Source: Botryllus schlosseri (taxonomy: Eukaryota). From it: a DNA stretch of 64,000 nt. Position 1 is the first letter of the stretch. Each line of letters starts with the position of its first letter. Location: positions 39,682,001 to 39,746,000 of the forward strand of contig CM119371.1 in NCBI GenBank assembly GCA_051294905.1. Direction: 5' to 3'. The translations under genes were made by a program, and so were the position numbers. Below are positions 1 through 64,000 of this stretch, piece after piece. The notes beneath the pieces were generated by a model. That model did not search any database. It was not told the DNA's origin and worked only from the letters and a program-made list of their open reading frames with translations.

Positions 1-1399
1 TTATTAATTTTTTTTTATCATAATCAACCATTAAAAATATCAACACACTATACACGATACATGTGGGATTGGTAGTATTTTTTTTATTCATTTTCCATGT
101 TTTTTTTTTTTGTACATCATATTCAATTATTTAACACCATAAGACCACCTGATCACTAACACATATTGAGATTTTAGTCTTTTATATATACATAACTACC
201 TTCTACAATCATCGTGAAAGTTTGCATGAAATGTATATTGGCCTAGAAAAAGTAAGATCACGAATATACATGATAACGAGTGTAACAGTAGGCTAATAAT
301 ATTGATTAGAGTTGGACAACGATTGCTGATTTGACAAATAAAATCGAGCATAATTATTCTTTGACATTCTAAGACATGATGATTTAGAAAGAGAACATTG
401 GTTGCTACAACGAAATACACAATATGACAATAATTCACCATAGAAGACAGAAGATATCTATTTTGAAATGAACCTATTCCATTGTAAACTTGCGTATCAA
501 TCACGATAAAAGCAAAAAAATCCTATATAATGACGGCTTCAAGTCTGCTCTAGTGGAAAAACTTTTCTGTTCAAATCCATTACATCAGTAATTACCGCCT
601 TAAAACAACCATCTGATGAAAAAGCGAGAATCGAAACGATATTTGCGGCTAGGAATGTTGTTTTTGTGTTGTTAAAATTGCACAACTTTTTCCGGTTACG
701 TAACTGTGAAATGCACAATATAAACCGCATCATTACATTGTAACGTGTCAATTGTATCAATCGACTGCGAAATCGTCAGCTTGAATTCTGAAACGCAACG
801 CAGTCATTCGGCTCGAAAATCTCCATTTTGTTGATGAAGAATTGTTGGCTTCTGTACATGATTAACTTTGTTGGTTCTGCCGCCTTTTCTCACGCTCACT
901 GAAAAAACAAGTACCTCTGAATAAATCCATATCCTAGTGAATCAAACAAGTTTGCCAACTATTCGGATTATCAGACGGAGATGCACCGTTCGCTCGTTTA
1001 CGTCATTACAGCGGGTAAAATAGAGTTGGACTTTTTCTAAACGAGCTGGGCTCATAGTCGGATGCATTATAGGCAGGCCGTGTTATTTTTGGCATATGCC
1101 AAAACTGCCAAAAATAACTTATTTTTGGCATTTTTCGATTTTTATTTTTGGCAGTTTTGGCATCGTCCTCTAAATAGATAGTTTCAGCCTCGAATTAGTC
1201 ACAAAAACGCCAAAGACACCACAAAATGTGCAGCATCCACGTGTAATCAGTGCCAACAAACAATAAGAAGAAAAAACCTAACAATTTCATAGGTTAATAA
1301 TATCAAACGAACCCACAAAATGTGCAGTATCCATTGGAATCGGTGCCAATAAGCAAAAAAAGAAAGAAAAGCCTAACAAACACGCTCAACAGCTGATTG

Positions 1400-1938
1400 T
1401 TACAGCTGTTGAATAGACCTAACTCGTTTGCACTGTAACAATGCTTCCAAACTCAGGTCAGCTAAGTTTCTCCTAAATTCATTTCTCGCCCAGCGAATCT
1501 GGGAAATATCGGCTTCAACATTAGCCGTTGAGGGAAAGAATGTTGCCAGTCATCCACAAAAGGTTTTCAGAGCTTCAAAATCTTTGGACGGCCGAACCGG
1601 CTTCCATGCATCATGAAAAGAGATCACTATACGCCAGTGCCATGGATCTCATCGCGGAAAGAATTTTCTTCCCGATCTTTTTCCAGGAGTTTCCTGTGTT
1701 GTCTCTCAACACATTCTATTTAGTAGCCCGACTATCATTTCTCCTTCAGTCTACCGATATATTTTTGGAGGACTTTTGTCACTTCAGGTGGCTTTAATAT
1801 TACCAACTCGCATGGAAGAGTCCTGGGAAAGTTGGCTTGTTTAAAAACATCGACGCAACAAGACTGTCTGGGAAACGAGACTATGTAGCTCAGAAATAGC
1901 CAGACAGATTGTTGCGTCATAATGTTCAACTCGATCAC
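1400..1938 (-). pseudogene. hAT-like transposase C-terminus (degenerate)
   Basis: Minus strand reads ...FPRTLPCELVILKP... and SFHDAWKPVRPSKDFEALKTFCG*LATFFPSTANVEADISQIRWARNEFRRNLADLSLEALLQCKRVRSIQQL*. This resembles a hAT dimerisation-type motif and carries internal stops. Confidence 0.7.
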
Positions 1939-1949
1939 AATGCAAAAAT

Positions 1950-2175
1950 CGTGGTTGATTTTGGGGGTTCCAGTTCCATGAGCAGAATATAATTTATATT
2001 TTATTAATCAGTACTGCGGCAGCTTCTCATTGATACCCGTTTTATCAAATCTAGCGCTCGACAAGCCGGTCAAAAATGGTCGTAAAATTGCCTTTGGACA
2101 AATGGAAAGTATGACGTAAACCAAATGCAGTCAGCCGTTCAATCTCGCTGTGTCCACACCGTTTGAGACACCATG
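1950..2175. repeat. Dispersed repeat family (arm ending ...GACAC(C/T)ATG), nested in the hAT element
   Basis: Homologous to 13970-14192 and 43470-43701, and in reverse to 24396-24620. Superfamily not resolved. Confidence 0.7.
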
Positions 2176-2760
2176 CTTTCACCCCTAATTGGTGAGCTGG
2201 ACCCAGATTATGAAACCTGCCTTTCACAAACGCTCTTCTCGCTTGTAACGCGGTCCTGTTAACACAACACCATGAACGAAATACACTATTTGGCAGGCCG
2301 TGTTATTTTTGGCTTATGCCAAAAATTGCTTATTTTTGGCATTTTCAAATTTTTATTTTTGGCAGTTTTGGCATCTGGCTCCTGAAATGCCAAAAATAAC
2401 ACGGCCTGATTATAGGGATTTAATCTAAAGATGGACTGTGGATTTCTATTTTTGCAAGACGATTCTTGAGCATGTTCGGCTCACAATCCCATATACGGCA
2501 ACATATCAATCAGAACACGCCTTTCATGAAAATGAACTTGCAGGTAACATATCATATATCAGGGAGCGGCATTGACCGCGACGATGTACAATTGTACATC
2601 CTAGTGGACTTTGTTGACACTTTACATTTCCATTACAATGTCGAAAGTGTCTTTTTAGTGCCACTAGGATCATCTGTATGAGTGGAAATATCATAAAAAT
2701 AGGGTCGTGCATTTCTGCATCAAGGTTACCTTAAATAGATGACGATAAGCGTACTGGTAT

Positions 2761-3180
2761 CACACTTGGATTATTGGATAATTCTAGTTGTCTAATTAAA
2801 CTAAATAGAGTGAAATGCCGGTAATCTAATTCGAATCTGATTTGTGAAATATTTAGTTGCTGTCATTTTGATTCTTATATTATTTCTGGTTTTCCTGTAA
2901 ATGCTACTGAGAGAACAGTGTAGTGCGAAACGATCCAAGCTTGCTGTACAGACATTTTCTATTATCATGCTCATGAGCAGGAACCGTGATTTGATATGAC
3001 GGGACATGATGAAAATGTCCAAGTTTTCGCGAATGCAGTCATTCTAATTCTAATCTAATTTGGAAAAGAGCTGTGTCGCTATCATTTTAATTTAATTCAA
3101 TTTGGGAAAAACTGTATAACTCTAGTTCTAATTCTACTACAATTTGAAAAAGCTGGAAATGTTATAGTTGTCCAAATCTG
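2761..3180. mobile_element. hAT-type MITE (TTAGAATTAG family)
   Basis: Ends CACACTTGGA...TTGTCCAAATCTG. 8-bp TSD ACTGGTAT/ACTGTTAT (7/8). Internal ATTCTAAT repeats are the reverse complement of the 7378-8915 array and of 9628-9814. Confidence 0.75.
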
Positions 3181-4120
3181 ACTGTTATTAATCACAAAAT
3201 TGGGTATACTTGCATGCAATTTTTGACAACACGTTGATCCATACGATACGTACAAAAAATTAGTAAGTTGTCACTTGCGATTACCTAAGAAAAGTATGAC
3301 ACAACCCGTCCAAATAATCGTATTTTATATTCCCATACTTGAGTAATTTTCAACCTTCATTTACAATACTTCAACTTGTATCCGAGAAAAAAAATGGACG
3401 GGATCATTCTAACTTCTGTACGAGTCGAATCAATGATTATTTCGATAGTTTATACAAACGATGCAAACACATACCCCAACCATCCACTCTATTTTTTACT
3501 TTGATCAGCTAAACAATACGGATGGAGTATTTTTATACTTTTGCCGTGTTAATAATGCGAGCATCTCGTCAAATCTCACTTTTTATTATCCAATATTTCT
3601 CGCAAGAAAATGAGATCTATGTCGGTCGAATGCAGAAAGTAATCATGCATTGAAGTGACGCATGAATATCGAAGCTCAACTTTAGTGTCATACATCGGAA
3701 GAGGTTGACAGTAACCAAGTACTTTTTCCAAATTATAAAAATAATTTTGCCCAATTTCACTACTTACTTGGATGCATGACATTGCTATTATATTCTAGCA
3801 GAATAAACAATGTTTTTTTCAACGACGCTTCGTTTGATGCACGGTATGACATCGTTATGACGACACTATATGACACCAGAATAATATTTGATCTAAAAAA
3901 AAAATTTGACCGTGTAGGAGAATGAATCGACCATGGAATGGAAGGATAAATCTCAGCACTCATTTCTAGAACCGGTCAGAGTTCGCAACATCGACTCACC
4001 TTTCAGAAAATTCTTCGTCGAGTAGCTGCCAGGCATCTTCTTCTCGAAACACTGAAATGAGAAGAATTTAGAGAATATATAATACTTGTTATTAAATGAT
4101 GTATGTGCTGGTCAAAATCA

Positions 4121-4260
4121 AAATCCTGTTACTGATTAGAATTTCAAATCCAAATCCAAAATTAATTTTGTTTTGGTGTTTGTACGCGCTGGTGTTAAAT
4201 CCAAATCCTGTTACTGATTAGAATTTCAAATCCAAATCCAGAATTAATTCTGTGTCGGTG
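4121..4260. repeat. Short tandem duplication (~80-bp period)
   Basis: AAATCCTGTTACTGATTAGAATTTCAAATCCAAATCCA occurs at ~4121 and ~4203. Confidence 0.8.
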
Positions 4261-5694
4261 GTCAGTAACGAATTACTTCTACTTTATCAGAGTACTCAAG
4301 TAGTGCTGCCTACTTGCATCGCTTCATCAAGCCGTTTCAATTTTAGATTACTTTAATTTCTACTTGTTGTAACAGTTGTTGGACAAAACTACTTACATCG
4401 TAAAATTTGGATTTTGAAAAGTAGCAAGTAGTTCCGGGATGATTTTTCGACGTTTATGTTCTGTGAAAGTGTCATAGGATTCGTGTGAAACAGCCCATGT
4501 ATCGCGATAACTTAATATATATTTTACAATATTTTGCTCACTTGCGTGTATTTAGTCATTTTGCATTAGTCGCGATGATATATCAAGACTGCAATTTGGA
4601 AAGTAAATATCTTCTGTTAACTTCTAAAAGTAAGCGACCCGTCAACCAAATCTACTTTAGAAACGTCTCACTTGAACGCACCTACGATCATTCAGGAACT
4701 CGCGTCAGCAACTTTCAGAACCAATGGGTGTCAGTATGATCACCAGATGTCGCAAAAAATTCATATAGAACACTGTATGTTCTCCTATGGTTACGAAAAT
4801 ATTCGAGTCCCCATATTTTTTTTACTCATCGCCCCCTCATCAAGCACTATGTATCTTTATCACAACCCCAAAAGCTAGGGTGTTATGAGCTGCGAAGTAC
4901 TTCTACTTTTTCCTAGTACTCAACTAGTTTATAGCGAATGGTGTACTTACTCAAGAAGTTTCAATTGAATACTATTTCTACATCAGTTTTTTAATGCTGA
5001 GCAACTGAATTTTGCATTCTTGATATTGTCAAGTGAAAAGTAGTTTTAAGACGCGCTTCAACGACGTCTTACTTCAAAATTGACAAGACTTCATAAACAA
5101 GTTCACGATCAGCGACGTATGGGAAATCATGCGTAAAACAATTATTCGTACTAAATATCGAAATATCGAATTACACTACTATTCCCTACTACCGAGCATT
5201 ATCAGGTAACCATGGTAACGACGCTACGTCACACCATTGCATGTCATAATCACAAGCTTTCAAGTTGCGTTAGTAACGCATCAGGCATGTTACGTGAAAT
5301 GGGGATTTCATGCAAAATGATCGCAATACTTATATATATACGTAATATAACACCTATACCTAATAATACACCAAACCAAACCATGACTCACATTCTAAAA
5401 CTTCCAACTCAGTATCGATATCATTTGCAATCGTCTGCGCTTTCTTCAGATCGTCTCCTTTCAACATATCAGATTCATGGATGTATATCAATGTTACTTT
5501 CTTCAAATTAGAATTGTTGACGAGAGACGAAACCTCAGCGACTGAAGCACGACATCTAAGGTAGAATATGCATCTGATGCATTCGATCTGCGACGAGATA
5601 ATATTACTATTAACATTGTGTATTATAATGATGCTTCTTGCTAATGCTTGCACTTTTCACCAGGGGCTATGATTTGTTACATGGTACTTTAGAT

Positions 5695-6454
5695 CAGGGA
5701 TGGCCAACCTTTTTGCTGTTCACGGCCGCATTTCGATCACTTATGTCGCCCACAGCCGCATTCCAGGACGGAGTCGTAATGAACTAACTGGATGCCAAAT
5801 ATTCATGTTAAACTGCCCACGTCCATTTCCGGTGAACTGCGGACTAAGCTATACTCATTTCTGGAACCAATTGTGGTCGCACGAGCCGTGAAATTGTTTT
5901 CAGATTCGGGAATGAATTTTGTCAATAATATTAGTAGTTTCACATATTACTGCCAAACATTTCATTTTTCTTTTCTCAGCCCATGTGGTCAGATTCACCC
6001 GTTGAGTTCATGGAGGTGGGCGTTTCCGAAAATCTTATGCAAATCATAATTGATGATTGATCTTCTGGAGGGCCGATTGTCAGTAGTCACTTTGTTGCAT
6101 CCTAACTGTTGTTATTCCACCTCCCGTCAGGATTGTCAGTATATAGTGGAAATATATTGAAATCGCCCAATAGTACCGGAATCAATTTTCTGTCGTGAGG
6201 AGCACACGATTCCAAGTTGGTATTAGTGTATGGGGCCCTTCATTTTCATATGCTGTTCACATCTGTACTGCGGGGCTCAGATTGCAAAGGACGCTCCTAT
6301 ATTAAAATTGTGCAAAAAAAATCCCCATTGATCACTATCAGGAGTCAATTTGTAAATTGAATATGCATGTTGAAGGTCATCAAAAAATAATAATTGAATT
6401 ACGTGTCGAAAGCCGCACAAAATTCATTCTACAGCCTCAGGTTGGCTATCCCTG
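5695..6454. mobile_element. hAT (Buster/Charlie-type) MITE in intron of gene B
   Basis: CAGGGATGGCCAACC...GGTTGGCTATCCCTG with perfect TSD CTTTAGAT at 5687-5694 and 6455-6462. Confidence 0.9.
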
Positions 6455-7377
6455 CTTTAGATAAACTTATTGATAAGAATTACGAACTCCGCAACTGCAG
6501 TGGATATCTGGGAGAAGGAAAATAAGTTACTTCATGTGAAGGGGATTCGAGCTGATCGACAGGAATAAACAACAAATGTGCGTTGGTGGAATATGTACGT
6601 TGAATCTATGCAAATAACACTGGATCATAATTAATACCTCCTTTTGCCTGCAAGCTTCAACAATATTTCGGAATTCATCTTCCTCCCCCAAGTAGAACAT
6701 TGCATGGATATTGCCAAAAGCGGTAATTTCTCTGGCACGGTTCAAATATCTGTTGTAATCCTCGACGGAAATCTGGCCATTCACAGCAATTTCCAAGACC
6801 TCCATCTTGAATACGGAAGACACAAGTCGTCAATTTTTGGAATAAGATTCGATAATTTAATTAAAGATAGTTATTCCTGGAAGTTAAGATAGACGCCTAA
6901 AGAATGATCAATTCCGATACTCGAGTTATAATGATAGGGAAATATAATGGCGTTTGAAAGCATTCTTAAATCAAATGAGGAATCGTACTTGATACTTTTT
7001 CCGGTAATTTTCAATTACCGACCAATCGATGTCTTCTTCCTCCGTGCAATCGAGCAATATCTTGCTTATCTGAACACAATATTGACTTCATGAGGTAAGA
7101 TGACATCATCGTGACGTGATCATGTATTGAAATCGATATTCATATATTTACAGTTTATTAGTAATTTGTTGCAATATTTGATTGTACACAATGCATACAC
7201 TGCATTGGTTTTAGTCTCATTCCTGAGCATGAACTCTCGATAAAATCTACTCGTGAATATTCTTTGTATTTTATAAGTAGTGGTGGTCAAAGTAGTCGTC
7301 GGCGATACTCAAGCAGAAGTATTCAAGTACATTTCTACTCAAGTAGTATAATTGATATACAAGTAAGTAAAAGTAAA

Positions 7378-8915
7378 GAGCTATTCAGTTTTTTTAAATA
7401 AAATTATAATTAGAGCTACACACTTTTTTCCAAATAAGTTTAGAATCAGAGCTATTCAGTTTTTTTTAAATAAAATTATAATTAGAGCTACAGTTTTTTT
7501 TCAAATAAGATTAGAATTAGAATTACAGTTTTTTTAAATAAAATTATAATTAGAGCTACACACTTTTTTCCAAATAAGTTTAGAATCAGAGCTATTCAGT
7601 TTTTTTTAAATAAAATTATAATTAGAGCTACACAGTACAAATAACATTAGGATTAGAATTAGAGCTACACAGTTTTTCTTTCAAATAAGATTAGAATCAG
7701 AGCTATTCAGTTTTTTTTAAATAAAATTATAATTAGAGCTACACAGTACAAATAACATTAGGATTAGAATTAGAGCTACACAGTTTTTCTTTCAAATAAG
7801 ATTAGAATCAGAGCTATTCAGTTTTTTTTAATAAAATTATAATTAGAGCTATTCAGTTTTTTTTAAATAAAATTAGAATTAGAGCTACACATTTTTTTTC
7901 CAAATAAGATTAGAATCAGAGCTATTCAGTTTTTTTTTAATAAAATTAGAATTAGAGCTACACAGTACAAATAACATTAGGATTAGAATTAGAGCTACAC
8001 AGTTTTTCTTTCAAATAAGATTAGAATCAGAGCTATTCAGTTTTTTTAAATATAATTATAATTAGAGCTATTCAGTTTTTTTTAACTAAAATTAGAATTA
8101 GAGCTACACATTTTTTTTCCAAATAAGATTAGAATCAGAGCTATTCAGTTTTTTTAAATAAAATTATAATTAGAGCTATTCAGTTTTTTTTAAATAAAAT
8201 TAGAATTAGAGCTACACATTTTTTTTCCAAATAAGATTAGAATCAGAGCTATTCAGTTTTTTTTAAATAAAATTATAATTAGAGCTATACAGTACAAATA
8301 ACATTAGGATTAGAATTAGAGCTACACAGTTTTTCTTTCAAATAAGATTAGAATCAGAGCTATTCAGTTTTTTTAAATATAATTATAATTAGAGCTATTC
8401 AGTTTTTTTTAACTAAAATTAGAATTAGAGCTACACATTTTTTTTCCAAATAAGATTAGAATCAGAGCTATTCAGTTTTTTTAAATAAAATTATAATTAG
8501 AGCTACACATTTTTTTTCCAAATAAGATTAGAATCAGAGCTATTCAGTTTTTTTAAATAAAATTATAATTAGAGCTATTCAGTTTTTTTTAAATAAAATT
8601 AGAATTAGAGCTACACATTTTTTTTCCAAATAAGTTTAGAATCAGAGCTATTCAGTTTTTTTAAATAAAATTATAATTAGAGCTACAAAGTTTTTTTTCA
8701 AATAAAATCATAATTAGAGCTACACAGTTTTTTTTTCAAATAAGATTAGAATTAGAGTCATCGTTTTTTCCCAAACAAAATGATATTTAGAGGTACAGTT
8801 TTTTTTCCAAAAAAATATTAGGATTAGAATAAAAGCTACATAGTTTTTTTTCAAATAAAATTATAATTAAAGATACATCGTTTTTTTTAAAATTAGATTA
8901 GAATTAGAGCTACGC
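7378..8915. repeat. Minisatellite array, ~35-40-bp units with higher-order organisation
   Basis: Alternating unit variants AGAGCTATTCAGT(n)AAATAAAATTATAATT, AGAGCTACACAT(n)CCAAATAAGATTAGAATC and AGAGCTACACAGTACAAATAACATTAGGATTAGAATT. Confidence 0.95.
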
Positions 8916-9190
8916 AGTAGAGGTGTTCAAAAATGACCTTTTTTTCAAATTCTATTGGCTATTTGATGAAACTGATAGTTTACCTAATTGAAGCCTGACA
9001 CCAAGTTTGGTCAATTCCAACCAGTACCCGCATTGCTACTGGAGAAGATTATTTTTTCATTTAAATAAAAATCTTTAAAAAAATTCAAAATTTTCTGTCC
9101 ATCTCATGAGATTGTTCGGTTTTCTATAGAAACGATGTTCACCAAATTTGGCTCAATTCCAACCAGCGGAAGCGGAGTTATAGAGTATAA
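8916..9190. mobile_element. High-copy MITE family (CAGTAG(A/G)GGTGTT end; CCAAATTTGGCTCAATTCCAACCAG motifs)
   Basis: The same motifs recur at ~10770, 12600, 23700-24060, 25850-26060, 26755-27010, 27257-27555, 29660-29945 and 54555-54720. Confidence 0.75.
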
Positions 9191-9627
9191 GTATATTGCC
9201 TGGACGCGCAATGGCTCAGACACTGACAAGACCGAGATGCTTAGGAAACGGCTTAGGGCGTCCTAGAGCTTTGTCAGGTATCGTGCGCAGCTCATATTGT
9301 TCAAAATAAAATGAAGTTCATGATCATGATATTTCTTGTTGTATTTGTACTACTTAAATAAAATATTACTTCCGATGCCCATGTTAGTAAGCACAGCGTT
9401 GTACTAACAGTAAGTTTTAATACGTGGCTGCTCAACTGTGTAGTCTATTTTGTCTCGATATTGCATTCTTGCGGCCCGCGGCCTCTACGAATTTTGAAAA
9501 GTGGCCAGCGACCCGTTTTGAGTTGACGACATCTGCACTATACAGTTCTCCTGAATGACTGCACGGTGTACGCAATGCGATGGCGACTTGGCACCGGATC
9601 TCTCTGCAAAATGCCGCGGACAAATTA

Positions 9628-9814
9628 ACAGTTTCAGGAAAACAATAAACTAGATTAGAATTAGAATTAGAGCATAAGAACAATTTACAAATTACATTAG
9701 AATTAGAATTAGAGCATAGGAGCATTACACAAATTAGAGTAGAATTAGATTACTGGCATTTCGTTCTAAATTAATGAAACTAGACAACTAGAATTATCTC
9801 GTTGTCCAAGTCTG
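9628..9814. mobile_element. Right end of the TTAGAATTAG-family MITE hosting the minisatellite
   Basis: TAGAATTAGAGC repeats followed by the terminus GTTGTCCAAGTCTG; reverse-complement match to 2761-2850. Confidence 0.7.
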
Positions 9815-10052
9815 ATGGTGAGTAACAGTGTTCTTCTACTTCTTAAAAGTACGAGGTTAATATCACAATTTCACACATGAATTATTGATTGAACCCACAC
9901 ATGACGTCATTAATCATTTTGCGTTAGTCGCGGGGACGCATCTCGCAATTTAAAAGGTAGCCAGCACCGATGAACTGCCGAATATTTGCGAACCGTCGAC
10001 TAAAAATACTTTTGAAAACTATTTATTTCGAGCACCGTACTTATAAGTAGGA

Positions 10053-10510
10053 CTGGGCACAATGATTCGAGAACTGAAATCTGAATCGAGTATCAATTTT
10101 AATGATTCGAGTTGAGTAGTAAAACACATTTTTCGAACACTGAAATTATACGCTCCTCACCACTGAAAGTTAATTTATCAATGAGAATTATAGTTTCGAT
10201 TCTAATTTTCACTGTTGAAGATTAGAACAAGCCTTCAAATAATGATTGGCCGGTTCGTAGCACATTACCGAAATCATAATCATCCCGCAACATTGTCACC
10301 AAGTGCAATGAAATCGGTATGGTCGAAAAATACCAAAGTATCTTTCATATGGCGGATAACAGGCATTATATTCTTTGCGGTCGGCTAAAAGGTACACATT
10401 TGAACTCTGACATAGTAGCCTACATTCCGTTATGACTTCATAACGAGTGTTACTCGAAGCGTATTACGTGATTCAGAATGGAATCACTCAGGTACTCAAT
10501 CTTGCCCAGG
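10053..10510. mobile_element. hAT-type MITE (CTGGGCAC/A...TTGCCCAG family)
   Basis: Homologous copies at 38232-38683 (truncated) and, in reverse, at 63537-64000. Confidence 0.75.
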
Positions 10511-10695
10511 CAAACTTATAGGATATTACATTTTCCACTTTCACTTAAAGTAGTTTTATTAAGTCTTTAAATGGTCAGTTCTACTTGTAATCGCGTATAT
10601 ATTCAACAAGTTACGTCTACTTCTACTTGATTAGCAAGGTTGAGTACTCTGACCAGCTCTGCGTACACTTAAGACTCGACTCGCAATATTGAAGA

Positions 10696-12692
10696 CGAGG
10701 GGTGTTAAATTTTTTTTTCAAATTTCATCGGCTTAATTGTCAAATAGCCAGGTTACCTAAAAAAACGTTGCACACCAAATATGACTCAATTCCAAACAGT
10801 ATATCCCGAGGTCGCTCAAATTGAAATTTCGGTCGTTTATGCAATAATAGCATTTACGGTGACCAATTTCGTCACACCGACATGACCAAAAATCGTGTTC
10901 CAGGTTTTGATCTTAACAAGGGCATATGGTGGAGTTTGGACAGGGTTGTAATGACTCGAGCCAAGTCATACGACTCCAGACACAGACGGTCAAGACCGAC
11001 ATTTCATTGTAATTTTGAAGAATAGTAAAGTAACCACACTATTAGGATTTCGTCTATTGGTACTGGTACTTGGAAATATGACCAGAAACTGCTAAAAGGG
11101 AGGAAAATTGGTATAAGATAAATGTGAACCATCCGATATCATCAAACAGAGTTATAAAATGTGGGTTTAACAAGATTTTATCAGGAAACTGAGCAGTCAA
11201 CACAATGACTTGGACTCGACTCGAGTTATAATACTGTGACTCAGTGGTGGATTGAAAATGACTCGACTTGACTCAAGTCAAAACTGTAAAAGTGAGATCG
11301 ACTTGCGACTTGGGTACAGTCCTGGGTTTGGATGAAGACACCGCCAGTAAACGAAAAAAGAAATGACACGGATTACCTGAAAACTGCTCCACCTCATTGA
11401 AATCGACATGTTGAAACGATGGTGAGATAATTTTCAAACAGATTACTTTACACACTGAAATTACGACCACGAAAAGGAAATGAACTGACAAGCAGGTAAA
11501 ATACGTGTAAATATGTTTCTCAAGTGATAGTCGAGAAGTATTTTTTGTCGGACCAATTTAGATTTCACGAAATCGATCCCAGTTATGCAAGACATACCGA
11601 TGTCTCTCTGCCTTGATTCAAAGTTTTTACTGATCGCAAAGTCGCTATTCCCAAAATCTCATCCCCAAAGACATCAGTTGCATTACTCAATAGCTCGTGT
11701 TCGAATGTTTCTCTGCTACTTGATATTGACTTATCTAGGGCGTTGAAAATGCTGCTGATTGCAATTCAGAATGGGCTATGCAATTGAATAGTATTTGTGA
11801 GTTGAAAAAACATTTCTGATACTTCACATAAGCTTTGATCCTGGAGCTTTTTGTGCTCAAAACTTTGCGAGATTCAAGGAAACCAAATGGTAACCCAATG
11901 AGCTTATAAAGCACATTAGTCATTTTCTGGTCTTTCAATATCACCTAGGCCCCCTTGGCATGGAGTGATAAAAAGCATTGGTGTTTTACCACGATATATG
12001 GATACAATTAGATGGTAGTTACCGAATATGGAGGATGACATGAAAAGAGGACGACAACTTTTGATAGGAAGAAGATCTGTCACGATGCCCATTAGTCTTA
12101 TCGTTCACCTGTGATATAGTAGGCTACTATAGAAGTGCTGCAGAGCAAATAATAAAATATCATATAATATCAAATTGAATAGTGAAGAAATGTACATTGG
12201 ACTGACAAAGAATATAGATATTGACTATCACTTGAGAAATGTATTTACCCGTATTTTACGTGCTTATTGTCAATTCATGACCTTTTCGTGGCCGTTAATT
12301 TCAGTGTGTAAAGTACTCTATTTGAAGATTTTCTCACCATCGTTTTAAAGTCTCTATTTCAATGAAGTGAACCAATCTCCAGGTAATCCGTGTCATATCT
12401 TTTTTTCGTTTACTGGCGATGCCTTCATTCAAACCCCACCATAGGCCCTTGTCAAGATCAACACAATTGGAAAATACATCCCTGCCACTTCAGGAATACC
12501 TGGAACACGGTTTTTGGTCATGTCGGTGTGACGAAATTGGTCACCGTAAATACTATTATTTCAAAAATGACCGAAATTTCAATTTGAGTCACCTCGGCTT
12601 CTACTGGTTGGAATTGAGTCAAATTAGGTGTGCAACGTTTTTTTAGGTAACCTGACGATTTGACAACGAAGCCGATGAAATTTGAAAAAAAA
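10696..12692. mobile_element. Non-autonomous element with ~450-bp TIRs (Tc1/mariner- or Sola-type end CGAGGGGTGTT)
   Basis: 10710-10940 plus 11333-11533 is the reverse complement of 12222-12692. The left arm is interrupted by a hAT MITE. Confidence 0.7.
10941..11324. mobile_element. hAT MITE, GACTCGAGTC family
   Basis: CAGGGTTGTAATGA...TACAGTCCTG with TSD AGTTTGGA/GGTTTGGA (7/8). Confidence 0.85.
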
Positions 12693-12876
12693 GAGAGACG
12701 AGATGAGGAGGTATTGACAACACAATCTTTAATTGAAAAAACCGTCTTAATGAACTGTGCATGGTATATTTACTGAAAATATCAAATTAAATATTTTATA
12801 TGTTTTTCCCAATAAAAATAGTAAAACTTGAGATTCCGAAACACCATATCAACTGTACTTGAATTGCAACAGAAAG

Positions 12877-12891
12877 TCATTCCGTGCGGAT
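12877..12891 (-). CDS. Probable terminal coding exon (IRTE*)
   Basis: TTTCTTTTCAG acceptor; in phase with the 13229-13147 exon. Confidence 0.4.
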   Translation of the reverse strand: MRTE

Positions 12892-13146
12892 CTGAAAAGA
12901 AATAGCGGGTATGCACACGAAACACCTCGAATTATGCTTGATTTAGATGCACACAAGAAATCATTCTGTTCCTGATATCTGTTATATAGTTAGACCATGA
13001 TGACTTGATTATCCACTTGTGGATAAAGTATGGATAAAAGTAGATTAAAATAGGATAAAAGAACTGATTAACCACAATGTAATGTTTGAGTTTTAAAGCA
13101 AACTTGAAACTGCATATTTATGAGAAGAAAAATATCAGTAACTGAC

Positions 13147-13229
13147 CTTTTCCAATTTGCAATCTGATAACTGCCGCAAATCATCCTGCTTGGCCAACAG
13201 ATGTTGTTGTTCGTTCAATTTGATAAATT
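13147..13229 (-). CDS. Internal exon (xFIKLNEQQHLLAKQDDLRQLSDCKLEK)
   Basis: TGCAG acceptor, GTCAGT donor, open frame, phase 1 to 0. Confidence 0.55.
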
Positions 13230-14238
13230 CTGCATCGAAAAGTATCCCGAGAAATACCACGTCAGTTACGCAATCAATCCGGTCGACAGACAGAGTAGAT
13301 TTCTGTGAAAATGTTGTCAGTTACATCACATCCTACGAAGTACTCATTCTCAGAGTTACGACCAATCATAAGAGAATATTGCCACTACATATAGCCAATG
13401 CCGGTAAGACGATGAGATCTCGTTATCAGAACATAGCTTGCCAAACGAGTCGTCTGAAATTGCGCACATGAATAACGCAACCGCTACATGAATTATATTG
13501 ACTGAGACTTTCATGAAAATATATTAGCTCCCTCCATATCTATATTGCGCGAAGTATCACCAAATTCTCGACTCTCCGTAAAAACAATCGCCAGATTTCT
13601 TCGTCATGGTCTCTCTCTCTTTCTTATTGAAAGCACATGATACTTCTACTTGACAAACTGTATGAAGCGAAAAATAAGTTGGTGAGTCACAAAATATGAC
13701 AAAGTACAAGTAGAAGTAGAGCGGCGCAAAATTGGATTTACTTGAGTGAGTACTGCAAGCAGACATAAAATACTTGAGTACTTGGAAAAACTAGAAGTAC
13801 AACCACGTCTGGATTTGAATAACTGCCAACCATCGTTTCATTTTGTTGTACAATTATTTGAACCCTAGTCGATTAGGTTTGATAAAAGGTGGTTTGAATT
13901 GAATGAAATTAATTAATTGATTCCTGATCGCAGCCCTCTCTCAGGTAAGAGGTGATGATAATGATGCAGATTTTTTTTTGGGGGGCGTGCCATGGACAAA
14001 ATAAAATTCATATTTTCGTAATCGGTAAAGCAATAGCTTTCCATTAGTACCCGTTTTATCAAATTTCCCACTCGGCAAGACGATCAAAATTGATCTGAGA
14101 TTGCCTTTGGTCAAATGGTATGTATGACGTAACCAAAATGCAGTGAGCTGTTCAATCTCACTGCGTCCACACCATATATAGGACACTATGGTGAATTGGA
14201 CAAGATCCGTTTATTACTAAAGATGTCATCATTATTAC

Positions 14239-14352
14239 CTTGGTGTCAAAGTGACATCCGATCCCGTGAGCTTCACTGTCAGTTATCTCGATGACATCTT
14301 CACCGTTCTTCAATTCAACGTGATGTTCATCACGTAGAGTCAGCATGACAAC
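14239..14352 (-). CDS. Internal exon (VVMLTLRDEHHVELKNGEDVIEITDSEAHGIGCHFDTK)
   Basis: TTTTCAG acceptor, GTAATA donor, 114 nt, open; lies within ORF 14158..14409. Confidence 0.55.
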
Positions 14353-16250
14353 CTGAAAATTGTTCAGAAACTCTAGTATTCCATCATCCAAAAAATATTG
14401 TGACGTCATATCAGACAGTGATTACAACAGCATCGCAAAAACGTCACCGACACGGTTCACTGATTTAGCAAAATATATAACGAAGAGTTCACGACAGCAA
14501 CGGAGGACATTCTCTCAGAGTTAAGTACTCAGACAGCTACAGCCTATATTGGACATCATTCTGCCTGAGTTATATTCACAGAGACATAACTTTATAAGTT
14601 GTTATATTACTCAGGTGAAACTAATATTTCACTACTTCCACTTCTACCTCATAAAAGTTTGCGACTTACATACTTTTCACTATTTACAGTTTGTGAATTA
14701 AATGATTATATTATTCCAATAGAGATAGAGAATGAGACTAAAAAAAATTTAGCGACGTTTTCGCCGAGTATCAAAAATAATTTACCTATTACAAAAGTTA
14801 AACAAGTTCGGAAAGTTCGTCGTGCTTCGAGTGAAATAGATATGGAGCGACAAGAATGTTTTCATTGAACTGTTGGTCAGTATCATTTAGGTGGGTTCAT
14901 TTCATAACATACTTTCGCCTGTATGACACGTTTCATCACAGTAAATATGGTTCAGAAAAAATATTCGGAACTATCTCATCGCAATCTTGCATTCTATCCG
15001 CACAGCATGTGTTCAAACAGGGAAAAGTGGTCCTTGACTGTTTAGCGATAGACCGTTGAGCGTCAACCACCGTTGAAACCGTATGAAAGCTGTTTTACAT
15101 ATTGGAGTTGAATTTCTTTTCATGCACAGTATCATTAAAGTTGGTTTTTTAATCAATCTTAGTTCTTTTGTCCGAGACACATGCGCATAGAAGTGTAATA
15201 TTACGAAGTAAAATTGAACGTGAATGGCATTTTACGATCTACCCTATTGTTGTTTCACGTAATACCCATCGCACAAATCGGTAATACCATTTCTAATACA
15301 ACTCAATATCGCTTTTCGCCTCAACTACGGGTCTTATAATACTGTAGAGGGCATAATTCCATGACATTCTCTGAAATCGAGCTCTGGGGTAAACGAAAGT
15401 TGAGAGCCGCTTCTCTGAAGCAAAACCATCATTTGCATCACACGATGCGGTCTAATTCTTATGTGTGGAAACTTTGTACTGAGCAGCACGAATCCATCTT
15501 TCTGTGCCATTCGAAGGGCCCAGTTTCCGGCTTTTGACAGCCAGTGACAGCGTATTTATGACTGCTTCTCACAACTACTTACTTAGTTACTTATATGAGT
15601 AGATTTTAGCTTCGCTACTCCTAATTCTACTTCAAGTAGTTTAAGGATGCTTAAAAAAGGACTACTTTTACTTGTACTCGAGTAAATTTTAGCTTCGCTA
15701 CTTCTACTCCTTCTTGAGTAGATTATTTGACTGCATTGACCACCTCTGCTTGTTACTCGTGCAGTGCATTTCGCAGCGGCATGTGGCGTTGGGACGCGCA
15801 ACTGCGACATAATTTGTAACGAATATTGATGCCCATATTCTGAATTCATTCGAGTAACCAATAATCTTGATCGCCGACGAACTGACAGGTATCCAGCACG
15901 CCAATATCGAACTTCAGTCAATAGTGTATTTAGTAGCAAGCTGATTTGTGAGTTTAGGTCTCGACATGCGCTGAGCGCTCATATTGGTGCCGCTACTCTA
16001 CATAACTCACCATTTCACTGAATTCGATTGCATAGCACGGTATTAATGAGACGTGCGAATATGAAAACATCATATCAATGGTAAATGTACGTCTCCTGGA
16101 TGAATGCAGATGGCTTGTAGCAAAATTCCTTGTCTAGCGACGATGACGTCACGGATCATGAGCGATGATAATGTTACGAGTCGCCGCATACCCACATAAA
16201 ATTACGCCTACACTTGTTAGTACGCAACTAAATCTTAGAATCGAACTCAC

Positions 16251-16355
16251 TTCCCAATCCAAATTCCCAGATAGCGACTCAATCCGACGATGTCCAAGTA
16301 ATGAACGTAGTGCTGTTGCTGAGAATTTGTTGGCTCTCAAATCCACTTCTTTCAC
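16251..16355 (-). CDS. LRR exon (VKEVDLRANKFSATALRSLLGHRRIESLSGNLDWE)
   Basis: TGTTTCAG acceptor, GTGAGT donor, 105 nt, phase 0-0; LxxLxLxxN-type motif. Confidence 0.7.
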
Positions 16356-17815
16356 CTGAAACAATAGAAATATGATGTCAAATGTTGACCAAAACTAAAT
16401 ATGAAAGTCGGTTTGACATCAAATCAAATCACTTCCTTCACCTGAAACGAGAGAAATATGATATGAAGTGTTGACCAAAACTAAGTCTGCAAGTCAGTTT
16501 GACAGCAAGTCATTAGCATTGAAATACAAAGTAACTGAGCTGTAATCAATTCGCTTTACTATTGAAGGATCTTCGATGTAACCGACATTACAAAGTGATA
16601 TCTAAAAGGGGATGATATCAGCGACTGTCGGAGAATAAAATCTCGATTGCGAGTGTTTGCAACTAATATCATGCCATTCATTACCATTATATTTGGAATA
16701 ATTTCAAAATCCTTATTCGCTATGCATTTAAATTCCAACAATAGGAGTCGATTCCAGATTTACATAATTGTGCATGTAAGCCGCAATCCCTTACATATTG
16801 AAAGATATGAAAAAATGGGTCATATTGGAGATTACTGGAGAAATTTCGACCAACATTCATGCGAAAATGATTTGACAGGAGTAATATTATTATGATACAA
16901 ATACCCGTATGTGTTCCGAAAATATTCAAATAATTCTGCGAAGATGGAAAGTCAATATTTACATTTAAATCATTTTAGAAAGACGCCAGAAAGATTATAC
17001 ACAAAATTTCTACGACCAAAGACGGAAAAATGGTGATTCCTCCATGAACCAAGGACACTCAATTTCATCAAATTCACTATTCTGACGCACAAGGTCTGAG
17101 CAGGTGATAATCGACACTGTCGTTGATGCATTAGAAGACTATTAATAATACCAGGGATCTGCAGCGTTCAGCCCACCAATTGTTTTGCTCAGATCCGGAT
17201 TCAGTTGCACATGTAAAAAGTTTGCAAGAAACCCAACCTGCTATGTCAGTGGTTCTCAAACTTTTTGGACACGCCCCCCTTGATGGTAGTGAAGAGTTCC
17301 GCGCCCCCTTATTGCCATATCAAAAAAATATTAAAAAGTGCAACAAGAATACTTGCAAGAGTCATAACGCATAGTCTGGTGGTATGTAAGGTTATTACTG
17401 TTGAGATACCTTTAAAATATCAAATTCGGACTATAGACCAGGCTTGGCCAACCTTTTCAGCCAAAGCGCCACAGGAGATTTACGAACCATTGCGCGGGCC
17501 ACTTGAAAATTGATGACCTGTTAGTAGTCGTCCAATAAGAGCGAACCGTATTAGGTAACGGTGAAAACAAGACTTATATTACAACGCACCAAAATAGATA
17601 GCAATTATGTCATTAAAACCCAGTGATAGCCGTGCGAAGCGAGTAATTTTTTTTAAAGTTATGAATGAATTCCGTCAATAATAATGGTACTTGCATATAT
17701 TGCTAGTCGCCTCTGTATACCGCTGGGCTCATTTGGCAAGGACTAGATTATTCAGGACGTGAACATATCAATATCGAAGATTTTGGCGAACGTCTCTCAT
17801 TTTGTGCCAAGGTTT

Positions 17816-19296
17816 CATTGGGTTATAATGATTCGACTCGAGTCACGATTTTCTGATGACTCGACTTGACTAGAGTCATTTTATCAAAATACGGAAATGA
17901 CTCGACTCGAGTCTATCTGTGTATTGAGTGGTCTTGGACTCGAGTCATTGCGCATGACTCGAACCCAGTCATATGACTCGAGACTCAGATGAGCCAAGAC
18001 CAACATTTCATTGTAATTTCCAAGAATAGTTAAGTAACCACACTATTGGGATTTCGTCTTGGTACTGGTACTTGAAAAAGGGAGGAAAAGTAGTATATTA
18101 TATATAAGAACTACCGTAATTTTCCATGTATAATGCGCTAAATTTTCACGATTTTCTGCCCTAAAATCGGGGGGTGCGTATTATACATGGGAACAACACG
18201 CTTGAAAAAAATCTCCCTCGATAAAAAAAACTTGAAATCACACCTATCTTCATTCTTCATGTTTGTTTCCAGTCGCGCATCACTTTCAGCCATCGCGCGT
18301 AGTAATTAGTGGAGGCGTGTGTCCAATTAACGAGAGTCGTGTGCAAAAGCATGCGATCTCCTGCTGAGTTGGTTTGCCGTTTGTACGCGAGCGAAATTAG
18401 GCCACTAATAGACACTCGCGCGCGGCAATTCTCGCCAATTCATCGCGTCAACGACAGGCCCGAACAATCGCATACGCAATTTATACATAAACAAGAGGCC
18501 GTGTGCGCAAGATATAATCGCTTGCGTAATCAGTCGCATCTCCAACAGAGCTGGTGCGCATGACATAACTGTTAGCCTAGGTGCAATCGCATCTATAATA
18601 GGCATCATGAGCAAGATGTTGGATGTCGGTTCGTTGGCCTAAACTAACTCGCCGCCGGCCTCGCAGGCTTTGGCTGCTATCTACTATCGTTTAGAGACAA
18701 TACCTTTAATTGTATAATGATTATGATTAGCAATCGCATCTGTAAAAGGTCTCCTCGTGCTCAAGATGTCGTGTCGCTAGCCTGAACTATCGCGCCGCCC
18801 GCCTCGCAGGCTTTGGCTGCTATCTACTATCGTTTAAAGACAATCCCGTTAATTGTATAATGATTAGCGATCGTTGTGTAATGATTGTTCAAGAGTGACA
18901 TCGCAAAATAGAATGGCATCGTATACGAAATCGGAACTATTCATGTACTAAAATGCAGGGTGCTTACTATACATGGGTACAGGCTTTTCCCCAGAATTTA
19001 CATGCTATTTTAGGGGTGCGCATTATACATGGGGGCGTACTATACTTGGAAAATTACGGTATTCGATATCACCAAACAGAGTTATAAAAAGTGGGTTTAT
19101 CAATACTTTAACTGGAAAATGTGCAGTCAACACAATGACTCGGACTCGAGTCATAATAACATTACTCGGACTCGACACTCTGCTCGTTGACTTGACTCGG
19201 TGGTGAATTGAAAATGACTCGACTTGACTCGGGTCAAAACTATAAAAGTGGGATTGACTTGTGACTCGGAGCCTTGTTACTTTGTTAACAAGCCTG
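17816..19296. mobile_element. hAT MITE, GACTCGAGTC family (nested)
   Basis: Colinear with 10941-11324 once the pogo insertion is removed; termini degraded. Confidence 0.75.
18114..19059. mobile_element. pogo/Tigger-type MITE
   Basis: TA|CCGTAATTTTCCA...TGGAAAATTACGG|TA with subterminal GGGTGCG...ATACATGG motifs. Confidence 0.88.
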
Positions 19297-19939
19297 CAAG
19301 ATACTAAAAGCAAGTGATAGAAAGACAATTAATCACACTAACCTCTAACACAAATATCTACTTCGTGGTCATAAAAGAACATCTACAAACAATGTGGCAG
19401 GACACTACCTGCGCCAATGCGTTGGAATTGATATTTTAGTTAACAACATCTCATATTTCGCAGTCAGGCTAATCAAGTTTCTGGTTGGCCTTGCAAGTTC
19501 AAAACAAATTTCTTGGGTAATTCAATTTTTGATATTATAACTAATATTGAGAATTACCTCGCGGATCACTCAAAACCTCCTCGCGTGCCACATGTTGGCC
19601 GTCCCTGCTATAGACTGACAAATAATTATCAGCTAGCTAAATCGAGCGAAGCAAGAAAAAATTCAAGTTGATGTCAAAAATATTCATTTTCAATGGTAGC
19701 ACGTATAGCATCACATTTTAGCGATTTTGGTGTCGAATAAATTCTGTTTACCCACTTCTGACCAGAAGCGAAATAAATAAATAAAAGACATGGCGTGGCT
19801 CCATTCTAAGCCACTTTGATTTAAATCCTCATTTCTAAAATTCAAAAGGCATGTTAAAACCAAGGCATATGGCATGAGCCTATGAGGACATATTTCATTT
19901 CTCCATATCGTTAAGTCTTACTACGCTCTTTGTACAGTA

Positions 19940-22900
19940 TAGTACTGTAGAATTTGGTCTAAAAATATGTCAACCTAGAAAAAATTCTTATATAGACGTA
20001 TGATATACCGTTGGAAAGGTAATTTTATCAGCTTTTCAATGATAGGTTTTGTCATTTTTTTCACTTTGGGGAAAAAAAGTTATGACCAAAAACGTGCGAA
20101 GGGGTAGAAATTGAAATTAGGGAAAAAATTGACATAAACATAATATGAACAAAAGGCCCGAAACTAATGAATTATCAACAGAAGAGCAGGATATAGATGC
20201 AGAAGCTATAAATGAAAATGACAGTAGAATGATATATCTGTTTCAGGGAGAAAGAGTGAGCAAGACGGGGTGGGGGGGGACGTTGGGGGAGGGGGGCACC
20301 AGTAGAACTGTCGTTGTTCGTTATAACTTCATTATGTTAATTCCTATAAAGACGTATGATATACCGTTGGAAAGGTAATTTTATCAGCTTTTCAGTGATA
20401 GGTTTTGTCATTTTTATTACGTTGAGGGAAAAAAGTTCTGACCAAAAACGTGCGAAGGGGTAGAAATTGAAATTAGGGAAAAAATTGACATAAACATGAA
20501 CAAAAGGCTAGAAAGTAATGAATTATCAACAGAAGAGCAGGATAGAGATGCAGAAGCTATCAATGAAAATGACAGTAGAATGATATATCTGTTTCAGGGA
20601 GAAAGAGTGAGCAAGACGGGGGGGGCGTTGGGGGAGGAGGGCACCAGTCCGAATGCCATGTGTAACCTTCGACCAACAGCTTTATGTAAAAGCATACGAC
20701 ATTGTATCGCCAAAGAACATGAGCGTCTTTGTTCGATTGGGCGGCTTTCACCAGCTTATGAGTTTTTTGGGATCAATTGGTTCCCTTATGGAAGGCAGTG
20801 GCTTGAAAAGTGCTCTTGAAACAGTATACATTCCTGTAACTGTAAGGCACATGTTTACAGGGAAGGCATTCTCCCGCGCTGTTCGAGGTCATCTGCTATG
20901 CGCAGCAGCTCTTCTGTCCCTTTTGTTGGAAGAATTTTGGAGTGAGTTGGCGCCCGGAGAGCAGAGTGCCTTGGAGAAATTGTATGACTCAGACAGTCCT
21001 TCTGATCACAATAATGACGACATTGCGCATAAGATGTTGGCATTCGTCACGAAAAAAAAGGAGCAGCTCACAAAGGAATCACGTACATCAGCTCTGTGGT
21101 TGAGCTATATTAATTACGTTTCAGTTGTGCAGGAGTTTATTCGAGCAGAGAAAACAAGCGACTGGTTACTACACATATATGCGTCAAAAAGCATGCTGAA
21201 CCTATTTGCTGCTACAGGCCACAACAATTATGCAAAAACATGTCGCCTGTATCTTCAAACACTTGCAGAATTGGAAACAAGTCACCCAGATGTCTACCAG
21301 CAATTTATGCACGTTAATCACACCGTCAGGCGTTCTAACAAACAATGGGCTGGAATCTGGACTGATTTGTCTATTGAACAGATTCTCATGAAATCTTTAA
21401 AGGGAAAAGGCGGAGTCATCGGCAAGGGCATCACCGATAATGTATTAAGGGTGTGGACTAAAACCATGCACAGGTGTGCAGAAGTGACAGATGCACTCAG
21501 TACAGTCACGTCATTGTCAAATTATGATGATAAACACAAAGAGGCATTTGCTGGAAGAATCAAACGCGATAATGAAGATTTTGAAAAAGTACAAACCTGG
21601 TTTCGTTCACACAATCCATTTAAAGTAGGAGTTCAGCTTATGGCTCTAGACTCAGGGTTGGTGGATAGCAACAGCAGTGTGACCTGTGACCGAGCTGAGG
21701 AGATAGGGGCGTCTATCCAAGCTGAACTTGATGGCAAAACGTTTACGAACTGTTCCTTCAAGAGGAAGAAGCAAATACGTACTATACAGAGCCTTTATTC
21801 CAGTGCGAAAATTGACCATGATACTATCACCATTGATCCATTAATACTCTTTTTGAGATTGGTTGTTGTCATAGAGAGAAAGCCAGAAAACGAAATTGCA
21901 GACTACTTCTTCTACGAGTTATCATCGTACCCAATGTCACTGTTCAAAGATGGAGTTCTACGAACTGCGCAAAAATCAAAACTAAAGTCATACGTCTTGG
22001 ACAAAGTGGAAATGACTAAAGAACCGGACTCCACAAAAATTATTGATGGCGGTGCCTTGTTGTGGTGTCGTGACTGAAAGAAGAATGAGAAGTTCCATGA
22101 GATTTTCAAAAAATACATTGGTTTTCTTCAGCATTTGGGCACCAATGTTATTGTTTTTGATGGCTACAGGGTGTCAACCAAAGATTCGACCCATCAAAAA
22201 CGCTCTGGTACGACGTCTCAAACTGTTGAATTAAATAATCAAAATCCATGCCCAACTGAAAGGAACATATTTTTCTCAAACTATACAAACAAACAAAGAT
22301 TCGTGGCGGCTTTATCGAAACAACTGGAGTTTGTGCCCTAGTGATGCAGATACAACAATCGTTCAAGTTGCTTTTGATTCGGTAGGTGGGAAACCTGTAA
22401 CTGTGTACTCCGACGATACTGATGTCCTTTGCTTGCTAGTGCATCATGCTATGCACCGCGACTATCCTGATATCTTCTTGACAAACATTACAAGAGGGAA
22501 AAACTGCCAGCAAAGACGGTGCTACAGAGTTAGAGATATTATTGCGAAGGTAGATGTTATTGTTTTGGAGTACTTGTTATTCGCGCATGCATTTACAGGC
22601 TGTGATACAACTTCAGCAGTTCATAAATTCGGCAAGATATCTGTATTTGAGAAGTTGAACTCAACCAGCTTGCGAAATGTTGCCGATGTTTTCTACGAAA
22701 ACGACGTGTCTCCAGACCAAGTTGGCAGGGCTTCGATAAGGTTCTTCGAACTTTTTAACTCGTCTACGTATACTTTACAGCAAATCAGGAAACAGAAGTA
22801 CGAGGAAATGGTCATGTCTAATCGTTCTCACGTTGATCCAGCTCTCCTCCACCATCACCACGAGCTGCATATCACCATGGCCTTAAGAGTATATCACCAG

Positions 22901-23697
22901 CTGAAGGTTTGGAGAACTTTAAGCAACTCAGATTTGAACCCGTTGTCATGGGGTTGGCAAAAGAAGGATGACATGTTTTCTCCAGTGATGACGGAGGTAG
23001 CTGCTGCACCAGAAGATGTCTTGAAAATCATTCGATGCAGCTGCAAGGGATCATGTAACAGACGCTGTTCTTGTCGGAAAGCAGGATTAACATGCACATC
23101 GTCATGCAAGGAATGTTGCGGAATGACATGCACAAACACTACAGTCGTGTTTGATGACGAATTGGAAGAAGAGAGACATTGTACGGATGAGTTTGCATGA
23201 TTTTGATGGAAATGTGTTGATGTTTGATTAGAACTTATAACTGTAAATATCGTTTTTACATCTTTATAGTTGGTTTAACTATGACCTTGCTTATAGAAGA
23301 AAAACCCTTTCTTTCGGTGAAATCTCGCCTATTATCTCCGTATCGGTCAACTTTTACCCCCTTAAACGTGTGATAAATACTTCTTAATAAAGTTATGTTT
23401 CATTTTTTTGCTGTCCGATTGTTAGTTTGCTTTGCTGATAGCAATGTGCCAATTTATAATGTTGTATTCTGTTATTAAGGTATCGTATTCATCGTATTTT
23501 AGCTTATAATTGTATTATAATGTTAGGCAAAATCGTGCTTTATCCCCTGGCACGTTTTTGGTCATATCTTTTTTTCCCCAAGGTAAAAAAAATGACAAAA
23601 CCCATCATTGAAAAGCTGATAAAATTATCTTTCCAACGGTATATAATACGTCTTTATAAGAATTTTTTCTAGGTTGAACCCAAATTCTACAGGACTA
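19940..23697 (+). mobile_element. Academ DNA transposon (internally deleted)
   Basis: TIRs of ~160 bp: TAGTACTGTAGAATTTGG... and ...CCAAATTCTACAGGACTA. 4-bp TSD AGTA at 19936-19939 and 23698-23701. Confidence 0.9.
20653..23200 (+). pseudogene. Academ transposase, 5'-truncated, with C-terminal tesmin/CXC cysteine cluster
   Basis: Motifs TFDQQLYVKA, RLGGFHQLMSFL, GHNNYAK, DLSIEQILM, IIDGGALL, VFDGY, DADTTIV, DDTDV, HAFTGCDTTS and CSCKGSCNRRCSCRKAGLTC. Stop at 22075-22077 and frameshift at ~22330. Confidence 0.88.
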
Positions 23698-24066
23698 AGT
23701 AGGGGTGTTCAAAGATAACATTTTTCTTCAAATTTCACTCTTTACTTGATAAATTGTAAGGTTGGCTAAAAAACTCAGCATACGAAATTCAACTAGTAGC
23801 CGCATTGCTACAAGAGAAGAAATATTTGGATTTATTATGTAAAAATTAAATAATTTTTTTTTCAAAATTTTGTGTTCACCCCCTAAAATTGTTAGGTTGT
23901 GAACAGAAACGGTAGGCCTACTCACCAAATTTCGCTCCATTGCAACCAGTGGAAGCGGATTTATTGCAGTTCAAAAATTTGGATATGAATAAAATAGTAA
24001 TCCGACCAATGTAAATATTATCTTATTCAAATCCAAATTTTTTAACTACAATACCGTCGCTCACAC

Positions 24067-26746
24067 CAGGGTTGTAATGACTCGAGTCAGACTCGAGTCA
24101 CGTTTTTTTGTGACTCGACTTGACTCGAGTCATTTTCTTGAAATGGGAAAATGACTCGACTCGACTCGAGTCAATATTTGGATTGACTCGACTTGTACTC
24201 GAGTCATTACGCATGACTCGACCCAAGTCAATGACTCGGCTTATTTTATATGACTTGAAGATGAATAAATTTGCGAATCGTAATGGCTAGTTCAACACAT
24301 CTCACGAATTGTGCCGACATCGCTATTTGACACCACTGCTTTCGTTGCACTCGTCTGATATCAGATATGCCGCCGCAAATACAACATACAATGGTACCAT
24401 AGTGTCTTATATGGCGTCGACAACCAAATCTCACGCCTCAGAAATTGATTCACGTCACAATTTCGATTTGGCTACAGGCAATTTGAAGGTCATTTTCGAC
24501 CGGCTTGGCGATCATTAAATTTGGTAAAACGGGTATCAATCGAAAGCTTACTCTGCGCTGATTACGAAAACATAAATGTTATTCCGCTCGTGGCCCTGGA
24601 GCCCCCACAATCAGCCTCGAATTTTTCATTGTTATGGAGATCGGCATTGGGACGCAATATTGCGGTCTGGCTCTTTTGCTCTTGAGCTACTCTCTCGTTT
24701 CGCCAGATAGCATTGTTGCGTCCCAATGCCAATCAGGGTAGTACCAACTACAAACCCTTCTCTCTCTCACTCTGCAACCATTCAATTAGGCACGCTATCA
24801 CTGTCAATTACTTGCGCGCATTGGAGGAAGCATTGAAAAATTCTATTTTAAAGCGTTTTGCAGCAGTGTTTGTAAATGTGAACATGATCACAACTGATTG
24901 GTCTTTGGATTGGCCTATCGGTAATCCCAAACCGTTTGGTGAAACCATCTTCTTCACATCATGCGTGTTCGATCCGAAATTTGCTTTCCATTAGCTTATG
25001 GATCTAAATTACTCAGAACAATCCCGAATTGCACTGCGGCAGAAAATAATCGAGTTGATGATGACTGGGCCTGACACTCATTCATAGAGGATCACCAGCC
25101 AAGGTACAAAATCATCTGACGAAGAGGTACTAGATCCTCCGCAATCAAAGTATTTAGGACTTTTCAATTATACAAGCAAACAATCGAGGCAAAGTTCAAT
25201 TGGAGCCAACGCAATGACTCAGATAGTCACGTAATAGGAAGAGACCGATAAGCTTATGTGTGGATTTGAAACCATGATCCTTTGCAATTTTGGGCGACTC
25301 GAAAGAATGAGTATCATATGCTCTTCAGTATGGTTCAAAAATGCTTATTAATTCCTGCATCTAGTGCACCAGTGCAACGTGTATTCAGTAGAGCTGGATT
25401 TATTCTTAGGCCATGCCGCTCTAATATATCTGAGGATCTCCTTTCCCCTTTGGTATTTTTAAAGTGTAACTCATCATTGATGTGATATGCTGTCTGTGAA
25501 AACACACAATACCATCTGTGTATTTGAGGTTTTGTTAGGTATATGCATTGTGCACGTGAGTAATAATGAATGGCTAATGCTGCATGATGTTTGTAGAATA
25601 GGACTGTTCAAAAGTAACTTCTTTTTTATTTTACTCGGTGGCTACTTGATTACGTTGCATAAAAAGAACATTGAATCTAGCTCAATTTTAAAAAGAAGAA
25701 TCAATGATATGATAGGAGAAAATTTTGGATTTGAAAATAAATGAAGTATTTTTAGTGAGAAATTCTTTCATATAATATAATCACATAGTAGTAGTAAGCC
25801 GACTATTTTTCATATCCAAAATATTCTACTCTAATAACTTCATTTCTTCTAGTTGGAATTTGCTATGAATCATATTGTTACACAATGTAACAATATCATG
25901 AGATAGCCGGTAAAACTCGAAAATCTCTATTTGTAATTAATCTAAAATTTTCTTTCATAGCATCGCTTTCTACTGGTTGGAATTGAGCCAAATTTGATTT
26001 TTTTCGGGCAATCTAACAATTTCAAGGAGTAGCCGGAAAACTTGAAAAAATGTTTTCAAACAGCCCCATTGTACAATTATTTCTCCAATGCTGATGCTGC
26101 GATGTAGTCTGTAAAGCAATTGGGAAAACCTTAAGTAATATCAAAAGGTAGCTGTTTTTTTGTCACTGCACAATGCACATCGCTGCATGCACGCTTTTAC
26201 AGCATGCTGGCTTGGTGTAAATACACATACATAAACATACATCTGCTGATTCTCTATCAGCTGGTATCTCCGTGAACTCGTTGGTTCTCTATCAGCAATT
26301 GTTGAGCTATCGTCGATGTGCTTATCATAAAAACTGAATGCTTGAATTGGTGATGTATCAGACTGACAAGACAGATACTTGATTTTACGTTCTAACTTAG
26401 TGAAGTTATCTGTAGCATCGGTAAATGAGGCCAGGACCTGTCCGTTAACGGCCTAAATAAACACGTGCCAAAACTCTGATAGGGAGAAAATGAGCGTGTT
26501 TGCCAAGCTAGGAATTCGATATCACCCAAGCAGGATTGAAAACATGAGCTGAACATGAGTTCAATACTGTGACTTGGACTCGACTCGAGTCATAACACTA
26601 TGACTCGGACTTGACCCTTTAAACGGTGACTTGGACTCGGACTCGAGTCATTGATGAATTGAAAATGACTCGACTCGACTCGAGTCAAAACCACAAAAGT
26701 AAGATTGACTCGTGACTCGGAACCATGTGACTTGGTTACAACCCTG
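24067..26746 (+). mobile_element. Non-autonomous hAT element, copy 1
   Basis: CAGGGTTGTAA...TTACAACCCTG with perfect TSD GCTCACAC and GACTCGAGTC subterminal repeats. Confidence 0.92.
25276..25485 (+). pseudogene. hAT C-terminal dimerisation domain relic
   Basis: DPLQFWATRKNEY...LIPASSAPVQRVFSRAGFILRPCRSNISEDLLSPLVFLKCN. Confidence 0.85.
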
Positions 26747-27798
26747 GCTCACACTGGTTGCAATTGAGCAAAATTTGTTGAGCATCGTTTCTGTACACAA
26801 CCTAACAACATCATGGGGTGAACAGAAATTTTTTTTTTTATATATTTCTAGATAATAGCCTCAATTTATAACTTTCTTCTCTTGTGGCAATACGGCTACT
26901 GGTTGTAATGGAACGAAATTTGGTGTGCAGCCGTTGATTAGGTAACATAACAATTTTATCAAGTATCCAGTATGATTTGAGAAAAGAGTCATTTTTTAAC
27001 ACCCCTACTGTACAGATGCTTGACAGACAAGCCATAAAACTATTAGCTATGATACACGCAATCACCAGTCACTCGTACATGTCAAAATGTTCGCATTAGA
27101 TGTCGCTTCTGCATTTGACGTGGGCATACGAATCAAATTCCTTCATCCTTGCAACGATATAACATAGGAGTTGTACAAGCCATAGTCGTTAAACCAGGGT
27201 ATGGTGAGTATGCTGCAGTTATCCTGTATTGTTAGTAGGCCTAAACGGCATACTTGCAATAGGAGTATTCAAAAATGACTATTTTTCAAATTGTACTGGC
27301 TACTTGATAAAATTGTTACGTTGCCTAGTTGAAGGCTGCACACCAAATTTGGTTTAATTCCAAGCAGTAGCCGTATTGGTACAAGAGAACAAAGTTTTGA
27401 ATTTATTGTTTAAAAATGAATAAAAATTTGTTCAAGATTTTCTGTTCACCCGATGATATTGTTAGGTTGTCTATAAACGGTGCTCAGCAAATTTGGCTCA
27501 ATTTCAACCAGTCGAAGCGGAGTTATTGCAGTCGAGAAATTTGGATTTGAATGTAATACGGCATAAAGGGGTGACGTCATGATAGTCAGAATTGACGAAT
27601 TAGCCGACTCGCAAACGTTCAATATTCGGTTGTATAATGTATATGGTGACAAAATTACGATACTATTAAGCAGGCCGCCTGCTGAATTGATTTCAAAATT
27701 TCCAAGGTAGCATCAATTTATTAGGTTTTAAGTACACGCCCCAATCCCGATAATACATCCATCGCATTAGCTTCGTCGTGTTACTGAACTTGCACCAT

Positions 27799-28929
27799 AA
27801 GCGCCAAACCTGGGCATGCAAGGCATGCCAGGCATGCCTAGACATTTTTTTAGGCATGCGGCATGCCTAGAATTCGGTTTGGCATGAATCGGCATAATCC
27901 CCGATTGTGTTATTTAGAACGAATCGCAATGTATTTCCGTTTACGACATTACCTGCTACCGCTTATGTGAGCGAGGTAACCCGTTGCGCGCGGCCAATTA
28001 GCTACAAGCGCGTTGCCAATTAACAAGATTTGTCTGTGCACAATATAACGCGACGCGATCTCCCGCTGAGATGATCGCGAAATTGTGTCATTGATTGCCG
28101 TGCGTTCGGCAATCATCGCTTGGGACGCTTGCCTGCTTTATCGCGTCTCCTACAAGCCTAGTTTCAGTCGCTTGAGCATGATGAACAATCACATCAGCAG
28201 TAGGCCCGGTGCCATCGCTGCCTGCACATTCGCATCTGCATTGGTGCACACGATATTATCGCTTGCCTACACAATCGCATCTGCAACAGGCCTGGTACGA
28301 AAGATATCATCGCTGGCCAACTATCGCGTCTAGAGTCGAGCATGCGTTGGCTCCCATCTTTCGATGGCTTGGTGACAATGCCGTTAGGTGTTTGTTGGTT
28401 AGCGATTGTAATTAAAGAGCGACATCGCTGACCTGAATGGCATCGAATGTCCGCAGACATGTGCGATTGTGAGTGCGCCGTGCATGCGTAAGTGAATCCC
28501 GCTAATACCTAAACATAACCATCAGAAGATGTGTGTCAACTGTCAAGGCTTGAGTTGTAAAAGAGGGAAAGGTTTGAACAACCTGAAATAGGTGCCATTA
28601 TAAAACAGATTCCATAACAACTCTGACATTTTGCCTTGCGCAAATCGTCGCTGAGGTTACGTAATACGCGTCGATAAGCAGCGTATTTAATTGTTCGCTA
28701 GCGATCAGGGACTCGCTAATTGACAGCACTTGCGGACTCGTCGACAAGCTTATCACATGCGCAAGTTTGTTAACAGGCAGATATTGCATAATCGGCATTT
28801 ATGCAGGCACTTAACCCTCATGAATTGATGCTATATTATCCCTGATTATCAATTCCGTCGGATCATGACGTCTTCCTTTGTGACGTCATCGAACTCGCAT
28901 GCCTAAGGAAAATTAGCGTTCGGCGCCTA
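27799..28929. mobile_element. MITE with GGCATGCC subterminal repeats and CpG-rich core
   Basis: Imperfect TIR TAAGCGCCAAAC...GTTCGGCGCCTA; no clean TSD. Confidence 0.55.
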
Positions 28930-31663
28930 TGACTTGCACGTATGATTATTATATATACTCGACATCTAGCGTAAGATAACTAGCCAGTCCGACTGTAGCC
29001 TACAGTGTACACTTGATTTACGAGCTCACAATCTTCCATCAATACGCATTACGCTAACAGTCCGCCTCGGGAACAAATGAATATGCATTCTCGAAGACGG
29101 CTAATAAACTAAGTTCCATGCACTGGACCCTGTTCACTAGCGACAATAATTTTAGAGGAGCCTGCAACACATCTTCCGATCGTTGTGTTTTTGGTATTAC
29201 TGCAAATAAAAGTCAATCGCGCCGATTGATTCTGTTTACAGCCAGTATGTATTTGAATTAAGTCCGCCCGTGTTATATGTCTTGTGACAGTATGACATCA
29301 CAATCACAGCAGACGCAATAGTACCGGCAGGCGAGCCAGATACCATATTTCAACACAGCAGGACAATTGCTACATTTCAGGCCTATACAAATTGACATCA
29401 TTTTAGTATTGAGGTTTCGGTCTTTTTTCCTCGCATAATTACTCGCATTCGATCAATGTATTGCTGCTGAGCAGCAGCATTACGAAATACATTGCTGATT
29501 TCTAAATCGCACAATCCACTAACTAGTCATGCAGTTACATGCCTAATGGAATTCTGGGTATGCCGCATACCGAAAAAAATTCCTAGCTATGCACGGCATA
29601 CGAAGCATACCTGAGTTCAGTGCCTGTGCCGACCAAAATGAGCACTGTAGGCCTACTCAATTCATTTTTCAAATTTCACTGGCTATGTTATACAATTATT
29701 GTTTTGGCTAAAACAGCGCTGTACACCAAATTTGGCTCAATTCCAACCAGTAGAAGTGAGTTTCTTGCTGTATAAAGTCTTGAATTTATTATTTAAAAAA
29801 TAAAACTTAGAAAAATTCATATTTTTGCAGACCCTATAAAATTGTTAGACTGTCAGTAGAGATGATGCACACCAAATTTAGCTCTATTCCAACCAGTAGA
29901 AGCAAAGTTATTGCAGTAAAAAAAATTGGATTTGAATAAAATAGTAATTGCAGTGGCTAACTCTTTCGATAATTATTATTATAAAATCCTAGAATAAGAA
30001 ATTGAACAGTCCATAGAAGAGAGATATTTTGCCATTAGATTATTTTACTACTATAGTTAGGAGCTCCAATCACTTCGTTTTCGGTCAATTTATTCGTGAT
30101 AGAGGAATGGAGGCCCGCCCAGTAAAACGCACAATCTTTGACTGATTGCTCACTCTCCTAAGTTACACCAGCGTATCGAGAACAATCCGAATATATGCAA
30201 TATCCGTCATTTTGATCGACACCGTTACTTGATGACTTGAAATTGCCTCGTAAATTTTGCTCCGAGTCACGAGTCAATCCACATTTTTAAACCGGCAAGT
30301 CAAGTCATTTTTGCAAAGTGACTCGAGTCAAGTTAAGTCATACGAAAAGAGTGACTCGAGTCTGACTTTTAATCGAGTCATCCCAACACTGTCACTTAAT
30401 ACACATAGCGAATACCAGGATCCGCACCACAGCCGAAAACGAACTAGGGCAGTCCATTAATATACACGGACGCAGCTACATCTGAACGCATGTGCCTGGA
30501 AACCGGAGCGATACCGTTCATTTTCAACCTTATCGGCTACAAAAATCCTAGAAGTGGGCCGTGCTACAAGTCGGCAGATACAGAAACATAATAATTAATA
30601 TCGGTCTGGCGTAAATGACCGATGCAGTCGAAAAATGTCATGATTACCCGAAAAAGCAACAAACTCATCGGCTGGACCGAACTTAATCGTGTGGGAAAAC
30701 ACAATTCGCATCCCTGCACAACAGCGATTTTACTTAATAATTATATAACTTGGCTGTGTCGATGTGTGAGATTCACTTATCCAATCGCACACGCAAATGG
30801 TAACTTTTCATATTTCATAGAGCAGTATCGCAGTAAGGCATACACACTCTTTTATCTTCATTTATAAACAACGATGATGAAAACTGATTACAGTGAATTA
30901 TCCTGTGCCAATTCGCCTTCAGTATACTTGAATATATTTCGAATGACAAGTGAAAACTGTGGGTGTGATCTGTGAAAGGCCGCCTGGTAAACTAATTTTG
31001 CAATTTACATAAACAGGTTAGCAATTGTGGAGGAATTGAAGCGTCACCCACAGAGTTAACATTGGTATAATATCTGTTGTGGAGACGGAAAAGTCTATCA
31101 CACCAATGTGACGTCTACCAGCTTCAGATATACGGTATATCATAATTGAAACGGTTGCAAATTTGCTGTTCACGTCAAATATGATTTTGAAAATTGCAAT
31201 CGTTCCTACAATAAACCTAAACTACCGGTAGGCCTACATCAGATTATTGCTCCTTCACGATTACCGGTACTAGATCCGTGCAGTGGGGCAAAAGTTGAAG
31301 ATTGTGTATGATAACTGAATGGGGAAGGGGAAGACGTCAAAATGATGAGCTTCGATGAACTCATGATAACTCGAGCTCTAGGTGACATTTCTATTCTAAC
31401 TCAAGTTCACATACAGTACGAATGTTTTCATTTAAATTGCAATATAGCGTGAGAAATAGCCAGTCACATGGTCAAATATCCACCGAAAAGCAAGTCTGTT
31501 TCGCTCGCCCTGTCAAATGGAATTTAATCGCCTAATCGGGTTTGGATACTGAAGGGAATGAAAATGTTAAGTTTGGCATAATGAATGCTCGATTGTGCTG
31601 TTTTTTTCGTGCTAGAAATGCACGGGGGAGGAATGCATGGGGATTACACATTACCGAATACTA

Positions 31664-33440
31664 CACTACAAAAAAAAATAAGACATTTTATATCTTATTA
31701 TCTTAAAGTGACTTTTTATGAAAAAATGTCTTAAAGACCAATTAGTCTTACCAAGTACTTTATGTCTCAAAAGTAAGGCAGAAATTGATCGAAAATAGTA
31801 ACAGTGCCTTGGGGGCAGTGGCGTATCCAGGGGGGGGTTTTAGGGGGTCGGGACCCCCCCTTTTCAAAATCATAAAAATTGATGTCAAATATAGCCTCTA
31901 ATATTTGCTAATTTATTAGTTTAACATATTCGTTTTTACGTATGAAAAGGCGAATATGGCGTCTTAATGTTATTTAAGGGGACTAACACCCCTACAAAAT
32001 ATTGGAATTATGCGCCGAATTAGTCGAAAGGAAAAATAGGTCATTATAATTCGCTAATTCCATACGAATTCTGCGCTTGTTCAGCTACATTTCAGCTGTG
32101 GCAATTGCCGACGTTCTCAACTTTCTTCCCTCGATTTCTCTCTCGCCTTGCTGAAACGAGAGACGCATTTTAGGAAAATCTAATCTAATTGGCCGACGCG
32201 ATACGTAATTGGAAAGACGAAGTTGTCGGCAATCAACATCGCTCGCGAACTCGCTGCACCTGCTCGCCATGAAATCCTAATTAAGAATTGCACGCGGCGT
32301 GTTGATTGATCAGCGAGACGCAGACACGACGGCACCAGCACGACAATGCTTTTCTCAAATCCACATTGTATTCGCGATTATTGGCGAGAAATGGCCTAGG
32401 ATTGACATTCACATTTCAAAATACAAGCCTAGCAATCCACGTTCTCGATTGTTAGGTGGCTTGCTGTCGTCCAAATACAGGCCTATGTTGTCGCTGAACG
32501 GGAGAATTGAGTAGGCCTAGTAGTAAAGTTAACCTAATTATATCGGCTGACAAGTTTCTCTGTCGATCAAGTTATTATCCCAGTGTGTACTCTGTATTAG
32601 TTGACTGACTTGCGTGCTTGCAATTAAGGTCTAATTATCTTCGCGCGTACTACACGCTCAGCCGTACGGCTAGTAAAGCCATCGAAAAGCACACATTCGT
32701 GTACGACGTACACTGTTCACACCACACCTCTCTGTGGCGATCGCCCTCGTTTATGCTACCGCCCTATTCCGCGCTTGTTCGTCCGCTGCGATACTACCGA
32801 CCGTGCGCATAATATCGTCAAAACCCAACAAAATCGCGCATTTCTGACCGGAACTAGGCGCTTGAAGACGGGCGGCGTTTGCCGGCTCATGACTAAATGT
32901 GAGCATTTACGAATTTCTTTCAATCATACCGTAAAAGAAACGCGATTTTCAGGCAATGTCCGTATCGTATTCGTACATCTCCCACTCACCGCAAATCTCT
33001 GTTTATTATTAAACTATAATATATTAAATATTCGCCATGGTGTGGAGACGAGTGATCGTAATGATGACGTCACAATAGCCAATTTCGTAACGCAAAACCC
33101 CCCCCTTTTTCGCGCTCTGGATACGCGCCTGCTTGGGGGCATCCTTTTCAATGTTAGTGGTCTGAGCGGAGGAGGGTAAGGATGAGAGAGACCAGAAATT
33201 GCAGTGTTGAGATGATCCTGTACTAAGTTGTCAAGGTATTCACTAGATATAGTTATCAAGGTACATGCCACTTACTACTCACGTGTACTATTCAGATCAA
33301 TATATATATGGTTGTCTGAGTCGAAAATAGCATTTATGGTGAGTGGGTGGTAAAATGAGACCAAATCATCCTCATTTCTTAAATTTGAGACCAAATTTGT
33401 CTAATTTTGAGACCAATTTGTCTAATTTTTTTTTGTAGTG
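31664..33440. mobile_element. CACTA/EnSpm-type MITE, copy 1 (interrupted)
   Basis: TA|CACTACAAAAAA...TTTTTTGTAGTG|TA; matches 36767-37218 apart from the insertion. Confidence 0.9.
31816..33131. mobile_element. hAT (Tip100-like) non-autonomous element
   Basis: CAGTGGCGTATCCAG...CTGGATACGCGCCTG with perfect TSD CTTGGGGG; the empty site is visible in copy 2 at ~36910. Confidence 0.92.
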
Positions 33441-35389
33441 TACGTATATAACCAACGACTGCCGAACGAGCAGACGCGAACGAAACGATGAAGCTCTCGG
33501 CGACGGCCGACGCCGGTCGGGGCACGGCTTTCTGTGCTAGTGTTCGTCGTGACCCGGGCCGTGGCGCCGACCTCGGAAGTGGCCGACCGATCCGAATCGG
33601 TTCGCGGGGCGGAACGTGTTCGCGCGCTGACTGGCGCGCAAGTTCCGGATCCGCGCGAGACGGCTGCGTAAACGACCGGTTTTCGACGGCGGGCGGGGCG
33701 GCTCGATCGAGCTGTGCAAAATTAACACTTCTACTTCCTAAAGCCGCGTTTCGCGGAGCTAGCAAGACCCGCAGCCCCATCTGACCCGCGCTCGTCTGAG
33801 GGGCAGTTCAGACCTGTCAGGCGATGACCGCAGCCCGGTTCTGCCACGTCGCCAACCAGTACTACAACGCGGCAAAAGCCCAGTTTGATCGGCCCTCGCT
33901 CGCCACGGGGGAGAGCGATAGCCTGAGCGTCGAGCGCCGCGCTGGAAATTGGGACTCTAAATTGAAAGAGCGATAAGCTTTTAGAAACGACGGGTCATAA
34001 GTAGACGACAATGTGTATTGGGCTTCGAGTCCTGTCGAGTGTTCGATTATCAATGAGAACGGCGTGGAAAGTTGAAATGTATACAAATTATACATGTAGA
34101 GTGGCCACAGCGAATAAAATGTCAGTTTCGCATCGGATTAAATGTAATTGCGACAGGACAGCTATATTTTTCGAGCGTACCCGTTTAATTGCGCATTTTT
34201 GATGATAATTCTGGGATGATCCACCGATCAAGGATAATCCCGGAATTATCAAAGATTTATCAAAGAAAATTTGAAATCACTCCACTTCTACGGCTTGGAA
34301 TTCAAAATTTTCATGCTGTACTAAATCCGCGAATATTGGTTAGAATGAATTCGAATCTGGTGTACGTCGTTTTATCGATTTAATCACGTAACCAGCAAGA
34401 TTCAGAAATAAAGGTTATTTTTCAACAGTCCTATTGCGCATCCATTGTCACTGTTGCCGCGGCTCGACCACGACTTCACAGATATCTCATATACAATGAC
34501 GCACCCCGCTTCGTATGCCGCAACGCGTTGGGAAATGACTTCGAAACTATAAATTAACTCTTAGCGACAGGATCGTCTAATTTCAGTACGCTAAGAAATC
34601 ATGTATCACTACACGATTAGAATCTTTAAAATTGTTACTCTGTTCATTTTTGAGTGCCCGTGCCATTGTGCTCGCCCGGCCCCAAACTACGAGCCCGCTC
34701 GCGGACGGCGGGAACCGCGGGATTATGCGAGAGACCTCCAGCGGATGACGCGAGCGTGCGAATTCGAATTGCCGCGTATCGTCTCCCGCTCTCGAGGGCG
34801 TCGTGGCCTAATGGGTATAAGCACTGTGCTTGCCTCGCCGCCGCGCCGCGCCGCGCCGCCGCCGGGGCTCGAATCCCTCCCGCCAAAGGCGAAAATGAAG
34901 AGCGAAAAAGTATACGGTATGGTTACGCCCGAAGAATGTAGAAGGGCAAGAAGTGCGAGGTCATTGTTGCGTCATGCCACTGTTACGTTGCGGCATCCAT
35001 TTTGGTCTCAAAAGACCACAAAAACAGCCTGAACCTATGTGTGAGGCTGTAGTTTTCGGTCATGTTGGCAGTGATATTTATGGGATTATATATATATATA
35101 TCGGCTTTCAATTAAATAAAAGGGCAAAAGAAAACAGGAAACAAAGGAACATCAAGATATCAGTTTTGGGCCATTATCAAGCGCCTCCAGCGTGGGCGGT
35201 CGTGGGCGTCTTCGAGCGATAGCCCGCGTTGCGCTAGCTCGGTCTCTATTGTTGAGCGCCATGTGGTTCTATTCCAGCCACCTCTGCGCCATGGCTCTGT
35301 TATGGGATTACGCCCGCAACTTAGATATTGGACATAGAAACCAAGGTGAATTTATGTATTTTCGTTGTCTGCTGGTCGTTTTTATTTCA

Positions 35390-36090
35390 GATCACCCCGG
35401 ACTACCACAGCAAAATGCATTTCTGGGCTGCATCAACGAATTGTAGGCCTACATATGGCGATATATTTAGAATCTCAACCTAAAGGCTTCTTGTGAGAAT
35501 TGTATCCTGTTGAAGCAGGAGATGGAGCTAGTAAGATTCAATATGGCCAATAGAAACTTTCCGCATACATACTGTAACAGCATAGACCACCCAATACGAT
35601 ATAAAGTCACCCATCTTACAATTTGCAGCTACAAGGCCGGTGTCAGGAGAAAGATGAAGAAATTGCGCGTTATTATTATGATTAAAAGTTTATAGAGTCG
35701 TCCTTATCACTTGTTTAGGTCTTGTGTGCCACGGAATACAGTGCAAAGAAATTCAGGGAGAAAGACGAAGAAATTGCGCGGTTGAAATCGCTGGTAATGC
35801 GAAATCATTGTGAAATTAATTGTAGCATTTTGACGATACAAATACACAATGAAAACCATACAAGATACCCAAATGTGATTAATAGCGGAATTGCACAATT
35901 TATGATCGTTTTGGAACTTGGATGTAAGCTCGGATAACAAGGAACAGATGGAGAAGGATAGGAAGGTTTTTTCAACAAGGATCAGATTCAGGCTTTGAAA
36001 AGAGAAGGGCAGGCCTCTGGATGCAGATGGGCCGGTGATACATTTATGTCAGCACTGAAAATCAGGTTTTCATTTGGAAAGCATGGGTAG
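35390..36090 (+). pseudogene. P-element/THAP9-like transposase relic (N-terminal linker region)
   Basis: Coiled-coil fragment REKDEEIARLKSL, then FFNKDQIQALKREGQASGCRWAGDTFMSALKIRFSFGKHG* (35968-36090). This resembles the F.xDQI..L....W...TI..AL.LRF..G..GY segment of P-family transposases. Confidence 0.6.
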
Positions 36091-36766
36091 TTTTTGAGCT
36101 CCAACAGTGCTTCTATATCGAATGTAAACATTCGATGGTGTAGATATCTGAGTAAATCCTCTGATACCACGAACATTTTTATTAATTTTTTAATATGTTC
36201 TCGGCAAAAAATCACAAACAAAATATGCGACGGAATCCGACCCGAATACGCAGAAATACAACAAAAACAACCGCCGATACCCCTGTCCGCCCGCGACAAA
36301 CGCGACTACACGCGCGCCCCAATACGGACCGGGACGGGGCTCGTTCACTTGAGGACCAATTCTACTACATCCTTATGGAGAAAATTGATTTTTGGTCCGA
36401 AAGTGAACGAGCCCCGGAGGTTCGTCAATTAGGTTAGCGGACCTGGACGCCTCTGCATTACCTTTTTCCTAGAATTCATGATCATTTCCTATAGAGAAAG
36501 GTTCAAGCGGGTATTTATGTTAAAAACAATTTGTTTTTCTCGTATAATATCAGTTTCAACATGCATATTTCCATCACAGTCCCGTGAATTCAATAAATTC
36601 ATTTGCGCATATAGAAACTGGATTTTTGACGGTCCCGAGTTCGTGGACGGGTTTTAGCTTCGAGCTAACGGATCGGAATCTTCGAGGAAATGATCGAGTC
36701 GAATCTAGTAGAACATCTACGGAGGTATTTGGCATTATTCATGTAGGTTAGAAAGGGGACACTGTA

Positions 36767-37218
36767 CACTACAAAAAAAATAAGACATTTTATATCTTAT
36801 TATCTTAAAGTGACTTTTTATGAAAAAATGTCTTAAAGACCAATTAGTCTTACCAAGTACTTTATGTCTCAAAAGTAAGGCAGAAATTGATCGAAAATAG
36901 TAACAGTGCCTTGGGGGCATCCTTTTCAATGTTAGTGGTCTGAGCGGAGGAGGGTAAGGATGAGAGAGACCAGAAATTGCAGTGTTGAGATGATCCTGTA
37001 CTAAGTTGTCAAGGTATTCACTAGATATAGTTATCAAGGTACATGCCACTTACTACTCACGTGTACTATTCAGATCAATATATATATGGTTGTCTGAGTC
37101 GAAAATAGCATTTATGGTGAGTGGGTGGTAAAATGAGACCAAATCATCCTCATTTCTTAAATTTGAGACCAAATTTGTCTAATTTTGAGACCAATTTGTC
37201 TAATTTTTTTTTGTAGTG
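36767..37218. mobile_element. CACTA/EnSpm-type MITE, copy 2 (intact, 452 bp)
   Basis: TA|CACTACAAAAAA...GTAGTG|TA with subterminal GAGACCAA(A)TTTGTCTAA repeats. Confidence 0.92.
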
Positions 37219-37328
37219 TAGGTTACGGAAGGCATCACTTTGAAAAACGCATCGGCTATGATGAGGAATCTAGAAAACCGCGATTTGTTGTTTTCCTACG
37301 GAAGCTATGATCTCATGAAGTGACTCAC

Positions 37329-37675
37329 ATGTATTGTATCCTTGATGCACCTTGCAATGATGTCCAACAACTCATCGTCGATTCTGCAGTTGTATAAATC
37401 CAAAGAACGAAGGCTTTGACTCCTTGCTGCAAGCGTTCCAACGATATGAGCTTCATCGCGACTCAACGAGATGTGGTGTACATCGATGACGTCAAGTTCT
37501 TTCATGAGTTCGACGACGTCTGCTTCACAGATCGCTGTGTACAGCTCCATACGTTCCAAACCATTGGCACTTGCCTCGAACATGCGAATGTCATCTTCGT
37601 CTCTCTCTGCATTCTTCTCGAGTTGAAAGCGGAGTGATTGCGCCAAAACTTGTTTCTTCTCCGTTCCATCGGAGA
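37329..37675 (-). CDS. NLR-type linker plus RI-like LRR exon
   Basis: TTTCTTGTCTCGTCACAG acceptor, GTGAGT donor, 347 nt open. Peptide ...ELYTAICEAD...SLSRDEAHIVGTLAARSQSLRSLDLYNCRIDDELLDIIARCIKDTIH. Confidence 0.8.
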
Positions 37676-37819
37676 CTGTGACGAGACAAGAAATATAGCG
37701 GTATCCGTTGACGGCACATGGCTACGTAACAATTCGACGATGTGCGCCGCTGCGGCAAGACCGGGTCGAGTTCACAGCGTTTTAACAACAATGGCAACGA
37801 CGAGCTTTACCATTAACGT

Positions 37820-38233
37820 AGGAAACCAGACATCTGGGTTTTCCACCCATACCTGGGGTTTTCGACCATATCTGGGTTTTTCGACCATCACATGAGTTTC
37901 TGGGTTTTGTACTTGAAATCTGGGTTTTCAACACAATGTTCACCTGGTTAATTTTATGTTCGAAAATCAATTATATTAGATTAGTGAGTTCATAATGTCT
38001 TATCGCATTGTACATTGTGTGTGACTTGTTCAGATAAAAATAATAACCCAACAATGTTATGTTCTGTTATGTTATGCTAAAGCCCTATATCAATATGACT
38101 GTAATTAATGACTGTCAGTTTCCATTTCCTCAGCTTTCGCATAGGAATTTCAGTGAAATATAGGAACTGGGTTTTCCAGGGTTTATTTAGCGTCCACATC
38201 TGGGTTTTTCCGAAATATCCCAATGGCATATCT
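37820..38233. mobile_element. Truncated hAT-type MITE with CTGGGTTTT repeats
   Basis: Repeated CTGGGTTTT motifs; ends ...TGGCATATCTA. Confidence 0.55.
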
Positions 38234-39176
38234 AGGGCACAATGATTCGAGTACTCGTATCTGAATCCAGTATTAATTTTAATGAATCGAGTCGAGTAAT
38301 AATATAATACGATTTTTTTCGAGTAGAATACCATGTGTTATACGCTCCTCGCAACTGAATGTTGATTTACTAACGGCAATTATCGTTTTGATACTATTTT
38401 TCAATGATAAGGCCTTGAAACCTTGATTGGCCGTGTCGCAGCATACGAGACATAGTAAAAAGTTACGAACGTTGCTCGAAATACCACATTTTCGAAGTCA
38501 TGATCGTCCCACAACATTGTCAAGAAGTGCAATGAAATTGATATGGTTGAAAAAATACCAATGTATCTTTAATGTGATGGATAACAGTCATTACGTTCTC
38601 TGCGGTGTATATTCTGTTGTATCGTTATAATGAGTGATACCTGAATACTCGACTCGACTCGAAGCGTAATAGACACTTACGTGACCTTTGACACGAACCA
38701 ATCAGGTTGCAGCAGGATGTAAACAAAGAACTAGGCCGGACAATCTCACTATGAGCGCTTATGGAAAAGGGTTGAAAATTGAAAGTTTTTTGCAAAATTA
38801 CATTGAATTGGGAATAGCTGGCTTTGGTGAATGGTAATAACGTCGAGCTAGTATGTATTTGCAGTGTTCTAACCTACAATAAACATGAATGGTGGCAAGC
38901 ACTCATCAGCATGGTATGTCCAAATGAATGGATTTCTGACAACTTTTCGGATGAAGCAACTATTGCTGTATTATCCTTAGTCCTTAGTCGTACACAATGG
39001 GATTGTCGTACCGAAAGCATGTATTGGTCAGGATATGTGGGGTATTCATTATGTGGGCTTGGCGTTATAAGCGTTCTATTTATGAAATCGTATAGTACAG
39101 TCTACAGTCTGCATCATTATCTAGCAAATTACTGTTACACTGGACACTCGTCTGCATATTCAATGATCATATAAAT

Positions 39177-39410
39177 ATGATATATGTTAGGCCGGATAAC
39201 CACTGCGCTAATAGCCTGTGTAACTTGGAGATGGCTACCCAGCCAGACCGTTCCTGGTGTGCACTTGTACCTTTCCCAGAGCCAATAACATGCGTGGAAG
39301 AATGTAAAATCTGGATAAAGGCATGTGGACTTCCTTGTAGTCATCTGAATTCTCATTTTATTGACATATCTATTATTGCACCAAAAATATGGAATCGTGA
39401 CATAATTTAG
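39177..39410 (+). pseudogene. Degenerate THAP-type zinc finger from a DNA transposon
   Basis: HCANSLCN...VPFPEPITCVEECKIWIKACGLPCSHLN matches the C-x4-C...FP...W..AC THAP pattern; the final CxxHF is lost. Confidence 0.6.
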
Positions 39411-40432
39411 ATGAAACAATTCTGTGTTTCAGAATGAGTCCAATCTGAAATGCAGTCACACTTGATGCCACAATCGACTTGGAGTGTGTCTCGTTTTATT
39501 CAACTCCAGTTTTGTTGCTTGATGGTGTGTAATGGATTGAAACTGTTGAGAGCAATATATTCAATAATGAGATGAATAGTTGAAATTGGTGGCGCTGATA
39601 CGTTGCATGAGTGAGTCGGACGAGTACGCCTTGATAGGTGCCTGCACAGCAGTGTTGCTCTGTAAAATAAACATATTGTATATTTTGTGCAGGCTTGATG
39701 GATATCTTATATGAAGCCTGCAGAAAGAGGATTTGATGGATAAAACGCAAGAAAATCAAATTTCTGGAAGAAGTAGAAGCACGAAACAGGAAACCCGTCC
39801 AGGAAAATTACAAATTGACGGACAATTATTGCTAGTGAAGTTTAGTTCTCAGAGGAGCATCATAATGTCAAAAGATGCAGAGAAGCTGAAATTTTATGCT
39901 AGACTGTGACATTAAATTCTTTCTTATCCTACTGACGTCAAATTTATAGCATTGCTGTAAGCATATAGTATTAAACCATTGGGTCAAGCGTATATAACTG
40001 CTTCATTAGATTTCGATTTGGCCATGTAGATATGTGGTTCTTAAAAAAGGCACCATTTGTATTCATTCATGATTTCTGAAAACTAGAATGATTATTGACT
40101 GTCAATAAATCACATACAACTTTGAAAGGATTGATGGATTGTGGTGCACTTACTTTTGTGCAGGAACTGTTCACAGGGACCATTTCCCAGCAAACACGAG
40201 ATATATTCAGCACATGTCCGGATATCTTTTTGTTGTCCAAATTATCTCAAAATCATATTTGTGCATATGTTGTTCTGAAACATATATTGAATACATCTTT
40301 TTTTTGTTCAACAACTTTTACCAAAATGTCGAAAATATATTTGCGAGGAATCAAATTCGATTATTTTAACATATTATGGTATAATTTATCTACCGTAACT
40401 TATATTGAAGTTTTAGGGTGATTTTGTCACCA

Positions 40433-40780
40433 TTTTTTTAATCGACGGAATTTATTTTCATCTGCTGCTCAAGACATACAAACAATGCGATATACAAGAC
40501 ACACAATGCAATGTAATTAACAGATAGGGGGTGCTGAACGACCAACTTTGTTTGGGTCTCCTAAACTGGCAACCTGCTCGACCTATATAGGTCCCGTTGT
40601 CACAGTCTTTTGTTCGATGTTAATCTTTATTTTTCGTTCCTTTTTTCTCTCTTCATTGGATCTTTTTTCCCGGCGACACCCAGGGCAAGTATTCTAGAAT
40701 AACCCCCGATGTCAGGAATCGAACCCTGGCCGCCTGCTTGGATGGCGCCAACGCTCGTCACCACCGAGTGACTCTCTGGC
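40433..40780 (-). mobile_element. tRNA-derived SINE (Gly-TCC-like head)
   Basis: Minus strand head GCCAGAGAGTCACTCGGTGGTGACGAGCG...CCATCCAAGCAGG...GGGTTCGATTCCTG with A/B boxes; 3' AATAAA and short A tail. Confidence 0.65.
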
Positions 40781-41123
40781 TTGAGTGACTTTCTCCTCAC
40801 GCGAACACCAATTTTGGCGCGCAGATTTCATACTGCAGACAGACAAAGCGCTCTCATAATGGCGGCTTGCAGATAGTTGTCGGTTTGGCTTTAGTCGCGT
40901 TCAGGGATTAATCAGTCATTTGAGGCTCGACCAAGCATATTTCTATAGAGGAATACCGAAAACTGCTCTGTGCATGTTCATTTATATATGTTTCATATAA
41001 AACATTATGTATTATTTAATATCATCGCGTGGTGGCCGCTCACATTCGTTATTCTTCATTGGGATTAAAGGTTTTTGTAGTTCTGTCTCTAATAGTGCAG
41101 TGACTGCTCGGCGAGACGTGATA

Positions 41124-42895
41124 ATGTCCGTATATGAAATCGAACAGAGGAAGGAAAGACGAAAGCGATACCAAAAAGAGTGGGTACGAACCAAGCGAGC
41201 TAGAATTGCCGACTTTAAGAGACAGAACGATTCATCATCGTCAAGTGATGTCAACACCTACTCCGAAGACCCGAGTAGCAGTGGTGACGACTGTATGCCT
41301 GAACCTTCAGCTATGTCTCACCGTTTACACGATGATTATTTGGACACGCCTGCGTCTAACGAAGTAAAGTCACCCGAGTTAGATGATATGACCCGCGATT
41401 CTGAGGATGACGATGCTGAGCTTAAGATTGAAACATTTAAGACTGGACTGGCTCATTGGGTTTCTGTCTGCAATGTTACGCAGAGTGCAACGGATATGCT
41501 GTTACGATTCTTACGAGAAAAGGGATCTAATATTGATTTGAAACAACTTCCTGCAACGGCTAGATGCTTACAGAAAACAGCAAGACAAATTGCCCTGAGA
41601 GAAATTTCACAGATGCAGTATTATTATCTTGGTTTGGCCGTGGAATTAGATAAAATAATGAAGACCTATGCAATATCTGAAGTCGAAAATATTTGCAACC
41701 TTGAATTGTCCATGAATATTGATGGTTTACCAATCTTCAAGAGCTTAAAAAGTAGTTTATGGCCGATATTGCTTTGCATTGACAACTTAGAACCCCAAAA
41801 AGTATTTCCTGTTGCTCTAGCTTATGGGGAGTCGAAGCCGCAAAACCTTGACTTTATGCAGGATACAATCGATGACCTTAAAATATTATTACGGGATGGT
41901 TTCTATTTTGGTAACAAGACATACTCTGTTACATTAAAATGTATTATTGCAGATGCCCCAGCTTGTGCTATGATAAAACAAATCAAGCAATTCTCTGGTT
42001 ATTCATCTTGCGGAAAGTGTACCATTAGGGGTATCTATATCAGTAATCGAATGACATTTGCCAATTCTGCTCATTGCGAATTGCGAAGTAATTTATCATT
42101 TCGCAATCAAGCTGATCCAGAACACCATGTGGGCTTTACGCCTTTTTGCCAACTCCCTATTGACATGGTAGATGTGTTTGTAATCGACTATATGCATTCG
42201 GTCTGCCTAGGTGTCATGAAAAGGCTGTTAAAATGGTGGACTTCCAATAAAGGTCCAAGGAGTGCTCGCCTTTCATCAGGTCAAATCGCGTTAGTGAACG
42301 CCAGACTATTAAATTTGAAGAGCTGTGTTCCAAAGATATTTGTACGCAAGCCTCGGTCCCTTTCAGAGCTAGATCGCTTCAAAGCTACTGAGTTTCGAAT
42401 GTTCATTTTGTATTTTGGCAAAATTGTGCTCAAAGGAATTTTGAGGGAAGATTTATACATTCATTTTTTAACACCAAGTGTTGCAGTTTGTATTCTTGTG
42501 TCTACTCATGTTACTAATGAATTAGCAGACTTTGCAGACAAGCTTCTCCAATCCTTTGTTCAAAAGAGTAGTGCGCTTTATGGCCAAGAATTTGTTGTGT
42601 ATAATGTCCACAGCTTACTACATTTATCGAAAGATGCTGTCAGATTTGGCGGCCTTGATAAATGTTCTGCATTCAAATTTGAGAACTACATGCAATCATT
42701 TTTGCGGAAAGTTCGATCCTAGGCAAAAGTCCATTATGCCAGATTGTAAAAAGGCACAGTGAAACTGTGCTAATGGAGTGTGTGGACTCTGCCAGTAAGG
42801 GAAAGGACCTGCCAGTGGCAGTGGAAAGACCGAACAATGCATATATCCTTAAAAATATGTCATGTTTTGAAATTTTGAAAGTTAATATAGGATAT
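41124..42895 (+). pseudogene. EnSpm/CACTA transposase (long ORF to 42722, then frameshifted tail)
   Basis: Motifs NIDGLPIFKS, LWPIL, ADAPACA, CGKC, DYMHSVCLGV, KATEFR, YNVHSLLHL and SAFKFENY. Continues GKSPLCQIVKR in another frame after an extra TA. Confidence 0.88.
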
Positions 42896-44390
42896 ATTTT
42901 CAATCAAAGCTATTGTGAACTGCATATCGATATAGTTCAAGATCTTTCCACTTGTTCACTTTGTAGTATTCTTCAGTCGTCATTTCCATGAATTCATCTC
43001 ACAATAGCCATTGCACACGAACCAGAAATTCTATATACCTTCTGTCATTATTTATATACGTAGCAAACTCTATAAAGGATCAAAGCCACAATATCACATC
43101 AATCTCGTGAGAAATGTAACATAGGCTACACGGTAATATTCACTAGTCATAACGACTCGCCACCGCTACCTAAATGTTGAGCTGTCCAACTAAATCCGAC
43201 GCAACTTCAAGAAATACACGACGAATCGCCTTGCACGCCATATAAAGAAGCGCTGAGCGATCTTGTTTTGGGTGCAGCCTTCTGACCGTGACCATTCTGC
43301 CGGCTAACAATGGGAGAACAATCGAGTCGTCACTCCAGTCATACTCTATAGTTGCACATTGCTATTGCCGCGACGTCGCCGCTCGGCCGCATCCTTGCTC
43401 TTGAGCTAGTCTCTCGTTTCGCCAGACAGCATTGTTGCGTCACACTGCCAATCGACTCGACAATGAATAATTTGGGGCTGATTGTGGGGGTTCCAGGGCC
43501 ATGAGTGGAATAAACTTTATATTTTCGCAAGCAGTACAGCGTCAGCTTTCGATTGATACCCGATTCATCAAATTTAATGCTCGGCAAGTCGGTCAAAAAT
43601 CACCGTCAAATTGCCTGTAGCCAAATGGAAACTGTGACGTGATACAATTTCATTGAACCGTGCGATTTGCTTGTGTCGACACCATATAGGACACTATGGT
43701 GAGACCATTTCTGGTCTATGAGATAAGCTTTGCTAGTGTGACGTCATATTGACAGACAATGTGCTCATACCTCATTTTGAAAGCCACTAGTGGGCGCTGA
43801 AGAGTGTCCGGAATTTGGATCACAGAAATATGGTAACCCTAGGCTACCGCCAGATCACGACTACACGACTACATCAAAGGAAGCGTATAAATATACCAAC
43901 TCGTCGTTAGCGGCACTGTTTTATCGTTTCTTAACTGTATTCAACGGGCCAATCATCGTATTTTTGTCGATTGCATTGTTCCCGAAGAAGGGTATTGCGA
44001 CTTTCAAGAACAAAACCCTTATGAGGTATGTATTATTATCTCTACATCTGCTTGATAATAAAGTATTGAAGTGAAAAGGCTACGCACGATGTAACATTTT
44101 GAAATATGTTGGCTGGTCCGGCCCGCGGGAGATTTGAAGGATTGAATTCGGCTTGCGACCCAATTTGAGTTTGACACTCCTGGCCTACGAGCTTTGTACA
44201 TTTTGAAAACTTTTGCTTCATTTTTTTTTGCAAAAAACGTGGTTATAATATAGTTTGCGTCAAATCATTGGGCATGCCATGAAAAATCATCTCGCTGGGG
44301 TTTGCCGACCCCTGAAGTAGACACTTCGCCCCTATTATGACAACGTATTAGGTGGAAGACCATCACACTCACCTTGACTCGTGGAGCTTG

Positions 44391-45195
44391 TGTAGCAGCC
44401 CTGCTTGCTACTGCCGCAGGTGACCAATATTATCGTTGTCACGCATGCTGTACCGTACTCGCTCTCTTTCGTGCTGGACTGTCTCGGCGAGCGGACTGTC
44501 TGCCGCTCGTCCGAGGTGTTGACGTGTATGCGCCGGTTTGTGTTACGTTGCTGGAATAAACACTTGCCTGTATCGTGAACAAAGGCCTCTACAGTGGCGA
44601 GCACGCCAGGACCACGGTACGGGTAGTGTGTTGTTGAAGATGGATTGGATTTCGGCCATGACATGAAGAGAGATACATTTTTGGAGGAGTGCTTTGCTAT
44701 GCTGGTTGAAGACTACTCGAACCACTTTGTTTTGCATGGACTGTGTTATCGGCGGAACTTTTGTATGTGTGTGCGTGTGTTGCAGTTCTTCGCCTGTAAG
44801 GATGGGATTGACGGGTCCTCCCTGTAAGGATGGGATGGACGGGTCCTCCCTGTAAGGATGGGATGGACGGGTCGGTTTTTTGTGGGTGTCCCTGTAAGGA
44901 TGGGATCGATGGATGTTGCAGTTGCTGAACGAGATATCGTGATATGGTGTTGGCAATCTGTATTAAGGTTCTGTGTTGCAGTCCTGTGGGTATAGGTGAA
45001 CTTGTTTGATGTCTTGCCGATTGTGATGTTACTGCTTTTTGAACGTGTTTCTCGGATGTATTGGATTGTGTGAGAGTGCCTGTTCGGGCACTTCTCAAGT
45101 TTAGGGAGATGTGATGTAGCAGCCCTGCTTGCTACTGCCGCAGGTGACCAATATTATCGTTGTCACCTGCGGCAGTAGCAAGCAGGGCTGCTACA
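44391..45195 (+). mobile_element. Miniature non-coding LTR retroelement (TRIM-like) with folded-back 3' LTR
   Basis: 5' LTR 44391-44593 (TG...CA, contains AATAAA). Primer-binding site (PBS) TGGCGAGCACGCCAGGA at 44595, tRNA-Arg-like. Purine tract before the 3' LTR start at 45115. TSD CTTG. Confidence 0.85.
44793..44906. repeat. Tandem repeat CCTGTAAGGATGGGAT(G/T)GACGGGTC (~28-bp period)
   Basis: Three adjacent copies plus one partial copy inside the LTR element. Confidence 0.85.
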
Positions 45196-45538
45196 CTTGC
45201 CTCTCCCTTAGCACTGGCAATGTTGTACACATTAGTCTGATTTCCGGACACGACGTTAACCAGGCTCTTTGTCAAATTAAGATTGACATTTTCTCCTTCG
45301 GCCAAAGTTGCGGATCCTAAGATACACGATATTATTGTATGCTAGTGAGGTTCCATACATATAGCCATATCATATAATAATGAGTAGGCTATATTCTATG
45401 TTTGATTTTCGGATCCATTCGGCATCTTATTTACACAACGAGCAAAATGTCCTATATTTAAATAACTTGAGCAACTGTTTTATATGAATAATACGAATTT
45501 TAAGTAATCTGAGCTCTAATACTACAGATATTACTTAC

Positions 45539-45614
45539 CGCTTGTGCCGGCTGACAGCGATGCAGGCATGGCACCAGCGATACCAGAATTGCGATCTTGA
45601 CCCCCTTCTGCCAT
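45539..45614 (-). CDS. First coding exon of gene A (MAEGGQDRNSGIAGAMPASLSAGTS)
   Basis: ACAATGG start context, GTAAGT donor, phase 1 matching exon 2. Confidence 0.75.
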
Positions 45615-46310
45615 TGTATTGAGAACGTGGTACTAATTAGATAGCGTATACTGAAAATACATATATTAATTACATTCTATGGAGCATCTCTGCTGAACAA
45701 CAAGCCGAGACTATGAATTCGGGGTACTGAATTCTTTGTTACATCTTATAGTTATATTTGAGTAATATGGACTGTCAACAGTCACATGTTCACAACTTAG
45801 TAATACCTTGTATTAAAGAAAAAACGATTTGTTTAAAAACAAATTGTATGAATTACATTATACGATCAGTTTGATTGACATGATCAATAGAAAATGCGAT
45901 ACACGATATCGAATTTATTTCAATTATTTTTCTCTAGACGCAAAACCAGGCACTTCTATGTCATGAAAATCTGAGATCCATATTACGCCAAACATGACAT
46001 GGCACCTGTCCTTCAAAAATAGCCTGACCAGCTTGTCCACTTCAACTGTGTGTCACATAGAGTGCAAAATTCGTCACTTTGTAATTCTTTCATAATAGAA
46101 GATGCTACGTTAAACGTAATTCGCGCCGTGGCGATATGTCAGCAGTGACAAATTTACCCTTCTCAAGTCATAACTTATAAGTAGATTTACAAGATTTTTG
46201 CAACGATATTGTCGACACCATTGGCATCAGCCATGAATCCATCATGGCGATGCATTGGTTCCGTGTACTTACGATCGATGTATAATTGTATATATATCAT
46301 GCACTTTGAC

Positions 46311-47731
46311 CAGGGGTGGGCAATTGTTTTCTTCCGCGGGCCAAATGAGAAGTACAAAATACGTTGGCGGGCCGAATGAAAAATTTTAGGTATATTTTCC
46401 ACAGGTATATCTAGAACTAGTTCTAGAAGTAGTTCTAGATATCCCTGATTTTCCAGCGTATTTTAATTTAATTTCTAAATGGCATTGTTGGTAATGTTGC
46501 CCTGTAAGTGTGTTGATGTTAGGTAATGAGATAGTGGCGGTTAATTAAAAAAATAATATATTTGTCGTCAAGACTCGAAACAATGTCAAACATGATACCT
46601 TTTTAATTCTATTTGAACCCTATCCACGTTCTTTATTAAGACACTAAAACAGTGGCTCACAAACTTTTTAGTCACGCTTCCTGTTATCATAGTGAAAAAA
46701 TTCGACCCCCTATCCTGATATCACAAAATATTAAAAAGAGCAGATAGAATGCTAGCAATACCAACGGATGGTGTGATGGAGTTTAAGGTTATGGCTGATG
46801 ATGGGACAATTCTGAAATATCAAGTCCGACAATACACAGAGCCATAACTAAATTAGCATAATCTCTGGGTAAATCGCGCCGTGTGCGAAAATTATTTTCA
46901 TTTAACTCCGGCTTCGCGCCCCTCTTCAGATGCTTTCGCGTCCGCCAGTTCGAAAACCACTGAAATATATGGCATAGTACACAGTATATTGTCTCGTTCA
47001 CTGTCTTCCCAGCAGTGTGCAGCTCAAATATCCTTGATGATTAGCCAAGCTTCAGTTTTTTTAGATTTCGCCCTATCTTGACCGAATGTTTCGTGTTTCT
47101 ACCATAATTACAATCCTTAATCTCGCCGACACGCTCGGCAAAAACTATAAGGATGGGTTTACTACTAACTCCAGTATACAAATATTCAGTGCTCTTATAG
47201 CCTTCTTTGAATTTCAGCTTTCGGCTTTCTTATTGACATGTCCTTTCATCCTTTATGGGGGATATATATGATGATTGATGAGTCATATAGTAATCGCGCT
47301 TTACGAATTAGGGATTTGGGATCGGGATTTGGGATTAGGGATCGCTTCACGTAACAATTTGAAACACATACCGTATAATGCATAATGCGTAATGCGACAA
47401 TGGCAACAAAGAAGGTTTGACCTATAAGCTATTTATGGAAAGAGTGACTTCTTGTGACTTTAATTGCTACTCATACTTTGCTACATTGCCTATATTTTGA
47501 ATCTGGATTATGCATGCGAGGTACGTAGGAAGCGTAATCGTGGCATAATAATGAACAGGTTTCAAAGTCAACGAATTTTCTGTTCAGTTGATACAGCCTA
47601 TGGTTTTAGTTCACGCGTCAACATTCAAAAAGCAGGTTATATTTGATGAATTCCAGGCAACCTTTCGCGGGCCGCACAGAATGGCTTCGCGGGCCGCATT
47701 TGGCCCGCGGGCCGCACTTTGCCCAGGTCTG
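46311..47731. mobile_element. hAT (Buster-type) MITE with nested inserts
   Basis: CAGGGGTGGGCAA...TTGCCCAGGTCTG, TSD ACTTTGAC/ACTTAGAC, GCGGGCCG subterminal motifs. Confidence 0.85.
46402..46447. mobile_element. 46-bp palindromic micro-MITE
   Basis: CAGGTATATCTAGAACTAGTTCTAGAAGTAGTTCTAGATATCCCTG with perfect TSD ATTTTCCA. Confidence 0.85.
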
Positions 47732-49167
47732 ACTTAGACTTTCAGAAGTGTAGATGAAAATACATTGTATTATTATGGCCTTTCATTTTTCGGTATCTTC
47801 ATTTGAAATTGAATTCGCTTCTAATTCTGCTACCCACAAGTTACCACTTTAATGAATATTAGTACTGCAATTTATAGATCATACTACGAAGTAAGTCAAC
47901 AAAAGATGCGATTGCCTTAGTCACCGGGCGATACGGTTTGTTTGTTTCTGTTGCTTTCGGAAGGTTTTACATAAAGTGGGCGGGTTGGGGGTGTTACACG
48001 TTATCCCTGTGATAAGTCCAAAGTTTGCAGTGTAGAATGTTCAGTGATTCGGAATTCGGAATATCAAACAGCGAAGTTGAACCTGTTACTACAGCCTGAA
48101 GATATCCCAAAGTATGTGAATGCAAGACCAAGCATTATCCGGTTGTGTGGGCGGTCCGGCCACATCCTAATTTTTGAGAATAAGGAAGCATGCAATGATA
48201 AAATCAATCATCAACCAGATTGCTGATGAGTTTCTCCAAAGTAATATCGGATGTTTTGCAGTATTTGAAACGCTCAGTTTATATGCACACATTTCGGAAC
48301 CCACCAGAATGTATTAGCGCGTTTCAGATAAGGCAATATCACTGGAAGTTGCATTCGTCAAGTGACACGACTGATTTTCAACTATCGCTTTGTATGCAGT
48401 TCAAGTAGAGTACTATCAAGAGAACGACGTAGTTCTAAACTGACACTCATTGCTACCAAGCATGCCATGCTGTTGGCTATGAATACACCAGGTATTCGAC
48501 TGAATTTTTTCAAGAAAGTCGCAATACTTAGCGATTGCTTATGTACATTGAATGCAATCATACATTCCAGGTTCTTCCTCAGTTCAGTAGCGAATGTAAT
48601 TATTGAGTTGGATCATGAGGTACGAAAAGAATAAGGCTCGATATATTTCGTATGATGTGTACCGGATCACTGTGGAATACGCGATAATGAGTCTACATAT
48701 CGTTCAGCAACTGCGGAAGCCTCCAACACGTATAAAAGTGGAAATCGTATCATTCGGCTCGCCGAGCTATAATCATGCTTGTAATGAACAAGTACATTTT
48801 ACAACACTGTAATTACGATTGGGACTGTACATATCAGTCAACAGATGCTGGTTGCTGGTTGCGGGAACATGACAGGAAAAGTAGATGGTTTTGCGGTCAA
48901 GATTGCACATTGGAGACCAAATTGCCATAGGATGCAGCAATTCAAAGTATGCCGTACTAAAGGAAGCGTAAACATAATCTGCTGAAGAACTGCGCTTTGT
49001 GCGACCATCGGGCATATCGGGCGTGCGACGCGTTTCTGAGCGGCGTCGCTGTTTCCGTATTCACGTTCCAACTTTGTTTGTTGCCAGGCCTTTGTTTGTT
49101 GCCACTGTTACGTCATACGTTTCCAAATAGTAAATTCTAATATAATGCAGTCAGCACACGTGGTTAG

Positions 49168-49592
49168 CAGAGATGAGCATGGATTAGGATTAGGTTTTGA
49201 AAAAACAGGATTTATGAAATTTTGTCGGATTTGGATTGGATTTGGATTATACATTTTTTTCAGAACGGATTAGGATTTGGATTGGATTGACCTATTTTCT
49301 GGGAGATTGAAATGTCGTGTGGCGAATGGCGACAAACTTTATTCAGATCAGTTATTAATGTACTTAAGGCTACTAAGTTATCTTGAATCAAGTGAATAGT
49401 TGGTTGTGAAAGAAAATTTTCGAATCCCTCCATTGCATAAATTAGTATTTTTTCTGAATTTCCAGTTGGAATCAGAAGGATTGGACATGGACTTGAATAT
49501 GTAAAATTGATGGATTAGGATATGGATGTGGATTTGAAGGTTCGGATTTGGATTGGATTAGGACATAGAAATTTCAAATCCGCTCATCTCTG
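49168..49592. mobile_element. hAT MITE with GGATT repeats
   Basis: CAGAGATGAGC...GCTCATCTCTG with perfect TSD GTGGTTAG. Confidence 0.92.
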
Positions 49593-49865
49593 GTGGTTAG
49601 CTACCGTCTGCACTTATATACGATATTATGTCAAAGCAATGAAAGTTGAGACTGAAAGCCGCCATTTCAACAAAATTTGAAGCGGTAAATCGGTATTTTT
49701 AGTTTGCGGTGAGCACCGAGAAGGTCTTCGAGTTCAAGGAATATAATTTGAGTCGGCATTATGAAAAAAATCCTGCAGCCAATACGCACACTCGACTGAT
49801 GCGAGCCTACTAGGAAAGTCAGCAAAACAGCAAGGCTATTCCCAAAGCCACGCAGAGCGAGGAAC

Positions 49866-51257
49866 CAGTGTTGGGATGACTCGAGTCATGACTTGACTCG
49901 AGTCAGACTCGAGTCAACTTTTTCGTATGACTTGACTTGACTCGAGTCACTTCGAAAAAATGACTTGACTTGACTCGGCGCTTCAAAAATGTGGATTGAC
50001 TCGTGACTCGGAGCAAAATTTACGAGTCAATTTCAAGTCATCAAATAAACGGTGTCGACTAAATCAATATATTTTGTGCATGTTCAGATTATTCACGATA
50101 CGACTTGTGAGAATAACCAGTCATTCACTGGTTGTACGTTTCACTGGTTGTACGTTTCACTGATCCTACATTGTTACATCACAAATCCTACATTGTTACA
50201 TCACAAATACACTGACCGCAAACGAAATGATCACAGTCACAGCTTGCGTTATCGTAGTAGTAGATTAATTTGATAGCAACGTATCGCTGTTTATTGGTAT
50301 CGCTGTCCTTACATTGCACGGTGCTCACCTTTACCAACCCTCTTGTATGTTTTTTTTTAATCGAACAAATATATTTTACGCATATCCTCACGCATGTGTA
50401 TAGATGGCTAGTGTATTGTACAATATCAATTTCTTCCATCTTCTCGAGGCTTCGTATTCGATCCTCTATTTTGGCAGCTGATAAGATAATGTATAGCATG
50501 TAGCTCAGAGTTGTCAAAGACGTCGCGGGTCGAATTCAAATATTCAGATCACTCGCGGGCCGCACCAGTCAATTGATTCCAAATTATTACTAACTCGTAA
50601 CTCAATATATGCACTTTTTCGCATTCTCGGAATTGGGTGTCAATGTCAGCGATTTTCTCCTGACGATGACTACACTCAAAACTCCACTGTCGAGTGGTTA
50701 TAATGTGATCTATGAATATTCTCAAAATTTGCTAACTTGAAGGAATATTTATTAGTAGTATTTCTTACTATAAATTCGAGAAATGTGTTGGATAAAATCA
50801 CGCAATTTTCAACACATAGCCTACTCAGAATTTCTTCACGGGCCGAATGAAATCATTTGGAGGGTCGTATGTTTGACACCCCTGATGTATAGCTATACTG
50901 ACATATTTTATTAGCAGTTCTACGTGTGCGTGAGCGATACAACGCATTTCTGCATGTATATTTACCTTTATATTCGTAATTTGATTCACGATAAATGAAC
51001 AATTGATCTCTTTAACACCGCTAGCAAAATATAATGAATTTGAATGATCATGATCACTCATACCCCGAAAATTCAATTTGACTTGAATTGTGACTTGACT
51101 CGTAACTTGACTTGACTCAAGTCACCTCCAAAAAACGAGTGACTTGACTTGACTCGAGTCACCTTTGAAAATCGATTGACTTGACTTGACTTGAGTCGAA
51201 ATGTGCAATGACTCGAGATGACTCGTGACTCGAAGGTAGTGACTTATCGCAACACTG
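49866..51257. mobile_element. hAT MITE with GACTCGAGTC/GACTT repeats; nested MITE at ~50505-50885
   Basis: CAGTGTTGGGAT...ATCGCAACACTG with TSD CGAGGAAC/CTAGGAAC; partial reverse copy at 30225-30391. Confidence 0.85.
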
Positions 51258-51724
51258 CTAGGAACGCAGCCAATATTAATACATCCACTTAGCAAAATGT
51301 GCCAACACTATAAGCCACTGCTATCGATTTAGAAATAATACTGAACGCCGCAAAACATAGTCTTAACTTTTTTCTGGGTCCGCGTTTTCGTCTTCATATT
51401 TGCCCCGCCGCAAAAAATTAACTCCATCACCGAAGAAAGGGCTTTCGGCACCATGGAGAAAAAATATAACTAGCTGGTCGTCTTGACGGTTCGCAAATAT
51501 TGCAATATGTAGTGAAACATGTTAGACAGATTTAATATCTATTTATGCTGTTCATATACAATATGTGGTATGGCTTTATTACATATTACTAATGTCGTTT
51601 CAAGTGAAATTATCTCGGTACGTAGCGTAAAATGGTGTTTCCCGAAATAAGCGTCACTCTAAACGTGTTCTCTGTTTTTATTCGTAACGTTATGTTCGAC
51701 ATGAGCCAGTATATCACTTTATGG

Positions 51725-52050
51725 TAGGGTTACCATACGCCCTCTTTTAAGAGGATTTGTCATATTTATTTACTTTTTTGAAAGTGTCCTCGGAGGACGC
51801 CCAAATGTTCTCTTTTTTTAAGAATTTAAGTTGAATATAGGGCCAGATTCAACTGGGATACAATGATTCAGCACTATAGTAACGCTCCGGTGGCTACGTC
51901 ACGAGCTGGACCGGAAAGTTGGCCTATTTTAGTCAACCGACCACGAAGTGGGAAAATTTACCATTTTTTCGGGATTTTCCTTCGGTTTCACAAGTTTGAA
52001 AATTTTGAAAAATTGTCCTCTTTTCAGATTTCCAAAATATGGTAACCCTA
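51725..52050. mobile_element. hAT (Blackjack-like) MITE
   Basis: TAGGGTTACCATA...TATGGTAACCCTA with TSD CTTTATGG/ATTTATGG. Confidence 0.88.
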
Positions 52051-52654
52051 ATTTATGGGGCACTGTGCATATAGTTCGGAAGATCTTGAATGCACCAGTG
52101 AATAAAATTTTGCTTAATCACTGTATTAATAAGTCTATGATCTATGCCTCTGCAGTCCGCACCGGTTTCTTCACTTAACACGATACTGTTATTTGACGTC
52201 TGATCTGGTGTATTACTCAGTAATATCAATTTGATTCCATCCATTTCTCGGGTCCTGAAAGTTTACTTCAATCTCGCCATTTTCCGTAGGGAACAGGATA
52301 CTACTCGGATCATGTGTATATTTACCAGTTGTACCGTGAATAAAGAATATAATAATTTCAGCGTATCTCAAAGCGATGTATTTCTGCAACGGTCATAAAA
52401 CTTAACAATTATGTTTATTACTGCGAAGTCATAACGAGGCAATGGAAGTTTCTGAACTTCTGAAGAAATCTGTTGATCGAGTCAATAAATATGTATTGCA
52501 GTCATATCACAGGATTCACGTTAATGTGGATCTACTGCTATCGATCATCTATCGCTGTATGTGTATACACATCATGAGTAAGGCAGTGCTAAACGAAATC
52601 AAATGTTTTTGTAAATATGGGTTCGAATGAATCACGAACTGAATATGTTGATGC

Positions 52655-55453
52655 CAGGGTTGTAATGACTCGAGTCATGACTCGACTCGAGTCAGACTCG
52701 AGTCACGATTTTTTTGTGACTCGATTTGACTCGAGTCGTTTTCTTGAAATTGGAAAATGACTCGACTCGACTCGAGTCAATATTTGGATTGACTCGACTT
52801 GTACACGAGTCATTACGCATGACTCGACCCAAGTCATTGACTCGGCTTATTTTATATGACTTGAAGATAAAGAAATTTGCGAATCGTAATTCGCAGCAAT
52901 TATCAACGCATCTGACGAATTCTGCCGACATCGCTATTTGTCACCACTGCTTTCGTTGCACTCGTCTGATATAAGATATGCCGCCGTAAAAGTAACAGAC
53001 AATGGTACATAGTAGCAATGCATTGCACAAAATCATCCAGTGAGGAAGGGGTAGTAGATCTTCCGCAATCAAAGTACTCAAGACTATACAATCAAACAAT
53101 CGAAACAAAGTTCAATTAGGGCCAATGAAATGAGATGGTCAAATACTTGCAAGAGACTGATAAGCTCATGTGCGGATTTGATGGTGATGATCCTTTGCAT
53201 TTTTGGGCGACTAGAAAGAATGAGTATCCAATGCTCTTCAGTGTGGCTCAAAAATGCTGGTCAATTCCTGCATCTAGTGCACCAGTGGAACGTAGATGTG
53301 GATTTATTATAAGTCCATGACGCTTTAACACAGTGGTTCCCAACCTTTTCGGTGGCAGGGCCAAATTTAGAATTTCAGAGTACCTTCGGGGCCGCACGAA
53401 TACCAGGGCAGTGAAAGGAACCCAAAATAGTCACCAACATATGAAAATTCGCATTGCTCCGTCATTCGCTTGGCGCCATTGGCCATTGTGTTGCCGCGCT
53501 CCCGTTGATCAGAACAATCAACCTTTGCTGGCTATTTCGGAGTAGTTTTATTGCCCTGGCTAGATTTCAATTCGTATTTTTGGAATCAGTGCGACACCTC
53601 CTTTCGATAAATACCGTCATATCAAATTATTCGGACGCTTGGTTCGCCAGTCATTTAGGCGCATATGGTCAATTATAGCTATATATATTTTGTACATACA
53701 TAACGAAGTTTCCGGTCAGCGTAAGGGTGGTCCTTTTCGGCCAAGGTTTTCTCGCTGTCGATCGTTCTGGCACACTTCTTGGAGTCGCATGTTATATGGC
53801 CCAAAACTTTATATGTCTTCGTGCGTCGTGACGTGGAAATGGCCAACGCCGATATGCCCACTTCTATAAATCTTGCGTATTTTATCATGGTGGAAGAGTA
53901 GGCTATCCCATAATTAAGATACTTTAAAACTTGAGATCGTGCACCTCACGAATTTTTTTGGAAATAGTAGCATAAAATTTCAAAAAATATTTTATAATTC
54001 ATGCTAATTCACTAAATAATTTTGGGCGCCCTTCGAGCTCGTTCCCCCCAATTGGGGAACTTGGGGTGCGGCAGTTACGGTCCTGTCAATGCCTATATCT
54101 ATACCTATATCTATAGGTACTGCTTGTTCAACTGGAAAGTTAGGGCACATTGCATTGAAACAGCAGTGACGTAATCTTAGCAGTCTACTCACGATTTTCC
54201 TGCAATCATAATTGAAAACTCCAGACTCCAAGCCAAGCAAGAGTATTTTATAAATATAATTTTTTTTACTAAATCGATTTATCAATATTTTTGTGGGGGT
54301 CGCAGAAAGGCTAGCTGGGGGCCGCATGCGGCCCTCGGGGCCGCGGTTGGGAATCACTGCTTTAACATATCTGAGGATCTCCCTTTCACTTTAGTATTTT
54401 TGAAGTGTAACTCATAGATTTGATCTGCTGTCTGTGAAAACACACAGTTAAGGCAGTTAAGGAAAATAAGAAGAATATCGGCCTGGTCTAGATGACCATA
54501 GTAGTCGACAAACACCATGAATAGCCCAAAACAAACAAACAAACCCTGATAACTTCGCTTTTTCTAGTTGGAATTGAGTCAAATTTGCTATGAATCATGT
54601 TTTTACACAATCTAACCATATCACGAGGTAGCCGGAAAAATTCGAAAATCTCTATTTGTAATTAATCCAAAATTTCCTCTCATAGCATTGCTTTCTACTG
54701 GTTGGGATTGAGCCAAATTTAGGTTCTTTTAGGAGCGTCCTTTTTGAGAATTTTTGGTAAATGTAGGGCAAATTCGACTAAGATACAGTAAATCAGCACT
54801 GAAGTAACGCTCCGGTGGCTATTTCTTGAGCTGAGCAGGAAAGTTGACCTTTTTTTCAGGGAACTACCTGATAATGTGAAAGAAAAACGGTACCTCTACA
54901 TCTACATCAACATGCATAAGTTGATTGTCTATCAGCTGATATCCACACGTGAATTCGTTGGTTATCCATAAGCTATTTGTGAGCTGTCGTCTATGTGCTC
55001 GTAATAAAAACTGAATGCTTGTATTTGTGATGTATCAGACTGACGACAAGACAGATATTTGATTTAAAGTTCTACGATTAGTTAAGTTATCATATTGGCG
55101 GGCTGTCTCGTCTATCTGTAGCATCGGTAAATCAGGACAGGAACTGTCCGTTATCTGCCTAAATATACATGTGCCAAGACCGTGGTAGGGACAAAATAAG
55201 CATGTTTGGCAAGCAAGGAATTCGATATAGCCCTAGCAGGATTGATAACATAAGTTAAACATGATTTCAATGCTGCGACTTGGACTCGGACTCGAGTCAT
55301 AACACTATGACTCGGACTTGACCCTTTAAACGGTGACTTGGACTCGGACTCGAGTCGGTGATGAATTGAAAATGACTCGACTTGACTCGAGTCAAAACCA
55401 GAAAAGTAAGATTGACTCGTGACTCGGAACCATGTGACTTGGTTACAACCCTG
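52655..55453 (+). mobile_element. Non-autonomous hAT element, copy 2 (same family as 24067-26746)
   Basis: Same TIRs, perfect TSD GTTGATGC, and dimerisation-domain relic DPLHFWATRKNEYPML...IPASSAPVER. Confidence 0.92.
53331..54359. mobile_element. hAT (Buster-type) MITE nested in copy 2
   Basis: CAGTGGTTCCCAACC...GGTTGGGAATCACTG with perfect TSD CTTTAACA. Confidence 0.92.
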
Positions 55454-56258
55454 GTTGATGCACATCATTGAATTCGGTTGATTAACTGCTTGATTAATCA
55501 ACAGCTTTCAGGGTCGCCTAGTTTGATATGACTAAGATTGCGGATTCAGGCTTTAACTTCGCGCAATTATCCCATAATCTATAAAAGTTACCATCACTTG
55601 ATCGTAAGATCCAGATAAAAAGAAGTGCACTATTGAAGACGGTGTCACTATCAGATCAAAAAACAAACTCACTCAACATAATTGATTTCGTGTAAGCCAT
55701 CGAACGGCACATACCGTTGCTTGCTTCGTAAACTTTGCAGGATAACAGCTGAGCGCGAAGGCCTGCATTTTTGAACAGTGAAAATTCATTGACAGATCAA
55801 GTATCATTTTACAATTACGGTTGCATTTCTTTTCCATTTTCCAGTCCATTCCTATATGCATGATATTTGTTAAAATTGGCCTACGAGTTTTGAAGTCCGC
55901 GCTAATTGATTGTTCGTAATCAAGCATACATTAAAATACGCAGCGAATTTTTGCGATATGACGATTCAGGTACTTATTTCCCAGCAACTATATCAACTGC
56001 GACTTGATTTTGGATTCAGATGGAAACTTGTTTTATATCCATCGGAAATATATTTTTCCTATCCTTTCCCTTGGCTAGTTGCATATGATTCAATCAGCAC
56101 CAAGTTACTCATGATTATACAATGCCGCATACATTGATCTCAGTCAACGAGATATATGTTTGGCGAAAGTCACCGAGCGATATGATTTGTTTGTTTCCGT
56201 TGCTTTCGCAACATTGCGTGAACGTTAACGAATTGACATTGCTACATATTCACTATGA

Positions 56259-57682
56259 CAGTGGTTCTCAACCGGGGGTCCGCGGACCCCTAGGGGTCCG
56301 CGAAGCAATTTCAGGGGGTCCGCGAGACCTCTAAATTTTTAAAATGGTTGATAACGTAATTTTTATTTTATTTATTAATTTGAGAAAGCATGAGGCAGTT
56401 TCGCACCACAACTGCTATAACCTCATGACTCATATCATCATAATATTCGTTTGACATGAACTATCGTAGTGTGGAAATTCATTTTCATTGCCAATTTTCC
56501 AATAACTTGCCGATACAAACATATTGCTGTCTAGAGACGTTTTGTTGAGGTTTCTTGACAAAATAAAAATATGGAGATAGTAAGGTCAACAAGGGGGACT
56601 TCGTTATGTCTTCTCGATTTGAAGTTGTCAGTCTCATCAAATTAGTGAACAGTCGTTTGAAATAAAAATTTCCGAAGTATTTCCCCAATTTGTACCAATG
56701 CAGGGATTAAAACCTCGCCACGAAATCCATTTAATCCTGCGATATACATAACCACTATTTGAACAGCTTCTTGGAGGTACAGAACTTCAATATAAAACTG
56801 AATAGTATATTCATATTGAAAGGAACCCGAATATTGTCGGCTGACAGTCGTCATAAATCGGACGATGCTGCTTTTGAAGCTCGACTATCAGATTTGGCGC
56901 ATTCTTATTGCGGATGTCCTATCTACAAAGCTGTTTATTGATGAACAAGGAGTATTTCGTTGCTATCAAAGCATTACGCTCCAACCTTGAAATTTATATC
57001 ACCAGTTATATGGGTATGCAGCCTTGTCTTGTTAATGTTCAATTGTTCATGGTCGAAAATGTTCGCTCGTAAATATATTATAAACCCGAACAGAACAAGT
57101 CGTTTCATGACAGTCTTCCTCAGGTTGGAAAACATGGTTCCATTATTTGGCGCATAAAATGAGTCTATACTATTACATTAGGCTTTCACTTTGACGGTAG
57201 GAACTCTCTGCGGGCCGATCAAAATGCCGTTGCGGGCGGGATCCGATCCGCGGTCTGTATGTTGCCCGTCCCTGCGCTAAATGCTGGACGTTATATGTTC
57301 ATAAAATTTATGTTTTTTCATTTTGGTGCCATAAATGTTGCGATCACACCAAAAGTATCGTCGGAAGCGTTATGCGTTAATACTGCATTAGCCTCCATCT
57401 ATATTTGCGGAAATGGTTTTCGGACCCCCTCATTCATATCAAAACGAGGACGCGGATTTTCAAGACACGACCATGTACATGTAAATAATCAAAGTCTACA
57501 AATTTATTTTTAAGAAAAATAATGATTTTGTTGTTTATCACAAGCATACAGTTCATATTTGCACAAGACAGATGAAGGTTGCACCATAATAGAGCTAAAA
57601 TTGAACTAAAACTTGAGGGGGTCCGCGAGGGTCCGTGACGGTCAAAAGGGGTCCGCGAAGCCAAAAAGGTTGAGAACCACTG
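56259..57682. mobile_element. hAT (Buster-type) element with GGGGTCCGCG repeats; contains a decayed Charlie/SPIN-like transposase fragment on the minus strand (~57000-57150)
   Basis: CAGTGGTTCTCAACC...GGTTGAGAACCACTG with perfect TSD CACTATGA. Minus-strand fragments FSNLRKTVMKRLVLFG and LNINKTRL; a nested element end at ~57275. Confidence 0.85.
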
Positions 57683-58150
57683 CACTATGAGAAAACTTCG
57701 AAATTTGTAACGTCGAATTCATGGCGATACAGAGTTTGTAACATAAAACGGCGAAGTGGAAGCGTCCATTACAGAATGAAATGTTCACGAATTATTTAAA
57801 TGCTGAGCCGAGCAATACCGTTTGTGCTGGCGGGGCGGCTGCCCTCTTAGAACCCTAAATTATTCAAATTGTAAATCCAAATTACCCGCAGCCTTTGATG
57901 TTTCTTCGATATCATTAGGGACGGGGAAACAATTACTGAAAATTTAACAAAATATCATATTGGTGATAAGTTTCTGTATAAATCGTATAGGATCTTCCGA
58001 GGTATTTCAAATTCTTAGTGTATTCAAACACATTTCTGATTCCAGTAGAGTTTGTTAACACATTTCAGATAGCGGAATCTGCTCAATGTCAGCGGTATAT
58101 GGTGGCAATCTTGCTCAGTATGCCGAGAACACAGTGTAATATCCCTACAG

Positions 58151-58519
58151 TAGGCTTACCATATTTCGGAAATGAAAAAAGAGGACACTTTTTCAGAAAT
58201 TTCAGACATGCAAAACTGGAGATGAATTCTCAAAAACTGGTAAATTTCACCCGCTTCATGATCGGTTGACTAAAAAAAAAAGGTCTTCATTTCGCTCAGA
58301 GCTGAAATCACCGCTTTTTCCTCCGAAATACCCGCCGGAGCTTCACTTCTGCGCCAATTTGCGGCATATCACTCGCAATTTCCTCTATATCTGACCTAAA
58401 TTTTCAAAAAAGAGGACAAAATCTCAAAAAAGAGGACAAAAGGGCGTCCTCCGAGGACACTTTCAAAAAAGTCAAAAAAGAGGACAAATCCTCTTAAAAG
58501 AGGACGTATGGTAAGCCTA
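58151..58519. mobile_element. hAT (Blackjack-like) MITE, opposite orientation to 51725-52050
   Basis: TAGGCTTACCATA...TATGGTAAGCCTA with perfect TSD CCCTACAG and AAAAGAGGAC repeats. Confidence 0.92.
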
Positions 58520-59422
58520 CCCTACAGTATCAAATTATAAAATCCTAAGATATTGTCTGTAAATTAGTGCAGGCTATTAAACTGGTTTTACCAATACTGG
58601 GACATTCAATTATATTCAGTTCCTACCAAATAAGATTTCATCTCATGGGTATGGTGTGCCAGTACAGCGGAATGGGCTCGTTTCTCACTATAGAGGTTAC
58701 CTGTAGCATTTGCAGGAAACCAGTAATGAGATTAGAATTATAGCATTTGAGCAATATGCCAAACATAAATGCATACACCAATGACTTAGTTTGCACAATG
58801 CACATGAATATAGTTTGCACATGAATGCTTCAGACGTAAAAAAGTGCAATTTATGGTACGGAGCCTGCGCATTGTGCGCAATCATGGAAACGTAAGATCG
58901 ACACCTGCTGGACAACAAATATCCGTTCTAGGTATTCCGAAATCAATATATAATTTGCTAATCATTAGTGAAATATTGTGCCGAACTACTTTCTTGAAAG
59001 TTGACAATTGTACGGTTTCTTACTGAAATGATTGCGATAACTGACTGGCCGTGACCTATCTTCTGATTACTAGCAATCGTATTCGCAAACTGTTTTTTTT
59101 TGTTGCTAAGTTCAATATACACGATTGATGTGATAGAGAGAGAGAGAGTCTTTATTTCATCGAACCAAAATACATAACAAACGGCAGTGATGGTGGTACA
59201 GAAAATATGCGTATGCGTACACAGTATTCGGTATTAGATAGGAATGATCGATAAGACCGTGAAGGTCATCTAGTCTGATCACACCAGCATCAAACAGGTA
59301 CACTTGACTCAGAACAGTCTGGCTGTAAAAAGTGTTTAGTTAGGAAAGGAAAATAGAAAAAAATTAAAAAATGGTAGCAAATGATCAATGAAGCAATGTC
59401 TGGGCGAGGTAGGGCAACAGTG

Positions 59423-62400
59423 TTAGTGTAACGACAAGAGGTGATCAAGTAGGGCTTTTTTGAATCTATTATAAGGCAATTCACGGATATGTGATGGCAA
59501 TGCATTCCAGATGATAGGTCCCGAGTAGTCGATAGATCTCTTAGTTAGGTTGCTATTGGGTTGGGGTAAGTAGACGTTTCCTTTAGACCAGTGGTTCTTA
59601 ACCTTTTTTCGTCCAGCGCCCCCTTTCAAAAATTATCGTGCTCCAGCGCCCCCCAACTTCATATTGTGAGGAATGTAATAAAGACAATAAGTAAGAGGGA
59701 GGGCCGTAACAGCACTTCGTCAATCCCCCCCCCCCCCATAAACGAATGCATTGCGCACCAATAGCGTGATAAACCAAACTTCTGAGGGCTTCGCCCCCAC
59801 GAACCCCATAACGTGATTTCGATGGTCAGCAAAGTTTGTGTGGCCTGGTCGCCCTAGGTAACAAAATCTTCTATAATGCATGAATGAATAGGTGGTAATT
59901 ACATATATAAGTCGCTATAAACTTTTTATCCTCTCAGCCCACGTAATCAGATTTACCAGTAGCGCTGAGTGAGCCTGTAGGTAAAATTATTCGTTACCAG
60001 GGCCGTAACAGCACTTCGTCAGCCCCCCCCCCAAAACAAAAAACGTTGGTCCTGGGCCCCATCGGGTGATAAACCAAACTTCCGGGGACTTCACCCCCAG
60101 ACCCCCATTCGACTGTCCGCTATTTGCTGATACACTCTCGCTTAAACGCGCGAAGCGCGGAAAATTTCACTAATTAATGATTGAAATTGGTCAATATGGT
60201 CGGGAATTGCATGTATATTGAGATCAATTTTTATCCTCTCTCTGCTCACGTAAACAGATTTACCGGTAGAGCTAAATGATGTGTGTTTGAAAAGGTAGGA
60301 CCCCTCAATAATAATTATACATCATCGGGCGTATACCCGTTTGCAGGAACGAAACGTCACTTCGTCAGGCCCCCGAAAAAACTTGGGTCTTGGGCTCCCA
60401 TAGGGTGATAAACCGACCGCCCCCCTCACGTTGTTCGCTTTTGCCACGGAATCAGCTGTTCTGTTTTGCGAGCCAGTGCGAAGCGCAAAAACTTTCGATA
60501 ATTCATGCTAAAATCGGTCAGTAAGACCGGGGATTGCAAATATATTGCTATCAATTTCTTGTCGTCTCTGCTCACGTTACCAGATTTACCGGTAGAGCTG
60601 AGTGAGATGCAATGTTCCCTCAAAGCTGCGCACGTGCGCAGTGCTGACACCGTCTCTGCGCACAGAAAATCTACGTTGCTCACAACAAATCCGAAGATAT
60701 GACCTTTTTTTAGTCGTTACGCACTGTTGTCCAAGGGTCAGCGCAGTGAGTTGTTGAGTGTGCGCAGACTCATCAAAACTTGAAGCGAACATTGTGAGGG
60801 GTCTTGGAAACTGTAAGGCCCGTAACTAATAATTAAACATATTTGGGCGGGTGAACCCGTTAATATGACTTCGTTGCATGATGTTATTTCGTGACCTCAT
60901 GTCTGCAATATCAAAAAATATAGAATCGCATAACAGGGATATCGCCCAACAGGAATATCCCTGTCGCCCAATCGTACTAAACTAAGAGACACACACGATT
61001 TCAAATTGGTATTTCTTCACTGGCATAAAATTTTTCCCTGCCAGATGGAATTCGTGTTCTGGGTGTTCAGATTGCCAAGACAGGAACATTCGGTGCCCGT
61101 CATTTAGGCGCCCATGGACAATTAAACCTATATGTACTTTGAAGGCTATATATAACGAAGTTTTCGGTGTTAATTTGTTCTGAATACTCATTAAGGATAT
61201 GTCCTATCAACACATCATCTACTGCGAAGCCATTTTTCTCCAGCGCCCCCCATACCGCCCCCCTGAGCCCAGCGCCCCCCATATCGCCCCCTGAGCGTTT
61301 CCGCCCCCCTTCAAAATCGCCAGCGCCCCCTGGGGGGCGCTGGGAGCAAGGTTAAGAACCACTGCTTTAGACGAAGATCTCGTGTAATGGGAATGGACAT
61401 GTTTAGCAGGTATGAAAAAGTCATCAAACACAGGAGGGAGACTATTGGAAAAATATTTGTGAACAACTTTTGATACTTCGAAGCGATACAGTTCATCAAC
61501 TCGCAAAATTCGATGCTTACGGTAGTAAGGCGATAAATTGGTACGTAAAGGTACAGATGAAATCAGCCGTATCGCACGGTTTTGCAGGGTTCGAATTCTG
61601 CACAAAAATGTTGTACATGCATTTCCCCAAACTACGATTCCATATTGCAGATGCGAGTGGAAAAGAGAGAAGTAGATGGTTCGTAGTACTGATCTGGAAA
61701 CCAAAGATTGGAGACGGGTCATTATTCCCACACACCGAGCTAGTTTTGATATTGTGCATTCAATATGCTGCTTCCAAGACAATTTGGAATCAATGGAGAC
61801 GCCGAGATATTTTGCTGACTCACATATTGAGATTTGTTTATGATTGATGTTCACAGTGAAATTATGACTGGCATTATTTAAAACGAGCATCTCGGTCTTA
61901 TCTGCATTCAAACTTAGTTTGTTTGCTTGCAGCCATCTCGACACTTTTGGGAGTTCCCTATTCACAGATGCATGCAAATCATCGACAGTGTTGGGGGTTA
62001 TGAAGAGGTGAGTATCATCAGCAAATAGCGTTGTGCGGAATAAAGATGCATTAGCAATGTCGTTAATATAAATGAGGAAAAAAGTCGGTCCAAGGACTGA
62101 GCCTTGTGGCACTCCACAAGTTATATCTCTGGTAGTCGTTCTTAATGTCCCCAGTTTAACAAATTGTTTGCGGTTTGCCAGGTAGCTTTCAAGTAGAGTT
62201 GCTGCAATACCCCTGATCCCATAGTGTTCTAGCTTGTATCTTAAGATTTTGTGGTTAACAGTGTCGAAAGCTTTGCGGAGATCGATAAAAATGCTGCAGC
62301 CACTTTCTTTTTGCTTGATGGTTTTGTAATAGTCCGTTACAATTGATAGTATTGCATGGTTGGTGTTGTGGTTGGATCTGAATCCATGCTGAGTCGGAGA

Positions 62401-63400
62401 CAGTACTGCATTCAATTCAAAAAAGTTCTTAAGTCGGCAGTCAATCAGTTTCTCAAAAACCGTGGCAAGATTTGGCAAAACAGATATTGGTCGGTAGTTA
62501 GAAATTAGCTTTTTACAGCCTTTCTTAAACACTGGCATTACTCTGGCAGTTTTCAGTGCATCTGGGAAAATGCCTAGACGTATCGACTCATTAAAGAAAA
62601 TGCATATAACATCACCAATAATATTAAAGACTAGCTTCAGAAAGTGAGTTGGGATGAGATCGGGTCCTACTGCTTTGTTACTTTTCATTTCAGATAATAC
62701 GATCGCAACTTCTCCTTTGCTTGTCGGCTCAAGAAAAATGGATTTCTGAGGGCCAGGACTCAAGTACGAGAGAAAGTCATCGGAGGAGTTTGGTATTGAA
62801 GCTGCAAGATCCGGACCAATGTTGCAAAAATACTGATTGAACTTTTCTGCTACTGCAAGCTGGTCTTTGATAACGCTGCCATTCTCGAGTAGCTGGATGT
62901 CATCAGTACTCTTGGGAGCATTACCTTTAGTTAGGTTGATAATTTCTCCAATGGTTTTCCATGTGTTCTTGGGATCTTTGGAGCACTCTTCGAATCTTTT
63001 TTGGAAGTATGCTTTTTTGGCATTTTCTTTCATATGCGTCACTTGGTTTGCATATTTTTTGTACACTTTTTTGCCTTCGATGGTGCCTTGCAGATAGTAG
63101 TGCTTATGCATCCAATCCCTTGTTTTGATCGCAACCAGTATGTCATAACCAATCCAGGGTTTCGATTTCAAGCGCCTTGCATTGCGGTTGACTTTCCTAA
63201 TTGGGAAAGATGTGTCGAGGGCTGCCCGCAGTTCCTCAATAAATTTTTCAAAATGGCAGTTGTAGTTGTCAGTTGTGAGTGGAGGAATTTTGTAATTGTT
63301 GAAGGTATTGCTGACAATTTCAATATACTCCTCTATAGGAATGTTGAGGTTAATAGAAAAGCAGTTCAATGCTTGACTCATCCCAGCCCGCGGGGTGGAA
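59423..63400 (-). pseudogene. LINE ORF2 reverse transcriptase split by a hAT insertion
   Basis: Motifs KPWI, YRPISVLP, QHGFR, DLRKAFDTV, GVPQGSVLGP, FADDT and KYLGV. The true C-terminus ...YTRSSSK|GNVYLPQP...GPIIWNALP...LLSLH* resumes at 59580-59423. Confidence 0.92.
59589..61364. mobile_element. hAT (Buster-type) non-autonomous element with internal ~300-350-bp tandem units
   Basis: CAGTGGTTCTTAACC...GGTTAAGAACCACTG with perfect TSD CTTTAGAC and AGCGCCCCC subterminal repeats. Confidence 0.93.
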
Positions 63401-63536
63401 ATGATCATATGTAACAAATTTTCTTTACACCTGAAATTTGACCTGAAGGTCAAAACCCATGTCGTGAGGCGTCACTCAGAGGTTCTCAAACTTTCTAGAG
63501 CGTCACACAAATCGGACTGTTACAATATCTCACGGC

Positions 63537-64000
63537 TAGGGCTGGGCAAAATCGAGTACCTGAGTGATTCGATTCTGAATCACGTAATATATGCTTCGAG
63601 TCGACACGTCATTACAGAATGTAAAACGTCTAGGTTCAAATACGTACCTTTTATGCGACCACAAATAATGTAATGCCTGCTTTCCATCACATTTAAGATA
63701 CTTTGGTATTAATTCGACCATATCGATTTCATTGCACTTGGTGACAATGTTGTGGGATGATCATGACTGCGGAAATGTGCAACTCTCAGCAACGTACATA
63801 CATATCTTTGTACTATATATTTCGTATGTTACGATACGTACAATCAAGGTTTCAGAGCTTCAACAGTGAAAATCTGTTTCGAAAATATCATTTTCCTTGC
63901 TAATTTATCTTTCTGTGGCGAGGAGCGTACAATTTCAGTACTCGAGAAATCACATTTTACTACTCGACTCTAATCATTAAAGTTAATACTGAATTCAGAT
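63537..64000. mobile_element. hAT-type MITE (reverse copy of the 10053-10510 family), running off the window
   Basis: Starts TAGGGCTGGGCAAAATCGAGTACCTGAGTGATTC. Confidence 0.75.

Follow-up and report, generated by a model that had tools for sequence, protein, structure and literature searches.

A Botryllus schlosseri LTR retrotransposon insertion with a folded-back 3' LTR and its possible origin by snap-back during reverse transcription

How can an LTR retrotransposon be integrated with its left end on both sides? This question is raised by an element in a window of 64,000 nucleotides of Botryllus schlosseri contig CM119371.1 (the whole stretch of DNA that was analyzed; all positions refer to it). 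The element, at 44391–45195, has a complete LTR on its left side and an LTR that turns back on itself on its right side. As a whole it has perfect inverted ends of 34 bp and is flanked by a 4-bp duplication. The likeness to a TIR transposon that these ends and the duplication create is structural only, and the insertion belongs, as a young copy, to a family of small non-coding LTR retrotransposons. For the origin of the right end, slightly better than even confidence is placed in a snap-back during reverse transcription, after which the integrase of a partner element would have inserted the copy by means of two U3 ends.

The 5' LTR (44391–44593, plus strand) is complete, comprises 203 bp with the ends TGTAG...CTACA and can be aligned end to end with 15 LTRs of the family. 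It includes an AATAAA motif at 44555–44560. A loose poly(A) end is located at 44583, 23 nt past this motif, in one contig of a run tentatively typed 'RNA?' (X7), and the poly(A) site of the 5' LTR is probably near this position. The primer site TGGCGAGCACGCCAGGAC (44595–44612, plus strand) begins one base past the 5' LTR. The interior (44594–45114, plus strand) is 521 bp long and non-coding, with a 28-bp tandem repeat present four times at 44793–44918. The element measures 805 bp, and none of six ORFs tested has a Pfam match at E ≤ 0.01. A purine-rich tract, AGGGAGATGTGA (45103–45114, plus strand; 10 of 12 positions are purines), is located directly 5' of the 3' LTR.

The 3' LTR begins regularly. 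Its nucleotides 1–52 (45115–45166, plus strand) are in normal orientation and 100% identical to 44391–44442. They are followed by the reverse complement of LTR nt 1–29 (45167–45195, plus strand), which stands in place of LTR nt 53–203. The normal LTR end (...GGCCTCTACA) as well as R and U5 are absent from the right side of the element. The resulting 81-nt hairpin is perfect, with two arms of 34 nt each (45115–45148 and 45162–45195) that are 100% complementary and a loop of 13 nt. This loop is surrounded by a micro-inverted repeat of GTGAC (45144–45148) and GTCAC (45162–45166). DNA folding yields -47.3 kcal/mol for the folded end versus -8.7 kcal/mol for the first 81 nt of the normal LTR. The fold-back structure is far beyond chance.

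A sequence-only reading of this locus had described a 203-bp 5' LTR, a primer binding site, an interior of ~520 bp, a purine tract, a hairpin with a 34-bp stem and a CTTG duplication, all of which were confirmed base for base. The element does not have two direct LTRs. It consists of a full 5' LTR and a 3' LTR in which nt 1–52 are followed by inverted nt 29–1, and it is a defective member of an LTR family by descent, not by structure. There are no differences in the 52-nt overlap of the LTRs, and the hairpin arms are perfect. Lacking R and U5 on the right, the folded copy is predicted to be unable to transpose again.

The element is flanked by CTTG on the left (44387–44390) and on the right (45196–45199). 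Five of six paralogous host loci are uninterrupted here and have CTTG only once (one of them has TTTG instead), and in the sixth both halves are separated by ~450 bp. Thus, the insert comprises exactly 44391–45195 and is accompanied by a 4-bp duplication. Sequence comparison with the paralogues shows that the insertion really ends at the folded end. Integration with two identical-looking ends at an intact CTTG had been claimed before, and the empty paralogous sites bear out this boundary. The exact boundaries together with the 4-bp duplications of the family place the folded end where an end joined by integrase is expected.

The interrupted host sequence is a repeated exon-like unit. Its left half (44308–44390, minus strand) is recognized by homology to the paralogues and includes ACTCAC at 44367–44372 (GTGAGT on the minus strand), which is kept in all five aligned paralogues and is a putative minus-strand splice donor. 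The right half (45196–45341, minus strand), for which 40 matches were scored, has an open frame on the minus strand, and the translation of this frame is conserved in the paralogues. For this exon-like unit neither a Pfam family nor a protein atlas match of at least 0.9 was found.

The relatives of the element are ordinary two-LTR or solo-LTR copies, with two direct LTRs in the copies on C9, C8, C2 and C4. Duplications of 4 bp are present in all six family insertions that have both flanks in view (AATG, TTGT, ATAC, ATAT, CTGT and CTGT), which are four two-LTR elements and two solo LTRs. These relatives support the earlier assignment to LTR retroelements instead of DNA transposons. Their purine tracts are of the GAGAGGTGA type and occupy the same place. 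Family members are 0.8–2.9 kb long. Elsewhere in the genome the copies are older, their LTR pairs being 80–96% identical. In contigs of runs X7 and X5, the same interior (0 to 2 differences) is joined to a normal 3' LTR. The lineage is young and is apparently expressed.

A comparison of the primer site with tRNA-Arg had been suggested, and the site proved to be a perfect 18-nt complement of the 3' end of tRNA-Arg(ACG) plus CCA. The tRNA genes were located with a pattern that includes the T-loop, and the gene sequence was read at L058:2194–2267. The 3' part of the tRNA has 13 matches in the genome, and ARAGORN calls tRNA-Arg in all five loci scanned. At 13 loci matching the primer site, ARAGORN finds no tRNA gene. 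The search for an autonomous partner, likewise suggested earlier, led to a Ty3/gypsy element at L062 with gag, protease, reverse transcriptase, RNase H and integrase. It has 11 of the first 12 LTR nucleotides, the last 23 LTR nucleotides and the primer site in common with the small family. Its purine tract, GGGAGGGTGA, is similar to that of the small element, and its target duplication is CTAC. Judged by these likenesses, the Ty3/gypsy element is a candidate autonomous partner and presumably mobilizes the small family.

The family resembles terminal-repeat retrotransposons in miniature (TRIM) in its LTRs of ~200 bp, tRNA primer site, purine tract, lack of coding capacity and short duplications, as well as in its presumed mobilization by an autonomous element, here the Ty3/gypsy candidate. 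The folded copy differs from TRIM elements by having two U3 tips, since its 3' LTR consists of 52 nt and the inverted nt 1–29. Small non-autonomous LTR retrotransposons or TRIM elements have an animal example (PMC4558846).

Within the 495-Mb genome, a pattern search for the fold junction gives exactly one match. An LTR start with its own reverse complement within 150 nt is also found at a single locus, the folded copy. The earlier question of normal versus folded 3' LTRs in the genome is answered by one folded locus, with all examined relatives being ordinary. As there is a single genomic case, recurrence is not usable as an argument. The GTCAC motif at LTR nt 48–52 is confined to one subfamily and occurs in 5 of 15 other aligned family LTRs.

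The chances are about balanced that self-primed plus-strand DNA inside the particle provided the second U3 terminus and that the two ends which integrase connected to the chromosome were both U3. In this mechanism, plus-strand DNA primed at the purine tract would copy LTR nt 1–52. The GTCAC at the 3' end of the plus strand would pair with its own GTGAC (nt 30–34), and reverse transcriptase would extend the strand along itself up to its own 5' end. The inverted copy would stop at LTR nt 1 because the 5' end of the plus strand is LTR nt 1. The product would be a 34-bp duplex that resembles a U3 terminus and ends in CA-3'OH. Integrase would bring the pseudo-end together with the genuine U3 end on the left and join both to the target with a 4-bp stagger. 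Finally, host gap repair would copy the hairpin and trim the displaced minus-strand flap bearing R and U5. The hairpin may have been attached to the cDNA by a tether via the purine-tract RNA primer or by homology with the right LTR. Acceptance of the hairpin-borne pseudo-end by integrase is a proposed step.

One argument for a snap-back during reverse transcription is the stop at LTR nt 1, where a strand primed at the purine tract should have its 5' end; run-off at this end needs no second coincidence. Furthermore, the turn is located at the only short inverted repeat available. On the top strand the loop has the normal LTR orientation, which indicates that the plus-sense strand made the turn. 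A snap-back DNA forming the 5' end of the minus strand is rejected, since it predicts a reversed loop on the top strand, where the loop has its normal orientation. In a minus-strand snap-back, the palindrome would grow towards R and U5 and not towards nt 1. A fold that pre-existed in the RNA template is rejected as well, the 5' LTR, a copy of the same U3, being normal. The normal tips of the LTR are alike, with 8 of 10 positions shared by TGTAGCAGCC and the reverse complement of the right tip, TGTAGAGGCC.

The individual steps have counterparts in known systems. Minus-strand strong-stop DNA of HIV-1 is reported to self-prime from a hairpin at cTAR and to be extended by reverse transcriptase (PMC6088434), and the nascent DNA proposed here would likewise fold near its 3' end and be extended along itself. 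The HIV-1 case, as far as the cited account covers it, concerns the minus strand and a dead-end product in vitro, whereas here the plus strand would fold and the product would be integrated. One kind of LTR-end oligonucleotide is used in concerted integration assays, according to the account cited (PMC11054761). Ty1 integrase is described to insert foreign fragments that merely end in TG...CA, with target duplications (PMC2939329). As in the present proposal, proper terminal dinucleotides suffice and the duplication has the usual length. The Ty1 experiments, as described there, were based on overexpression in yeast and on PCR fragments, whereas the B. schlosseri insertion would be a natural product in another organism. 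The sequence-only reading had proposed both the snap-back in reverse transcription and the U3/U3 integration. This origin remains favored, but a later change in an already integrated copy would leave exactly this sequence.

Such a change is a possible but clearly less probable origin. A normal two-LTR copy would have been integrated first and altered later by snap-back repair or by a template switch during replication. In this case 29 nt would have been copied and the strand would have re-annealed at the LTR-terminal CTACA, with deletion of LTR nt 53–198 and retention of the duplication. CTACA, with which the normal LTR ends, is at the same time the reverse complement of LTR nt 1–5, and a snap-back copy of 29 nt could therefore re-anneal there and yield an identical final sequence. 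Both joints have a microhomology of 5 nt (GTCAC and CTACA), and the orientation of the loop is compatible with a top-strand snap-back after integration. In Drosophila, snap-back priming at hairpins near a break followed by microhomology pairing across the break has been described (PMC5728401, PMC2943611, PMC9303309). For vertebrates, perfect hairpins formed in one step by replication template switches are reported (PMC7954356, 10.1101/2023.04.19.537475). The folded copy resembles the products of snap-back repair (SD-MMEJ) or template switching in its turn at a short inverted repeat, an inverted insert of templated sequence, microhomology at either joint and a perfect hairpin attributable to one event. 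These cellular processes, however, have no reason to end at an LTR terminus, whereas the inverted copy ends at LTR nt 1 and adjoins the duplication.

A change after integration also demands that the copy ended exactly at LTR nt 1 and that the strand returned exactly at the last 5 nt of the LTR. In favor of such a change, the remaining LTR has no return site of at least 5 nt other than CTACA when the extension is limited to 29 nt, though seven more of at least 5 nt are present in the 300-nt flank and 14 of 4 nt in the LTR. Against it, the LTR or the 300-nt flank offers 22 alternatives of at least 5 nt and many more of 4 nt for extensions of up to 60 nt. Furthermore, a very young copy would have to have undergone a net loss of 122 bp and gained a templated insert of 29 nt. 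The public contigs, which do not cover the site, show no allele here in which the 3' LTR is complete.

Integration of two donors is improbable. Here the U3 end of a full-length cDNA and that of a second cDNA would have been joined to opposite sides of the target. The host would then have connected these cDNAs by means of the GTCAC microhomology or the common 52 nt, with loss of nearly all of the second molecule. The right junction, a U3 tip that ends in CA and adjoins the 4-bp duplication, fits this scheme, as does the 5-nt microhomology at the internal joint. In vitro, concerted integration can take two separate donors of the same kind, according to the assays cited (PMC11054761). However, the retention of only 34 nt of the second molecule is an extra coincidence, and so is the position of the joint exactly at the local micro-inverted repeat. 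A local snap-back accounts for this position directly.

An assembly or library artefact is given a similarly small probability. In this case a chimeric read or a consensus error would have produced the fold, and the real 3' LTR would be normal or structured otherwise. Public read contigs were aligned at 90% likeness (X1, X5, X6 and X7) and at 97% likeness (X1, X2, X3 and X6). Neither junction is reproduced, as no contig from the six public runs spans 45166/45167 or 45195/45196. Flanking sequence at 44324–44377 and 45197–45228 has zero contig depth in all runs examined, and two DNA samples with the same species label have no match of at least 97% to 45197–45228. The best DNA run, of ~50-fold depth, contains a fraction of only 0.55 of the sampled words. 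A single X6 contig passes from 44294 directly to 45195, which indicates that the locus varies between samples. The silence of the contigs is weak evidence because De Bruijn contigs built from 31-letter words resolve such palindromes poorly. The public read contigs speak neither for nor against the hairpin. A fold-back chimera, on the other hand, would run on in inverted orientation and would not regain the correct flank with an exact duplication that matches five empty sites. The arms are perfect, and the turn is located at a pre-existing 5-bp inverted repeat.

The 34-bp perfect terminal inverted repeats and the short target duplication would suit an ordinary TIR DNA transposon or MITE with a coincidental LTR likeness, but this is extremely improbable given that all other family members examined with ends in view have direct LTRs or are solo LTRs, that the primer site matches tRNA-Arg perfectly over 18 nt, that a poly(A) end is located in the LTR, that the Ty3/gypsy candidate has the same tips, primer site and purine tract, and that the inverted-end form occurs once in the genome and not in many copies.

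Foldback elements, MITEs and DIRS-like elements are likewise bounded by terminal inverted repeats or inverted LTRs. Foldback elements have long inverted ends rich in subrepeats, and MITEs are present in many copies with the same ends. Neither class is assigned to the folded copy, as its inverted-end form is unique in the genome and the ends of the family are direct LTRs. In DIRS elements the LTRs are inverted, integration is by a tyrosine recombinase and target duplications are absent. A DIRS-like origin is rejected by the target duplication, the direct LTRs of the family and the DDE-type integrase encoded by the partner.

A further claim of the sequence-only reading, a route from LTR elements to MITE-like or hairpin-RNA loci, found no support. 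The junction occurs once in 495 Mb, the copy is devoid of R and U5, and no reads among the public contigs support transcription of the hairpin. Several microRNA-precursor models of Rfam match the hairpin, with matches on both strands and none that reaches its gathering score (best score 43.1 bits for mir-252 with a threshold of 45). These matches reflect a generic hairpin likeness. In the open-licence literature, no paper was found that describes an LTR element integrated with an intact duplication and with its 3' LTR folded back.

If the fold formed only once the element was integrated, the locus is a clean natural case of known biology, namely snap-back repair at an inverted repeat of 5 bp. 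If the fold preceded integration, it is an in vivo record of self-priming by reverse transcriptase on plus-strand DNA. It would also mean that integrase completes a concerted, duplication-making insertion with two ends of the same kind, one of them borne by a hairpin. Both processes are otherwise known mainly from test tubes, and the insertion would be a natural fossilized record of an LTR-retrotransposon integrase accepting a hairpin-borne pseudo-end. Snap-back LTR insertions would then yield hairpin-bearing loci bounded by inverted repeats, which could seed hairpin-RNA genes; the 34-bp perfect stem may feed small-RNA pathways if it is transcribed. The locus also illustrates how a retroelement can gain perfect terminal inverted repeats in one step. 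The folded copy resembles a DNA transposon and can mislead, and thus it matters for transposon annotation.

The insertion starts with a normal 5' LTR of 203 bp (window 44391–44593, TGTAG...CTACA), followed after one spacer base by the primer site (44595–44612, TGGCGAGCACGCCAGGAC). The interior comprises 521 bp up to 45114; it contains a 28-bp tandem repeat in four copies (44793–44918), has no coding capacity recognisable by Pfam and closes with the purine-rich tract AGGGAGATGTGA, whose last base is 45114. The 3' LTR restarts at 45115 with 100% identity to LTR nt 1–52. After GTCAC (nt 48–52) the sequence folds back, and the remainder to 45195 matches LTR nt 29–1 exactly in reverse complement. 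The hairpin thus has arms of 34 nt each (45115–45148 and 45162–45195, 100% complementary) and a 13-nt loop. With DNA energy parameters, the folding energy of the folded end is -47.3 kcal/mol compared to -8.7 kcal/mol for the first 81 nt of the normal LTR; that of the bare 5-bp micro-hairpin is -2.5 kcal/mol. The target duplication CTTG is present on the left and right of the element. LTR, primer site, interior, purine tract, fold and CTTG had all been described in a sequence-only reading, which was borne out on re-reading the sequence. In Rfam, the mir-252 precursor model gives the hairpin (45117–45193) 43.1 bits, short of its gathering score of 45, with an almost equal score for the other strand, and further microRNA models match it, every one under threshold. 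These matches reflect the generic likeness of a perfect hairpin.

The DNA flanking the element on both sides is a repeated, exon-like unit (44308–44390 and 45196–45341, minus strand). In the genome assembly (495 Mb, 219 contigs) the right flank gave 40 scored matches; the unit as such has at least 40, many of them on contig C1. Both flanks were compared at seven loci, corresponding to six distinct paralogous places, five of which were aligned. All five are uninterrupted at the site (...GACTCGTGG(G)ACTTGCTTCTCC...) with a single CTTG (TTTG in one), and the matches of left and right flank overlap by exactly 4 nt in the paralogues. The sixth place (C1, 40.57 Mb) has its halves about 450 bp apart and is uninformative for the site. 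Thus, the insert is exactly 44391–45195 with a 4-bp target duplication, and the folded end is a true insertion boundary. The translation of the host unit is conserved (...GSATLAEGENVNLNLTKSLVNVVSGNQTNVYNI...), directly followed by a conserved GTGAGT, and the element breaks this minus-strand open frame 18 nt before the GTGAGT. The frame matches no Pfam family and has no protein-atlas hit of 0.9 or more. The intervals 44090–44187 and 44183–44295 are two adjoining short repeats of high copy number, with more than 1600 candidates genome-wide at first look; they resemble MITEs or SINEs, and copies elsewhere run beyond 44295 with GTGCCACAAATGGCAC.... On the plus strand, a 573-aa open frame (41001–42722) matches Transposase_21 (tnp2) weakly, with 19.1 bits against a cut-off of 28.6.

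In the top strand, the loop reads as in a normal LTR, and the palindrome runs on towards LTR nt 1. Snap-back of the minus strand is therefore excluded, as the palindrome would extend towards R and U5, and so is snapped-back DNA as the minus-strand 5' end, in which the loop would be inverted. A fold in the RNA template is excluded because the 5' LTR is normal. It was the nascent plus-sense strand that reached nt 52, where GTCAC paired with GTGAC (nt 30–34) and nt 29 to 1 were then copied.

With modest confidence, we infer that the fold was made by plus-strand self-priming before integration and that the U3/U3-ended DNA was integrated. A plus strand that starts from the purine tract has LTR nt 1 as its own 5' end, so that a self-primed copy would run off exactly there. 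The product would be a 34-bp duplex resembling a U3 terminus that ends in CA-3'OH. Integrase would insert this hairpin end together with the genuine left U3 end, with the 4-bp stagger that is usual here; during gap repair, the host would copy the hairpin and trim away the displaced minus-strand flap with R and U5. Two ways of keeping the hairpin linked to the cDNA are conceivable, a purine-tract RNA primer as tether or rejoining through its 52 nt of identity to the right LTR. As precedents, HIV-1 minus-strand strong-stop DNA undergoes self-priming (PMC6088434), concerted integration assays work with one single kind of LTR-end oligonucleotide (PMC11054761), and Ty1 integrase inserts foreign fragments merely ending in TG...CA, with target duplications (PMC2939329). 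A further precedent lies in the normal LTR tips of the element, which agree in 8 of 10 positions.

The main rival, which we consider less likely, is that a normal copy was inserted first and its 3' LTR was rebuilt later by snap-back break repair or a replication template switch. This pathway is well documented (PMC5728401, PMC2943611, PMC9303309, PMC7954356, 10.1101/2023.04.19.537475). The reverse complement of LTR nt 1–5, CTACA, is identical to the last 5 nt of the LTR, so that a snap-back product of 29 nt could pair again precisely at the LTR end, with the duplication preserved. For extensions of up to 29 nt, CTACA is the only return site of at least 5 nt in the rest of the LTR, but the 300-nt flank offers seven more, and the LTR also has 14 sites of 4 nt. 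Extensions of up to 60 nt have 22 return sites of at least 5 nt in all. The coincidence required by a post-integration origin is about 1/10 to 1/20 and is insufficient to dismiss it. Snap-back during reverse transcription followed by U3/U3 integration, as proposed from the sequence, fits the sequence, the boundaries and the turn of the plus strand, but the later rebuilding gives the same sequence.

Contigs of public sequencing runs were aligned to the window in two rounds of four runs each, at a likeness of at least 90% and at least 97%. Among the runs aligned, no contig bridges the fold (45166/45167) or the right junction (45195/45196). Depth is zero at 44324–44377 (at least 90%, four runs) and 45197–45228 (at least 97%, four runs). 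Run X1 matches 44000–44210 and 45301–45600 exactly, and in a run of ~50-fold depth the fraction of sampled words present is only 0.55. In an independent sample (run X6), one contig joins 44294 directly to 45195, with 20 letters on the shorter side and a likeness of at least 90%. Such a join, whether it belongs to an allele or to a paralogue, would leave out the element and the left half of the host unit. Individuals seem to differ at the locus, and none of the runs aligned reproduces the haplotype of the assembly. On the hairpin the read contigs are silent, neither contradicting nor confirming it; an assembly or library artefact is very unlikely, as it would need to return to the correct flank with an exact duplication.

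A contig of run X7 (tagged 'RNA?', a guess of the tool) follows 45012–45166 without difference and continues into normal LTR. In a contig of run X5, which carries another species label, the LTR-plus-interior unit is closed on itself with two differences. Hence, there is, or once was, a near-identical source copy whose 3' LTR is normal. Only the present copy and a 99% identical fragment on contig C5 (L002:1501–1850, minus strand; G000 C5:23711177–23711526) are found in the assembly. The fragment covers the interior from roughly nt 375 onwards and continues into the LTR as far as nt 28, where unrelated DNA takes over; it stops a single base short of the stretch copied during the fold-back. A captured piece of cDNA is one possible origin, the remnant of a deletion another. 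X7, possibly RNA, has very high depth over the element (44391–45166).

A genome search with the element as query returned 30 loci, 17 of which were compared with it. Ordinary relatives with two direct LTRs are present among these, on C9 (1034 bp, LTR pair 96.2% identical), C8 (811 bp, 79.7%), C2 (2208 bp, 91.0%) and C4 (2934 bp, 91.4%). All four carry the primer-site motif after the 5' LTR, exact in C9 and with 1–3 base changes in C8, C2 and C4. Solo LTRs of the family are found on C7 and C1. Each of the six family insertions with both flanks aligned (four two-LTR, two solo) has a 4-bp duplication (AATG, TTGT, ATAC, ATAT, CTGT and CTGT). One X7 contig has a poly(A) terminus at 44583, 23 nt past AATAAA (44555–44560), which would place the R/U5 border near 44583.

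The primer tRNA had been named as tRNA-Arg, and the primer site is indeed a perfect 18-nt complement of the tRNA-Arg(ACG) 3' end plus CCA. A tRNA pattern including the T-loop occurs at 13 genomic places (control, 0); ARAGORN called tRNA-Arg in all five loci scanned, and one gene sequence was read directly. The primer-site pattern occurs at 110 places compared to one for the control. None of the ten scanned contains a tRNA gene, so these places are presumably retroelement primer sites.

A full-length element on C16 (L029/L062; L062:3456–8750, minus strand) has 157-bp LTRs with 100% identity and a CTAC duplication. Its open frames encode gag, protease, RT, RNase H and the integrase zinc domain, with integrase core and C-terminus in another frame from the rest of pol; the gene order is that of Ty3/gypsy. 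It is a plausible source of enzymes for the small family. As a candidate for the autonomous partner that had been sought, it agrees with the present element in the LTR tips (11 of the first 12 nt and the last 23 nt), the primer site and a similar purine tract. The relatives with direct or solo LTRs, the tRNA-Arg primer site, the Ty3/gypsy partner candidate and the poly(A) end in the LTR lead us to reject a DNA transposon.

The fold-junction pattern has exactly one genomic match; at three mismatches there are ten, all reverse complements of ordinary LTR starts. An LTR start, from the family of the element or that of the partner, with its own reverse complement no more than 150 nt further on occurs genome-wide at this locus only. 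The fold is therefore one event, unamplified and no family trait, and the suggested route to MITEs or hairpin-RNA genes is without support. Of the 15 other family LTRs aligned, only 5 have the GTCAC half of the micro-inverted repeat, and all of these belong to the subfamily of the element. Elements of this kind are already known, and both reverse transcriptase and repair polymerases are known to produce snap-backs; a search of the open-licence literature gave no integrated LTR element that has an intact duplication and a folded-back U3 as its end. Without R, U5 and poly(A) signal on the right, the element is expected to be inactive as a retroelement. Its lineage, judged from the X5 and X7 contigs, appears to be recently active and common to the species labels.
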